A stretch of 64,000 nt of DNA from Nitrospirota bacterium (lineage in GTDB: Bacteria > Nitrospirota > Nitrospiria > Nitrospirales > Nitrospiraceae): the NCBI GenBank assembly GCA_963701855.1, contig CAVPBK010000006.1:992001-1056000 (forward strand). Direction: 5' to 3'. This document shows, one piece after another, positions 1-64,000 of this stretch; within the stretch, counting starts at the first letter, position 1, and every line of letters begins with the position of its first letter. Under the pieces are notes generated by a model. The model was given only the letters and a program-made list of their open reading frames with translations. It made no database searches and was not told the DNA's origin. A program made the translations under genes and the position numbers.

Positions 1-1479
1 GGCGATCACATACTGGCGAAGGCTGTAATTTTAACATCAGGCACATTCCTTAAGGGACTTATCCATATTGGCTTGAATCATTTTCCTGCGGGACGAGCCG
101 GAGAGGCGTCCGCCGAGCACCTATCCGATTGTATGCGCGATCTGGGGTTCGAAGTGGGCCGGCTCAAAACCGGCACACCTCCTCGCTTGGATGGAACGAC
201 TATCGATTTTTCCGTGATGATGCCGCAGCCTGGCGATGATCCACCGCCGCCATTTTCGTATCGGACCTGCCGAATTGAGAACCGGCAACTCCCCTGTCAT
301 TTGACCCATACCAACCACGCGACGCACGAGTTGATCCAGCGCAATCTGGATCGGTCGCCGCTCTACAGTGGGATAATTGAGTCAGTGGGGCCGCGGTATT
401 GTCCGTCGATCGAAGATAAAGTCGTACGCTTTGCGGATAAAGAACGGCATCAAATCTTTATCGAGCCTGAAGGGTTAGATAGTCGAGAATTTTATCCCAA
501 CGGGATATCCACCAGCCTGCCAGTTGATGTACAGGCCGCGATGCTAAAGACGATTCCCGGGTTGGAACAAGCCAACATGCTCAAACCTGGGTACGCGATT
601 GAGTACGATTATTTTCCCCCGCGGCAATTGCATCCGACTCTAGAGACCAAGCTTCTTGACGGTCTATACCATGCGGGACAGATCAATGGGACATCTGGAT
701 ATGAAGAAGCCGCCGCGCAGGGTCTGATGGCTGGGATCAATGCAGTGCTGAGGCTTCGAGGCAAGTTGCCATTAGTACTCGATCGATCGCAGGCTTATAT
801 TGGTGTTTTAATTGATGACCTCATTACAAAAGACGCTCGTGAACCCTACCGCATGTTTACATCGAGGGCAGAATACCGCCTATTATTACGTCATGGAAAT
901 GCCGATCTTCGGCTAACTGATGTTGGGCGGCAGGTTGGATTGATTTGCGATGAAATCTATGAAAAGTTTAAGTTTAAACAGAAAGCAATTGAATCTGAGC
1001 TCGTGCGCCTCGAAGAGATTCGACCAAAACTCACGGAAGCTGTTCGTGAACGCCTAATTAAGATTCAGATTGAGGAAGTCTCGGGGCCTTGCACCGTAGC
1101 TCAACTTTTGCGGCGTCAAGGGACGAGCTATAAAGCTCTATTGGATGCACTTGGGGTTAGCGCATTGCAAGACATTGAAACTGCAGATGAAGTAGAGATT
1201 CAAGTCAAATACGCAGGTTATATCAAGCGCCAACTTCAACAGATAGGCCGATTCAAAAAACTTGAAACGAAGCCCATTCCAGTAGCTTTCAGTTATGATG
1301 GGACTCTTGGTTTTTCGCGAGAAGTCTGTGAAAAATTAAAAAAGGTTCGCCCTGCGTCTATTGGCCAGGCATCGAGAATTTCAGGCGTCACACCAGCAGC
1401 CATTTCGCTTCTCCTTGTAGCGCTCGAAAAGTACAAGGACGAATCAAGCCGTGATAACCTTCAACAAGTTTCATCCTAG
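1..1479 (+). CDS. mnmG: tRNA uridine-5-carboxymethylaminomethyl modification enzyme MnmG/GidA, 5' end outside window
   Basis: Frame open from base 1; motifs [51 protein letters not shown]. Confidence 0.97.
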
Positions 1480-1545
1480 ACAAGCAAGCGCAGAAACTTC
1501 CTTTCCGTTCAGGAATGTCTTGACCTCATCTGCTGATTCACGTAA

Positions 1546-2226
1546 TTGTTCCACGTGGAACATGAATCAGAATTGCGGGAATTCATGGTTAGCTCTGCAA
1601 GTGAACTTGGGCTAACAATCGGAGAAATCCATGTGGAGCAGTTCATGCGCTATCTTACTCATCTCATTGAGTGGAATAAGGCGATTAATCTCACAGCGAT
1701 CATTAATCCCAAGGAAATCATCATCAAACACTTCGTTGACTCACTCGGTGCGCTTATCGCGACAAGCTTTCCGAAAAATGGCGTAGTCCTCGATGTAGGG
1801 TCTGGGGGAGGGTTTCCTGGTATCCCTCTTAAAATAGTAAGATCTGACATGCGCCTGATCCTAGTAGAGCCAGTTCAGAAAAAATGCTCCTTCCTTAACT
1901 CAGTAATCGGCCTGTTAAAACTTCATGATGTATCTACTTTTGATGGCACCATCGAACAATATGCCAAATGGCCGCTCCGCCATGTCATTGATACGGTTGT
2001 GGTAAGGGCCTTGAAATATGAAGAAATAAGGAAATACATTCGTGAATTGTTGATTTCAAATGGAAAAATAGTCTTGTATCGAACAGGGGCCATCAAAAAA
2101 CAAGAAATTGGAGAAGAGTTTCAAATTGTAAACGAAACAGCCATTACCCTCCCGCAGGGGTATGGCAAGAGGATTTTCTCGGTGATTGAGAGAAGAAATT
2201 TTAAAAATAATCAATTGCAAATGTGA
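1546..2226 (+). CDS. rsmG: 16S rRNA m7G527 methyltransferase RsmG/GidB (true start probably 1555 or 1585)
   Basis: WNKAINLTAI, KHFVDSL, LDVGSGGGFPGIPL; follows mnmG. N-terminal FHVEH is the translated parS. Confidence 0.95.
   Translation: MFHVEHESELREFMVSSASELGLTIGEIHVEQFMRYLTHLIEWNKAINLTAIINPKEIIIKHFVDSLGALIATSFPKNGVVLDVGSGGGFPGIPLKIVRSDMRLILVEPVQKKCSFLNSVIGLLKLHDVSTFDGTIEQYAKWPLRHVIDTVVVRALKYEEIRKYIRELLISNGKIVLYRTGAIKKQEIGEEFQIVNETAITLPQGYGKRIFSVIERRNFKNNQLQM
1547..1562. promoter_or_regulatory. parS centromere site
   Basis: Perfect palindrome TGTTCCACGTGGAACA matching the consensus parS, near parAB. Confidence 0.95.
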
Positions 2227-2227
2227 A

Positions 2228-2243
2228 TGTTCCACGTGGAACA
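2228..2243. promoter_or_regulatory. parS centromere site
   Basis: Second perfect TGTTCCACGTGGAACA (palindrome extends 2226-2245), directly upstream of parA. Confidence 0.95.
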
Positions 2244-2285
2244 TTGTTAATGAACGCGTGAATGAATGATTAATTCAACCTTTAT

Positions 2286-3062
2286 ATGGCAAAGATTGTA
2301 GCGATTGCAAATCAGAAGGGTGGTGTGGGAAAGACTACAACCGCCGTGAATCTTTCCGCTGGTGTCGCACTCCTTGGTAAGCGCGTCTTGCTTGTGGATA
2401 TTGATCCGCAAGGAAACGCCACGAGCGGATTAGGAGTTGACCCCCGTTCCTTACAGACTACCGTATATAACTGCCTAATTAATTATGTGAAATTTCATGA
2501 CGCTGTGCAAGTCACAGAAGTGAACGGTTTGTCGCTTTTGCCGGCAAATGCTGATTTGTCTGGGGCAGAAATCGAGCTAGTGAACGTTGAAGAGCGGGAA
2601 AAATTGCTTCGGAATTTCTTGCGAGATGTTGATCAGTTATTCGACGTGATTTTTCTCGACTGTCCTCCTACCTTGGGGATTCTGACGGTGAATGCACTCG
2701 TTGCAGCTCGCAGCGTTTTAGTCCCGGTTCAATGTGAATACTATGCCATGGAAGGGTTAAGTCGGTTGGTTGGAAACATCGATCGAGTTCGTCAGTCATT
2801 TAATCCCGAGCTCCAATTGGAAGGGATCGTCTTGACAATGTTCGACGCACGGAATACGTTGGCACGTCAAGTTGCAGAGCAAGTTCGCGAGCATTTCAAA
2901 GAGGTCGTCTACAGCACCGTAATCCCCCGCAATGTCACACTGGCGGAGGCTCCAAGTTACGGACGTCCGGCCATGTTATATAACGTCGCATCAGCAGGAT
3001 CTCAGGCCTATTTGTCCTTAGCCAAGGAGTTTGTGAGCCATGGAGAAAAAAGCGCTCGGTAG
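2286..3062 (+). CDS. parA: Chromosome partitioning ATPase ParA/Soj
   Basis: Deviant Walker A NQKGGVGKTT, DIDPQGNAT, DCPP, IPRNVTLAEAPS. Confidence 0.97.
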   Translation: MAKIVAIANQKGGVGKTTTAVNLSAGVALLGKRVLLVDIDPQGNATSGLGVDPRSLQTTVYNCLINYVKFHDAVQVTEVNGLSLLPANADLSGAEIELVNVEEREKLLRNFLRDVDQLFDVIFLDCPPTLGILTVNALVAARSVLVPVQCEYYAMEGLSRLVGNIDRVRQSFNPELQLEGIVLTMFDARNTLARQVAEQVREHFKEVVYSTVIPRNVTLAEAPSYGRPAMLYNVASAGSQAYLSLAKEFVSHGEKSAR

Positions 3063-3888
3063 AGGACTCGACGCATTGCTGCCTGCAATCAAACCCGTGC
3101 CGATGCCGGAGCTGCCTGAAGTCCAACTTCTGCGGGTCGATGCCATCGTGCCGAATCGGTATCAGCCGAGACAAACATTCTCTCCTCATGAGCTGGCAGA
3201 ACTTACAGCCTCATTGAAGCAAAATGGATTGCTGCAGCCAATATTAGTTCGCCGCAAAGGCGACGGAATCTACGAACTCATCTCCGGTGAACGGCGTTGG
3301 CGCGCGTCAAAAGAGGCGGGACTGGAAACGATTCAAGCCGTCATTCGTAATTGCGGAGACGAAGAGTCTGTCGTCCTGGCACTGATAGAAAATCTTCAAC
3401 GCGAAGATCTTAATCCAATGGAAATGGCTAGGGCCTATCATCGGATGATGAACGAATTTGGACTCACTCAGGACATAATTGCGCGACGAGTTGACTGCGA
3501 TCGGTCGTCGATTGCCAATATTGTACGTCTTATCAATCTTCCTCTAGAGATCCAACAGCTCATTGAAACCGATAAAATCTCTATGGGACATGCAAAAGTA
3601 ATTCTCGGTCTTCCTGACCAGAATAACCAGCTTAGAGTCGCCCAGCTGGTGGTCTCAAAAGCCTTATCGGTGAGAGAGACGGAAAAACTCTTAGAATCAT
3701 CACCAGCCGCAAAGAGGCGAGGGGCAAAGGAATTACGACGAACACCATGGTCTGATGTTGAAGAACGATTGCAAAAACGATTCGGCACCAAAGTCGTGAT
3801 CCAAAAAGGAAGACGGGGAGGAAAAATCGTCATTCATTTTTTTTCTTCGCCCGAACTCGATGGAATTCTCGAGACGCTTCTTAACTAA
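3040..3888 (+). CDS. parB: Chromosome partitioning protein ParB/Spo0J
   Basis: LGRGLDALL, NRYQPR, GERRWRA, IENLQREDL. Confidence 0.97.
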   Translation: MEKKALGRGLDALLPAIKPVPMPELPEVQLLRVDAIVPNRYQPRQTFSPHELAELTASLKQNGLLQPILVRRKGDGIYELISGERRWRASKEAGLETIQAVIRNCGDEESVVLALIENLQREDLNPMEMARAYHRMMNEFGLTQDIIARRVDCDRSSIANIVRLINLPLEIQQLIETDKISMGHAKVILGLPDQNNQLRVAQLVVSKALSVRETEKLLESSPAAKRRGAKELRRTPWSDVEERLQKRFGTKVVIQKGRRGGKIVIHFFSSPELDGILETLLN

Positions 3889-4046
3889 TCCGGACCATAC
3901 CCCTGTCTCCCAGACATCATAAGAGGTGGAGGTATACTTGTTGCTTCTACGTATTCGTAACCATGCTCCTTCTGATCGATTACTTTCCATAACCGCATCA
4001 CAACTGCGATGAAATAGTGGAATTGCCGACTCAAGGAGACACATTC

Positions 4047-4541
4047 ATGTGGGGGCAGGAAAAAAAAGAAGAGATGAACTCACCCGAGCAGGGAGGCGAA
4101 AAGGTGACCATAGTCGCTGCCAGCTCAATTGCCGACGGGGCCGGAGATATTAACGCCTTTGTGGGAAAGGGCGTTGAGTTCAAAGGCACGATCTCCTATA
4201 GTGGAACGGTAAGAATCGATGGATATCTCGACGGAGAAATTCATACTGATGGCATGCTAATCGTCGGTGAAGATGCTATCATCCAGGCAAAAATCACCGC
4301 TGGGACGATTGTGTCTAAAGGAAAGATCACCGGGGAAGTCGTTGCAAAAGAGTGCATCAAGCTCCGAGCCCCGGCCGTCATGAATGGGAACGTCAAGTCG
4401 CCGGTCCTTTCAATGGAAGATGGGGTTCTGTTCAATGGTGCACTTGAAATGGCTCACGGCGTGCGTGAGCTCCCTCGAGACACCTCTCTACATCCCGTCG
4501 GATTGATCATGCCCCCTGGCATTAAACGAGCCAATGGTTAG
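4047..4541 (+). CDS. Bactofilin (polymer-forming cytoskeletal protein)
   Basis: GKGVEFKGTISYSGTVRIDG...G beta-helix repeats; AAGGAG RBS before ATG 4047. Confidence 0.9.
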   Translation: MWGQEKKEEMNSPEQGGEKVTIVAASSIADGAGDINAFVGKGVEFKGTISYSGTVRIDGYLDGEIHTDGMLIVGEDAIIQAKITAGTIVSKGKITGEVVAKECIKLRAPAVMNGNVKSPVLSMEDGVLFNGALEMAHGVRELPRDTSLHPVGLIMPPGIKRANG

Positions 4542-4616
4542 GGGAAAATATTAACATTTAGGTATTTATCCTGCACATTGTTGATGCGGGAGGATATTTT
4601 TAGGGGGGGGGCGACC

Positions 4617-5042
4617 ATGTGGGCAACGAAAGACCGGGGCCATCAAGCCGAACAGAGCAGCGATAATATTACGCTCCTGGGGAAGGGTGTGGACTTCAAG
4701 GGCGTCGTGAGTTTTGATGGCACCGTCCGGATTGATGGACACGTTGATGGCGAGATATATATAACCGGAACGTTAATTGTTGGAGAGCACGCCGTGATCG
4801 AGGGCATCGTGTCAGCTGGTGTGCTTATGAATAGCGGCAAGATCAATGGTACCATCACTGCCATTGAAAAGATTCATATTCTTAAGCCCGGAGTTCTTGT
4901 CGGCGATATCCGAACCCCAGTCATTGCGATCGAAGAAGGCTCTCGCTTCCATGGCATGTGTGACATGGGTGCGCATCATTGGAGCGGCGAACGCGCCCTC
5001 TCGGTCAACGTGGCTCCAAGCCTTGTTGCATCCGCCCATTAG
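4617..5042 (+). CDS. Bactofilin paralog
   Basis: GKGVDFKGVVSFDGTVRIDG...IEEGSRFHGMC; paralog of the preceding gene. Confidence 0.9.
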   Translation: MWATKDRGHQAEQSSDNITLLGKGVDFKGVVSFDGTVRIDGHVDGEIYITGTLIVGEHAVIEGIVSAGVLMNSGKINGTITAIEKIHILKPGVLVGDIRTPVIAIEEGSRFHGMCDMGAHHWSGERALSVNVAPSLVASAH

Positions 5043-5098
5043 CTGCAGGGAACAACCCTCTAGCCCTTTTCCTGTCTCCTCAGTACAATAGCGACTAT

Positions 5099-6181
5099 AT
5101 GGTTCGCCCTACAGTTCTCCTTGGCATGAGCGGTGGAGTGGATAGCTCTGTCGCCGCAGCGCTCCTGGTTCGCCAGGGTTACGACGTTCATGGCGTCACG
5201 CTTCAGGTCTGGGAGCATGAAGACGAAACAGTCGCGGTCTCTAAGCGCTGGGAAGAACGTGGCTGCTGTAAAGTCGGTATTGCTCGGTACGTCGCGCAGA
5301 CTTTGAGAATTCCGCATGAGGTGATCGACACCAGAGAGACCTTTCGTGCCGGCGTGATCGACGATTTTGTTGCCGGCTACCTCGAAGGCACAACGCCCAA
5401 CCCCTGTGTCCGATGCAATGAGCGCGTCAAACTTCGGAGTCTCTTAGAGCTTGCCGATGCACGGAGGGTCGATTTTGTCGCCACTGGCCACTATGCTCGC
5501 CTCGGGGAATCCGATGGGCTGCCGACTCTCCAGCGAGCAGCCGATTCCAAGAAAGATCAAAGCTATTTCCTTTATCGGCTTCGTCAGTCATGGCTCAGTC
5601 GCCTTATTTTTCCTGTGGGTGGCATGCAGAAGACGGACGTCTGGATGGAAGCAGAGACCTTGGGCCTTCCCACAGATGAATTGAAGGAAAGCCAAGAAAT
5701 CTGTTTCGTGAGCCACGGCGATTATCGAACCTTTATCGAGAAGGAAGCGCCTGCAGCCAAGAAGCCAGGGGCCTTTGTGGACGATGAAGGACGATATTTA
5801 GGTAACCATGATGGGGTTGCCTTTTATACGCCAGGCCAACGACGAGGCCTCGGCATATCGGCTGGCCGCAGACTCTATGTTCAACAAGTACAGCCTGCGA
5901 CCAATACTGTCGTCCTTGGAGCAGAAGAATCTCTGCGTCGCGGTCAATGCGATGTCGCGGATCTAAATCTCTTTGATTCCTCGCTGCTTAGTGGATCAAC
6001 GGACGTCGAGGTTAAAGTCCGGCATGCAACACCTGCCACGCCTGCGACCGTCCAATCTCGCTCAGACGGTACTCTCCATATTGTCTTTGGTGAGCCACAA
6101 CGCGCATTAAGCCCGGGACAATCGGCCGTTTTCTATCGAAACGACCGCGTGCTGGGCGGCGGCATCATCCAATCACTCTAA
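5099..6181 (+). CDS. mnmA: tRNA-specific 2-thiouridylase MnmA
   Basis: MSGGVDSS, TPNPCVRCN, ATGHY, KDQSYFL, YTPGQRRGL, PGQSAVFY. Confidence 0.96.
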   Translation: MVRPTVLLGMSGGVDSSVAAALLVRQGYDVHGVTLQVWEHEDETVAVSKRWEERGCCKVGIARYVAQTLRIPHEVIDTRETFRAGVIDDFVAGYLEGTTPNPCVRCNERVKLRSLLELADARRVDFVATGHYARLGESDGLPTLQRAADSKKDQSYFLYRLRQSWLSRLIFPVGGMQKTDVWMEAETLGLPTDELKESQEICFVSHGDYRTFIEKEAPAAKKPGAFVDDEGRYLGNHDGVAFYTPGQRRGLGISAGRRLYVQQVQPATNTVVLGAEESLRRGQCDVADLNLFDSSLLSGSTDVEVKVRHATPATPATVQSRSDGTLHIVFGEPQRALSPGQSAVFYRNDRVLGGGIIQSL

Positions 6182-6182
6182 C

Positions 6183-6303
6183 AGGATACTGAAAAAGTCA
6201 CTCTTCTCACCCGCTCGGCCCCTGCGCGCCGAGACGTGCCTTTTCCCATGCGGCATTCCCACTTCGCTCAGAGGCCTTGCTGGACGACATTTTTGAGCAT
6301 CCT
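6183..6303. repeat. MITE/REP-like intergenic element with terminal inverted repeats
   Basis: Left AGGATACTGAAAAAGTC vs reverse complement of right end AGGATGCTCAAAAATGTC; ~120 bp, non-coding. Confidence 0.65.
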
Positions 6304-6417
6304 ACGCGATATTTTTCTATTACTTTTTATTACCTTCAACGTGTGGACCATTAAGTTTCTACCGTACCACTATAGTTTGTTCAGACTCCTAGTTTCGTCA
6401 TCATCCACACCGTCATA

Positions 6418-6447
6418 TTGACAGCCCTCCTCCGCCAATGCTAGCTT
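6418..6447 (+). promoter_or_regulatory. Putative sigma70 promoter of the F1 atp operon
   Basis: TTGACA-N18-TAGCTT with extended -10 TG, ~70 bp before atpH. Confidence 0.6.
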
Positions 6448-6519
6448 GTCGCGCCGCTTTTCGTGCGAGCCACGAAGGCTTCTATCTTTGTCAAAATAAA
6501 GAGTGAACGGACCTCTATA

Positions 6520-7059
6520 GTGATTAAGAAAGCAGTGGCGCGACGTTATGCACAGGCATTATTCGAGCTACTCGACCAAACCACCATTGAACAAACCCGC
6601 GTGGCCTTAACGGGGTTGGGTCAAGCGATCAAGGATTCGGTCGCATTGCGCCATGTTGTGGCCTCACCGGTTTTTGGCGTCGAAGACAAAATTGCCGTCC
6701 TTGCAGAACTCGGTTCACGTTTGGGGTGCCCCCCAGTCGGAAAAACATTTCTCGAACAGTTAGTGAAGAAAAATCGCGTCGGCTTTCTCCCTGAAATCGC
6801 CGAGGCCTTCGCGAAACTTGCCGACGCGTCGAAAGGCACCCAGCAAGTCACCGTATTCTCCGCGATTGCCATACCTCAGGACGAACAAGGTCAAATCAGC
6901 AATCGCTTGCGCACAATACTCAAGCGCCAAGTCGATGTCACCTTTCACACGGATGCCCGCTATCTCGCCGGCATGCAGATCCGTCTCGGCAACACCGTGG
7001 TCGATAGCACCGTGCTGGGGCGGCTACAAGCAATGCGGAGTTTGTTGACTAAGGAGTAG
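6520..7059 (+). CDS. atpH: ATP synthase F1 subunit delta
   Basis: [11 protein letters not shown]-terminus, [15 protein letters not shown]-terminus, upstream of atpA. Confidence 0.93.
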
Positions 7060-7061
7060 CT

Positions 7062-8579
7062 ATGCAGATCAAGGCAGAAGAAATCAGTTCGATTATCAAA
7101 GAGAAAATCAAAGGCTTCGACAAACAAGTCGATGTCAAGGAAACGGGTTCGGTCATTCAGGTTGGAGACGGCATTGCCAAAGTCTATGGTCTTGACGGCG
7201 CAATGGCCGGCGAAATGCTCGAATTCCCCGGCGGTCTCTACGGGATCGCGCTGAATCTTGAAGAAGACAATGTCGGCGCCGTACTCATGGGCGATGATGT
7301 CGGAGTCAAGGAAGGCGATCCGGTCAAGCGCACGGGACGTATTGCGGAGATTCCGGTCGGCGAAGCATTGCTCGGTCGTGTGGTGAACGCGATTGGGCAA
7401 CCTATCGATGGAAAGGGCCCGATCAAATCGTCGCTCTCGTCCCGCATAGAAGTCACTGCACCAGGGGTGAATACACGTCAGTCGGTGCGCGAACCCCTGC
7501 AAACGGGTATCAAGGCCATCGACGCCATGATTCCCATTGGCCGCGGGCAGCGTGAGTTGATTATCGGCGACCGGCAGACCGGCAAAACCGCCATTGCCGT
7601 CGATACGATTATCAACCAAAAGGGCCTCAACGTCTTTTGTATCTATGTCGCCATCGGCCAGAAACGGTCAACCGTGGCACGAGTCGTCAAAACTCTCGAA
7701 GAGACCCACGCGATGGATTACAGCATCGTGGTGGCGGCCACCGCGAGCGATGCGGCTCCCATGCAGTACCTTGCGCCTTTCTCCGGTGCAGCCATCGGCG
7801 AGTACTTCCGGGATAACGGCAAACATGCGTTGATCGTTTATGACGATCTCTCCAAGCACGCCGTGGCCTATCGTCAGTTATCGTTGTTGCTACGTCGCCC
7901 TCCAGGCCGCGAAGCTTATCCGGGCGACGTGTTCTATCTGCACTCCCGGTTGTTGGAGCGTGCAGCCAAACTCAGCGACAAACTCGGCGGTGGAAGCCTC
8001 ACGGCACTGCCGATCATTGAAACACAAGCCGGTGACGTGTCCGCCTACATTCCGACCAACGTCATTTCGATCACCGACGGGCAGATCTATCTTGCCAGTG
8101 ATCTGTTCTACTCCGGTATTCGTCCCGCGATTAACGTGGGTCTGTCGGTCTCCCGCGTCGGGGGTTCGGCCCAGATCAAAACCATGAAGCAAGTGGCTGG
8201 CACCCTTCGGCTCGACCTCGCGCAGTACCGAGAAATGGCCGCGTTCTCCCAATTCGGCAGCGAGCTCGACAAATCGACACAGAGGCAGCTTGCGCGCGGC
8301 GTTCGAATGGTGGAGTTGCTTAAGCAGGGGCAATACAAACCGATGCCGGTCGCCGATCAAGTGCTGTCGATATACGCAGGTGTCAACGGATACCTGGATG
8401 ATGTACCCGTCGATTCAGTGCTCCAGTTCGAATCCGATCTGCTGCACTACGTCCAGCAGAACCATCCCGAGTTAAAAAAGGAAATCGCGAGCATCGGGAA
8501 AATCGACGACGCGGTCGCCGGAAGAATGAAAGAGATTATCACGACCTTTAAACAAAAGATGGGGTTCGGCGCCAAGTAG
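7062..8579 (+). CDS. atpA: ATP synthase F1 subunit alpha
   Basis: [30 protein letters not shown]. Confidence 0.99.
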
Positions 8580-8643
8580 CCATCAACGCGGCGACGGTGG
8601 CCTTCGGCTTAGAGTTGAAGACCAATTACCGAACGAAGCAACA

Positions 8644-8881
8644 ATGCCGCGTCTTTAATCGCTACGCCTTGAAATTGCTCGTTTAAGAATAGACAAAATA
8701 TTACCAAGGCCCTGAAGATGGCGGCGGCGGAATATGGCGCCCGGATGGGGCCGGTGGACGGCGCGACGAGGAACGCAGGACAACTGATCAAGAAAGTGAC
8801 CTGCTTTACAACAAGACCCGTCAGACCGCCATTACCAAAGAATTGATGGACATCGTCGGCGGTGCAGAGACGCTACGGTAG
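8644..8881 (+). pseudogene. atpG: Internally deleted, frameshifted ATP synthase gamma subunit relic
   Basis: Reads MPRL*SLRLEIA(fs)FKNRQNITKALKMAAA|EYGARMGPVDGATRNAGQLIKKVT(fs)YNKTRQTAITKELMDIVGGAETLR*, i.e. the N- and C-terminal helices of gamma fused, at the canonical position between atpA and atpD. Confidence 0.92.
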
Positions 8882-8906
8882 ATTGGAAGTTTTGAGCGCT
8901 GAGTAA

Positions 8907-10418
<1,512 letters not shown>

Positions 10419-10526
10419 GCAGCGCGGGTGCTCGCAGACCGCGCATGATGAAACAATGCTCGGTCGATGCGCGCACGTCAGAGCATCCGGCCTGTTTACA
10501 CCTTTTGATGAGCACGTAGGAGAGAT

Positions 10527-10949
10527 ATGGCAGGAAAGATATTATTAGAAGTGGTGACGCCGGAGAAGTTGCTCTTGAGCCAGCAGGTGGATGAGGTCAT
10601 CGCACCAGGCTCAGAGGGTGAGTTCGGCGTGTTGCCGGGACACTGTCATTTCCTTTCTACATTACGCATCGGTGAGCTTCGCTATCGCATTGGCGACCAG
10701 ACCAACCACATGGCGGTCCTCTGGGGCTATGCGGAGGTCACACCAACCAAAGTGACGATCATGGCCGAGATCGCCGAGAAGGCCGAAGATATCGATGTGG
10801 GCCGCGCCCAAGCCGCCGTTGAGAAGGCCGAACAGCGCCTGAAGGCCGGCGGCCTGCCGTCCGAACTCAAAGAAGCTGAAATCAGTCTAGAAAAAGCCCG
10901 CCTCCGCAAGAAGATCGTCAACCGCGCCGGCAAAAACGGCCACGCCTGA
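10527..10949 (+). CDS. atpC: ATP synthase F1 subunit epsilon
   Basis: LEVVTPE, GEFGVLPGH, AEDIDV. Confidence 0.96.
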   Translation: MAGKILLEVVTPEKLLLSQQVDEVIAPGSEGEFGVLPGHCHFLSTLRIGELRYRIGDQTNHMAVLWGYAEVTPTKVTIMAEIAEKAEDIDVGRAQAAVEKAEQRLKAGGLPSELKEAEISLEKARLRKKIVNRAGKNGHA

Positions 10950-11070
10950 TTTTCAAAGCTTTCCACATCTCCACATACACCATGACTGGTCCTTGGTATG
11001 ACCAAGAGGGAAGACCGGTTCTTGGGGCATGCGGAATGATGGAAAACGATCACTCTTGGTAATCCATCGT

Positions 11071-12213
11071 CTAGTGTAGTGTATCAGTAATATCTTTACA
11101 GTGCTGGTCGGGTCTGGTAGCATCCACGGTATGTGGACTCCCCCCGACGCGTTGCGTATGACGGTCGAACAGAAACAGACGTTGGGCGCGTGGATTCGGG
11201 CGAAGGCCACCCCCCAGAGGATCGTCCTGCGGTCGCGGATTTGCCTGCTGGCGGCCGAGGGGATTGCCACTACCGCCATTGCCCAGCGCTTGGAAACCTC
11301 GCGTCCGACCGTGCGGCTGTGGCGGAATCGGTTCACCGAGGCGGGACCTTCGGGTCTGTCCGAGGATGCCCCGCATGGTCCCAGTGCCCAACGCTTGTCG
11401 CCCCGGAAAGTCTGGGCCATCGTGGAGGCCACCCTGCAGACCACGCCGCCCGACGCGACCCACTGGAGCACGCGGACGATGGCGAACGCGCAGGGGGTCA
11501 GCCATGTCAGCGTGGCGCGAATCTGGGACGCGCACGGCTTGAAACCGCACCGGAGCAAAACCTTCAAGTTGTCGACCGACCAGCGGTTTGTCGAGACGTT
11601 GACGGACGTGCTCGGCGTCTACCTCAACCCTCCGGACAAGGCGCTGGTGCTCTGCGTGGATGAAAAATCGCAGGTGCAGGCGTTGGACCGGACGCAACCG
11701 GGCTTGCCGATGAAGAAGGGGCGCTGCGGCACCATGACGCACGACTACAAGCGCCACGGGACCACCTGTCTGTTCGCGGCGCTCAATGTGCTGGACGGCA
11801 CCGTGATCGGCACCTGTTACCCGCGGCACCGCCACGAGGAGTTTCTGAAGTTCCTGCGCACCATTGACCGAGACACGCCGCATGGGGTGGCCCTCCACTT
11901 GATCCTGGACAACTACGGGACACACAACCACCCCCAGGTGAAGACGTGGCTGGAGAAGCATCCACGATTCCACCTGCACGTTACCCCAACGAGTGCCTCG
12001 TGGCTGAATCTGGTCGAACGATGGTTCGGGGAGATCACGCGGAAGCGCATCCGACGCGGCGTCTTCAAGAGCGTGCCGGAACTGGTCGCAGCCATCGACG
12101 AGTTCACTCGACTCACGAACAAGAACCCCAAGCCGTTCGTGTGGACCAAAACAGTCAAAGACATTCTGACGAAGATCAAGCATTGTAAAGCCGTTATTGA
12201 GACAGAACACTAG
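11071..12213 (+). mobile_element. IS630-family insertion sequence, apparently intact
   Basis: 33-bp imperfect TIRs (CTAGTGTAGTGTATCAGTAATATCTTTACAGTG / CTAGTGTTCTGTCTCAATAACGGCTTTACAATG, 25/33), CTAG at both ends (TA-type target). Confidence 0.93.
11131..12213 (+). CDS. IS630-family DDE transposase
   Basis: HTH N-terminus, VDEKS, THDYKRHGT, LDNY, SWLNLVERWF. Confidence 0.95.
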   Translation: MWTPPDALRMTVEQKQTLGAWIRAKATPQRIVLRSRICLLAAEGIATTAIAQRLETSRPTVRLWRNRFTEAGPSGLSEDAPHGPSAQRLSPRKVWAIVEATLQTTPPDATHWSTRTMANAQGVSHVSVARIWDAHGLKPHRSKTFKLSTDQRFVETLTDVLGVYLNPPDKALVLCVDEKSQVQALDRTQPGLPMKKGRCGTMTHDYKRHGTTCLFAALNVLDGTVIGTCYPRHRHEEFLKFLRTIDRDTPHGVALHLILDNYGTHNHPQVKTWLEKHPRFHLHVTPTSASWLNLVERWFGEITRKRIRRGVFKSVPELVAAIDEFTRLTNKNPKPFVWTKTVKDILTKIKHCKAVIETEH

Positions 12214-12392
12214 GAGCCTGTCCGACATTGCCTTCGTGACGAGGCGAAGAAGGCACAACCAGATAAAAGGCGAGATTGGAAGAACCGGAGCATATTCGAT
12301 GGAATAGGTTAAGGAGCCTTCATGGCCGAGCACGACGCAGCCGGTCGCGGATCGTTCATCGCAATAGAACGGTCAATGTCGGAGAGGCTCCT
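12212..12392. mobile_element. MITE-like element abutting the IS630
   Basis: 19-bp TIRs AGGAGCCTGTCCGACATTG / CAATGTCGGAGAGGCTCCT (18/19), ~180 bp, non-coding. Confidence 0.75.
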
Positions 12393-12394
12393 CG

Positions 12395-13090
12395 TTAGAA
12401 GAAGACCGATTGCCAGAGTGAAGAAATCCAATTCTTGAAGAAGGTCAACCAGTCCTCTTCGACTGGTTCGGACGGCTGGCCTCTCCGCGGTGGTATCGGG
12501 TTCGCTACGGGCTGATTGACTGATGCTGCCGTTGGCGTCACGGTCGCCTTGGGAGCAGGCTCGTTCGGAACAGAAGTTTGTGCTGAGGGAATAAGTGTTG
12601 TGTTAACCGGTTGGTTGGTCGCTACGGCCAAAGGGGGGGTTGGTGGTGCATTGCGTTCATCTACCGGGCGCAACTGTGACGTATAGTTGTCAACGGTTGA
12701 TTGCAGAGCGGCCCGCTGTTTGGTTGCACGTTTGAACCCGTCCCGCAAGCTCTTCTGTTCATCGGCCAGGTGCTTGATCGTTCGATTGAGGCTGCTCAAT
12801 CGTTTTTGCGATGCCGTACGCTCGGCTTTCATCTCCTTCGTGGTTTGATCGAGCGCCATCGAGGCGACCACCACTTGATTAGCGAGGTCTTTCTTGCGTT
12901 GTTGGAGGTTGTTGACCAGTTGGTCGAGCCCCTGCGTTTCGGCTCTGGCGCTCTGGAGATCGGATTTCGTCGCATCAAGATCGGCGGTGGCTGTCTCGTA
13001 GGTCCTCTGCGTGACACAAGCGCCGGTCGTGAGAGTGGCGAGACACAACATAGCGATGGCTGCGGTGTGAATGTTCTTGTTACGTTTCAT
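12395..13090 (-). CDS. Hypothetical coiled-coil lipoprotein
   Basis: Signal with lipobox-like TGAC, long heptad region, Pro-rich linker, amphipathic C-terminus. Confidence 0.65.
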   Translation of the reverse strand: MKRNKNIHTAAIAMLCLATLTTGACVTQRTYETATADLDATKSDLQSARAETQGLDQLVNNLQQRKKDLANQVVVASMALDQTTKEMKAERTASQKRLSSLNRTIKHLADEQKSLRDGFKRATKQRAALQSTVDNYTSQLRPVDERNAPPTPPLAVATNQPVNTTLIPSAQTSVPNEPAPKATVTPTAASVNQPVANPIPPRRGQPSEPVEEDWLTFFKNWISSLWQSVFF

Positions 13091-13241
13091 GGTGTCGTCC
13101 TCATCGTAATCGCTCAGCAGGCCGCCCCTCTGTAACTCCGACATCTCGTAGCTTGAAGAATCCCTTTACACGTTAATTAGATACGGCACAAATGGGACGC
13201 GCTAGTTTCACGAATATTCAGTAGCGTATTTTTTGCGATTG

Positions 13242-13257
13242 TGCAAGCAATGTGCCG
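13242..13257 (-). promoter_or_regulatory. Putative sigma54 -24/-12 promoter
   Basis: Minus strand CGGCACATTGCTTGCA (GG-N10-GC), upstream of 12395-13090. Confidence 0.6.
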
Positions 13258-13469
13258 ATTTCTGCACGAAGAACACCGTGGGTAATTTCACTGCGAGGGG
13301 CAAGACACATTTCGACATGCCTGGGTTGAGCGGGAGAAGAATTGGTGGGAACTCAACCTAACCTTCCGATTGCAATTGATTCTTGCGCTGCAGTAGCGTT
13401 GCCTATGGAGCCATCTGATGCCGAATTCAATTGTTGCCGGGGTGGTCCATTCCATGTATAAGGCACCCC

Positions 13470-14440
13470 ATGAACATACACCAGTGGCATTTCAGAATCG
13501 GCTGCCTCCTCGCCGGCGGGCTGCTTGTGCTGCTCAATTTAGCGGCATGTAGCAGTCCCCCGCTTGTGGCGTGTCCCATCCAGACAGAACTCACCTGGTT
13601 TGTCTGGTTGGATACGTATCAGGAGTTCGAAAAATCCCAGAAACTGCAGTACGATCATCCGGCTGAATGGAACGAGCGTGAGCTTGCGACGATTCTTTCC
13701 CGACTGTTGGTTCAGCCGGAGATGGGATTGCCCGACTCCAAACGTCCTCCTATTCCTGTCTTTACCGCCGAGGAAATTTCGCGTATGACGCCGACCCTGC
13801 GCACGGCATTTCAGCAGGCGCGGGGGTCAGAGTGGATGACGTTTGCGTTCTTGTATCCCACGGGCACAAACCTGAGGTCACATCAGGAACCTTCTTCATC
13901 GCGAACCGGCGGTTGCACGTGGCCATCGCTAATGAACGAGAAGTCATCAACCAATTTTCCACGGATATTGAGCTTGTCCGGAAAAACCCCATGCGATCCA
14001 TACGGGGAGTCCATGGACATCTGACGTTTGATCCGGCCCGGTTTATTGTGGAGACCGCCTCCAATTGGTCAGGAGGCTCAAATAACTCGGCCAGTGAGCG
14101 CGTGTTGGACTATCGAGAGATTCACACGATGCCCACGCCGTTCTTCTCTTCTGTGGCAGCCGTCCCGATGGCTGTGGCCTCGACTGGCTCCGGCGCGGGC
14201 CAGGCGTTGTGCGAAGGTTCTACAATCGGTCCTGCCTCTTTGAATGGCGGTACAGCGACGGAGCGCGACCTTGAACGAGAAAACCGAGACCTGAATGCGC
14301 AGGTGCGTCAGCTTGAGATACAGATCGAGGCCGTAACTCAACGTCTCAATGAACAGGAGCTCGTCTTACTCCAGCTTAGGAAGGACATTAATGCTGTTCG
14401 GTCGACGAAAACCAGAAAAGACTCGCGTCCTTCTCCATAA
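13470..14440 (+). pseudogene. Hypothetical lipoprotein split by a frameshift near 13870
   Basis: Overlapping ORFs 13431-14024 (LAAC lipobox) and 13832-14440 join into one plausible protein at ...YPTGT/EVTSGTFF... Confidence 0.6.
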
Positions 14441-14451
14441 GCGACGCCATC

Positions 14452-15444
14452 TTGTTGTTGTCCGAGGCTGCTCCTGCCGTGGTCACTGAGTTCGTCGTCA
14501 CATCCGGCGAGGCGCCGAAACGGCTGGATATCTTTCTGGTCAATCGTGAGCCAAAACTATCGCGGTCGGCCTTGCAACGGTTGATTGGGCAAGGACGTGT
14601 GCGAATCAACGGTCAGGTTGTTAAGCCCAGTCAAAAGATCAAGCCTGGCGACACCATCGCCTTCGACATTCCAAAAGCAGAGCCACTAGAACTCAAAGGC
14701 GAATCGATTCCACTTGATATTCTCTATGAGGACGACGTGTTGCTGCTTCTCAATAAACCGGCCGGCTTGGTGGTTCATCCTGCGCCGGGTCATTGGGCCG
14801 GGACGTTGGTCAATGCCCTCCTCTATCATTTTCAGACCTCCGGTGGCACCGTGTCGACGATTGGCGGGAAAGAACGGCCTGGACTGGTCCATCGGCTGGA
14901 CAAGGATACCTCCGGCGTAATGGTGATTGCCAAAACAGACGAAGCCCATCGTGCTCTTTCGGCTCAATTCAAACATCACACGATCACGCGGGTGTACGAG
15001 GCTCTGATCTCAGGCATGCCGAAAAAATGTCATGGGTTGATCGAGCTGGCGATTGGCCGTGACAAGAAGGAGCGGAAAAAATTCTCCGCCCATACTGCGA
15101 GACCGAAGGAGTCTGTGACAGAATACAAGGTCGACCGTCGATTCGGGAAACTGGCCGCTCATGTGCTCTTGTACCCACGCACAGGCCGGACGCACCAGCT
15201 TCGTGTCCATCTGACGTCGCTGGGCCATCCGATTCTGGGAGATCAGACCTATGGCGGGAAGAAGGTCTGCACCGTTGAGACTGTCGAGATCCCCCGCGTG
15301 ATGTTGCATGCAAGAACCCTGGGCTTCCACCACCCTTCGACCGGAGAGTTTCATGAGTATACAAAGCCTTTCCCGTCCGATATGGAGCAGGTGGTTCAGG
15401 CCCTCGCCGGTCTCACGCCTCCTCAAGGCACCAGAAAATCTTGA
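14452..15444 (+). CDS. rluD: RluA-family 23S rRNA pseudouridine synthase (RluD-like)
   Basis: S4 domain, NKPAGLVVHP, VHRLDKDTSG, TGRTHQLRVH. Confidence 0.9.
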   Translation: MLLSEAAPAVVTEFVVTSGEAPKRLDIFLVNREPKLSRSALQRLIGQGRVRINGQVVKPSQKIKPGDTIAFDIPKAEPLELKGESIPLDILYEDDVLLLLNKPAGLVVHPAPGHWAGTLVNALLYHFQTSGGTVSTIGGKERPGLVHRLDKDTSGVMVIAKTDEAHRALSAQFKHHTITRVYEALISGMPKKCHGLIELAIGRDKKERKKFSAHTARPKESVTEYKVDRRFGKLAAHVLLYPRTGRTHQLRVHLTSLGHPILGDQTYGGKKVCTVETVEIPRVMLHARTLGFHHPSTGEFHEYTKPFPSDMEQVVQALAGLTPPQGTRKS

Positions 15445-15492
15445 TAGGCCTGTCAGCTTGGCGTAAACAATGCCGCCTCGAAGGATAAGTTC

Positions 15493-15915
15493 ATGCAGAC
15501 CACCGATGTACTGGACGTGATGGGCGGATTGATTGCTCAGTTGAAGGTCTATGCGGCAAAATTGCCGCCGATCGTTCACCTGTCGGCAGTGCCGACCGGC
15601 GTGAAGCCCAAGTTTGAGGCAATCGAAGAGTATGAAGAGATCGTCTCCAGGTTCCGGAGCCAAAGCGCCGGGACTCCCTATAGAGGTCTGAACGAATTAT
15701 TTGTGGAATCGTTGGAAGCCTTCGAAGTCGGCCGATTGCTCGGCTCTGTCCATCCGCTCCTCTCGGTACTCGATCATCTGGAACGAATGCAGCGGGATAA
15801 AGAGGTCAAAATCGGACGGATCGACCAGGAGCGCACAGGCGAGTATCGGTCCACACTGAATAAAATTCTACCTGGCAACAAGCCGGAGTTGGACGGCGCC
15901 GGACGGGGAATGTGA
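15493..15915 (+). CDS. Hypothetical protein
   Basis: 140-aa ORF with RBS and plausible helical composition. Confidence 0.6.
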   Translation: MQTTDVLDVMGGLIAQLKVYAAKLPPIVHLSAVPTGVKPKFEAIEEYEEIVSRFRSQSAGTPYRGLNELFVESLEAFEVGRLLGSVHPLLSVLDHLERMQRDKEVKIGRIDQERTGEYRSTLNKILPGNKPELDGAGRGM

Positions 15916-15973
15916 CTAGAGTGCTGCGTTGGGCCTCAACTCAAAGCTTTCAACTCAGGACTCTACGAAGCGG

Positions 15974-16153
15974 TCAATGCCCCATTTTAGGGCCGGCAGC
16001 CGTGTCTCCCTGCGATACAAGCGCGAAGCGAACGGTTGACCCACAATGAGGGCACTTGGCTCGAATGGTCGACTCATCCAGGAGTTCATATTGGTTCTCT
16101 GTGAGCCACATGAGTTGAGAGCACTTGGGGCAGCTACGGACTTGCGTTGCCAT
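15974..16153 (-). CDS. Small zinc-ribbon protein
   Basis: CPKC...CPHC pair; GAGGA RBS before ATG 16153. Confidence 0.7.
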   Translation of the reverse strand: MATQVRSCPKCSQLMWLTENQYELLDESTIRAKCPHCGSTVRFALVSQGDTAAGPKMGH

Positions 16154-16215
16154 GATGTTCCTCGTACACTCCGCGTGATCTTGGTTGTTGTCACTGGGAG
16201 ATAATCTAGTACAAG

Positions 16216-16647
16216 ATGACCCCAACCCTCAAGCCCGCCATCACCTTCACTGAAAAGAAGCATATCGACCCAGTCAAGCTCGTCCGCCTTTACCAGCAAG
16301 CGCCTTGGGCCAAAGGACGAACGCTTGAGGATGCACGCGAGATGCTGCGCCACACCGATATGGCCGTGACTGCGTGGGATGGGGATCTGCTGATCGGATT
16401 TGGCCGAGTATTAACGGACTATGTCTATCGAGCGACCATCTGGGATGTCATCGTCGATAAGGCATACCAGCGTCAAGGCATCGGCGCAGATATCGTCCAG
16501 CGCATCCTGAACCAGCCCCGCCTCAAGAAAGTCGAACTCTTCTGGCTCTGCACACGCATGCCGGGTTTTTACGAAAAACTTGGTTTTAGCTCAAAGGAGC
16601 AGACTGGGATGGTGTGGAGCCGATCAAAGCAAGGCCGGCAGGAATAG
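16216..16647 (+). CDS. GNAT-family N-acetyltransferase
   Basis: DVIVDKAYQRQGIG, FYEKLGF. Confidence 0.9.
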   Translation: MTPTLKPAITFTEKKHIDPVKLVRLYQQAPWAKGRTLEDAREMLRHTDMAVTAWDGDLLIGFGRVLTDYVYRATIWDVIVDKAYQRQGIGADIVQRILNQPRLKKVELFWLCTRMPGFYEKLGFSSKEQTGMVWSRSKQGRQE

Positions 16648-16760
16648 ATCGCTTTCTCCGAGCCTGATATCGTTTATCCCTGTCCATCTATCGTATCTGA
16701 CGTAGAACCCCCGCAACCCGAGGGATCCGCGTGACTCAAGCTGTCTCGAGTATTCAGAAA

Positions 16761-17402
16761 TTAAAAGAAAAGCTTGGCGCCGAAGAGGAAGCCGAAAGAA
16801 GAGGCGTTCCAGTCGTTATCCCGTGAACCATTCACCGTGGCGTGGCCGTCGTTACGTTTGTAGGCCATTTCCGTGTTCAGCGCAAACTGCTTGGTGAGCA
16901 TATAGTCGGCGCCCCAGCCGAGTCTCCACGCAAATGTGTTGCTAGGGCTAATTTGGGTGCCGGTATTCTCTCCAAAGCTATTCACGTTTACGCCGAAACT
17001 CATATTTGCATAGGGTATGACTGGGCCAAACTTGACCGGACGGACTTCCACTGTCGGAAGCACAGATATGGTGTCTTGATGGCCTAAGTCCCGGTCGGGC
17101 TGTTCTTGATTCACGGTATGGCGCTCCCACTCTAACATCATCCCGACCAAGAGCCACTTGTTGAGACTATACATGCCTTGGAAATTAACCAAGGAGCCCA
17201 CCTCGGTTGAGGTATTAGCAGTCAACGATTGGGTCAAGGGGGCAAATCCTGCGCGCATGCCGAGGACCCATTTCCCTTCCTCAATACCGCCGAAGCTCTG
17301 TTTGCCATCTTCCGCCAAGACCAGCTGAGCAGGAGACAGGATCGAGACAACACTCACTATCATAAACCCAATCATACAAGCCCGTAACGCTACGAATCGC
17401 AT
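16761..17402 (-). CDS. Outer-membrane beta-barrel protein (OmpW/OmpA-like 8-strand)
   Basis: Signal peptide, amphipathic strands, GWGADY, C-terminal Phe. Confidence 0.8.
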   Translation of the reverse strand: MRFVALRACMIGFMIVSVVSILSPAQLVLAEDGKQSFGGIEEGKWVLGMRAGFAPLTQSLTANTSTEVGSLVNFQGMYSLNKWLLVGMMLEWERHTVNQEQPDRDLGHQDTISVLPTVEVRPVKFGPVIPYANMSFGVNVNSFGENTGTQISPSNTFAWRLGWGADYMLTKQFALNTEMAYKRNDGHATVNGSRDNDWNASSFGFLFGAKLFF

Positions 17403-17648
17403 GAAACTCCTCCTCTGATATATTTGAGTGAAAATATCGTGATGACTTGCCCCTCAGCGCAAATTCTATGCCTCATGACACCGAGGCTAGTAGGTGCATC
17501 TTCCTCTGCAATAATCTAACTATTTGGCAACTTCTGCATCGACCCAGAGAATCGCCCTTGCCGTCAGATATCTTGCAAGTCATCAACTGACTCGTGAATG
17601 ACACAGTGGCTGTACGCATAGCCCTACAGTCAGGTTAAAATGAGATAT

Positions 17649-18473
17649 CTAGTGAGCACGCGCGGTACGTTTCATTCTTTTTGGAGAGAGCAGCACCGAG
17701 ATGAAGAAGACGGTTGTGGCGAGAAGGACGATTGCGGGTCCGGAAGGCACATCCCAGGTTGCAGAGATTACTACTCCGGTTACGGCCGTAGTCACGCCGA
17801 TAATGGTGGAATATAGGGTGAGTGTCCTGAGGCTGGAGGTGAGTTGATATGCTGTTGAGGCAGGAATCAGAATCATGGCAAACACGAGAATAGCGCCGAC
17901 AGTTTTCAAAGAGACCACGACCGTGAGAGCGACAAGAGTCAACAGGAGAAAGAACATACGTCGCGCTGGGACGCCGGAGGCCTCGGCCATCTCTTGATCG
18001 AACGCGATAAAGTATAGTTCTTTCGAAAACAACAAAATGAGACCGAGCACCAGGATGCTCAACCCTCCAATGATGCGCAGCTCTTCACTCGTGACCGACA
18101 GGACACTCCCAAATAGATAGCCGTACACCTCCGCATTGTAACTTTTCATGAGGCCGATGAAGAGAATGGCCAGCGCCATCGTTGTGGTGTAGAGAATGCC
18201 GATCGAGACGTCCAGTTTCATCCGGCCTTTTTCTTCGACCCAGCCCGTTATCCACACCGTGGCAAGACCAAAGAGGATCGCCAGCCCCAGCGGAGGCCAG
18301 CCCATGAGGTAGCCTAGCGCCACACCGGCAAACGCCGCATGCGACGTGCCTGCCCCGACAAATGCCAACCCTCGCAGCACGACGAAGACACCGATGACAG
18401 AACAGAGCCCCCCCACCATCGCCGCCGCAAGGAGAGAACGCTGCATGAAGTCATAGGTGAATAGTTCAAGCAT
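17649..18473 (-). CDS. znuB: Zn/Mn ABC transporter permease
   Basis: SHAAFAG, YLFGSVL, FDQEMA, VGAILV. Confidence 0.85.
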   Translation of the reverse strand: MLELFTYDFMQRSLLAAAMVGGLCSVIGVFVVLRGLAFVGAGTSHAAFAGVALGYLMGWPPLGLAILFGLATVWITGWVEEKGRMKLDVSIGILYTTTMALAILFIGLMKSYNAEVYGYLFGSVLSVTSEELRIIGGLSILVLGLILLFSKELYFIAFDQEMAEASGVPARRMFFLLLTLVALTVVVSLKTVGAILVFAMILIPASTAYQLTSSLRTLTLYSTIIGVTTAVTGVVISATWDVPSGPAIVLLATTVFFISVLLSPKRMKRTARAH

Positions 18474-18485
18474 TGCACTGTGTAG

Positions 18486-19319
18486 TCAGTGATGGTGGTG
18501 GTAATCCTCAACGATAACAAGATCTTTCTCGGTAATTACCAGATCTTTCCCATAGACCTCGCTGAGGATTTCAGGTTTGAGGACATCAGCGGGAGGCCCT
18601 GCGGCGTAGAGGCGGGTCTTGAGAAGCACGAGCCGGTCCACCCGAGAACGGATCATACTAATGTCATGGGTGATCAAGAGTACGGTGAGTCCAAGTTCGT
18701 CGTGCAGGTGCTCGACCAGCTCTATCACATTATGCTGAGCGGTAATGTCTAGTCCTGTGGTCGGTTCGTCAAGCAGGAGAACTTTGGGCTGTTGGGCTAA
18801 CGCCCTCGCGATGAACACACGCTGCTGCTGGCCGCCGGAGAGATGGCCCAGAGCCGTGTCCTTGTGCCTCTCCATTCCGACATAGGTGAGAGATTCGATT
18901 GCGATCTTCTGATCTTTCGGTCCTGGGCGCTTAAACAAACCCAATGCCCCATATCGGCCCATCAGCACCGTTTCAAGCACCGTGACCGGAAAGTTACGAT
19001 CCACAACACCCTTTTGCGGGAGGTATCCGATCTTCGCCCGGTGGTGGCACCGCAATTCATCACAGGCACAATCGAAAATATGGAGACAGCCCTCGACGGG
19101 AGCCATGAGACCCAGTACGGCTCGGCAGAGTGTGGTTTTCCCCGATCCGTTGGGGCCGATGACACCGATAAACTCGCCAGCGTTGATGGATAGGGAAATG
19201 TCCTTGAGCGCGATGACGCCGGGAAATCCGAACGACGCGTGGTCAAACCGAATGATAGGCTCAAGGGAGTCTGGCACGAAACCCGGCGCTCCTTCCGGCG
19301 CTGAGGAGATGGCCCACAA
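18486..19319 (-). CDS. znuC: Zn/Mn ABC transporter ATPase
   Basis: [22 protein letters not shown]-terminal HHHH. Confidence 0.85.
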
Positions 19320-19324
19320 AGCCG

Positions 19325-20278
19325 CTATGGGGACTCTAGGGCATTCGCTAATTGGAGCACATTATAGCGAAGCATGTCGATGTAGGTCTCGGTCCCTGGT
19401 AGGCCACCTGGTAATGTGGTCAAGACGACGATTCGTGCTTTGGTTTCCTTGGCGAGTAGCTCGGGAATTTTTTGACTGAGCTGGATCTCCGATACGATGA
19501 CCTTGATCTTGTCTTTTTTGATCTTGCCGATTAGGGATTGCAGCTGAAGTGCTGATGGCTCTGTGCCGGACTGCATCTGAATGGTCGCGGCCACGTCGAA
19601 GCCAAAGCGCCTTGCCATGTAGGGCCAGGCTGGATGGTGAGCAATGAAGCGACGATCCGGCAACTGTTTGACCCGATCAGAGAGTTCATTCCGCAGTCGG
19701 TCTAATTGCTGAAGATAGACGGCTTGACGGTTTCGGAAGTCTGTTGCATGGGCGGGATCGGCTGCGATCAGAGCTTCGGTAATATGACGCAGCATGATGG
19801 CGACGTTTTCCGGATCCAGCCAGATATGGGGGTTTCCGCTTGACCCCGTCGGCTCTCCCCCCTGATGTGTCCCATCCCGACGCGCTGCATGGTCACGAAT
19901 CAGGGCGATTCCTTGAGATGTCGTGACAACGCGAAGCGACCGGCTTCCGGCATTCTTCACCAGCGAAGAGACCCATACTTCAAGACCGATCCCGACCTCA
20001 AACAACAGTCTGGCATTTCGCACTGCAACCAAGTCGCTCGGTCTCGGCGAATACGTGTGCTCATTTTCATAGCCGCTCAGCAAAGAGGTCACCCGTACGT
20101 GGGGTCCTCCGACTTGTTGAGCCAAATCTTTGAGAACAGGAATTGTGACGACGATATTGAGGGGCTCGTCAAGCGAAGCGGCAAGGGCTAGGGGTGCTGC
20201 GAACAAGCCGTCGCTGACGAAGAGAGCCCAGAGGAGGAGCGCGGATAGAAAACTTAACATGGGCGAGGACGGTAGCAT
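19325..20278 (-). CDS. znuA: Zn/Mn ABC transporter substrate-binding protein
   Basis: EHTYSPRP, NPHIWLDP, HPAWPY cluster A-I motifs. Confidence 0.85.
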   Translation of the reverse strand: MLPSSPMLSFLSALLLWALFVSDGLFAAPLALAASLDEPLNIVVTIPVLKDLAQQVGGPHVRVTSLLSGYENEHTYSPRPSDLVAVRNARLLFEVGIGLEVWVSSLVKNAGSRSLRVVTTSQGIALIRDHAARRDGTHQGGEPTGSSGNPHIWLDPENVAIMLRHITEALIAADPAHATDFRNRQAVYLQQLDRLRNELSDRVKQLPDRRFIAHHPAWPYMARRFGFDVAATIQMQSGTEPSALQLQSLIGKIKKDKIKVIVSEIQLSQKIPELLAKETKARIVVLTTLPGGLPGTETYIDMLRYNVLQLANALESP

Positions 20279-20421
20279 CGGGTTCTATCGTTGTCAACGC
20301 AACGATCTGCCCGTACGACTGGAGCTAGATGACAATGTTTCCCTGCTTGACCTCACTGGGTAGTTCCATTAGCGTAGCGGGTCTAAAGCACTTGCAGGGT
20401 AATCACCGGAGGAATCAACGG

Positions 20422-21600
20422 ATGCACGTCGTGGGACTCATGTCGGGAACATCCGGCGATGGGGTCGATGCAGCACTCGTGGACATTACTGGGCGAGGCC
20501 GCTCCCTGAAAGCCCGGACGCTGGCGGCACATACGCTAGCCTATCCACGTTCGTTACAACAGCGTATTCTCTCCGCGTCAGTTTCGGGAACGGTCGCGGA
20601 GGTATGTCACCTCAATGCGCTATTGGGCGAATGGTTTGCGAACGCGGCGCTGCACGTCATTCGACAAGCGAAATTTCAACCGAGCAATGTGGCATTGATC
20701 GGCTCACATGGCCAAACCCTGCATCATCTTCCACATGGCATCCATGCGCCAGGAGTCGGCGCCATTCGTTCCACCCTGCAGATCGCCGAGCCGGCAGTCA
20801 TTGCCGAACGAACGGGGATTACCACTGTGGCCAATTTCCGTTCGCGTGACATCGCCGCAGGCGGTCAAGGGGCTCCGTTGACGCCAACAGCACATGCGCT
20901 GCTCTTGAAGCATGCGCGGCGTGCACGGTTAGTGGTGAATCTCGGGGGCATCAGCAACGTGACGTATGTGCCGAAAGGTGGACACCTCAACAAGGTGCAG
21001 GCGTTCGATACGGGGCCGGCCAATATGGTCCTGGATAGTCTTATGGTACGCGTGACCGACGGGCGGTTGTTGATGGATCGTGAAGGAAAACTGGCCATGA
21101 AGGGGCAGGTCGACTCACGATTGTTGGGCAAGCTCCTCGCGCATCCCTTTCTATCCAAGCGGCCGCCCAAATCGACCGGACGTGAAGCATTCGGTCCTGA
21201 TCTCATCGAGGAGTTGATCACCCTCCAGCAACAACGCAACCTCTCGCTCGAAGATCTGTTGGCGACCTGCAGTATGTGGACGGCCAAGGCGGTGGGAACC
21301 TCGCGGCGGTGGATCAACGATGAGATTAATGAAGTCGTAGTGGGCGGGGGCGGCGTCCGTAACCGTGCAATCATGAACCATCTCGCAATAGTTTTCGCCC
21401 CTGTTCCGGTCACCACATTTGAGGCCCTAGGATGGGACAGTAAGGTGTTTGAAGCGGTGGCCTTCGCCCTCTTGGCCTATCAAACCGTGACCGGACAGTG
21501 GGGCAACATCCCTTCTGTGACGGGCGCGAACCATCCCGTGCTCCTTGGCACCATTGTCCCAAGCGGACCTCGCTGGCGTGAATCTCTTCCTGGTCGATAG
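20422..21600 (+). CDS. anmK: Anhydro-N-acetylmuramic acid kinase
   Basis: GLMSGTSGDGVD, GSHGQT, GGQGAPL, FDTGPAN, PKSTGRE. Confidence 0.95.
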   Translation: MHVVGLMSGTSGDGVDAALVDITGRGRSLKARTLAAHTLAYPRSLQQRILSASVSGTVAEVCHLNALLGEWFANAALHVIRQAKFQPSNVALIGSHGQTLHHLPHGIHAPGVGAIRSTLQIAEPAVIAERTGITTVANFRSRDIAAGGQGAPLTPTAHALLLKHARRARLVVNLGGISNVTYVPKGGHLNKVQAFDTGPANMVLDSLMVRVTDGRLLMDREGKLAMKGQVDSRLLGKLLAHPFLSKRPPKSTGREAFGPDLIEELITLQQQRNLSLEDLLATCSMWTAKAVGTSRRWINDEINEVVVGGGGVRNRAIMNHLAIVFAPVPVTTFEALGWDSKVFEAVAFALLAYQTVTGQWGNIPSVTGANHPVLLGTIVPSGPRWRESLPGR

Positions 21601-21607
21601 CAGCAAG

Positions 21608-22117
21608 ATGGAGAACGTATTCATAGGCCTTGCCATCGCGCTCTTGGCCCTCCTAGTTTGGCGACTGAGGCTCTCGCCAACCACTGGGCCGGTCAGAAAA
21701 GAGCCCTTTGCCCTTCCTCCAAACGTCACATTGCGTCCTCAACCTCTACTGACTGAAACTGATCTCTTGTTTTACAATCTCATACGGTTGGCCGTAGAAG
21801 ACCATTATCTTGTCTTTGCGAGGGTTCCGCTCTGGTCGGTTGTCAGCGTCGAGGCAGACGGAACGGCTCGGTCACAGGTGTTGAGACAGATCGCGTTGAA
21901 GCAACTCGATTTTGTGTTGGTCCACCCAGGAACGAAGGCTGCGGAGCAAGTGGTGTTGCTCGAGGAAGGGTTGCCCCCTCAGCCGCACGAGGTCACTCGG
22001 AGACGGGAGATCCAGTCTGTCCTACAGGCAGCCGGCATAACGTTGATCACTTTGAAGCCCCACACGTCCTATACAGTGCCTCAATTGGCTCAGCTGTTTG
22101 GCGTCGTCGATGAGTAA
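21608..22117 (+). CDS. DUF2726-like protein with N-terminal TM
   Basis: PLLTETDLLFY...VFARVPL...DFVL pattern. Confidence 0.75.
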   Translation: MENVFIGLAIALLALLVWRLRLSPTTGPVRKEPFALPPNVTLRPQPLLTETDLLFYNLIRLAVEDHYLVFARVPLWSVVSVEADGTARSQVLRQIALKQLDFVLVHPGTKAAEQVVLLEEGLPPQPHEVTRRREIQSVLQAAGITLITLKPHTSYTVPQLAQLFGVVDE

Positions 22118-22168
22118 TGACGGCCCTGCGTATTGCCGACACATCCCCCGCCTGTCCTTGAAGTAGAA

Positions 22169-22681
22169 CTAGTCGGAAGGGCTGTTACCGGTCAGTTGGG
22201 AGGTTGGTTCCTCATTCCGCATCGGTGCCGCATCAAGGGCTTTCCGTGCCAACTCTGCTTCAGCGCTTTCAGGATAGTCATCGATCACTCGCTCGTACAT
22301 CATACGAGCTTTCTCGTGATCCTTCAGCCTGGTGTAGGTTTGTCCAATCTTCAAGTTAGAGGCGGCAAGCTTCGGACTGAGGGGGTAGTAGGAGACAACG
22401 TGGTAGAAGGATTTCAGAGCTTCCCTATAGCGCCCTAATCGGTACTGACATTCTCCCACCCAATATTGCGCATTAGCTGCCAGAGAGGACTGCCCGTGGA
22501 GTTCGAGGAAGAATCGAAAACCAGCCAAGGCTGCCTCGTAATCTCTGTGCTTGTACTCCTCCATCACTCGATCATAGAGGTGCCGAGACGAATCCTGCAT
22601 GTTGGAAGGGGCCGCGACGGCAAGATTGAGAGAAAACAATACCGCAATTATTCCCTGGAGCACGATCATTAGCGTCTTCAT
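22169..22681 (-). CDS. Tol-Pal associated TPR protein CpoB/YbgF-like
   Basis: Signal peptide; ANAQYWVGE, YPLSPK, YPESAEA TPR motifs. Confidence 0.8.
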   Translation of the reverse strand: MKTLMIVLQGIIAVLFSLNLAVAAPSNMQDSSRHLYDRVMEEYKHRDYEAALAGFRFFLELHGQSSLAANAQYWVGECQYRLGRYREALKSFYHVVSYYPLSPKLAASNLKIGQTYTRLKDHEKARMMYERVIDDYPESAEAELARKALDAAPMRNEEPTSQLTGNSPSD

Positions 22682-22735
22682 CGTAATGCCTCCATACTGC
22701 TCAGCAAGGTCTCGGTACCCTTTCTCTCGTGATAA

Positions 22736-22751
22736 CGCAATCGCCGTGCCA
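22736..22751 (-). promoter_or_regulatory. sigma54 promoter
   Basis: Minus strand TGGCACGGCGATTGCG, near-perfect consensus, 55 bp upstream of start. Confidence 0.75.
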
Positions 22752-23046
22752 CTGTGCTGCTGCACGGCATGGCTAAAACCAACGAGAATCCACGAGCTTG
22801 GCACCATTCGATGCTGGGAATTGCCAAGTTACCGCCCTCGCCTGCGCAACAGATTTGTACGATCTGTTCGAGAGTCTCCCTGCACGATAAAATAGAGCAT
22901 ACCATCAGAAAAGTGGCTTTGGTAAACGCTTTGCTGAGATATTGACTTGCGTGTTTGTGACCGAAATAATGCCGCTCGACCGCTTGAATCAGAACCTCTG
23001 CGGTAGCACGACGACGGTGAGAAGAGAAAAGACGCGGTAAAGGGAA

Positions 23047-23841
23047 TTGGAAATGATGATTGATCCTCCTGCAAATCCATTCGGCGGAAAGACCTTAATC
23101 GTCGACGCGAATGACTGCGACTCGTACCCGCGACCCAGTGCGGCTCTACTCGATGCAGGAGAATATGACCAGGTCTTTGTTTACCCAGGGATCTATGAGG
23201 ATAAAATTTTTATCACGGGGAGACCAATTCATTTAGTGGGAGCCGGTCGAGACGAGGTACAGATTTTTTCCCGTCGTGGGGGGCCACTCTATCTCCAGCA
23301 GATCCCAGGCGGTCGTATCGCCGGAATCACGTTTCGCTATGTTGGAAGCGATCAGAACTCCGCGATGAATCTGCTCGACTCCTCTTGTACTGTGACACAG
23401 TGCCGTGCCACGGAGGGCATTCTGTCTGGCGTGGTCATTTATGGCCCGCAATCGCGGCCAACATTTGTCGAGAATGAAGTCTGTGGCAACCGGGAATCGG
23501 GGATTTTTGTGTTTGCCGGCGCACAGCCGAGAATCGCCGATAATGTCTGTAGCGGCAACCATCATTTCGGTATTGCGGTGCGGGATCCTGGGAGCCATCC
23601 AGAACTCGTCAGAAACCGGTGTCGGGAGAATATGCTGAGCGGGATTCTTCTCTTTCATCACGCGGAAGCGCTCCTCGTCGACAATACGTGCAGCGAGAAT
23701 CAACACTGGGGTATGGTAATTACTCCTAACTGCCACCCTACTCCCGGTCTGGAGGCGCTCGACACCTCAAACATTCTTGCTCCCAATCCGCGCGGAACCT
23801 TGATCGTGACGGACGAGCCGCTAGGTGACATCGGCCGGTGA
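23047..23841 (+). CDS. Right-handed parallel beta-helix repeat protein
   Basis: VYPGIYE then repeated N..SGI motifs. Confidence 0.8.
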   Translation: MEMMIDPPANPFGGKTLIVDANDCDSYPRPSAALLDAGEYDQVFVYPGIYEDKIFITGRPIHLVGAGRDEVQIFSRRGGPLYLQQIPGGRIAGITFRYVGSDQNSAMNLLDSSCTVTQCRATEGILSGVVIYGPQSRPTFVENEVCGNRESGIFVFAGAQPRIADNVCSGNHHFGIAVRDPGSHPELVRNRCRENMLSGILLFHHAEALLVDNTCSENQHWGMVITPNCHPTPGLEALDTSNILAPNPRGTLIVTDEPLGDIGR

Positions 23842-23941
23842 TAAGCCTGAATATCAAGAACACCGGCGATTGGAGAATCAGTGCGTGGAAGACGGAAGGC
23901 GTCTCTGGTCTTTATTTCGCAACGGCGGTAGTGTCCGCTTG

Positions 23942-24865
23942 TTAGGGAAGGAGATTGGCTGAGTGAGTCCCAGAGGCTTCGTGCAGATGAAACGCGCTGC
24001 CGCCTTGTTGTTTCGCTCGATACATGGCAGTGTCGGCATGCTTCAGCAGCTCGTCGATAGGATGATCGTCGTGAGGATAGATCGTAATTCCAATGCTGAT
24101 GCCGACCGAGATGTGGTGACCCTTAAGCTCGAACGGCGCAGCAATGGACTCCGTAATGCGCTTTGCCACCACAATGATGTTCTGTTCGGAAGAGACCCCT
24201 TCTAGAATAATCGTAAACTCATCCCCACCCATACGGGCCACGGTATCGACCTCACGCACGCAGACTTTGAGCCTTTCGGTTACGGCCTTGAGTAGCTCAT
24301 CACCCATGTCGTGGCCGAAGGTGTCGTTCACCGTTTTGAATCGATCGAGATCGAGGAGCATGAGACCAATCGGTTGATGCATGCGCTTGCTTCGAGCCAT
24401 CGCTTGAACCAGGCGATCGCGAAAGAGGTTACGATTGACCAGCCCGGTCAAGTGATCATACTGTGCTAGGTAGGTCAGGTGTTCTTCAGCGCGTTTCCGC
24501 TCAATGGCATAGCGGATGGCCCGAGCTAATAGCTCGGGATGACCCTGACCTTTGACAAGGTAATCTTGCGCCCCCTGTTGCACAGCCTGAAGAGCCAGGC
24601 TTTGGTCGGTCACGCCGCTCAGGATGACAACGGGGACCGTCGGATTCATGGCATGGACCTGTCTGACAGTCGGAAGGCCGAATGTGTCCGGGAGAGAAAG
24701 ATCCAAGAGCACAGCATCAAACCGCTCACGGCTGAGAAACAGGAATCCCTCTGCCAGCGTTTTCGCCCGGGTAATCTGGAACTCCTCCATGCTCCATTCA
24801 GAAAGAAGATCCTGCGTGAGTTCGGCGTCAACGTCGTTGTCTTCGACGAGAAGCACTTTGATCAT
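23942..24865 (-). CDS. Response regulator diguanylate cyclase (REC-GGDEF)
   Basis: LLVEDN / LLDLSLP receiver domain; DLDRFKTVNDTFGH, RxxD I-site (REVD), GGDEF. Confidence 0.93.
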   Translation of the reverse strand: MIKVLLVEDNDVDAELTQDLLSEWSMEEFQITRAKTLAEGFLFLSRERFDAVLLDLSLPDTFGLPTVRQVHAMNPTVPVVILSGVTDQSLALQAVQQGAQDYLVKGQGHPELLARAIRYAIERKRAEEHLTYLAQYDHLTGLVNRNLFRDRLVQAMARSKRMHQPIGLMLLDLDRFKTVNDTFGHDMGDELLKAVTERLKVCVREVDTVARMGGDEFTIILEGVSSEQNIIVVAKRITESIAAPFELKGHHISVGISIGITIYPHDDHPIDELLKHADTAMYRAKQQGGSAFHLHEASGTHSANLLP

Positions 24866-25197
24866 CTGATACCCTCGCTCTCGCGTGAACCCTTGCGGCT
24901 AATTCCAGTTTCTATGTCTGGACCGGCTGCCTGTGACAATGCCCGCAACTATGAGAGGCTAAGTATAGCCAAGAGACGAGGGAGGATAAAGAAAATGCGA
25001 GAATACGGTAAGGAAAACGCGTGAAGCCCGAGGAAAAGCCCACGCCACGGACAAGCGTGACGGCAGAGGGCTCGCAATACCACTCTCACAAGTAAAGCCC
25101 ATGACCACCCCTTGTAAGCAATACACACCAATGAAATCGCTACGTAGGGTGGTCAAGAGAAGTCATGACGAACGATTTAGAATGCGGGCAACCTTGT

Positions 25198-25575
25198 TTA
25201 ACCTACATGGAGCGCTTCAGCTCGGCGACGAACCTCTTCGGCTTTTTGCGATTGTCCGAGGTTGTCGTAGAGTGAGGCGATGTTCGCATGCAAGTGCGAC
25301 AAGAGTTGTCCAAGCTGTGCTTCCTGTGCGATCACATTCGCTTCGAGAGCCAGCTTCTTTTCTTCGCTCCGGCGGAAGCGTTCCTCAAGCCTCTGTACAA
25401 GTTGGATCCAACCTTTGACTTTTCCGGAATCCAAGTCAGGGAGAGGCGGCAAGGCTTCAGCGCGATCGAGAGATTTTTCAGTTTGATTCATCCAATTGAT
25501 AAAAACGAGAAAATCACCAAGCGTAATTTTCAGTGCGGATGAGGCGCCTTCTTCTTCGATAACCAGATCTTCCAT
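25198..25575 (-). CDS. Hypothetical helical protein
   Basis: AAGGAG RBS, coiled-coil plus TPR-like C-terminus. Confidence 0.6.
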   Translation of the reverse strand: MEDLVIEEEGASSALKITLGDFLVFINWMNQTEKSLDRAEALPPLPDLDSGKVKGWIQLVQRLEERFRRSEEKKLALEANVIAQEAQLGQLLSHLHANIASLYDNLGQSQKAEEVRRRAEALHVG

Positions 25576-25915
25576 TACAACTCCTTGTAAGCGATTTATT
25601 TCGATAGTGGGTGGTAGGCGACGAAATATTTTTCTCTAAAATCCGTTGATATTTTTTGTTACCGAGCTCTGAAAAACGAGCACGGCAGCGAAATCAACGC
25701 GACTCACCCCCTTTCTACGTATGGCCGTTGGCAAGAAATAGGGAGAAAGTCCAAGAGCGGGCATCCCATAGGCTACATCCAGTAGTGTTGGTGGAGTAAT
25801 ACTGCGCCAGCAGTGGTGTTGTCAACAGCTCTCTTAAGGGGATTGATAAAAGGGAAATCTCTCTCTGGTCTTCGGCGTGCAGATGAAGTCAAAAAGAGCG
25901 GGAAGTGGGCGATGC

Positions 25916-26236
25916 CTAACCTTGCGGTGAGAGGGGAGGAACGTCCGGATAGATTCCGCGTGGGAGACGTTCAGGTCCGATTGTCCCTTCGCAGGCATAC
26001 CCTGGCTCGAAAGGCCAGAGGAGGGATCGACCCTGCCAAGAACCTCTCACCTGGATCGTGCTCATCGAAACTCCAAGTCGAACAGCCTCATCGCGCATTG
26101 TGGAGAGGCAGCCTTCGTAGGAATATGCGCGACGACCCAGTATGATCGGGTTACCCGTTTGGCTATGGAATACGGTATAGGGCTCAGCGCAGCCTGCCAG
26201 AAGCAGTATCATCATGAGTAATAGACCTTTGGTCAT
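25916..26236 (-). CDS. Hypothetical lipoprotein
   Basis: LLAGC lipobox. Confidence 0.7.
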   Translation of the reverse strand: MTKGLLLMMILLLAGCAEPYTVFHSQTGNPIILGRRAYSYEGCLSTMRDEAVRLGVSMSTIQVRGSWQGRSLLWPFEPGYACEGTIGPERLPRGIYPDVPPLSPQG

Positions 26237-26269
26237 GCGTCTTCACCCTCGCTAGTGGTCTGACTATTA

Positions 26270-26626
26270 TCAGAAATGTGCCCCTTGCCAAGCGCTGGAT
26301 CGAGGTGATAGCGCGAGAGGAATCTCGTTTTTGACTAGCCGACCTAAGCGAACTTGGTCTTCACCGGGCATTTGAATAAACTCGACGCCAAACCGTCGTC
26401 CCTCGCACCAACGTACTTTGGCTAATCCGACTCGGAGTGGAGACGTATTGTCAGAGACGAGCATTCTCATCTCAATATAGGAGCCGGGCTGTACTTGTTT
26501 TCGGCTGTGGACGGCGCAACCAGGGACAGACACGTTGAGCACGGTTCCCTCCCCCACATAGGCCTCACCAGCAAACATCACAGGGAAGTGTGTGTGGATT
26601 CGTTCGCAGTACCGAAGCTTCGCCAT
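26270..26626 (-). CDS. PilZ-domain c-di-GMP receptor
   Basis: RxxxR (RYCER), NxSxxG (NVSVPG), VRWC, FGVEF. Confidence 0.85.
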   Translation of the reverse strand: MAKLRYCERIHTHFPVMFAGEAYVGEGTVLNVSVPGCAVHSRKQVQPGSYIEMRMLVSDNTSPLRVGLAKVRWCEGRRFGVEFIQMPGEDQVRLGRLVKNEIPLALSPRSSAWQGAHF

Positions 26627-26894
26627 GGCTGTCGACTCCTTCTCGGTCAGACCATTAGGAGGGCACAGCGTACCACAGTCTCTTTCATCGTGCGAGAGAG
26701 CCCCTCTTTCGAGGAGTCTGGCATAAGAGAGATTGGGAACTCCCGCTGAGCTTCCGACGAACCGCAAAGTGCGGCAAGGAGAGCTAAAACACAGGACACC
26801 CCCACCCTAATCCCCCCTACGAAAGCAGGAATCATTGATGGGCACAAGTCGCTGGAATGATTACATTAATAATCAGTTTGTCCTTCATTCAAGA

Positions 26895-26910
26895 TGGCAT
26901 AGAACCTGCG
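26895..26910 (+). promoter_or_regulatory. Putative sigma54 promoter
   Basis: TGGCATAGAACCTGCG (GG-N10-GC), ~90 bp before the transglycosylase. Confidence 0.5.
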
Positions 26911-27000
26911 CTTACAGCGTCACGGTACAGGGTCACTCCCAAGACACATGAAAAATACGCCGCGGGGTTACGCAGGTTTCTGGACAGGGAGGAAACAAAG

Positions 27001-27717
27001 ATGAATAGGGTCGAGCATCACAGTAAATCTTATTATGCTGATTTGAGACACCGAACATTCAGCCACAGGGGCTCCGCCAAATTTACTGCCTGCGTAGTGT
27101 TGATACTGACGGCAACCTGGACGCCCTCCATTCTCTCCGATATGGAGGCCGATGGATTCGTCGGTCCCACGGGACTGGTAAACCAGGGGAATGTACCGAC
27201 AGATACGCCTGTCGCGGCAGTTCGCCATAAGACCCGACATCACAGTGGTGTGGCGAATCTAGAGCTTGAGCAAGCGGTCATCCGTGCATCTCAGCAGCAC
27301 CATGTTCAACCGGCCTTGCTTCTTGCGGTAATGAGGGCCGAGTCTTCCTTCAATCCGACCGTGATCTCGAAGGCGGGGGCGGTAGGACTCATGCAGCTGA
27401 TTCCGGAAACCGCTATCCGGCATGGCGTGCGTAATCTTTACGACACGAACGACAACGTCACCGGTGGGGCCAAGCACCTGCGTTACCTCCTGAATCGATT
27501 CCACGGGAACGTCCAGTTAGCCTTGGCTGCCTACAACGCGGGCGAACGCACGGTTGATCGATATGGACAGATCCCGCCCTACAAAGAAACACAGGATTAT
27601 GTAAAAAAAGTGCTCATATATTATCGTGGATACAAGAAGGACGGCTGGATCATGCCGGTTGTAATCGCTCAGTCTATTTATGTACGAAGACCGGCCGTAC
27701 TAATCGATCGCCTGTGA
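27001..27717 (+). CDS. Soluble lytic transglycosylase (SLT domain)
   Basis: AESSF, GAVGLMQL, ALAAYNAG, ETQDYV. Confidence 0.92.
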   Translation: MNRVEHHSKSYYADLRHRTFSHRGSAKFTACVVLILTATWTPSILSDMEADGFVGPTGLVNQGNVPTDTPVAAVRHKTRHHSGVANLELEQAVIRASQQHHVQPALLLAVMRAESSFNPTVISKAGAVGLMQLIPETAIRHGVRNLYDTNDNVTGGAKHLRYLLNRFHGNVQLALAAYNAGERTVDRYGQIPPYKETQDYVKKVLIYYRGYKKDGWIMPVVIAQSIYVRRPAVLIDRL

Positions 27718-27842
27718 TCTCGTGTGGCTCTTAGGAAGCATTGCTCAGAGTAGGGATCCGTCCGAAGAGACAAGACTCCAAGCGTCTGGGGGTCAAAAAG
27801 CAAGGCGAACCGTACAACCCAAGAGTTGAGGAAGTGAAGGCG

Positions 27843-28040
27843 TTAGACGGGTTTTTCAGCGACGTAGTCCAAGTACTTCCAGAGTTCTTTGGCGTCGTTT
27901 TCGGCGAATACCAGCGGGGTATTGTTAGCGGATCCTGCGAAATAGACCTTTAGCGACATCTCATCTTGCCAAATTTGTGCTTCGCAGTAGCTCACGCTAT
28001 CAAGGTTTAAGGCTTTCTTGCCAATACGAACGAAATGCAT
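27843..28040 (-). CDS. Small hypothetical protein
   Basis: 65-aa ORF with GGAG RBS. Confidence 0.6.
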   Translation of the reverse strand: MHFVRIGKKALNLDSVSYCEAQIWQDEMSLKVYFAGSANNTPLVFAENDAKELWKYLDYVAEKPV

Positions 28041-28205
28041 AATATCTCCATGCCCTTGCGCCAACTCCTCGCCGACTATATCACCGTATGGTTTCCCGTC
28101 AAATGTTTATGATATTTTCTATTACGCTCTCATAGGAAAATACGATTGGGAACTTGAAGATACTTGAGGGGATTCGAGTCGGGGGATTAGTTCGAAAGAA
28201 ACTCT

Positions 28206-28225
28206 TGGCTGCGGGGGAAGGATTT
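28206..28225 (-). repeat. att site: duplicated 3' end of tRNA-fMet
   Basis: TGGCTGCGGGGGAAGGATTT vs TGGTTGCGGGGGAAGGATTT at 53978-53997 (19/20). Confidence 0.85.
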
Positions 28226-28688
28226 AGTCATTACTTAACCCCCTCCGATTCGCATCCGTCTGCAGTAGGTTCATACGGATATCCTCGCATTGGAAAGAGG
28301 CTAGTACGGTTGAGATCGGAGAGGGTAAATAAGTTTGGTTAAGGGGCAAGCGATCCAACCGTCGTTGGGCCCTCTAAATAGTGTGACTCCCACTCCCGTC
28401 TAGGTTTCTTCTCGGCTTAATTGACCTGACCCCCCAGCTATTAGGCCACCACGCCAGTTCGGCGGGCGCTGGATGATCGAAGAAGCCGTTTGAAACAGGT
28501 GGTCTGAAGCCTGGGCCGGAGTCTTGCGGGCAGGCATAGCGAGAGGTATGCTATTGACCAGCAGAAAAATCTACATGGAATTCCGGTTTCCTCACGCGTG
28601 ACATCCTTCGCGTCATAGAAGGATCTGGTTCTCAGTCAGTATGGAGATAGCTGAACCGGACCGGGTCCCAGTGAGAGAGGAGCGCATC

Positions 28689-29690
28689 ATGGCAAGACTC
28701 CTGTTGCTCGGAATGGCGACGGTCCTGGGACTGTGGCCAGGGGTTGGCCTGGGGGGAGATCTGACACCGCGCGAAATCTACGAGGGCAGCTCACCAGCCG
28801 TCGTGATGATCCTGGGGTACTCCCACAGCGGACAACAAGGCAGCGGCGGCACCGGCTCCATCATCCAACAGGATGGGCTCGTCTTGACGAACGCGCATGT
28901 TGTGATCGACGAGCACACAGGCAAGCCCTATCCCCGCTTGACCATCTACCTGAAGCCGGATCGTGTGACCGGCGACCGGAAGGTGGATTTGTCACGGAGC
29001 GGCAAAGCTCGTGTGGTGGCCTTTTCAGAGCCGTTGGACCTGGCGATGCTTAAGCTCGATGGGCTGCCTGGACCATTTCCGATTCTCGAACTGGACGACT
29101 CCGATCGGGCCGAGATCGGCGATCGCGTGGTGGCGATCGGGCATCCGGAACAGGGCGGACTCTGGACCTTGACCACTGGCACCATCAGTGCAGAATTCGA
29201 GAACTTTAACGCCACGAAGGGCAAGTCGGTGTTTCAGACAGAAACGGGACTGAACCGCGGCAACTCCGGGGGACCGTTACTGGATACCAACGGCCGCATG
29301 ATCGGAGTCAATACGGCAATCGCCCGCGTCGCGCCGGATGGGATGCCAATTACCAGTATCAGCTTCTCCTTGAAGTCCAACGTGGCCAAGCAGTGGTTGC
29401 GTGATCAGGGTGTTTCGGCCCGGGAAGCGCTGGCTCATTCCGACACCCCGGGGCTAGACAAATCCGCGGATCGTTCTCACCCTCGGCCTCGCGGGCAAAC
29501 GACCCCACTTGGGAATTCCCTGGCCGCTCCTACGATCGGCTCTTCCTCTCCTCCCCCTGAGGTCACGGAACAGACCGTGCCCTCCCCTCGACCCTACAAC
29601 CTGGACCGCCTCATTAGTGAACGGAACCGCGCCGAGGCGGACCTCGAGGATATGATCAAGGAAATGCGCGGCAAACTGGGCGGACGATGA
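28689..29690 (+). CDS. Exported trypsin-like (S1C) serine protease without PDZ domain
   Basis: LTNAHV, DLAML, GNSGGPL triad; signal peptide. Confidence 0.9.
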   Translation: MARLLLLGMATVLGLWPGVGLGGDLTPREIYEGSSPAVVMILGYSHSGQQGSGGTGSIIQQDGLVLTNAHVVIDEHTGKPYPRLTIYLKPDRVTGDRKVDLSRSGKARVVAFSEPLDLAMLKLDGLPGPFPILELDDSDRAEIGDRVVAIGHPEQGGLWTLTTGTISAEFENFNATKGKSVFQTETGLNRGNSGGPLLDTNGRMIGVNTAIARVAPDGMPITSISFSLKSNVAKQWLRDQGVSAREALAHSDTPGLDKSADRSHPRPRGQTTPLGNSLAAPTIGSSSPPPEVTEQTVPSPRPYNLDRLISERNRAEADLEDMIKEMRGKLGGR

Positions 29691-29863
29691 GGACATCGTC
29701 GGGCACCTGTCGATCAGCGAGGTATCCTCAAACTATTAAATTAAAGGGGAGACCCGCTTTCGGTTACAAGGCCACAGCACAAGGTAACTTTGCCAATAGA
29801 GATAAGGGTCTTGATCGAGACGCGCAGGCACTTTCTTCAAAGTGTTCGGCATGATGATTCCCT

Positions 29864-30367
29864 TTATTTCAGGTTCACCGCCTGATAATCAATGATGAAC
29901 CGTCCGACAGCCTCTGAGATTCTCGTGCGAATGTCGAGCACTCTAGGGGCGCTGAGCCAACTCGGATGTGCAGGGCCTTCCCATGTGGTCGCAAAGAATT
30001 CTGTGGGTGGATCCCGTGAGAGTTGAACAAGCTGTTTCAACGTCAGCCCGATCGCGTACGCGGTAAAATTCACTGAGGGACCCGTAATCGGATGGACGGC
30101 AACATAGAGATATGGAGCCCCGGGTGAATTCGCGATCTCAGAGATGGTTAGGACGCGCAGGCCTGCCTGTCGCAGTCGCCCTTCGATGTCGCGTGTGAGC
30201 TGCTCTCGGCTCAACCCTTCTCGTTCAACGTCGTCAGGGAGATACTCAACGAGCACCGAGATCTCTCCGAGTCCTCGCAGTGTCTCACGTTTGTCACCGG
30301 TAAAGGCGAATCCTATAATCGGCCAACACAATGTCAGGCCCAACAGAATAAGCACTCTCAGGCTCAT
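29864..30367 (-). CDS. Hypothetical exported protein
   Basis: Signal peptide, GGAGG RBS. Confidence 0.65.
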   Translation of the reverse strand: MSLRVLILLGLTLCWPIIGFAFTGDKRETLRGLGEISVLVEYLPDDVEREGLSREQLTRDIEGRLRQAGLRVLTISEIANSPGAPYLYVAVHPITGPSVNFTAYAIGLTLKQLVQLSRDPPTEFFATTWEGPAHPSWLSAPRVLDIRTRISEAVGRFIIDYQAVNLK

Positions 30368-30509
30368 CGGCCCCCTCCTAGTCGGTGTTCTGCACGATAG
30401 CTGCCCGTCTATATAAAGACAAGAGCAAGGTTGCCGCTTGAAAGTTGGTTAGGGCGAGTTGGTTAGGAACGACGATCAAGCAGCAGGAGGGACTGACCAA
30501 GATGATCAT

Positions 30510-30567
30510 GGGGGAAGGAGTTAGTCATTATTTAACCACGCCAACATTGAGGACTCCGCTGCAGTGA
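30510..30567 (+). repeat. Second att/integrase-tail remnant
   Basis: 26/28 identical to 28213-28240 and shares the downstream CTGCAG-stop. Confidence 0.7.
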
Positions 30568-31179
30568 GGGCGCCCGCAACTTGCTTTATTGTGTCCGACG
30601 ATTCGCGTTCCACTGAGAGTGACGCAGGCTGACTCCAAGCGCGGCAACGCCAAGTAATAAGCCTGCCACTAACACTACTTCCTCTCTTGCCCACTCCCAC
30701 GGTGACACCGGCTGCGGATCGCTCCATAGTCTCTTACTCGCCTCTCGCTCTTCGATCTCTAACCCTTACAGCACCATATCCCCTGACGCATACTTCTGAT
30801 ACCAACAGCACCAGCGTTGCTTGACGGGTTCCTGATTCGGCTGTCCTCTCTTCTGTAGGGAACTAATGACGGCGTTACATGCGTGGTCCATAACGTGACT
30901 CTCACGGCTTGCTGGAACCGCTCGATAGTTGGAGTGCGCTCCTATGCCGATCCAGAGACTGCCACGTAGTCGTCGCCTCTCACGACAGCGCGCCAATCTT
31001 CCTTATGCATTGGTCGAACGACCAGTCCGTCAGCTCTTCACATTGCAATCCCGAATCGCTCTTGGCCTGGTGGGTTGAGAAATACTTTCTCTGTACATCC
31101 ACGTTCAAGCCAAAGGAGATTGAAACTTGCAAGGTTTCTTTTCCACTCTCCGGTATTCAAAAACTCTCTGACAACTCGG

Positions 31180-31345
31180 TTGCGTTGCCCTACGCGGCAT
31201 TACCCCTGGTTGCCTGTGGCAAGGGCGGAGGGGATGGTGGCGCTGGAACTCCGCCGGCCGCGACGCCAACAACCGGGACATTCGCCGATAGTCCGGTGAA
31301 CGGCCTGCACTACACAAGCCCTCCCTCGAACCCGGCCGGAGGCCC
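31180..31345 (+). pseudogene. Truncated lipoprotein gene fragment
   Basis: LVACG-Gly-rich-GTFADSPVNGLHYT, ending at the IS110 remnant. Confidence 0.45.
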
Positions 31346-31700
31346 TACCACCAACCCCTCCTCGGCCAACAAACACCCAATCTGATTGATGGCGGCGGTC
31401 CGATGTTTCACGAAGCGCGACCGCGTCCGGTGCACGGCCTGCAGGTCAGCTTGTTCCACCGTCTTGATCGAGACAACTCGCATGGTGAGCCGACTCACTG
31501 CTTCGCAGATCGCTTCCGCCTCGCGCCCATCATGCTTGTTGGTCTTGACGTAGGGCTTGACATACTTCGGGTGCATCAGCTTGACGGTATGCCCGAGCAG
31601 TTCAACCGCTCGCCCCCAGTGCTGTGCACTCCCGCACGCCTTCATCCCAATCACGCAGGGCGGCAGACTCGCCACTGTGTGTAACAACTGATCGCGCCGG
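31310..31700 (-). pseudogene. IS110-family transposase fragment
   Basis: IGMKACGSAQHW, YVKPYVKTNKHD..AEAICEA (DEDD N-terminal domain), truncated. Confidence 0.85.
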
Positions 31701-31868
31701 TCAACAGCTAGGCATAGGCCGCCTACCTGTAATGCAAGAGAGTACGGCTGGAAACTCAGCCTAAAAGAGCATAGTATAATTTGGCAATTTTTCTCCCTAG
31801 TGTGTTAGGCAGCGCAACCGCATCTTGCGGGGTGCAACCAAGATAATAAACGCAGAGGGAAGGGATCA

Positions 31869-33035
31869 GTGACAAAAACAATTATTGTTGTTGGCGGCTC
31901 ATTTGCGGGAATCAAGGCCGCATGGGACCTTCGTCATCTTCTTGATGATACACATCGCATTCTGCTGCTTTCCGACCAGCCGCGCACCACCTTCCGGGCA
32001 TCCTTTCCTCGGGTTTTGTTTGAGAACCTCGATCTCGAAAAGATCACCATGAATTTGGCCGAAAACTTCAAAGACACCGGTATTGAGTTCATCTGCGACC
32101 CTCTGGTGTCCGTGGACCAGGAAAACGACGAAATTGTTTGCCAGAGCGGGCGCCGTCACTTTGATTATCTGATCTTGGCGACGGGCGCGCGTCACGCGTA
32201 TGAGGTTCTCCCCGGCTCTCGCGAGTTCGCCTATTCGGTGTGCGATCCAGGAAGAATCCTGGAGACGCGGGAAGCACTGCTCAAATTCACGGGCGGGGAG
32301 GTCTTCGCTGGGGTGGGTGCCGGCTATACCCCTTGCGATGGCCCGCCGATGGAGGTCCTCATGGACTTCGATTACCACCTGCGCACGATGGGGATTAGAG
32401 ACCAGACACGCCTTCATCTTATCAGCGACAAGGAATGTCTTCTGCCGCCAGGCGGGCCAGAAATTTGGCAATACCTGGAAGACCTCTTCGAAAAACGCGG
32501 GATCACCGTCCATCTTGAAGTCGGGCTCGTGCGGTTGGATGGGAAAACGCTGTATTTCAATGATGGGACAACGCAGCCGTATGATTTGTGCATCCTGGTA
32601 CCGCCCTACCGAGGCATCAAGGCGCTAGAAAACTCCGGCCTGACCAACGAACGCGGATTCGTGCCCATGGACTGGAACACCATGCGGGCCGATCAATCGA
32701 TCCACCGAAACATCTATGCGATCGGAGACTGCATCGGCAATCCCGGCCCCAAACAAGGTCACCTGGCCTTGATGCAGGCGACGGTCGCGGCTGAGCATGT
32801 CGCTTGGAGGATCAACCGGGGGGGGCCGGTGAGGGCCTACCTACCTGAATTTCGTTGTGTGATGGACCAGGGAGGTGGAGAGGGGCTATATCTCTATTCT
32901 CAATACATGTCGGACGGCGATGTGTTGGAAATCGAGCTGGGCGCAGAACCGTATGCCTCAAAAATCCGATTCGAAGAATTATTCATGGAGAAGAGAGGCG
33001 ACATCGGAGAACTGCATCATCAGATGATTAAATAG
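31869..33035 (+). CDS. Sulfide:quinone oxidoreductase-like FAD-dependent oxidoreductase
   Basis: VVGGSFAG, FDYLILATG, PCDGPPME and FRCVMD redox cysteines, IYAIGD. Confidence 0.8.
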   Translation: MTKTIIVVGGSFAGIKAAWDLRHLLDDTHRILLLSDQPRTTFRASFPRVLFENLDLEKITMNLAENFKDTGIEFICDPLVSVDQENDEIVCQSGRRHFDYLILATGARHAYEVLPGSREFAYSVCDPGRILETREALLKFTGGEVFAGVGAGYTPCDGPPMEVLMDFDYHLRTMGIRDQTRLHLISDKECLLPPGGPEIWQYLEDLFEKRGITVHLEVGLVRLDGKTLYFNDGTTQPYDLCILVPPYRGIKALENSGLTNERGFVPMDWNTMRADQSIHRNIYAIGDCIGNPGPKQGHLALMQATVAAEHVAWRINRGGPVRAYLPEFRCVMDQGGGEGLYLYSQYMSDGDVLEIELGAEPYASKIRFEELFMEKRGDIGELHHQMIK

Positions 33036-34382
33036 GCATGGCGGGCACACGCCAGAAGCCCATTGTCCGACCGTTGACATCATCATCCGGTCGCCAATGA
33101 TGCTCTGCAGCGATATCATAGCTGGTTTTCCTATCGATCGTCCACGACAAGCCGGGCGCTCCATCTCTCTTGCCGTTCTTTGCGATGACATCCGCCCTGA
33201 CATTACCCTCCGTTTCACTGCTGGTTTTGCTTCAGCTTCCTGGTCCCACGCAATCGCACTCCATTCCATTCTTCAGGAATAATTCTTCAGAGTTTCAACG
33301 CGAACATTGTTCACGGGTCCATACCATTTCACTCTCTCGTTTTCTCTACTCTTCGCTCTTCTCAGACAAAGACATGCCTGCTTTCTAAAGCGACTCATTG
33401 TGTGCGTCTCCCCATGGCACGCACCCAACGCAGCAGTTAAGGATATTCGAGCAATGAGAAGGTGAGTCGAACGGGCTGCCCCGCGCGTTCTCTCAACCAA
33501 CTCACGGTGTCACCCACGTTATGGGACAGGACCGTGGCCATCAGCGAGACGATCTTCTCACTAGGGCTGATAACAATATAGATCGTGCCTGGCGCACTGG
33601 AGGCAAGCAGCGATTCCGTAGGGCGGTCTGCTGCCACACATATTCGCTGATAGGCCAGGCGTTCTTCCGTCCTGCTATAGGGACTGTGCGTTGTGGTTGG
33701 CCCGGAGACGCAGCGCTACGGCTACCCCTATTCTGTGGCGTGTTTCAGTTCGACATATAAATCTGAGAGCTGACCGCGGACTTCGTGGCATGCACGTTTG
33801 CGCGGATGGGGGGAGGCAATTACCGCATATGCCATCATGCTCGGATACAGAATCATGAGCAGAGAGACAAGCATCGAAAGCCACAGCTACCGGAGGCGAG
33901 CCTGTGGCTGGCAGGCGACCTGCATGGTAGGCAGCACACCAATCATGCTCATCAGTAACCACCACCCCGCATCTCCGAGATACCAGTGGTCGACGTAATA
34001 CTGATTGTCACGGTGGATGCGAATCCATATCGGGAGGTCCGTTCCCCCCACGGCGATCGCGAGCAGAGGGAACGCGGTAGTGATGAGGGCCAGCGTCACC
34101 CGCAGAACCGTTTGGGGTTTGATGTGTCATGAACTCATCTACGAGAACTCTAGCAGAGCGTGGTTATGTGACAAATCAGAAAGCCAAAACACGATTGTCC
34201 TTTTACCGCATTGGCGAGCTAACTCCATCCCGAAAGCGCGTGAGATGGTGAGACTGACCATACAGCATCAGACCAATTTCGAGTCTCTTTCTTAAGGAAC
34301 AGCTGGGCGATTTCGTTCGTAACTCCATGGAACGGGCCCAGTCTCTCTTCTGCCACGATGGGTTGTGAATAGGTTCAGAGGG

Positions 34383-37300
34383 TTATGCTCTGTCCGACGG
34401 TCTAGCGGTCTGTCCAAATTTAAAGTGAGGCACAACACCCTGCCTCGCGAACTTCGCTTCAGTCAAGGAGCAAAACCGCAGTCTTACACGATCGAGGTAG
34501 AGATAGACGATCGGTGTCGTGTACAGCGTGAGCAGTTGGCTGACAAGCAGGCCACCCACTATTGCAATGCCGAGTGGCCGCCGTAGCTCTGATCCCACCC
34601 CCGACCCGATTGCCAGAGGCAATGCCCCCAACAACGCCGCCATGGTCGTCATCATGATCGGCCGGAAGCGCATCAGACAAGCTTCATAGATTGCATCCTC
34701 CGGCGATTTCCCTTCTTTCCGCTCCGCCTCCAACGCGAAGTCGATCATCATAATGGCATTCTTCTTCACAATCCCGATCAGCAGAATGATACCGATCAAC
34801 GCGATCATGCTCAGTTCGGTCTTGAAGAGGAGCAGCGCGAGCAGTGCCCCGACTCCTGCGGACGGGATCGTGGACAGAATCGTGAGCGGGTGAATATAGC
34901 TCTCATAGAGGATTCCAAGCACAATATAGACTGTGATCAATGCCGCGAGGATCAGCAGCGGCTGATTCTCCAGCGAAGCTTGGAAGGCCTTGGCCGTACC
35001 CTGGAAACTGCCCCGGATGCCGCCCGGCAGACCGATGTCCCGCATGGATTTCTCAATCGCCTGCACGGCCTCACTGAGCGATGCGCCCGGTGCCATATTG
35101 AACGACAGGGTGATGCCCGGAAACTGCCCCTGATGATTGACGGATAAGAGCATTGAGGTGGGTTCATAGTGTGCCACCGTACTCAACGGTACCTGCATTC
35201 CGGCCGGCGACCGCACATAGATATCATTCAGCGCGGCGGAACTCTGCAAAAACTGCGGCGCGACTTCCATCACGACGTGATATTGGTTGAGCGGGGTGTA
35301 CATGATCGATACCTGCCTCTGACCGAAGGCATCATAGAGGGTGTCGTCGATGAGCTGCGGGCTGAGGCCCAGCCGCGAGGCGGTGCTTCGGTCGAATACA
35401 ACCAGCGATTGCAGGCCCTTGTCTTGTTGATCGCTGTTCACATCCACGATCTCCGGCAGGGTGCGCAACTGGCGCTCGACCCTTGGCGCCCAGGTACTGA
35501 GTTCAGCGAGATCGACGCTCTGCAGGGTGTACTGATATTGCGCGCTGCTGGCACGCCCGCCGATCCGCAAATCCTGGACCACCTGCAGATAGGTCGGCGC
35601 GCCCGGCACCTTGGCAAGTTTGCCGCGCAGCCTGGCGATCACTTGATCGGCGCTGAGGAGCCGTTCTTCGAGCGGCTTCAAGGAGATGAACATACGCCCG
35701 GTGTTGGTCGTGCTTCCTCCCCCGCCCCCAGTGAACCCCATCACATTATCTACGGCAGGATCGCTCTGGATGATTTCCACCACCTCGGTCAGCTTCTGGC
35801 GCATGGCTTGAAACGAAATATCCTGCGAGGCCTGGATGTTGCCGCTCAGGCGACCGGTGTCCTGCTGGGGGAAGAAGCCTTTGGGAATGATGACGTAGAG
35901 GTAGATGCTGACACCCATGGTGGCCAGCGTCACAGCGAGCATGCTGCGAGGATGCCGCAGGATCCAGGTGAGGCTCGTCGCGTAGCCGCCACGCATCCCT
36001 TCGAAGACCCGCTCGCTCATCCGGTACCACCATCCATGGGAGGAATTCTGTTCCGGTTTCAGCAGTAGGGCACACATCATGGGGGTCGTAGTGAGCGACA
36101 CCACGAGCGAGACGATGATGGCCACGGAGAGCGTCACCGCAAATTCGCGGAACAACCGCCCGACCATTCCACCCATCAACAAGATAGGGAGGAACACCGC
36201 CACGAGGGAGAGGCTCATCGAGAGGACCGTGAAGGTAATCTCTTTCGCTCCACGCAATGCCGCTTGGAACGGCGGGATCCCTTGTTCGCGATACCGACTG
36301 ATATTCTCCAAGACGACGATTGCATCGTCCACGACGAAGCCGGTCGCGATAGTGAGCGCCATGAGCGAGAGATTATCCAAACTATACCCGCAGAGGTACA
36401 GGACGCCGAACGTCGAGATCAGCGAGACCGGTACCGCGACGATGGGGACGAGGGTCGCGCGCGTACTTCGGAGGAACATAAACACCACCAGGATGACGAG
36501 AGCCACGGAAATGGCGAGGGTCCGTTCGACGTCGTGCAGCGAGGCACGGATGACCGGGGTTCGGTCCATCACCACTGAGAGTGTCATGCTGCCGGGAATC
36601 GAGGCCTCCAGTTGCGGGAGCAGCGCGCGGACCCGATCCACCGTCTCGATAATATTCGCCCCCGGCTGCCGAAAAATGACGACGAGCACCGCCGGTTTGC
36701 CGTTCGCCGTTCCCGTTGCCCGCAAGTCCTCGACCGAATTTTCGACGGTCGCGACGTCAGACAGCTGCACCGCTCGACCTTCCCGGAACGCCACGACCAA
36801 GGGCAGATAGTCCTCAGCGGTATCGAGCTGATCGTTGGACCTGATCTCCCATGTGCGGGATCCGTCCGTCAGCTGACCTTTCGGCCGATTCACGTTGGTG
36901 CCACTCAGCATTCTGCGGACATCTCCCAGCCCGACCCCATACTTGTTCAGCGCGGTGGGATTGAGATCGACGCGGACAGCCGGGAGCGAGCCGCCTCCCA
37001 CGTTTACCTGCCCAACCCCTTCGACCTGTGAGAGTTTCTGCTGGAGAATGCTCGACGCGGCGTCGTACATCTTGCCCCGGCCGACGATCTCCGAGGTCAC
37101 TGCAAGGATCAGCACCGGGGCGTCGGCCGGATTGACTTTGCGATACTTTGGACTGCTCGGAAGAATTGCCGGAAGATCGGCACGCGCCGCGTTGATCGCC
37201 GCTTGGACGTCACGGGCGGCGCCATCGATGTCGCGGCTCAGTTCGAACTGTAAGGTGACGCTCGTGGACCCAAGTGTGCTATTGGAGGTCATTTCAGTTA

Positions 37301-37529
37301 CGCCCGCGATGCGGGTGAACTGACGCTCCAGTGGAGCCGCGATTGAGGTGGCCATGGTCTCGGGGCTGGCGCCCGGCAGATTCGCCGAGACGTTGATCGT
37401 CGGAAACTCTACTTCCGGGAGGGCGGCCACGGGAAGAAGTCGAAAGGCCACCACTCCGATTAGCGTGACGCCGATCGTCAACAACGTGGTGGCGACGGGA
37501 CGATGAATGAACGTAGCCGAAATGTTCAT
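34383..37529 (-). CDS. mdtC: RND efflux permease MdtC
   Basis: [38 protein letters not shown]; second of a tandem RND pair. Confidence 0.9.
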
Positions 37530-40500
37530 ACCGAACCAGGCTCGATGGCTTCATGACTCGCGGTTGAGGATCGGCGCTCCCCCATCCGTCGGGCCAATCG
37601 GTCGAACGCGAGGTACACCACCGGTGTCGTATAGAGTGTCAGTACCTGACTGACGATCAACCCGCCGACGATGGCAATACCGAGCGGTCGCCGCAATTCC
37701 GATCCGACACCCGTACTCATGGCCAGCGGCAACGCGCCAAGTAAGGCCGCCATCGTCGTCATCATAATAGGCCTAAACCGGAGCAAGCAGGCCTCATAGA
37801 TCGCCTCCTCCGGCCGTTTCCCTTCCTTGCGCTCCGCTTCCAGCGCAAAGTCGATCATCATAATGGCGTTCTTCTTCACGATCCCGATCAGTAGCACGAT
37901 GCCGATCAGTGCGATTACACTGAACTCAGTCCGGAAGAGCATCAGTGCGAGAAGCGCCCCAACCCCCGCGGACGGCAACGTGGAGAGAATCGTCAGAGGA
38001 TGAATATAGCTTTCGTACAGAATCCCGAGCACGATGTAGACGGTGATCAGCGCGGCGAGAATCAGCCACGGCTGGTTCTCCAGCGAAACCTGGAAAGCTT
38101 GGGCTGTGCCCTGAAAACTGCCCCGGATACTAGTCGGAAGATTGATCTCCTGAGTGGTCCGCTCGATTGCCGTGACCGCGTCACCGAGCGAGCCGCCCGG
38201 CGCAAGATTAAACGAGAGCGTGACCGCAGGGAACTGCCCCTGACGGCTCACCACAAGCGGGGTCGTGGTTTCCGCCACCTGGGTGAACACGTTCAAGGGC
38301 ACCTGGCCTCCGCTGAGGGACCGGACATCGAGATACTGCAACGCCCGCGGACCCTGTTGAAACTCCGGCATCACTTCCAGCACGACACGATACTGGTTCA
38401 ACTGGGTAAACATTGTGGACACCTGCCGCTGGCCGAATGCATCGTACAGCGTATCGACAATGACTTGCGGGGTGATGCCCATGCGCGACGCTGTGTTGCG
38501 GTCGATGACGAGCATGGATGCGAGCCCTTGATCTTGTTGATCGCTGCTCACGTCGCGTAGCTCGGGAAGCGTCTGCAAGACCTCGACGAGCTTCGGCGCC
38601 CACCGGTTCAACTCCTCGGGATCCGCGTCTTCGAGGGTGTACTGATACTGCGTCCGGCTCACGCGATCCTCCACCGTAAGGTCCTGCACTGGCTGCAGGA
38701 ACAAGGCAATCCCATCGACCCTGGTCAGTTTCGATTGCAGGCGGTGGATGACGTCGCCGGCACTGATCCTCCGCTCGCCGAGCGGCTTTAAGTTGATCTG
38801 GATACGCCCGCTGTTAAGGGTACTGTTCGTACCATCCACCCCGATGAACGAGGAGAGACTGGCGACGGCGGGATCGGTCAAGATCATGGCCGCCAACGCC
38901 TGCTGCCGTTCGACCATTGCCGAGAACGAAATCGATTGGGGGGCTTCGGAGATGCCCAGAATCACACCCGTGTCCTGACTAGGAAAGAAACCCTTGGGTA
39001 CGACGACATAGAGCAGGAGGGTGAGGATCAACGTGCCCATCGCTACGGCCAGCGTAGCTGGTTGATGGTTCAAGACCCACCGCAGCGTCGTACCATAGGC
39101 CGCGATGCTCCGGTCGAACACCTCTTGGGAGACGCGATAGAACCTGCCGTGATCCGACTTCGTGGTGTGGCGCAGCAATCTGGCGCACATCATCGGGGTC
39201 AGCGTCAGTGAAACCACGGCCGAAATGAGGATCGTGACACTGAGCGTGAGAGCAAACTCGCGGAACAACCGGCCTACCACATCGCCCATGAACAGGAGCG
39301 GAATCAACACAGCGATGAGCGAAATGGTCAGGGAGAGAATCGTAAATGCAATCTGCTTGGATCCCTTGAGCGCGGCCTGAAGCGGCGAGTCGCCTTTCTC
39401 GATGTATCGTGCGATGTTTTCGATCATCACAATTGCATCGTCCACCACGAAGCCTGTCGAGATCGTGAGTGCCATCAACGTCAGATTGTTCAGGCTGAAC
39501 CCCATCAGATACATGATCCCGAAGGTACCGACCAGGGACAACGGCACGGCCGCGGCGGGAATGACGGTGGCGGAGAGGGTGCGGAGGAATAGGAAGATCA
39601 CCATGGTCACCAGCGCGACCGCCAGCATCAGTTCAAACTGCACGTCTCGAACCGACGCGCGAATGGAAATCGTGCGATCCGTCAGCACGGTCACCTGGAC
39701 GGACGATGGCAGCGCGCTTTGCAACTGTGGCAGTAGTTTCTTAATGCGGTCCACCACGTCGATGACATTGGCGCCCGGTTGACGCTGGATGTTGACGATC
39801 ACCGCCGGATCCTCGTTCATCCAGGCCGCCTGTTTGACGTTCTCCACATCGTCGATCACAGTCGCGACGTCGGACAGATGCACCGGCGCGCCGTTGCGGT
39901 AGGTGACGATCAGCGGCTGATATTCTTTGCTCGAGAGCAGCTGATCCGTCGCATTGATGATAGAGGCCCGTTTCGGGCCATCGAACGTGCCCTTTGCTTG
40001 ATTGACATTCGCTGCGGCCACGGCGACGCGCAGATCCTCCAGCGTGAGCCCATAAGCCGACAAGGCTCTCGGATTTGCCTGAATCCGCACAGCCGGACGC
40101 TGTCCGCCACTGATGCTCACGAGCCCAACGCCGGACAATTGCGAAATCTTCTGAGCGAACCGGGTTTCAGCGAGATCTTCTACCTGAGACAGAGGTAGGG
40201 TGTCAGACGTCAGCGCCAGCGTCAGGATCGGCGCATCCGCGGGGTTGACCTTGCTGTAGACGGGAGGGCTCGGCAGATCGCGCGGCAAAAATGTCGAGGC
40301 CCCATTGATGGCGGCCTGCACCTCCTGCTCTGCGATGTCCAGGTTGATCTCCAAACTAAATTGCAGCGTGATGACCGAACTGCCGCCGGAACTGGTGGAC
40401 GTCATCTGATTCAACCCAGGCATCTGCCCGAACTGGCGTTCTAATGGTGCCGTGACGGAGGACGCCATCACGTCCGGACTTGCGCCTGGGTAGAAGGTGA

Positions 40501-40642
40501 GCACCTGAATGGTTGGGTAATCGACTTGGGGAAGAGCCGAAACCGGCAGCTGTCGATAGGCAATGATACCGGCGAGCAGAATGGCGGCCATCAACAGGGC
40601 TGTTGCCACAGGCCGCAGGATGAACAGACGCGACGGATTCAC
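37526..40642 (-). CDS. mdtB: RND efflux permease MdtB
   Basis: [26 protein letters not shown]. Confidence 0.92.
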
Positions 40643-41949
40643 GGCCGCGCCCCGCTTCCTGGCTTCTCGGCCCCTTGGGACGGCTGATCGATTCCGCCTT
40701 GTCCTGGTACCCGCGAGTCGTTCTGGCGCTGGACTTCTACCTTGCTCCCTTCCCGCAGTTTCTCAGTGCCATCAACCACGACAAGTTCATCGGGAGACAG
40801 GCCCGTATCAATGGACGCCTCCTCTCCATGGCTGGCCCCCACCGTGACAGGTCGCACGCCCACTGTCCGGTCGGCATGTACCACATATACGAATGTCCCC
40901 TTCGGCCCTCGCTGCACGGCAGCCGACGGTACGACTGTGGTGCCGCGTTTGACGTCCAACAGCAGGCGGGCATTGACGAACTGATTGGGGAACAACTCAC
41001 TGTCGTCGTTCGGGAATACCGCTTTCAGCCGCACCGTCCCGGTATTCGGATCGATCTGGTTGTCCACCGTCAGCAAGGTTCCTGTGGCCAGCTTTCGCTT
41101 CTGCTCCCGATCAAACGCTTCGACCGTCAACGATTGCCCGGTTCTGAGCTTCTCCATTACGGCGGGGAGACTATCTTCAGCGATGGTGAAGACCACGGTA
41201 ATCGGTTGAAGTTGCGTGATGACCAACAGCCCATTGGCATCGTTCGCATGGACCAGGTTGCCCTGATCTACAATCCGCAACCCGATCCGTCCATTGATGG
41301 GAGCGGTGATGCGGGAATACGTGATCTGCAGCTTCGCGTTGTCGATCTGCCCCTGATCGACCTGGACCATCCCTTCCAGCTGGCGGACCAACGCCTCTTG
41401 GGTATCGAGTTGCTGCTTGGGAATAAATCCCTGCTGCAACAGTCCACGATATCGTTCGAGGTCGACTTGGGCATTTCTCAGTTGAGACCGGTCGCGCGCC
41501 ATCTGTCCTTCGGCCTGGGTGAGTTGCACCTGAAATGGGCGCGGATCGATTTCGGCCAGCAGGTCTCCGCTGCGGACAATCTGGCCTTCTTTAAACCGTA
41601 CGTGCATGAGTTGCCCGTCGACGCGACTCCTCACCGTCACGGTATTGAGCGGAATGACCGACCCAAGTCCGTTGAGATAGACGCTGATGTCGCCGATTTT
41701 CGCAGTCGCTGCCACAACCGGCATGGTGCGCGCCGCTTGAGGATTCGCTCCTTGACCTGCCGCGCGCAATTGCGTCTCGTCGGACTTCGTCAGCAGGGCA
41801 TATCCGGCGACGGCAAGAACACAGGCCACGAAGAGCCCGAGCACCCAACGTTTGAGCGACTTGGCAAAACCCATTGAATCTGGCATCTCGGTCTTCTCTG
41901 GTTCTTGGGGCATTGTCGTCATCATGATCCTGCGAAACGAGCGTAACAC
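40639..41949 (-). CDS. mdtA: RND membrane fusion protein MdtA (start uncertain)
   Basis: [34 protein letters not shown]. Confidence 0.9.
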
Positions 41950-41964
41950 CGAACGGCGAGCCTC

Positions 41965-42405
41965 CTACTTCATCAATTTCAGCTGCTCCTGGGTGGTGTG
42001 CAAGTAGTCGCGCGAAACCTGCCAGTGCCGTTGGAGTTTGGCATAGAGCCCATCCAACTTTTCTTGCTGTTCCCCAGACAACTTGGTCTTAATCTCGGCC
42101 ATTCCTTGAGTCAAAGCCTGCTCGACTTCCGGTTGATGCGCAAATCGCAATTGTAGGATTTCTACATGAGCCCGGCTGATTATCGGCTCAATGTCGGCTT
42201 GCTGCGCCGGCGTCAAGGTCAACTCGTGAGTCAGGCGCTTCATGATTCGCTCGTGCTTCGCGGCCGGGCCTCGCTCCCATCGATGTTCCTGTTCGTATTG
42301 GTGGTAGAGGGTGGTTCCGGCAATTCCCGTCAGCGCTCCCGCGATGAACAAGACCACGAGTCCACCCCACAATTTCCCTGATACCATGACCGCGTCCTCC
42401 TCCAT
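41965..42405 (-). CDS. Membrane-anchored periplasmic Spy/heavy-metal-sensor-like protein
   Basis: TM then LTLTPAQQ and LSGEQQ (LTxxQ) motifs. Confidence 0.7.
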   Translation of the reverse strand: MEEDAVMVSGKLWGGLVVLFIAGALTGIAGTTLYHQYEQEHRWERGPAAKHERIMKRLTHELTLTPAQQADIEPIISRAHVEILQLRFAHQPEVEQALTQGMAEIKTKLSGEQQEKLDGLYAKLQRHWQVSRDYLHTTQEQLKLMK

Positions 42406-42413
42406 CCTCCGAC

Positions 42414-42731
42414 CTACTCGCTGAGCGGCATCACCACATCGAGCTCATTCGACAGTAACGCGGTGAGTTCGACTGCATCCCGGTTGGTGTAGAACAACAC
42501 GGAGCTGGTAAAGACCAGAGCCAGTACGGCGGCCACTGCCGCTGTTCTCCACACAAGCCGATCGAGCCCCAGCGCCATCATCGATTGCCCGTGTCCGTTG
42601 GCTTCGCGGCGGACGTCCTGCATGAGACGGAAGGTCCAGTCGGCACCGAGCGACGGCACCTGGCGCGAGCGATGGGCCTCCGTCAACGCGCGCTCTACTT
42701 TTTTGAGGTTGTCATCGTTGAGTAGTGTCAT
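42414..42731 (-). CDS. Putative single-TM anti-sigma factor
   Basis: Overlaps the ECF sigma 3' end; one TM helix. Confidence 0.65.
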   Translation of the reverse strand: MTLLNDDNLKKVERALTEAHRSRQVPSLGADWTFRLMQDVRREANGHGQSMMALGLDRLVWRTAAVAAVLALVFTSSVLFYTNRDAVELTALLSNELDVVMPLSE

Positions 42732-43398
42732 CTTCCTGTCGTGTCCTTTCGAGTAGTAGTGTGCGGAGGATCTGTCGGGCTCGATGTGCCCGCACCTTGA
42801 CGTTGACCACGCTCCAGCCCAACAGTCCGGCTGCTTCGCGAACGGAGTAGCCATCAAGATGGACCAGCGTCAGTACGAGGCGGTTTTCAGCCGAAAGATG
42901 ACCCAAGGCCCATTGCAGCAACTCCGCCGCTTCCTGCTTCCTGGCCTGTTCACAAAACTGGGCGTCGGATTCCGCCGCCAGCGCATGGTCCATCCAGGCC
43001 TGATGTTCCGTGGCTAACGCGCTCACCGGGAGTTCCTCTCGACGCCTCGCTCGCCAGAAGTCATAGCACGTCCGGACGGCGATACCGGACAACCAGTGTT
43101 CGAACGGGGTCTGCCCAGAAAAGCTCGATAAGCTGGTGTAGGCTCGGACGAAGACGTCATGAGCGACCTCCGCCACTCGATCAGTCGGCACATGCCGATT
43201 CGTGATTTTCGCGACGTGCTGCTGATACCGCGCGATCAGCTCCGCAAAAGAGTCGATCTCTCCATGCAATACCCGCCAGATAATCTCATGATCATCGGAC
43301 ACCAGAATCTGCACTCCAATGAAGTCGAGGCACTCCGTTGCCGCGTGCCCAGGCATTGCATCATACCCCTCATCTGCTGATGCGACCACACCAGTCAC
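42712..43398 (-). CDS. ECF RNA polymerase sigma factor (start uncertain)
   Basis: AHDVFVRAY, WLSGIAVR, GYSVREAAGLLG..VKVRAHRAR. Confidence 0.92.
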   Translation of the reverse strand: MTGVVASADEGYDAMPGHAATECLDFIGVQILVSDDHEIIWRVLHGEIDSFAELIARYQQHVAKITNRHVPTDRVAEVAHDVFVRAYTSLSSFSGQTPFEHWLSGIAVRTCYDFWRARRREELPVSALATEHQAWMDHALAAESDAQFCEQARKQEAAELLQWALGHLSAENRLVLTLVHLDGYSVREAAGLLGWSVVNVKVRAHRARQILRTLLLERTRQEDDTTQR

Positions 43399-43436
43399 GG
43401 ATAAACACCCGTGGTGTCGTCAGGCGACCCCATGGC

Positions 43437-44054
43437 TTAGCCGGCCTGTAGACCGTTCTCAGCATCATGTGGGGTACTCTCCGATGCCGGAGTCATCCCT
43501 TCGGCGGTCTGCTCCGGATCAGCTGCGTCCATTCCCTGACTGCTGAACATGCGGGCACGATGCGTCTGCCGCATCTGGTTCCGCAAGGCTTTCTGTTTCT
43601 CACGCTGTACGGGGGTCAACACTCCGTAGAGATCGCGCTTGGCTTTGATCCCCATGAAACTCAGCGTGGCTTCGAACGATTCGCGTTCTTTGACCTTCGC
43701 TTCGATGACGGACAGCTCCGTCTTTTCATCCGCTACGAGCGCCCGGAGCTCCCGCTCCGCCACCTGCACATCCGCGTGAGCCCGAATCCGTGCGCGGTCC
43801 TGGTCAAGAGCGAGAACCTTCAGCTTCGTGACTTGGTCGTCCGTCAGGCCGAGGTCCTGTTGATGCTTGAGGAGGTTGCGAAGGAGATGTGACGTCATGC
43901 CTCCGTGACCCGACATGTCGTGCCGAGCCATGCCGAACGCATGGCCACCACCCCTGCAGGCCGTCCCCCCGTCCGCCCAGGCGGATGGAGTCGCCATTCC
44001 CAACAGCATCGTGCCTGCCGCAACCCCGAGAAGTATTTTCATTCCACGCTTCAT
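43437..44054 (-). CDS. Spy/CpxP-family periplasmic protein
   Basis: Signal peptide, His/Met-rich segment, LGLTDDQ and VLTPVQ. Confidence 0.85.
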   Translation of the reverse strand: MKRGMKILLGVAAGTMLLGMATPSAWADGGTACRGGGHAFGMARHDMSGHGGMTSHLLRNLLKHQQDLGLTDDQVTKLKVLALDQDRARIRAHADVQVAERELRALVADEKTELSVIEAKVKERESFEATLSFMGIKAKRDLYGVLTPVQREKQKALRNQMRQTHRARMFSSQGMDAADPEQTAEGMTPASESTPHDAENGLQAG

Positions 44055-44128
44055 AGGATCCTCCTTGATGAAAAAGAATGCCTGTGGGACCAACTCGTCC
44101 ATGTTGCTACTTCACCCCTTATCCATCA

Positions 44129-44156
44129 AGTCGCTCCAACAAAGAAAAAGGTTACA
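44129..44156 (-). promoter_or_regulatory. Putative ECF-sigma promoter
   Basis: Minus strand TGTAAC-N17-CGACT upstream of the Spy-ECF-mdt operon. Confidence 0.6.
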
Positions 44157-44847
44157 CACGCTGGCCAGCCGGAGCCGGGACGCGAAGGGCGCGCAAGGCA
44201 ATCTAGTAGAACCCTATGATTGACAAAGGAATTGTCACTATCAGTCATTCCCACCGTCAGTTTGCCTCAATAATCTGATTAGTCTTTTTCAGGCGAGACT
44301 GAGCCGTCTACTCCGGTGTCGCCTCATGTCCTCCTCCCGCAGTCATAGCACAGACACATTTCACTTGCGGAATTGATCAGCCAATACGTGGCATTCGCGG
44401 ACGACCCGCAGAGGGAAAACCTGTTTCCCTGATCATGCTGCGGTGGGGGACAGTGGAAAGTGAGTGTTAGCAGGGTGAGCTCTCAAGATCTTGGAGGCTG
44501 AAATTCTCGCAGGTTTTGTGGACAGCCGACCAGCGGTTTAGGAATGGAAGCAAGACGATTTTTAAAAGGCTCGGTGTTTCATAATGGTTTCCCCGTTTCT
44601 TAGTTGAATACCGAGACTTAGGAATATTACAGCCGTTCCACTGATTCCATGGATTCTCATCAATTCAGGCAGCTTTTAACACAAATTTAGCACAGCTCAA
44701 TACCATACAGTATAAGCGCCTCAGTACCTCCATTAATCGATAAGCCCAACCGACGGACCTTCAGCTCGCGGAGGCAGCAACGGCACTGCACTCCACCAAA
44801 AAGGCGGTGACCACCCCCATGCCCGGGTAAGTAGCGCGTGCACCAGC

Positions 44848-45240
44848 CTAGCTGGGGCCGGGAGGATCTTCACGATCTTCTCCCGTGAGCGAGTCGGCTT
44901 CTTGCGCTTCGAGTGGCTGCAGAACGGTCAGGATGCCCTGTAGCACCTGCCGGCGTTGCTGCAACCCCTTCTTCGGGATATCTCGTGTCAATGGTTCCTG
45001 AGCGGATTCCGGCAAATTTACCAGCGCTTCGGCTTCCCCCACTGTGGCATATTTGTACGATTCCACATACTGATGATTCGCGCCATATATTTTGATCAGC
45101 ATGTCTTCCGTGTCAGCGTCAAACTGATCGAAGGTGGGATTCACCACCGTGTGGTGAGCGAGGCCTTCGAGCTTATCGATCTGCGCCTTGAGACCTTCAC
45201 TCCGGGATTCGGCATGATACATCGAATTGACTTCCGTCAT
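44848..45240 (-). CDS. Hypothetical protein
   Basis: 130 aa, AAGGAG RBS. Confidence 0.65.
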   Translation of the reverse strand: MTEVNSMYHAESRSEGLKAQIDKLEGLAHHTVVNPTFDQFDADTEDMLIKIYGANHQYVESYKYATVGEAEALVNLPESAQEPLTRDIPKKGLQQRRQVLQGILTVLQPLEAQEADSLTGEDREDPPGPS

Positions 45241-45407
45241 ACTGGCGTCTCCTTCCCTGTTAATCTTGATATCCTATCAGCCCTGTCTTCCGTTGTGTGA
45301 GCATTAGTGATCAGTCCTGGATACCTCGACTTTGATATATCTGCATCATCAAACGAGCCGCTGGTGAAGAGTCTGCGCGCATGCTGATACTGAAGGTGGG
45401 ATGCACT

Positions 45408-45422
45408 TGGCACGAGGGATGC
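45408..45422 (+). promoter_or_regulatory. Putative sigma54 promoter
   Basis: TGGCACGAGGGATGC, ~105 bp upstream of 45527. Confidence 0.55.
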
Positions 45423-45526
45423 CGATAGTTCTCGTCACTCGGGGGCGGACGGCAATCAGACCACATCATGTGAAAGAGAGACGGAATGGATCACGAGTCG
45501 TGAGAGTCTAACCTAAAGGAGGAATC

Positions 45527-45805
45527 ATGGGAGATCATCGTCAGAAAAGGATTGAAGAGATCGCTGCTGAGATAACCGGGCCTATTGTGGAGGCGATTAT
45601 CACAGCTGGAGCCAATGGCAGCGATGGACGTCTTTCCGGTATCTCGAAAGCCAAAGCAATAGGGGAGGCCGCCAGAGTTATATATGAGGAGGTCTTTACA
45701 GGAGTTCTTGTCAGTCTGAAGCCGGGCACATCGAGTGCGCTGCCGAAACCGGGAGATCTGCTTGACCGTGTTACTGGGAAACCAGTCCTGGCCTCTCAAC
45801 CGTGA
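45527..45805 (+). CDS. Hypothetical protein
   Basis: AAAGGAGG RBS, 92 aa. Confidence 0.65.
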   Translation: MGDHRQKRIEEIAAEITGPIVEAIITAGANGSDGRLSGISKAKAIGEAARVIYEEVFTGVLVSLKPGTSSALPKPGDLLDRVTGKPVLASQP

Positions 45806-46000
45806 GTGCGGTGATCCTTCAAAACGGCCTTTAGCCTTTTTCCGCTTCCCTAGGAATTCTGCGCACGGTGTTCAAAAACCCCTCGCATGGTCGAGAACCA
45901 AACCGTCGATTTTTCTAGGGCTTTGACATATCCTTCCGCCTGTTCCAAAAACAAATATGTTTGATTCACATCATGCGACTATTATGAATCGCTCCCATAA

Positions 46001-47083
46001 GTGCAGATGAAGATTCACCAGACTACTGCGCTCTACGAGACGTGGTTAGCGAAACAGACTGCTCTCGTGTCCAAAGACCTCGCCCTCAAGCACGTCTTGA
46101 TGAAACAGGATCCGTTCTCCTTTTTCCGAGCCACGTTTTATCGGTGGGCGCAGGTATGGCCGGAGGTCTGTGCTGACCTCACTACGGCACCGAAGCTGCG
46201 GGCGATTGGAGACTTGCATGTCGAGAACTTTGGAACCTGGCGCGACAGCGAAGGCCGGCTAATTTGGGGGATCAACGATTTTGACGAAGCCTACCCCCTC
46301 CCATACACCAACGACCTGGTGCGATTGGCCGTCAGTGCCTCAATAGCTATTGAGATAAAGCGTCTAGCCGTGAAGCCCAAGGAGGCCTATGACGCGATTA
46401 TGACTGGCTACACGGAAGGATTGAAGTCGGGCGGCCAACCATTTGTGCTGGCCCAGCAGCATTCGTGGTTGCGTGACATCGCGATCAACAAACTTCGTGG
46501 CCCGGTGGGGTTCTGGATGAAAATGGAGGCCTTGCCGCGTGTGAAGGGCGCCATACCGAAACGTGCACGCGTGGGCTTGAAGCATCTGATGCCGGAACCA
46601 GGCTTGTCGTATAGTCTTCGGCGGCGGGTATCAGGGTCTGGAAATCTGGGGCGTCCACGGTTTGTGGCGCTCGCTGACTGGCAGGGAGGCAAGATAGCCC
46701 GTGAAGCAAAAGCGTTAGGCCCCTCAGCCTGTGCATGGGCAGGAAAGAGGCACGGCCTTTATACGATCTTCTATCAATCCATATTGGACCATGCCGTTCG
46801 ATGTCCTGACCCCTTTGTAAGGATGGAGGGCAACTGGCTGGTACGACGGCTCTCCCCCGATTGCTCCCGCATTGAACTGACCTCCTTGCCGAAGAAACGA
46901 GACGAGGGCACACTGCTCTATGCCATGGGCTTTGAAACGGCCAATGTGCATCTTGGAAGTCCCACGGCGATTCGTCCCATACATCAGGACCTCGCTAAGC
47001 GAAAGGCCAAGTGGCTACGTGGGGCGGCGGAGCAGATGACCGGCGTAACAATCAGCGACTGGATGAAGTGGACAAAAAGATAA
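46001..47083 (+). CDS. DUF2252-family protein (kinase-like fold)
   Basis: PFSFFRATF, GDLHVENFG, INDFDEA. Confidence 0.85.
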   Translation: MQMKIHQTTALYETWLAKQTALVSKDLALKHVLMKQDPFSFFRATFYRWAQVWPEVCADLTTAPKLRAIGDLHVENFGTWRDSEGRLIWGINDFDEAYPLPYTNDLVRLAVSASIAIEIKRLAVKPKEAYDAIMTGYTEGLKSGGQPFVLAQQHSWLRDIAINKLRGPVGFWMKMEALPRVKGAIPKRARVGLKHLMPEPGLSYSLRRRVSGSGNLGRPRFVALADWQGGKIAREAKALGPSACAWAGKRHGLYTIFYQSILDHAVRCPDPFVRMEGNWLVRRLSPDCSRIELTSLPKKRDEGTLLYAMGFETANVHLGSPTAIRPIHQDLAKRKAKWLRGAAEQMTGVTISDWMKWTKR

Positions 47084-47312
47084 TCATTCCCATTAGGCAC
47101 TGAGCACTGCCCTGAACGAGCGAACAGGTTCATAAACAGTTGGTTCTGGCTGCTACGATTTCCACTCTTAATCCTGAAGGAAATCACAAGAGTACCCGCC
47201 AGGGAATTCACAAACCTTTTGGCCCCCCCTCGGATACTCCTCAAACACTCCGCTGCATCAATGAGAGCGCGCGAACGATCTAGGTTCCTGACTTCTTTTA
47301 ATCTTCGGAGCT

Positions 47313-47915
47313 CTATTTCTTCTCAGAGGGGCCTTCACCTCTACTGGCACTCTGCGCCCTTTCAATTACGCACTCACCGTTATCGCAAGTCTTCACTCGT
47401 TTTTCCTTCTTCTCCAGACAAGACTTCTTATCCTCTTGACTAATGGCCGCATCGATGCACTTTTTCAACTCCTCCTGAGCTGCCTTGAGACATTGCAAGC
47501 AAAGATTCTGGGCGTCAGATTGCGTCTTATTGGCATCCACTATAGCTTTGGCCGAGTTGGCTGCTTCCACTGCATCATCTTTTGCTTTCTTTGCTGGATC
47601 GAGTGGAGGCACCAGTTCGGATTGTTTCTTCCGAGCCTCATCGCGTGCCGTCTCCGCTTCTATAGCCGCTTTCTCTGCTTCCGCAATCGTTTTTCTCTTC
47701 TGCAAGTCCTCAAGGCTGTTTTGTGCCTGCGTCATAGGCACCCCCAAAAACATGAAAGCCAGTACAATCAGATTCGTTCGCCTGAGTGTGCCATTCCGAA
47801 TGCGTGGTATGTGTTCGCCTTCATTCGAGGTGGTCATAGATCCAACATCGCGACTTGTTGTCCTTGTAAACATGACGCTCCTCTCTTCAAGATTTCCAAG
47901 ATGACCTTCCCCCAT
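47313..47915 (-). CDS. Hypothetical exported protein, coiled-coil plus Cys-rich helical C-terminus (start uncertain)
   Basis: Hydrophobic signal-like stretch, six Cys in the C-terminal half. Confidence 0.55.
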   Translation of the reverse strand: MGEGHLGNLEERSVMFTRTTSRDVGSMTTSNEGEHIPRIRNGTLRRTNLIVLAFMFLGVPMTQAQNSLEDLQKRKTIAEAEKAAIEAETARDEARKKQSELVPPLDPAKKAKDDAVEAANSAKAIVDANKTQSDAQNLCLQCLKAAQEELKKCIDAAISQEDKKSCLEKKEKRVKTCDNGECVIERAQSASRGEGPSEKK

Positions 47916-47949
47916 TTGTTACACCAGGGCTAAAAAAGTTCATTTCCGT

Positions 47950-48200
47950 GCCGCTTGGGACCGGTCTTGATAGTGTTGATGAACTCCATGGATGTCATAT
48001 CCCCAATGGTGCTGTGCATCCGCACCTCATTATATTCCTGATGCCTGGCCTCAATCACGCACTCCCTACGCTTCCGGTAAGGTGACTCACCCCGTGCTGG
48101 ATGGTCCACGCATCCAACGCAGTCCCTGAGAATTCCGGTCTGTTGTCCAGGATTACAGTCTCCGGCAACGGCCGTCCAGAAAAGAGACGGTCCAGAATAC
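47950..48200 (-). pseudogene. IS3-family integrase core remnant
   Basis: PETVILDNRPEFSGTALDAW and IEARHQEYNEVRMHSTIGDMT fragments. Confidence 0.7.
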
Positions 48201-48936
48201 GGCAGACCTGCTCTTCAAGGAGGTCTTTTTGTCTTGGGAGCAGCTGTTGGAGTCGTACCTATATTGAGCCATGGACAGCCAGGTCTTAGCGTAGGACTTG
48301 TGGATACTAAAACCGGCATTATTCTTCGGCACCATCGAGTCCCAAATATTCTTAAAACGCTGGAGTTATCTGATATGTGCGAGCAATCTGGGGCGATCGA
48401 CTGGACGAGCTTCGCAACTCCTGCTTAACGACACTGTGATAACTATCATCTATACCTGGAAATAAGTACTATGGAGTAGCGTCCGAAATGAACTGGAAAA
48501 TTTTGTCTATGTGCGAAGCACGGATCTCATGCTCCTATAGCGATTGCCATTGATGGCTTCGTCACGAGGGATGAAGACGGCAAGAGTTCGCTTCAAAGAT
48601 CACGGAACCGTGCCGGACGTGATCAATCGGATTGCGCTCGAATGAAATTGATAAAGCGATTGAATCACAAAGCAAAAACGAAAAACAACGCCGAAATCTT
48701 CCGACACGGAGACGCCCTGTTGAGACGCGGGGAGGCGCTTGTTCCAAGTGTGTGATACGACGGCGATGACCGAGGCGTTGGATAGGTTGACCGCCCGCTA
48801 TGGCAATCAACTTGAGCTGGATGCCTTTGCGGAACTTCGGAAATCGTTTATGATCACACGGAGAACGCACCAGGCTGGCCAGCATACGGCCATCGCGGAT
48901 GTTGGCCCATTTCAAATAAACAAAAGGGAGAACACT

Positions 48937-49179
48937 ATGATAATCCGACAAACGTGCGTCTATGTCGTAATGGTGAGTGGGATTCTCTTATTCGCTGGCT
49001 GTGCTTTTGTGAACTACGAACCACATGACGGAACTCAATTCGATAGTGCTCTGGAGAGTCAATCAAAAACTCTTGCTGGATCGTACAAAGACATTGGATC
49101 GAACGGCTCCATCAAGCCACATCCCGAATCATCGTACAAGATGAGCCAGGAGCCACCTAGCCAACCAACGGTGCAATAA
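48937..49179 (+). CDS. Small hypothetical lipoprotein
   Basis: GGGAG RBS, FAGC lipobox. Confidence 0.6.
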   Translation: MIIRQTCVYVVMVSGILLFAGCAFVNYEPHDGTQFDSALESQSKTLAGSYKDIGSNGSIKPHPESSYKMSQEPPSQPTVQ

Positions 49180-49352
49180 TTCTAGGTGGACTGGCAGACA
49201 TACCCGATTTGAGAACGCATACTATCAAAGGTCGACTGGAGGAACAACGGCTCGCTCCGGATATGGCTCGAACCGGACGGGTTTATCTCGTGGAGCCGTG
49301 GAGGAGACGGCCAGTAGGCGTCTCGTGTAAGGCTTATTTAAGGGGTCGCACC

Positions 49353-50750
49353 CACTCTTGTCCAAAATAAGTTCTTAAAATGCCTCCGGCTTGTGAGTAG
49401 GATGGGTTGTTCCTTCACATCCATCGACGGCGTTGCCACGCCGTGTCACCCACAAGCCGGAGGTATTGGATGGGAGCCGTTGCCAGTTGTTTTGCGCAAA
49501 TCCTGTCTCTGATCGATCGTGCGGGATTTGCGCGTGCCGTGCGGCAGCCCCACGCTGAGCGAGCGGCCAAGGGATTCAGCGGCCGGGCTCATTTCGTCGC
49601 CATGCTGTGTTGCCAAATGGGGCGCGCGCAGTCGCTCCGAGAGATCTGCAGCGGCTTGGCGACCAGCCTGGGCAAACGGGTTCACCTCGGCGTGCGGCGA
49701 ACGCCAACCCGGTCGACGCTGGCCTAGGCCAACGCTCATCGGCCGTGGCCACTGTACGAGACGCTCGTCTATCAGGTGCTCACCCAGGGTCAGGTGGTGG
49801 CGGCCGCGACGCGACGGCGGGTTCGGTGCAAGCACCCGCTGCGGACTCTGGATACGACGATCATCGAGTTGTGTGCCACGGTGTTCGAGTGGGCCCGGGT
49901 TCAGCGGACCCAAGGAGCCATCACGCGCCAGCTCCAACTCGATCCCCAGGGGTGTCTGCCCTGCGGGGCCCTCGTGACCGACGGCGACCCCAACGATGTC
50001 CGTGTTGCGCAGCAGCGGACGTTTGCTCCCGGCACCATTGTGGCGATGGATCGGGGCCACCGGGACTAGGCCCTCTATCATCGCTGGACAGTGACAGGGG
50101 TCGGGTTTGTCGCACGCCCACGCACCAATATGTTGTACGAGGTTCTGGCGCGACGCTCGGTGCCTCCCCGCGGTGCCGTGCTCGCCGATGAGGTGATTCG
50201 CCGGACCGGCCTGCCTGCAGCCGACCGGTGCTCCGTCCCCCTGCGGCAGGTGACGATCTGGGACGAGACGCAGCAGCGCCGGCTCATGTTCCTCACAAAT
50301 CTGATGCACCTCGCTGCAAGCACGATCGCAGCCATCGATACGGAGCGATGGCAGATTGAACTGCGCGTTACGGCCTTGACGCAACGCCTCAAAATCAAAA
50401 CCTTCGTGGGTACCAGTGAGAACGCGGGGCAGCTCCAACTCTAGATCGCTCTGCTGGCGATGTTGCGGCTGAAGTATCTGCAGCGGAAATCCATCGGGCC
50501 ATGGAGTCTCTCGACCCTCGCGGCCTTACTCCGCTTCACTTTGTTGACCTATCGGGACCTGTGGGCCTGGCTCAATGCGCCCGTTGGACGTCCGGGGAGC
50601 ACCCCGGCGCCCATGCAAGCGACACTCTTCGCCACATGATCCTGGACAGCAGCATGGGCAACCTCATCCGAAACCCCGAACCACCGCCGGCTGAAAGGCA
50701 GAATTCACGCGGAGAGGACTCTGAGGGCAAGATTATTTTGGACAGCAGTG
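49353..50750 (+). mobile_element. IS4-family element with inactivated transposase
   Basis: TIRs CACTCTTGTCCAAAATAA / TTATTTTGGACAGCAGTG (16/18); LDTT, DRG, RWQIE motifs; three in-frame TAG stops. Confidence 0.85.
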
Positions 50751-51152
50751 GGGCAGGTCATTTCCGTATCGTTTGCCAAGCTAGCACTACGATTCCTAAT
50801 AGGCCCAAAGCGCCCATGAGCCAATCCGCTACATTAAGAGCGGACAGGCAGTCTTGACTACTAAACAGTTTCCAGCTAAAAAAACACGACATGGCAAATA
50901 TCGCCAAAAAATAATGCGTATTCATACTGCACTTGTCTGGCGAGTGCAAGTAGGGCACAATCGCCTTATTGAGCGGCGTGAAACGGTTACTAAACCGTTT
51001 GTCGCGACCTAGGAAACTCAAATCTCAGGGTACGCAAAGGGTACAGATCGGGGAGCCAGCATCCTTAAAAGTAAAAAACAAATCCTCCTTGAGAGTGCTG
51101 CTATCGGAGCCAATAAGCGAATCAAGTCACAAGAAAAAACGGAGGATTCATC

Positions 51153-51749
51153 ATGAGCATGAAAGGCTTTTGGTTGGGACTCGCTGTTGGAACCATCGTC
51201 ACTGGCCTACTCGGTCAGTGGGTGTTCTCCGCCGCGAGCAAGGAGACAGAGCCGCTCAGGGGCATATCCCCCGAAATTGTCGCCGCTTATATACATAGTG
51301 TAGTCCAGGCAGATCGAACTTTTTACACGAGGGAGATTGTGGATCGGATGCAGAGGCGAGGCCTTGTCCACGCCTCGGAGCACTGGAAGGAGAACGGAGA
51401 TCTCCCTCTACCTGCCCAATTTGTACTCGAAACGGGGCGGCTCATAGCTCAACAACCAATTGGAATTCAATTCCGGTTGATCAGCAGTTGGCCGATAAAT
51501 GGAAAGAACAGCCCAACGACAGAGTTCGAGCGGACCGCGCTTACGAAGATCCTCGGGAATAGCGATCTTCCCTATACAACCGTTACAACCGTGGGCGGAG
51601 CTCGTGTCTTCCAAGTACTCTATGCCGATAAAGCCGTGTCTCAGGTGTGCGCCGATTGTCACAATGGACACGTTAAAAGCCCAAAGAGGGATTTCAAGGC
51701 GGGAGACGTGATGGGTGGGATGCTTCTAACGATTCCACTCCCACAATAG
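51153..51749 (+). CDS. DUF3365/Tll0287-like c-type heme protein
   Basis: N-terminal TM, LPLPAQF, CADCH, FKAGDVMGG. Confidence 0.8.
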   Translation: MSMKGFWLGLAVGTIVTGLLGQWVFSAASKETEPLRGISPEIVAAYIHSVVQADRTFYTREIVDRMQRRGLVHASEHWKENGDLPLPAQFVLETGRLIAQQPIGIQFRLISSWPINGKNSPTTEFERTALTKILGNSDLPYTTVTTVGGARVFQVLYADKAVSQVCADCHNGHVKSPKRDFKAGDVMGGMLLTIPLPQ

Positions 51750-51774
51750 GGAAGGCCAACCGAAGATGAGCGAC

Positions 51775-52133
51775 TGACCTGCCCGGGGAAATTTGGTCCA
51801 GGGTGAATGTTAGACTGGACCGCACAACCAGGAGGTCAGAATCATGCCCAAGAAACGGTATACGCACGAAGAGATTATTGAACATCTGTGGACGGTTGAG
51901 CTCGACACGAGCAAAGGCCCGGCCGTGCTCGACTCCTGCCGGAAGCTCGGCATCACGGAGCAAGATGTGCGATCAGCTTCTCAGCGGGGAGCTGTTCTAC
52001 ACGCTGAAAGAAGCCCAGATCATCATCGAACGCTGGAGGATTCACTACAACACGGTCCGTCCGCACAGCAGTCTCGGGGGCTTGCGAGCTGAAAACTAAC
52101 ATGGTACGTGGTACGAAAACTCCCGGCTGGTCA
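51775..52133 (+). mobile_element. Internally deleted IS3-family element (359 bp)
   Basis: TG...CA imperfect TIRs; orfA start MPKKRYT joined to orfB end IERWRIHYNTVRPHSSLG. Confidence 0.85.
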
Positions 52134-52234
52134 CACAGGACAGTTTCTCCCATCGGTAACCAACGTCCTCCACTTTGAATTAAGGGTGATTGTAATGGTC
52201 GCTTAGTAGTAGACTTCTGGATGGGCTGTAGGTG

Positions 52235-53152
52235 CTAATCCTTCATAGTCGAGGTAGTATCTTCAAGATCTTTGATCGTGCGATTCAGGCATTTCCGCCC
52301 CTCTTCTTCATCCCCTCCGTACCAGTCCACTAAGTTTGAGCTAGATTTGACATTCGCCGGACGGGGTCCAGGGTATAGTGCCACCTTTAAATCTTTCTTC
52401 TCGCATCCTGATCTAGGCTTATAACTGACGCTCGGATTTGGTTCAGATAGTTGATAATCTTGATAACGCAAAAGATAAAGTAGCTCATGAATGCTATTAA
52501 CGGCTTTATGCGCGGCCGAAATTTTCCGTGAGCGCAACGAATAAATATGTTGTCCATGCAACTCCATAAACTTCTTGCTGCTTCTCTGAAAAAGTGAAGC
52601 AATCTCTTTCTGTTTCGCACTGCTTTCCCGGGTCGCTTTCGATTGATTTTCCATCTTGAGCTGCTCTTCATGAATCAGTGAAAGAACGGACATCGCGCGC
52701 ATGTCAAGAATTGAAATCAGTTCTTCAACGGAATTCTGGTCCCCACTAAGCTTACTCCACTCGCGGAGGGCTTGAGACGTTAAAGATTTTGATGTTGATT
52801 CCGAAAATCCTCGGTTACCTGAGATTTCACAAATGTAAAACAAAATGGAATTCAGATCGGTCTTTTCCGGGGTATTTCCCGCGAGAGTTTGAAGATTTCT
52901 TGTGAATTCCGTATTAATGCTCCCTAGTTCTAGCTGGCTAAGTTTTAGAACACTGTCAAGATTCTGTTTGACATCAGCACTGTAAGAAGCTGGGGGTTGT
53001 TCTGTACATTTTGCGTCGACACGGGCCTTTTTTATTTGTCCGCCTTCTTTTGGTTCGACTTGGCCTAGTTTTACGGTACGATTTTCGGTAGTCGAACCAG
53101 TCTCACAACCTACAAGGAAAACAAGAAAAAGAGCTATAACGAGTCTTGTCAT
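52235..53152 (-). CDS. AT-rich hypothetical lipoprotein
   Basis: GGAGG RBS, LVGC lipobox, visibly lower GC than core genes. Confidence 0.7.
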   Translation of the reverse strand: MTRLVIALFLVFLVGCETGSTTENRTVKLGQVEPKEGGQIKKARVDAKCTEQPPASYSADVKQNLDSVLKLSQLELGSINTEFTRNLQTLAGNTPEKTDLNSILFYICEISGNRGFSESTSKSLTSQALREWSKLSGDQNSVEELISILDMRAMSVLSLIHEEQLKMENQSKATRESSAKQKEIASLFQRSSKKFMELHGQHIYSLRSRKISAAHKAVNSIHELLYLLRYQDYQLSEPNPSVSYKPRSGCEKKDLKVALYPGPRPANVKSSSNLVDWYGGDEEEGRKCLNRTIKDLEDTTSTMKD

Positions 53153-53729
53153 GATACCTCCTGGTTATTCACTTCAAAACATTTGAACCGTCGGATCATA
53201 GGTGCCTCTCCGATCAAAATCAATGAAAAGGAGTTATTAAGACACTGGCCCTTCTTGCATAAATCAGAGACACGGCTTCAGGTTGGATTTTATGCGAGGT
53301 TCAGTTCCTATCCGATCTGTGCTTGCAGAAGACACCTGAGTTCAACCGCAGAACCCTCTTTCCGACACCGACTTTGTTCTAACACTGAGCAAATCCACCC
53401 GATGGTGTTTTCCCTGGCGAAAGAGGGGAGTACTGGCCGTATGCATGCCATCGAAGTTTCCGAGCATGCTGCCATCATCGTTGCCGGTATGATGGGAAAC
53501 TTAGGCAGGAGGTTTTTGATTACAGGTGCGGATAGAGCATACCGCAGTGTAGTGTAGTGTTAAAGTCACCTCAACCAACCCGAGTGCAAACCCATGAGAC
53601 AGCATTACCTACGCATGCTTTTTTGCCCAAGTCAGTTGCCGTCATCGATGCCAGCGAGCGCCCCAATGCCGTGGGCGAGATCGTATTTAGGAACATACTG
53701 GAGAGTGGGTATACAATATAACAGCCGCC

Positions 53730-53906
53730 GATGGATCTCCAGCTCTTTGGCGAACTCCACAATATTCTCGCACTGCTTGAGCCGCTCCACAGCCATCTGC
53801 CGGAACGCCTTCGGAAACTTTCCCACGCGCTTTTTTGCCACTTGCCACCTCCTCTGCTGTGACAAGTGTGCTAATTTTTTCTGTCTCATTCTAGGGGTGC
53901 AGTCCA
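53730..53906 (-). pseudogene. IS3-family left end and orfA remnant
   Basis: TGGACTGCACCCCTAG end; KFPKAFRQMAV...AKELEIHRRLLY HTH, truncated. Confidence 0.7.
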
Positions 53907-53977
53907 CGTCTGATCACGCTGTGGCTGGGACCGGAAGCGAACTCGCTATAAGTTGTTGAGAGAAAAGAGAGAAGGTG

Positions 53978-54054
<77 letters not shown>

Positions 54055-54144
54055 TGCGAATGCTAACAAAGCGTTAAACGGCAAGTCAAGCCAGCGCCGC
54101 GCAACCAAGTTGCTTTCGCTCACCCGCAATGCTAAAGCGATAAC

Positions 54145-55092
54145 ATGCGACTCGTATTCATGGGTACGCCGGAATTTGCGGCGGCTTCTCTTGAGGCCTT
54201 GTTGAGGTCGGACAATTCCGTTGTCGGTATTGTCACTCAGCCGGATCGCCCGAAAGGGCGCGGGCAAACACTTAAACCGTCACCGGTGAAACTTCTGGCT
54301 CAGCGAGAGCAGATTCCGCTGCTGCAACCGCTCAAGATAAAGGATCCTGAATTCCATCATGCTCTGGCTGGGTGGAAACCGGACCTGATTGCAGTCGCAG
54401 CATTCGGGCGCATCTTGCCATCGGCAATCCTCTCGCTTCCCCCACTCGGCTGTATCAATGTACATGGTTCCCTTCTTCCCAAATATCGCGGGGCTGGTCC
54501 GATCCAGTGGGCGATCATCAACGGTGAGACGGAAACAGGAATTACGACTATGCTGATGGACGAGGGGATGGATACTGGCTCGATATTGCTCCAAGAGGTC
54601 ATCCCTATTACGCCTGACGATACCGCCGGTACCCTCTCGCCACGTTTGGCTGAACTCGGAGGCAGACTGTTGGTCAAGACGATTGCTCAACTCAAGGCCG
54701 GTACCCTCGTACCGCGACCGCAAGATTCTTCGCGAGCGACCTTGGCACCGTTGTTGAAAAAAGAAGATGGTGCGATTGATTGGGCGTTGCCGGCTGCCGA
54801 CCTGGCCAACCGAGTCCGCGGACTCTCTCCCTGGCCGGGGACCTACACAACCTTGACCGGAGGCGACCGTTGGACGATTTGGCGAGCCCTGGCACTTCCA
54901 GGTCCTGTGATAAAGCCTCCGGGAATGGTCGTCGCCGTCACCAGCGAGGCCATTCATGTTGCGACTGGGAAGGGAGTCCTTGCCGTGACGGAGCTGCAGC
55001 CTGCTAATAGCCGTCGCATGGCTATCTCTCAATACTTGGCAGGCCATCCCATTGCTGTTGGATTGCAGTTAGGAGGACCGGCTCTTTCCTAG
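54145..55092 (+). CDS. fmt: Methionyl-tRNA formyltransferase
   Basis: FMGTPEFA, TQPDRPKGRG, NVHGSLLPKYRG. Confidence 0.98.
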   Translation: MRLVFMGTPEFAAASLEALLRSDNSVVGIVTQPDRPKGRGQTLKPSPVKLLAQREQIPLLQPLKIKDPEFHHALAGWKPDLIAVAAFGRILPSAILSLPPLGCINVHGSLLPKYRGAGPIQWAIINGETETGITTMLMDEGMDTGSILLQEVIPITPDDTAGTLSPRLAELGGRLLVKTIAQLKAGTLVPRPQDSSRATLAPLLKKEDGAIDWALPAADLANRVRGLSPWPGTYTTLTGGDRWTIWRALALPGPVIKPPGMVVAVTSEAIHVATGKGVLAVTELQPANSRRMAISQYLAGHPIAVGLQLGGPALS

Positions 55093-55108
55093 TCCACTAG
55101 TCTGTTTT

Positions 55109-55196
55109 GTTCATTTGGTTGACCTGGTCTATCTGGTTAGTTTCGTTCAACCAAAAAAACTAGACAAACCAGTTAGACCAGGTCAACCAAATGAAC
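55109..55196. repeat. Long intergenic hairpin
   Basis: 23-bp perfect inverted repeat GTTCATTTGGTTGACCTGGTCTA (55109-55131 / 55174-55196) built from ~9-nt degenerate units. Confidence 0.85.
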
Positions 55197-55210
55197 CAGG
55201 CTTGTCCCCT

Positions 55211-56653
55211 ATGGCTTCTGGCTCTCGATCCTTATTCACCACACAAACCTCACCGTCGGCGCGTGCGATCGCCCTCTCCTTGCTAGTGGAGTCCGTCAAG
55301 AGCGAGGAAGGGGTCAATGTCTTGCTAGATCGCGCGCTCGCGCGATGCTCGTTCGACAGCAGGGAAAGAGCCCTCACGGTGGAACTCTCCTATGGCGTCT
55401 TGCGGCGGCTTGCGACCATTGATTGGCGGCTTGAACCCGTCATGGCAAAGCCGCTTCCTCGCCTTCCCATCGCGGTGCAGATGGTACTCAGGCTTGGCGC
55501 CTACCAACTCCTGTTTCTTGACCGTATTCCACAGTCTGCTGCAGTCAACGAATCAGTCAACCTGGCCAGAGCCTTTGCCGCCACAGTCGGCAGGGATTGG
55601 AGCGGGTTCGTCAATGCGGTATTGCGTGCGCTCCTGCGCCACCCGCCTCAACCCTGGCCTAGCATGGATCGTGATGCTGCACAGGCTCTCACCGTGCGGT
55701 ACTCGGTTCCAGGCTGGCTCAGCCGTCGATGGGTTGAACGTATGGGCTCGGCCTCTGCGGAGGCGGTCTGCGAAGGAGTCGGCGTCGCGCCTCCGCTGAC
55801 GCTTCGGGTGAACCAGTTGATCACGACCAGAAAAGCACTCCTCGAAACATTTGCACAGATAAATATTGCGGCCAAGCCGACCAGCGTGAGTCCATTCGGC
55901 ATTGTGCTTGAAGAAAGCAGCCTTGTACCCTCGCTCCCCGGGTTTAACGAAGGCGCTTTCTATGTGGAAGATGAAGCGGCCCAATTGATTCCCCCCCTGC
56001 TCGATCCTCAACCTGGTGACATTGTGCTTGATGCCTGCGCGGCTCCGGGAGGAAAATCGACTCATTTGGCCGATCTGATGCATAACAAGGGAACGATCTA
56101 CGCCGTCGATCGGAAAGGTGACCGTTTAGATCTCCTGGGAAGTAATTGTCGCCGACTCGGGGTCCGGATTGTCGTGCCGATTGTCGGCGATATTCGGCAG
56201 CCACGAGAATGGGCTCCCATGATCGAGACAACAGGATCTTCCTCCATGAAGAAAGCTAGAGTTGGCGAACCATCTACGGACCGGATTTTGGTGGACGCGC
56301 CCTGCAGCGGACTCGGTGTGTTACGGCGACATCCGGAAGCGAAGTGGCGGAAAAGCGAGCAGGCGCTCCCTCGGCATCAGACACTCCAGTGTCAGATTCT
56401 CGAAGCGGTTGCCCCATGCTTGCGGCCCGGCGGGGTGCTGGTCTATAGTACGTGCTCGACGGAACCGGAAGAAAACGAAGACGTCGTCCAGCGATTCTGT
56501 CTTGCTCATAGGGAATTCAAGCGTGAGTCCGTTGCCCCCTGGCTCCCGCCTGCGGCACGGGGGTTCGTCACAGAACAAGGTGCCCTCTCGACAGTGGGTA
56601 ACCAGTTCTCGATGGACGGATTTTATGCCGCACGACTGAGGAAGGTTTTCTGA
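55211..56653 (+). CDS. rsmB: 16S rRNA m5C967 methyltransferase RsmB/Sun
   Basis: NusB-like N-terminus, DACAAPGGK, DAPCSG, YSTCS. Confidence 0.95.
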   Translation: MASGSRSLFTTQTSPSARAIALSLLVESVKSEEGVNVLLDRALARCSFDSRERALTVELSYGVLRRLATIDWRLEPVMAKPLPRLPIAVQMVLRLGAYQLLFLDRIPQSAAVNESVNLARAFAATVGRDWSGFVNAVLRALLRHPPQPWPSMDRDAAQALTVRYSVPGWLSRRWVERMGSASAEAVCEGVGVAPPLTLRVNQLITTRKALLETFAQINIAAKPTSVSPFGIVLEESSLVPSLPGFNEGAFYVEDEAAQLIPPLLDPQPGDIVLDACAAPGGKSTHLADLMHNKGTIYAVDRKGDRLDLLGSNCRRLGVRIVVPIVGDIRQPREWAPMIETTGSSSMKKARVGEPSTDRILVDAPCSGLGVLRRHPEAKWRKSEQALPRHQTLQCQILEAVAPCLRPGGVLVYSTCSTEPEENEDVVQRFCLAHREFKRESVAPWLPPAARGFVTEQGALSTVGNQFSMDGFYAARLRKVF

Positions 56654-57354
56654 TGGCACGCCCCCTTTATATTGCGCCCTCGATCTTAGCTGCTGACTTT
56701 GCCAGGCTGGCCGAGGAAGTGGCAGCCGTAGAACGAGCGGGGGCCGATTTTCTCCATATCGATGTCATGGATGGGCATTTCGTCCCCAATTTGACCATCG
56801 GTCCGCCGATCGTGGCGGCGCTCAGAAAAGTCACCAAGCTGCCGCTCGATGTCCACCTCATGATCACCAACGCCGACGCATTTATCGCGGAGTTCGCCGA
56901 GGCTGGAGCTGACTATCTCACCGTTCATGTGGAAGCCTGTCCGCATCTCCATCGCACGGTGCAATCGATCAAGGAACACGGCGTCAAAGCCGGGGTGACT
57001 TTGAATCCAGCCACCTCGCTCAGTACGATCGAGGAGATCCTCCCAGACGTCGACTTAGTTCTCATCATGTCGGTCAATCCTGGCTTCGGCGGTCAAACAT
57101 TTATCCCATCCTGCCTGCAAAAGACTGCCTCGGCTCGTGCCATGATTGATCGGACAAGAAGCCGCGCGTTGCTCGAAGTGGACGGCGGCGTCAAGATCGA
57201 CAATGTGGCTCAGGTGCTGGCTGCAGGAGCCGATGTCTTGGTGGCCGGGTCGGCCATTTTCTCTAGTCGGGACTATGCCGCGACGATCGCTGCGATGCGC
57301 GCAGCCGGCAATTCTTCTTCCACGACGCCGCAGCGCGTCTCCGCTCACCGATAG
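56653..57354 (+). CDS. rpe: Ribulose-phosphate 3-epimerase
   Basis: APSILAADF, HIDVMDGHFVPN, MSVNPGFGGQ. Confidence 0.98.
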   Translation: MARPLYIAPSILAADFARLAEEVAAVERAGADFLHIDVMDGHFVPNLTIGPPIVAALRKVTKLPLDVHLMITNADAFIAEFAEAGADYLTVHVEACPHLHRTVQSIKEHGVKAGVTLNPATSLSTIEEILPDVDLVLIMSVNPGFGGQTFIPSCLQKTASARAMIDRTRSRALLEVDGGVKIDNVAQVLAAGADVLVAGSAIFSSRDYAATIAAMRAAGNSSSTTPQRVSAHR

Positions 57355-57363
57355 GCCTCGAGG

Positions 57364-58926
57364 GTGGACATATCTACCCTCATCGATAGCCTCCATCCTC
57401 TCGAAGTCAAAGTCCTGTCGACCTTTGGGGCAAATCCCTCCGCGGTCCTCCAAACGGAACAGCTTGCGCAGTCCACCAGGTTAGAGCCTTCGCAGCTCAG
57501 TATGGCGGTCGAATGGTTGCTCGCCAAGTCGCTGCTCATGGTCGATACGGAAACCGTAACGCCGATTGTCTCGCTCACCAAAATCGGCGAACTCTACTTC
57601 GAAAAATACTCACCGATCGAACGGGTACTCTCTGCCGCTCGAGATGCGGCCAAAACGGGCAAGCGCCTGACCATTCAGGACATTCAATCCCGAGAGGGAC
57701 TCGAACCGGCGGAAGTGAGCGGTGCGATCGGACGACTCAAGAAGGAGGGCGCGCTCCTCATCATTCAAGGCGGCTGTATCGAGTCAACCGGTCGACCGAG
57801 CCAGACGGCGGAAGCGATACGAGGATTGCTGCAACAGCTTCATGGGGCGCCTCGTGGGCTACAGGCATTCCCCGAGGCGCAACGGCAGGTCCTTCAAGAT
57901 CACGCCGTCAAGCGCGGGAATGCACGGGAGCCTTTTCGCATTGATGACCGGGTGGCTAGAGCGCTCAAGCTTTCCGTAACCGGTATCGAGGCCGCCCAGC
58001 AGCTCTCCCGGCAAGGGACAGCGGAAGAGGTCTCCCAACTGACGCCTGAACTACTGAAAGACGGGAGCTGGCGGTCAAAGCGCTTCCGTAAGTACACGAT
58101 CAGTCTCCGCGCGCCACGGATTGCGCCGGGCAAACGGCATCCCTATCGCGAATTTCTCGATGCGGTGAAAACAAAACTCGTGAGCATGGGATTCCAGGAA
58201 ATGCGTGGCGCGCTCGTGGAGACCGAGTTCTGGAACATGGATGCCCTCTTCATGCCACAGTTCCATCCGGCGCGCGATATCCATGACGTCTACTTCGTCA
58301 AGGAACCGACCAATGCCTCGTCGATTGAAGAACCGTTCTTGTCCCGGGTCGCACAAGCCCACCAGGATGGCGGTGAAACCGGTTCAACCGGGTGGGACTA
58401 TCCTTTCAATGCGGAGCGCGCGCGACGACTAGTCTTGCGAAGCCAGGGGACAGCCGTCTCGGCCCATACCTTGGCGGCACAACCTGCCGTACCGGGAAAG
58501 TATTTTTCCATCGCCCGTTGTTTCCGTTATGATCAAGTAGATGCGACGCACGCAACCGATTTCTTCCAGGTAGAAGGGATTGTGCTCGGCGAAGACATCA
58601 ACTTTCGCACGTTGCTCGGCCTGCTAAATCTCTTTGCCCGTGAAGTGGCACAAGCCAAGGAAGTCAAATTTCTCCCAGCCTATTTTCCTTTCACCGAACC
58701 GTCTGTCGAGCTGCATGTGCGCCATCCGAAGCTCGGATGGATGGAACTTGGTGGAGCAGGATTGTTCCGACCGGAGGTCACCCTTCCGCTGGGCGTGACC
58801 GTTCCGGTAATCGCATGGGGACTGGGGCTCGATCGCATGGCAATGGTGGCGCTCGGCATTCACGATATTCGTGAATTGTTCACCGACAATCTTGATCTGA
58901 TTCGATCCACCAGAGGGGCCTACTAG
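57364..58926 (+). CDS. pheS: Phenylalanine-tRNA ligase alpha subunit, archaeal/eukaryotic type
   Basis: 520 aa, long N-terminal extension, LTPELLKDGSW, FWNMDALFMPQFHPARD, YFPFTEPS. Confidence 0.93.
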   Translation: MDISTLIDSLHPLEVKVLSTFGANPSAVLQTEQLAQSTRLEPSQLSMAVEWLLAKSLLMVDTETVTPIVSLTKIGELYFEKYSPIERVLSAARDAAKTGKRLTIQDIQSREGLEPAEVSGAIGRLKKEGALLIIQGGCIESTGRPSQTAEAIRGLLQQLHGAPRGLQAFPEAQRQVLQDHAVKRGNAREPFRIDDRVARALKLSVTGIEAAQQLSRQGTAEEVSQLTPELLKDGSWRSKRFRKYTISLRAPRIAPGKRHPYREFLDAVKTKLVSMGFQEMRGALVETEFWNMDALFMPQFHPARDIHDVYFVKEPTNASSIEEPFLSRVAQAHQDGGETGSTGWDYPFNAERARRLVLRSQGTAVSAHTLAAQPAVPGKYFSIARCFRYDQVDATHATDFFQVEGIVLGEDINFRTLLGLLNLFAREVAQAKEVKFLPAYFPFTEPSVELHVRHPKLGWMELGGAGLFRPEVTLPLGVTVPVIAWGLGLDRMAMVALGIHDIRELFTDNLDLIRSTRGAY

Positions 58927-58933
58927 GTTTTCC

Positions 58934-60652
58934 ATGCCCACGATTACTATTTTCAAACAGGATCTCGAGGGATTGCTCGCAGCGCCAGGAGAGGCTCCCC
59001 AACCGATCACCATGGAGCAACTTGAAGAATCGTTGATGCTCGTGAAGGGTGAATTGAAAGGGCAGAATCCCGACACCGGCGAACTGCGAATTGAGTTGCA
59101 AGATAGCAATCGCCCCGATCTCTGGTGCTGCGAAGGAATCGCACGGCAACTTCGGATAAAGCGGCTGGGCGTTCTCGCGAAGTACGATTTTCTCACGGCC
59201 AAATCGAAGTCGACAAAGCGCTTGAACGTGGTTCCCGGCTTGGAGAAGGTCAGACCCTACGTGGCGGCCTGCACTGCGACTGGCTACCTCGTCACCCAGG
59301 AGGCCCTCACGCAGTTGATCCAGACGCAAGAGAAACTCGCCGAGATGTTCGGCCGTAAACGCCGGACCGTGTCGATCGGACTCTATCGGCTCGCAGCAAT
59401 CGAGTTTCCTGTTACCTATGATTTGGTAAAACCGGACGAGGCTTCATTCACACCGCTGGGTATGGATACGGCGATGACGCTTGGAGAGATGCTGCTCGTC
59501 CATCCCAAGGGTCTGGAGTTCGGCGGGATTCTCGCAGGACATGATCGTCTGCCCTTCCTGTGCGATGCAAAGCGTCAGGCTCTCTCCTTCCCACCGATTA
59601 TCAATAGCCGCGAAGCCGGAGAAGTGAGGGTGGGAGACGATGCTCTCTTCGTCGAGGTGACGGGCACCGATCTCTCGATGGTCATCTTAACCCTCAACAT
59701 TTTTTCAGCTAATCTAGCGGATCGTGGTGCGGTTATTGAACCGATCGAAGTACGGTATCCCTATAAGACTGCGCTCGGCATGGGGGTCACGACCCCACAA
59801 GATCTTGAGAAATCACGAAAGCTTCCCGTCGGTACGATCGAACAGGCCCTTGGGCAGGCGCTCGGCGCCAAGGAAGTCGCGAAAGCTCTAACGGCCTACG
59901 GCTATGAGGTGGTGACGAAAGGTAAAAACGTGACGGTGACGCTTCCATTCTATCGGCAAGACCTCATGCACGCGATGGACGTGGTCGAAGACGTCGCGAT
60001 CAGCCGTGGGTACGGAGACTTTTTACCGGTAATGCCCTCGCAGTTCACAGTTGGTGGATTGTCGCGCATCGAGGAGGTCTGCGACCGTGTGAGGGCTCTC
60101 ATGGTCGGTATGGGTTTCCAAGAAATCATTTCCAATATTCTCGGTTCGCCCAAGGACCTCCGCGATGCGATGCGGCTGGAAGGGACCGAGTGGGGGCAAC
60201 TTGTCGAGGTGGAGAATGTGATGTCTCAGAACTTTTCCGCACTTCGCCAATGGATGCTTCCATCGTTGCTTCGCGTAGAAGCTGCATCGAATCGGGCCTT
60301 TTATCCCCATCGGATGTTCGAGGCCGGCGAAGTGGCACGTCACGACCTCACGCAGCCCCTAGGGTCACGCACCGTGACAGTGCTCGGCGGGATGATCGCC
60401 CATGCCGATGCACATTTCTCCGAGGCCCACTCCTGTCTGGACACACTGTTCTATTACGTGAACCAAGCCTATAGCCTGGAGCCGATCCAGCATCCTTCGT
60501 TTCTCGCCGGACGAGTAGGTGGTATTGTGTCTGAGGGGAAACAGATTGGTGTGATTGGAGAACTGCACCCAGAAGTGCTCGAACACTGGCAGATTAGTGT
60601 TCCGGCTGTCGCGTTTGAAATCGATCTGACGGAACTAGCCGAACGGTCTTGA
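58934..60652 (+). CDS. pheT: Phenylalanine-tRNA ligase beta subunit, archaeal/eukaryotic type
   Basis: 572 aa, MPTI start, NRPDLW, SFPPIINS, ends at GELHPEVL..FEIDL with no B2 or B8 domains. Confidence 0.93.
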   Translation: MPTITIFKQDLEGLLAAPGEAPQPITMEQLEESLMLVKGELKGQNPDTGELRIELQDSNRPDLWCCEGIARQLRIKRLGVLAKYDFLTAKSKSTKRLNVVPGLEKVRPYVAACTATGYLVTQEALTQLIQTQEKLAEMFGRKRRTVSIGLYRLAAIEFPVTYDLVKPDEASFTPLGMDTAMTLGEMLLVHPKGLEFGGILAGHDRLPFLCDAKRQALSFPPIINSREAGEVRVGDDALFVEVTGTDLSMVILTLNIFSANLADRGAVIEPIEVRYPYKTALGMGVTTPQDLEKSRKLPVGTIEQALGQALGAKEVAKALTAYGYEVVTKGKNVTVTLPFYRQDLMHAMDVVEDVAISRGYGDFLPVMPSQFTVGGLSRIEEVCDRVRALMVGMGFQEIISNILGSPKDLRDAMRLEGTEWGQLVEVENVMSQNFSALRQWMLPSLLRVEAASNRAFYPHRMFEAGEVARHDLTQPLGSRTVTVLGGMIAHADAHFSEAHSCLDTLFYYVNQAYSLEPIQHPSFLAGRVGGIVSEGKQIGVIGELHPEVLEHWQISVPAVAFEIDLTELAERS

Positions 60653-60737
60653 GGCATACGCTCGTCGGCGCACACCTCAAGACTTACGTCCTGTCCAAGC
60701 CAGTGTTACGAAGGACATTCTCGATAGGCGACTGCGC

Positions 60738-61106
60738 TTAGGCGACAGCCGGAGCGAGGTGCTGCTTGGCGAGACCGACCAGCTGCTCAAATCCCGTTGC
60801 ATCCTTGATCGCCATATCCGATAGAACCTTCCGGTCCAAGAGGATATTCGCTTTCTTCAGGGCGTTGATAAACCGGCCATAGGTCAGTCCATGTGCCCGA
60901 ACCGCCGCGTTGATGCGCGCAATCCACAACACGCGAAAATCCCGTTTCCTATTCTTCCGTCCTGTATAGGCGTAGGCCTGACCTTTATCGACCGATTCTG
61001 TTGCAGTGCGGAACAGCCGGCTCTTTCCTCCATACTGCCCTTTAGCCAGTTTCAGCCGCTTTTTCCGTCTATGTCTTGTTTTGGGACCACCTTTTGCGCG
61101 AGGCAT
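60738..61106 (-). CDS. rplT: 50S ribosomal protein L20
   Basis: [19 protein letters not shown]. Confidence 0.98.
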
Positions 61107-61149
61107 GAATCAGTACTCCTTTTGGTTAACGCGATTGGGGCATTCTAAT

Positions 61150-61353
61150 TTAATTGTAGGGCAATAAGCGATCCAGCGCCTGGGTCTTGGTCTTATCCAC
61201 GAGAACCGTTCCGCTTAATCGGCGCTTCCGATCCTGCGTCTTGCTGGTGAGAATGTGGCGTTTCCCCGCCTTTCGCCTGACCAATTTTCCAGAGCCGGTG
61301 CGGGTAAACCGCTTTTTTGCGCCGCTATGGGTTTTCATTTTCCTATTCTTCAT
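61150..61353 (-). CDS. rpmI: 50S ribosomal protein L35
   Basis: KMKTHSGAKKRF. Confidence 0.97.
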   Translation of the reverse strand: MKNRKMKTHSGAKKRFTRTGSGKLVRRKAGKRHILTSKTQDRKRRLSGTVLVDKTKTQALDRLLPYN

Positions 61354-61394
61354 ATCAGTGCTTCCTTAGGTTAATACCGTTCTGTCCGATTGTG

Positions 61395-61901
61395 TTACTT
61401 CGGCGCCACGATCATGATCAAGCTCCGCCCTTCCATGCGAGGGGCGTACTCGATCGTGCCTGTCTCTCCCAACTCTGCGATGACCGTATTCATGAGCGTT
61501 CGACCCATCTCCTGATTCGCCATCTCACGACCGCGGTACGTCAAGAGGACTTTGGTCTTGTTACCATCGGCCAAAAATCCCTTGATCTGTCGAATCTTGA
61601 TCTCCAAGTCATGCTTATCCGTCCGAGGGCGCAACTTAATTTCCTTCACCTGCGTCGACTTTTGATGGCGCCGGTTTTGATGGTCCTTCTTACTCAGCTC
61701 GAACTTGTATTTCCCGTAGTCCATAATGCGGCACACGGGAGGCACCGACGTGGGCGCGACCTCTACAAGGTCGTAGCCACCTTCTTGCGCCTGTTTGAAC
61801 GCATCCGCCGTGAGGAGAATGCCTAGCTGCTCGCTCTCCGGACCGATCACCCGGACTTCACGCACCCTGATTTCGCGGTTAACTCTTAGTTTGGGGACGA
61901 T
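61395..61901 (-). CDS. infC: Translation initiation factor IF-3, probable non-canonical ATC start
   Basis: NREIR..EVRVI, DLVEVAP, MDYGKYKF; frame extends to ATC 61901 after a GAGGTG RBS. Confidence 0.93.
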   Translation of the reverse strand: MVPKLRVNREIRVREVRVIGPESEQLGILLTADAFKQAQEGGYDLVEVAPTSVPPVCRIMDYGKYKFELSKKDHQNRRHQKSTQVKEIKLRPRTDKHDLEIKIRQIKGFLADGNKTKVLLTYRGREMANQEMGRTLMNTVIAELGETGTIEYAPRMEGRSLIMIVAPK

Positions 61902-61913
61902 AAGACACCTCTT

Positions 61914-63854
61914 TTATTGTGTCAGTGAATGTTGCTGTTTTGCTGGCTTGAGGTCCGCACGGAGCAGGTCGAGCGCGCCTGCGACGGTCATACTGCCGAG
62001 ATTGGCTCCGCTCCGACCCCGTATGGCCAGAGTCCCACTCTGCACTTCTCGGTCTCCAACCACAAACATAAAGGGAACTTTCGCCTTCTCCGCTTCTCGA
62101 ATTTTGAGTCCAATTTTTTCATTCCGAAGGTCTGCCTCAGCACGGAACCCCGCAGCTTTTAGTTGGGTCACAACCTCGGCCACATAGGGCCGCTGGTTGT
62201 CTGTAATGGACATGACCGTTGCCTGAACCGGGGCGAGCCAGGTCGGGAAGGCGCCGCCAAAGTGCTCAATCAGAATGCCGAAGAACCGTTCGATCGATCC
62301 CATCAGGGCCCGATGGATCATGATCGGCTGGTGAACTTTGCCGTCTTCCCCAATGTAGCCTAATTCGAACCGCTCGGGATTATTGAAATCGACTTGAATG
62401 GTGGAGCATTGCCAGGATCGTCCCAGGGCATCTTTGATCTTGATGTCGATCTTGGGTCCGTAGAAGACGCCTTCGCCCGGATCGATCTGGTAAGCAACTC
62501 CTCGCCCTTTCAATGCTGCTTCGAGCGCGCTCGTGGCTTGAGCCCATCGTTCTTCCGAACCGACAGACTTTTCGGGCTTCGTCGAGAGGTACACTTCAAA
62601 CTCGGTGAACCCGAAGGTGCTGAGAATAAAGAACGTGAAGTCCAGAACCTTGCTGACTTCGCTTTCAATCTGATCCGGCCGGCAAAATAGGTGCGCGTCG
62701 TCCTGTGTGAAGCCGCGAACCCTCAGCAGACCGTGGAGGACGCCTGTCCGTTCGTACCGGTAGACAGTTCCCAGTTCGCCATAACGGATCGGAAGGTCTC
62801 GGTAACTCCGCAAATGTGACTTATAGATCATGATGTGGAACGGACAATTCATCGGCTTGAGCTGGTACTCGCTGTTTTCAACCTTCATTGGAGCGAACAT
62901 GTTGTCGCGGTAATAGTCAACGTGGCCGCTAGTTTTCCAGAGGTCTAACCGGGCGATGTGAGGGGAATACACCAGTTCGTACCCGTTTTGAATGTGCTGA
63001 TCGCGCCAAAAGTTCTCAATCAACAGCCGGATCGTCGCGCCCTTTGGATGCCAGAGCACCAGGCCGGGGCCGATGTCATCTTGGGTTGAGATCAAGTCGA
63101 GTTCCTTGCCGACCTTGCGGTGGTCTCGTCGCTTGATCTCTTCTAGGCGCGCGAGATGCGCATCGAGTTCAGCCTGGGTGGGGAAGGACGTCCCATAGAT
63201 TCGCTGCAGCATGGGATTGCGTTCGTCGCCGCGCCAATACGCTCCAGCCGTGTTCAGAAGCTTGAAGGCCCCGACATGACCCGTCGTCGGTAGATGCGGG
63301 CCGCGGCAGAGGTCGGTGAACTCACCCTGGCTGTAGACTGAGATGGTCTGCCCATCTGCTAGTCCTTGAATCAACTCAACTTTGTAGGCTTCCCCTCGTT
63401 CATGGAAAAACTTCACCGCGTCCTGCTTCGACAGTTCTGCTCGCATTACAGGAAGGGAGCGCTTGACGATATCTTTCGCTCGCGCTTCGATTTTTTCGAG
63501 ATCTTCAGGGGTAAATGGTCGCTCAAAGGCAAAGTCATAGAAGAACCCATCGTCAAGAGCCGGGCCGATCGTCAGTTGTGCGGTGGGAAAGACCTCTTTG
63601 ACAGCCTGTGCCATAATATGAGTACTGCTATGGCGATAGACCTCACGGCCTTCGGCACTATCGAATCGCAGTGGAAGTACCTCGGCATCTTCCGTCAAGG
63701 CGCTCGAGAGATCGACGGTTTGCCCATTCACCTTGGCTGCAAGGATATCCTGGCCAAGCGTCAGACCAAAAGCCGACAGAGCAGACCCAACGGTCTGGCC
63801 AGCTGGGATGTCCCGACTACTGCCATTATTGAGCGTAATTTTCATGACATGCAC
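61914..63854 (-). CDS. thrS: Threonine-tRNA ligase
   Basis: TGS domain, DLCRGPH, RDHRK, KPMNCP, FYGPKID. Confidence 0.98.
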   Translation of the reverse strand: MHVMKITLNNGSSRDIPAGQTVGSALSAFGLTLGQDILAAKVNGQTVDLSSALTEDAEVLPLRFDSAEGREVYRHSSTHIMAQAVKEVFPTAQLTIGPALDDGFFYDFAFERPFTPEDLEKIEARAKDIVKRSLPVMRAELSKQDAVKFFHERGEAYKVELIQGLADGQTISVYSQGEFTDLCRGPHLPTTGHVGAFKLLNTAGAYWRGDERNPMLQRIYGTSFPTQAELDAHLARLEEIKRRDHRKVGKELDLISTQDDIGPGLVLWHPKGATIRLLIENFWRDQHIQNGYELVYSPHIARLDLWKTSGHVDYYRDNMFAPMKVENSEYQLKPMNCPFHIMIYKSHLRSYRDLPIRYGELGTVYRYERTGVLHGLLRVRGFTQDDAHLFCRPDQIESEVSKVLDFTFFILSTFGFTEFEVYLSTKPEKSVGSEERWAQATSALEAALKGRGVAYQIDPGEGVFYGPKIDIKIKDALGRSWQCSTIQVDFNNPERFELGYIGEDGKVHQPIMIHRALMGSIERFFGILIEHFGGAFPTWLAPVQATVMSITDNQRPYVAEVVTQLKAAGFRAEADLRNEKIGLKIREAEKAKVPFMFVVGDREVQSGTLAIRGRSGANLGSMTVAGALDLLRADLKPAKQQHSLTQ

Positions 63855-63872
63855 TCAATCGACCAAGGACAA

Positions 63873-63904
63873 AACACAACAAAGGCCTCTCGCCTGCGAG
63901 AGGC
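63873..63904 (-). terminator. Hairpin between tRNA-Val and thrS (terminator or regulatory)
   Basis: 8-bp stem GCCTCTCG/CGAGAGGC followed by a T-rich run on the minus strand. Confidence 0.5.
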
Positions 63905-63924
63905 AAACGGATACCTCAGCTAGG

Positions 63925-63999
63925 TGGTAGGCGCGGACGGTCTTGAACCGTCGACCTCTACCGTGTCAAGGTAGCGCTCTCCCCCTGAGCTACGCGCCT
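63925..63999 (-). tRNA. tRNA-Val (GAC)
   Basis: 75-nt cloverleaf, anticodon GAC, encoded CCA. Confidence 0.96.
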
Positions 64000-64000
64000 A

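Follow-up and report, generated by a model that had tools for sequence, protein, structure and literature searches.

Remains of the gamma subunit gene in an ATP synthase operon of the Nitrospirales, and its most likely replacement by a divergent stand-alone gamma

In the ATP synthase the coupling of Fo to F1 falls to a single subunit, gamma, a protein of approximately 290 amino acids, and few gene orders in bacteria are as conserved as atpA-atpG-atpD. The stretch of DNA analysed here (64,000 nucleotides of the draft genome of a Nitrospirota bacterium, a soil Nitrospira, hereafter the window; the genome is designated G000) holds an F1 operon in which this order is broken, and the questions that it raises are what became of the operon gamma gene and which rotor the F1 encoded there now uses. 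A sequence-only reading of the window had proposed that the gene is a decayed relic and that the cell turns to a relocated or xenologous atpG, for example one borrowed from an N-type ATPase operon. The features of the window on which the argument turns are as follows.

6463 to 7059, plus strand: atpH (delta/OSCP), intact; PF00213, 130 bits, profile positions 1-171 of 172
7062 to 8579, plus strand: atpA (alpha), intact, 505 amino acids; PF00006, PF00306 and PF02874
8644 to 8881, plus strand: remnant of the in-operon type ('o-type') atpG; PF00231, tblastn and alignment to relatives
8644 to 8646, plus strand: start ATG of the remnant; three-frame reading
8656 to 8658, plus strand: nonsense codon TAA of the remnant, at codon 5; three-frame reading
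8678/8679, plus strand: first -1 frameshift of the remnant; three-frame reading
approximately 8720 to 8729, plus strand: in-frame internal deletion junction of the remnant, where the N-helix end abuts the C-helix start; alignment
8801/8802, plus strand: second -1 frameshift of the remnant; three-frame reading
8879 to 8881, plus strand: original stop TAG of the remnant; three-frame reading
8882 to 8975, plus strand: old atpG-atpD intergenic spacer including the atpD ribosome-binding region; alignment, most relatives keeping this spacer
8976 to 10418, plus strand: atpD (beta), intact, 480 amino acids; Pfam
10527 to 10949, plus strand: atpC (epsilon), intact; PF02823 and PF00401

The flanking delta, alpha, beta and epsilon genes are full length, as had been proposed: in a Pfam search of the window atpH, atpA, atpD and atpC were matched end to end by their models, and atpD has 96-99% identity to most of its full-length orthologues in the genus. 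The slot between atpA and atpD had been put at only about 240 bp; the spacer in fact measures 396 bp (8580-8975), with no open reading frame of note inside it, and the 238 bp at 8644-8881 are the remnant itself. In this remnant codons 1 to approximately 29, from the N-helix, are fused to codons approximately 240 to 292, from the C-helix, and approximately 210 codons, comprising the entire globular domain, are absent. Three-frame reading bears out the two-helix relic with its early TAA and its two frameshifts, and PF00231 and tblastn show its likeness to gamma to be more than chance. The PF00231 matches cover only the C-terminal part, at 33.5 bits (E 1e-7, profile positions 259-285) and 16.6 bits (profile positions 231-260), both below the curated cut-off of 39.9 bits, and tblastn with the intact gamma found elsewhere in the genome aligns with E 3e-17 and 66-83% identity across the C-helix. 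There is neither a full-length PF00231 match nor an uninterrupted frame of approximately 290 codons, and the position, between atpA and atpD, is that of the gene in relatives. The C-helix residues are of the in-operon type and not of the stand-alone type described below, which shows that the relic arose by decay at its own site and not by copying of the stand-alone gene. It bears the marks of a unitary pseudogene: the frame is disabled, relatives have an intact orthologue at this position, and substitutions show no bias among codon positions. The predicted RNA fold of 8875-8985 was no better than that of shuffled sequences (z 0.25), a promoter and terminator scan gave no match within 8882-8975, and neither over 6200-11300 nor at the stand-alone locus did these scans return more sites than in shuffled sequence. 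Immediately upstream of the F1 operon, at 2286-6181 of the window, lie parA, parB, two bactofilin genes and mnmA; in the relative G042 (L016), too, atpH is preceded by the bactofilin pair and mnmA.

A locus of this kind invites the suspicion of an assembly or sequencing artefact that conceals a full atpG, particularly in a draft genome of 15 contigs and with one relative, G042, whose record is interrupted by a run of N in the same operon. Contigs from public sequencing runs of three different studies nevertheless cover the remnant and bridge atpA into atpD with no differing letter and no gap: 8348-9006 in run X1 (record 3), 8200-9081 in run X2 (record 17), and 8425-8587 together with 8581-9049 in run X3 (records 21 and 22). 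One of these runs is possibly the source sample of the assembly, the others being independent. An exact match in three runs of three studies means that the deletion is not an assembly slip, and the same deletion is found in seven separately assembled species genomes, with other deletions in eight more, so that the probability left to an artefact is practically nil. A related strain present in runs X1 and X15 carries one extra T behind 8801, and the second frameshift is therefore specific to the lineage of G000.

Comparison with sister genomes places the lesion in a wider setting. The genus set comprised 85 species genomes, 80 of them with an F-type atpD. In the canonical state, tallied by eye from the tables for 55 genomes, a full-length gamma match of 867 nt lies beside atpD on the same contig, and in the five such genomes that were fetched the atpA-atpD spacer measures 1025-1040 bp. 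The operon lacks a whole atpG in 13 of the 85 genomes, with spacers of 156-504 bp. The deleted state was found in 15 species overall, namely G000 and 14 others, 12 of which belong to the genus set, and its forms are these.

G000, G015, G069, G091, G090, G094 and G018: spacers of 383-504 bp; common helix-to-helix junction
G095: spacer of 272 bp; different junction, keeping residues that the others lack and lacking residues that they keep
G081: spacer of 312 bp; third junction type
G054: spacer of 188 bp; shorter remains
G089 and G092: spacers of 156 and 166 bp; final codons only
G012: spacer of 227 bp; shorter remains, with a faint C-terminal trace
G102 and G103, outside the genus set: spacers of approximately 105 and 58 bp; no remnant left

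The residue content of the G095 junction is incompatible with that of the main group, and G095 therefore represents an independent deletion; at least two junctions, the G015 type and the G095 type, are not derivable from one another. The remaining genomes of the genus set were left unplaced on account of contig breaks, a missing atpD, the run of N in G042 or the frameshifts in G093. Several apparent intermediates were set aside. The 'half gamma' of G042 is an assembly gap mimicking a gene fusion, in which a run of N (L016, approximately 2460-2560) takes up all of atpA together with most of atpH and half of atpG; partial matches in G008, G006 and G009 lie at contig ends; and the frameshifted operon gamma of G093 was not taken as an intermediate stage because the adjoining atpD is frameshifted too. 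In a single-gene FastTree of atpA nucleotide sequences G045, whose gamma gene is full length, falls inside the deletion clade, and the tree was therefore used only for the observation that G089 and G092, and likewise G095, lie apart from the main group.

An explanation of the main deletion is suggested by the gamma gene of G045, which is intact. The same 8-bp string, coding for a run of alanines, occurs in both its N-helix and its C-helix, and the common junction falls exactly there and in frame, which points to a founding deletion between short direct repeats. Such an event would have removed the approximately 210 codons of the globular domain in a single in-frame step, after which the leftover would have drifted neutrally, gaining in G000 the nonsense codon and two 1-bp deletions. 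All seven remnants with the common junction are disabled, each differently: nonsense codons stand at different places in G000, G018 and G091, the start codon is lost in G015 and G094, and differing 1-bp indels are present in G000, G069, G090 and G091. Some single-base indels in drafts of few contigs are perhaps errors, an explanation that does not extend to the stop-codon substitutions or to the run-confirmed lesions of G000. Pairwise differences at the three codon positions are 0.154, 0.111 and 0.142 among the seven remnants, as against 0.049, 0.011 and 0.271 at the same codons of 26 intact genes. Different lesions and change spread evenly over codon positions together mean that the remnants drift neutrally as pseudogenes.

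The same observations bear on the idea that the remnant is alive and gives rise to a mini-gamma consisting of the coiled coil alone, or to some other functional small peptide or RNA. The founding deletion was in frame, the C-helix part persists in nine species, and open frames are found in G015 (spacer L007, one frame of 82 codons, the ATG and the region before it being lost) and in G095 (spacer L013, an ATG-started frame of 63 codons left by the independent deletion). Contigs of an RNA run, X15, cover parts of atpA, the C-terminal part of the remnant (8733-8896) and atpD; they come from related strains and, as contigs that give neither strand nor level, are a weak point in its favour. Against these stand the stop at codon 5 and the two shifts of G000, the separate disablement of every common-junction genome, the even spread of substitutions, the disappearance of nearly all of the remnant from G054, G089, G092, G102 and G103, and the want of an RNA fold signal. 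A gamma without its globular domain, moreover, could not hold epsilon or the c-ring in the F1Fo structure, and a living remnant is accordingly considered very unlikely.

That the pseudogenization was real and not recent, as the sequence-only reading had maintained, is upheld by the sharing of one junction among seven species whose atpA genes differ by dS values of up to approximately 0.5. Among deletion carriers atpA has a dN/dS of 0.045 (45 pairs), with dS values of up to 0.57 against G000. Constraint on atpA at such distances indicates that the operon is still in use and that the deletion is old.

A whole-genome search with PF00231, in an assembly estimated to be 97% complete, recovered two full-length gammas. 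One belongs to the N-type ATPase operon treated below; the other is a gene standing outside the atp operon.

C9, 299191 to 300093: stand-alone gamma, intact, 300 amino acids; PF00231, 324 bits, profile positions 1-285 of 285

This protein is approximately 61% identical to the 292-residue in-operon type and 29% identical to the N-type gamma. Its neighbours in G000 are a BON-domain gene, a porin gene and unassigned genes, with no partner atp genes among them, and its gene context varies between species. The predicted model (pLDDT 85.3) has the long terminal helices (N-helix 4-57, C-helix 224-299) and the alpha/beta globular domain of the gamma fold, together with a disordered extra loop at 199-213; it superimposes on solved gamma chains, such as 9its_G, with TM scores of 0.87-0.90, and the best 50 matches listed are ATP synthase gamma chains. 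The gene is constrained, less tightly than its in-operon counterparts (dN/dS 0.09-0.13 versus 0.04), at a similar median dS among orthologues (0.57, and 0.65 for in-operon genes), and its GC3 of 0.68 is like that of atpA and atpD. Between genomes with and without the operon copy its dN/dS does not differ (0.089 and 0.090, respectively). The approximately 39% of residues that distinguish it from the operon type lie mostly in the globular domain, which is in contact with epsilon and the c-ring, and its fit to these partners is assumed here.

Several smaller observations concern the stand-alone locus. Three dispersed repeat families flank the gene (L005 9075-9236, 9822-10009 and 11101-11230), with approximately 10, 19 and 25 copies in G000 and dozens in relatives; the 188-bp repeat ends in inverted sequences of 19 nt, as a miniature transposable element would, and one repeat copy lies in the window at 12209-12392 on the minus strand, inside an unassigned open reading frame (11071-12333, minus strand). 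Just downstream of the gamma, an unassigned protein that looks secreted is encoded by two tandem paralogues, and between them is a 24-nt piece (L005 12346-12369) identical at 23 of 24 positions to the region coding for the gamma N-helix, perhaps left by a tandem duplication of the gamma and its neighbour.

In a tree of 42 gammas the stand-alone sequences form a clade with SH-aLRT support of 99, apart from the in-operon clade (99), and in a tree of 46 rows including other phyla the stand-alone gamma lies within the Nitrospirales gamma clade (support 99) on a long stem; both are quick trees with SH-aLRT support. This placement identifies it as an old Nitrospirales paralogue or as the product of a transfer within the order, and as neither an other-phylum nor an N-type gamma. 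The proposal of a relocated or xenologous atpG thus stands insofar as an intact gamma is encoded elsewhere in the genome, and needs correcting in its example of an N-type operon as donor, which is unlikely: the N-type gamma is only 29% identical and has a complete operon of its own. The likely donor is instead the divergent Nitrospirales paralogue.

The N-type operon is nonetheless an evident alternative source of a rotor.

G000:C1, locus L006, 10277 to 17242: N-type ATPase operon, complete, with beta, epsilon, gene1/AtpQ, AtpR, a, c, b, alpha and gamma

The N-type operon order with AtpR (PF12966) was found at this locus only, and the stand-alone gamma is no part of it; a P-type cation ATPase gene adjoins the operon. 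The genome has a single alpha/beta pair of the F type and a single one of the N type, and no second F1 operon is present in it. That the N-type gamma serves both enzymes, acting also as rotor of the operon F1, could draw on the completeness of this operon and on G018, which has two N-type operons and in which no stand-alone gamma was found. It is held to be highly improbable: the N-type gamma shares only the 29% identity noted above with the stand-alone protein and sits in a self-sufficient operon, G000 possesses an intact and constrained F-type gamma, and in four of the seven genomes without a stand-alone gamma (G015, G090, G091 and G092) no N-type gamma was found either, so that an N-type donor is not the general answer. 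Still less probable is that the whole F-type enzyme is being abandoned for the N-type ATPase and that the gamma remnant is the first visible step, a course with which the presence of the N-type operon and frameshifts in other atp genes of relatives (atpA in G090 and G092, atpD in G093) would agree. Strong purifying selection acts on atpA across the deletion carriers, however, and most of these carriers lack an N-type gamma; in G000 the delta, alpha, beta and epsilon genes are intact, as are the Fo genes (gene1, a, c and b) at a third locus, C1 at approximately 29-31.5 kb; and the frameshifts of the relatives occur in drafts of 2 to approximately 30 contigs, where single-base errors would be plausible.

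The reading preferred here is that 8644-8881 is a unitary pseudogene, the in situ remains of the ancestral in-operon gamma, and that the divergent stand-alone gamma most likely replaces it, an account that we regard as having a high probability overall. The loss would have been tolerated because the lineage already had this second gamma, the 'stand-alone type' of 298-300 amino acids, which would now most likely supply the rotor for the delta, alpha, beta and epsilon of the operon and the Fo encoded on C1. Since F1 operon, Fo and rotor gene lie at separate places, the enzyme would be encoded at three loci, with the rotor transcribed apart from the alpha and beta genes. The stand-alone gamma would assemble with the operon F1, and separate control of its expression, envisaged in the sequence-only reading as one outcome, would be a reasonable expectation.

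The distribution of the two gammas among relatives is relevant to this replacement. The stand-alone gene is intact in nine genomes of the genus (G000, G011, G023, G054, G068, G088, G089, G093 and G099), bears one single-base indel in each of four more (G003, G087, G094 and G095; L037, L038, L035 and L036, respectively), at four different sites, and is carried by five further species beyond the genus list. These four indels represent either real decay or sequencing errors; those of G094 and G095 are 1-bp insertions at non-homologous sites, in genomes with no other F-type gamma left. Both gammas are intact in G023, G068, G088, G099 and G104, the stand-alone copy bears an indel beside an intact operon copy in G003 and G087, and the stand-alone gene is the sole F-type gamma, the operon copy being gone, in G000, G054, G089, G102 and G103. 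This is the pattern that would be expected of redundancy between two paralogues resolved in either direction. A third, more divergent gamma occurs in G012 (L039; G012:C54, 2570-3433; 288 amino acids), 62% identical to the G000 stand-alone protein and on a long branch, at a locus syntenic with the stand-alone locus of G000.

Among the 15 species in which the operon no longer has a whole gamma, six thus have an intact ectopic one (G000, G054, G089, G102, G103 and, with the divergent form, G012), two (G094 and G095) have it with the insertion, and in the draft genomes of seven (G015, G018, G069, G081, G090, G091 and G092) no full-length F-type gamma was found. The stand-alone gene is often on short contigs and has the dispersed repeats at its sides, and in G069 a contig breaks off 207 bp short of the gene found after gamma in G000, exactly where gamma would lie. 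The region of approximately 48 kb around the stand-alone gamma of G000 is present as a whole in G094 and gave no match in G015, G018, G090 and G091, and G018 is rated 99% complete, yet no stand-alone gamma was detected in its sequence as searched, which covers all but 947 bases. Draft incompleteness accounts for part of the missing gammas, and some lineages may have another solution.

A more far-reaching possibility joins these observations. The stand-alone gamma could be a functionally distinct rotor isoform, with its own transcription unit, a strongly diverged globular domain and the loop at 199-213, that arose early in the Nitrospirales, is found together with the housekeeping gamma in certain soil Nitrospira and has displaced it on at least two to four separate occasions. 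This is put forward tentatively, and on present evidence appears rather doubtful; were it true, the stoichiometry and regulation of the F1Fo rotor would be uncoupled from the alpha and beta genes. As an extreme case, lineages such as G015 and G018 might be running their F1 with a foreign, N-type rotor.

Partial parallels exist among known systems. The plant chloroplast ATP synthase has two divergent nuclear gamma isoforms, atpC1 and atpC2, which are able to serve one F1 and are regulated differently; the likeness lies in the pair of divergent paralogues, but that system is eukaryotic and keeps both, whereas here one copy has been lost in many lineages. Single-molecule work of the 2000s and 2010s on engineered F1 with truncated gamma rotors has explored what a partial gamma can do inside alpha3beta3; those constructs lost the shaft, whereas the founding deletion described here took the globular foot and kept the shaft, in a product that is no longer encoded. 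Ectopic duplicates of the F1 gamma are described in Aquifex aeolicus and Acidithiobacillus ferrooxidans (Koumandou and Kossida, 2014; PMC4154653), where, as here, a second gamma is encoded away from the atp locus; one of these duplicates is very divergent, and one may be a pseudogene; loss of the main-locus copy is not reported in the text available from that study, while in the present group it is the operon copy that decayed repeatedly and the ectopic one that remains. In the Nitrospirales themselves N-type ATPases (Dibrova et al., 2010, as cited in PMC12342949) are encoded by operons in 18% of genomes, and the available text of this comparative study of 2025, which describes N-type and V/A-type ATPases beside the F-type, makes no mention of gamma (PMC12342949). 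Such operons resemble the present case in that the genome holds another rotary ATPase equipped with a gamma of its own, but the stand-alone gamma groups with the F-type gammas of the Nitrospirales, has no partner genes and is only distantly similar to the N-type protein. A search of the literature, covering article texts and in part passages of these, found no report of an operon gamma copy being replaced.

The sequence-only reading holds in substance. The case is one of displacement of one paralogue by another within a highly conserved operon and has recurred in a single genus, but it adds no new kind of system. Widespread soil nitrifiers have lost the operon gamma by deletion several times and, so far as can be judged from the data, rely on an old divergent paralogue in its stead. 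Such genomes will be marked by annotation pipelines and completeness scores as having an incomplete F-type ATPase, when the enzyme is probably complete. The group offers a natural series in which to follow how an essential single-copy subunit of a molecular machine is replaced, and in which to ask whether rotor isoforms may tune the regulation of the ATP synthase.
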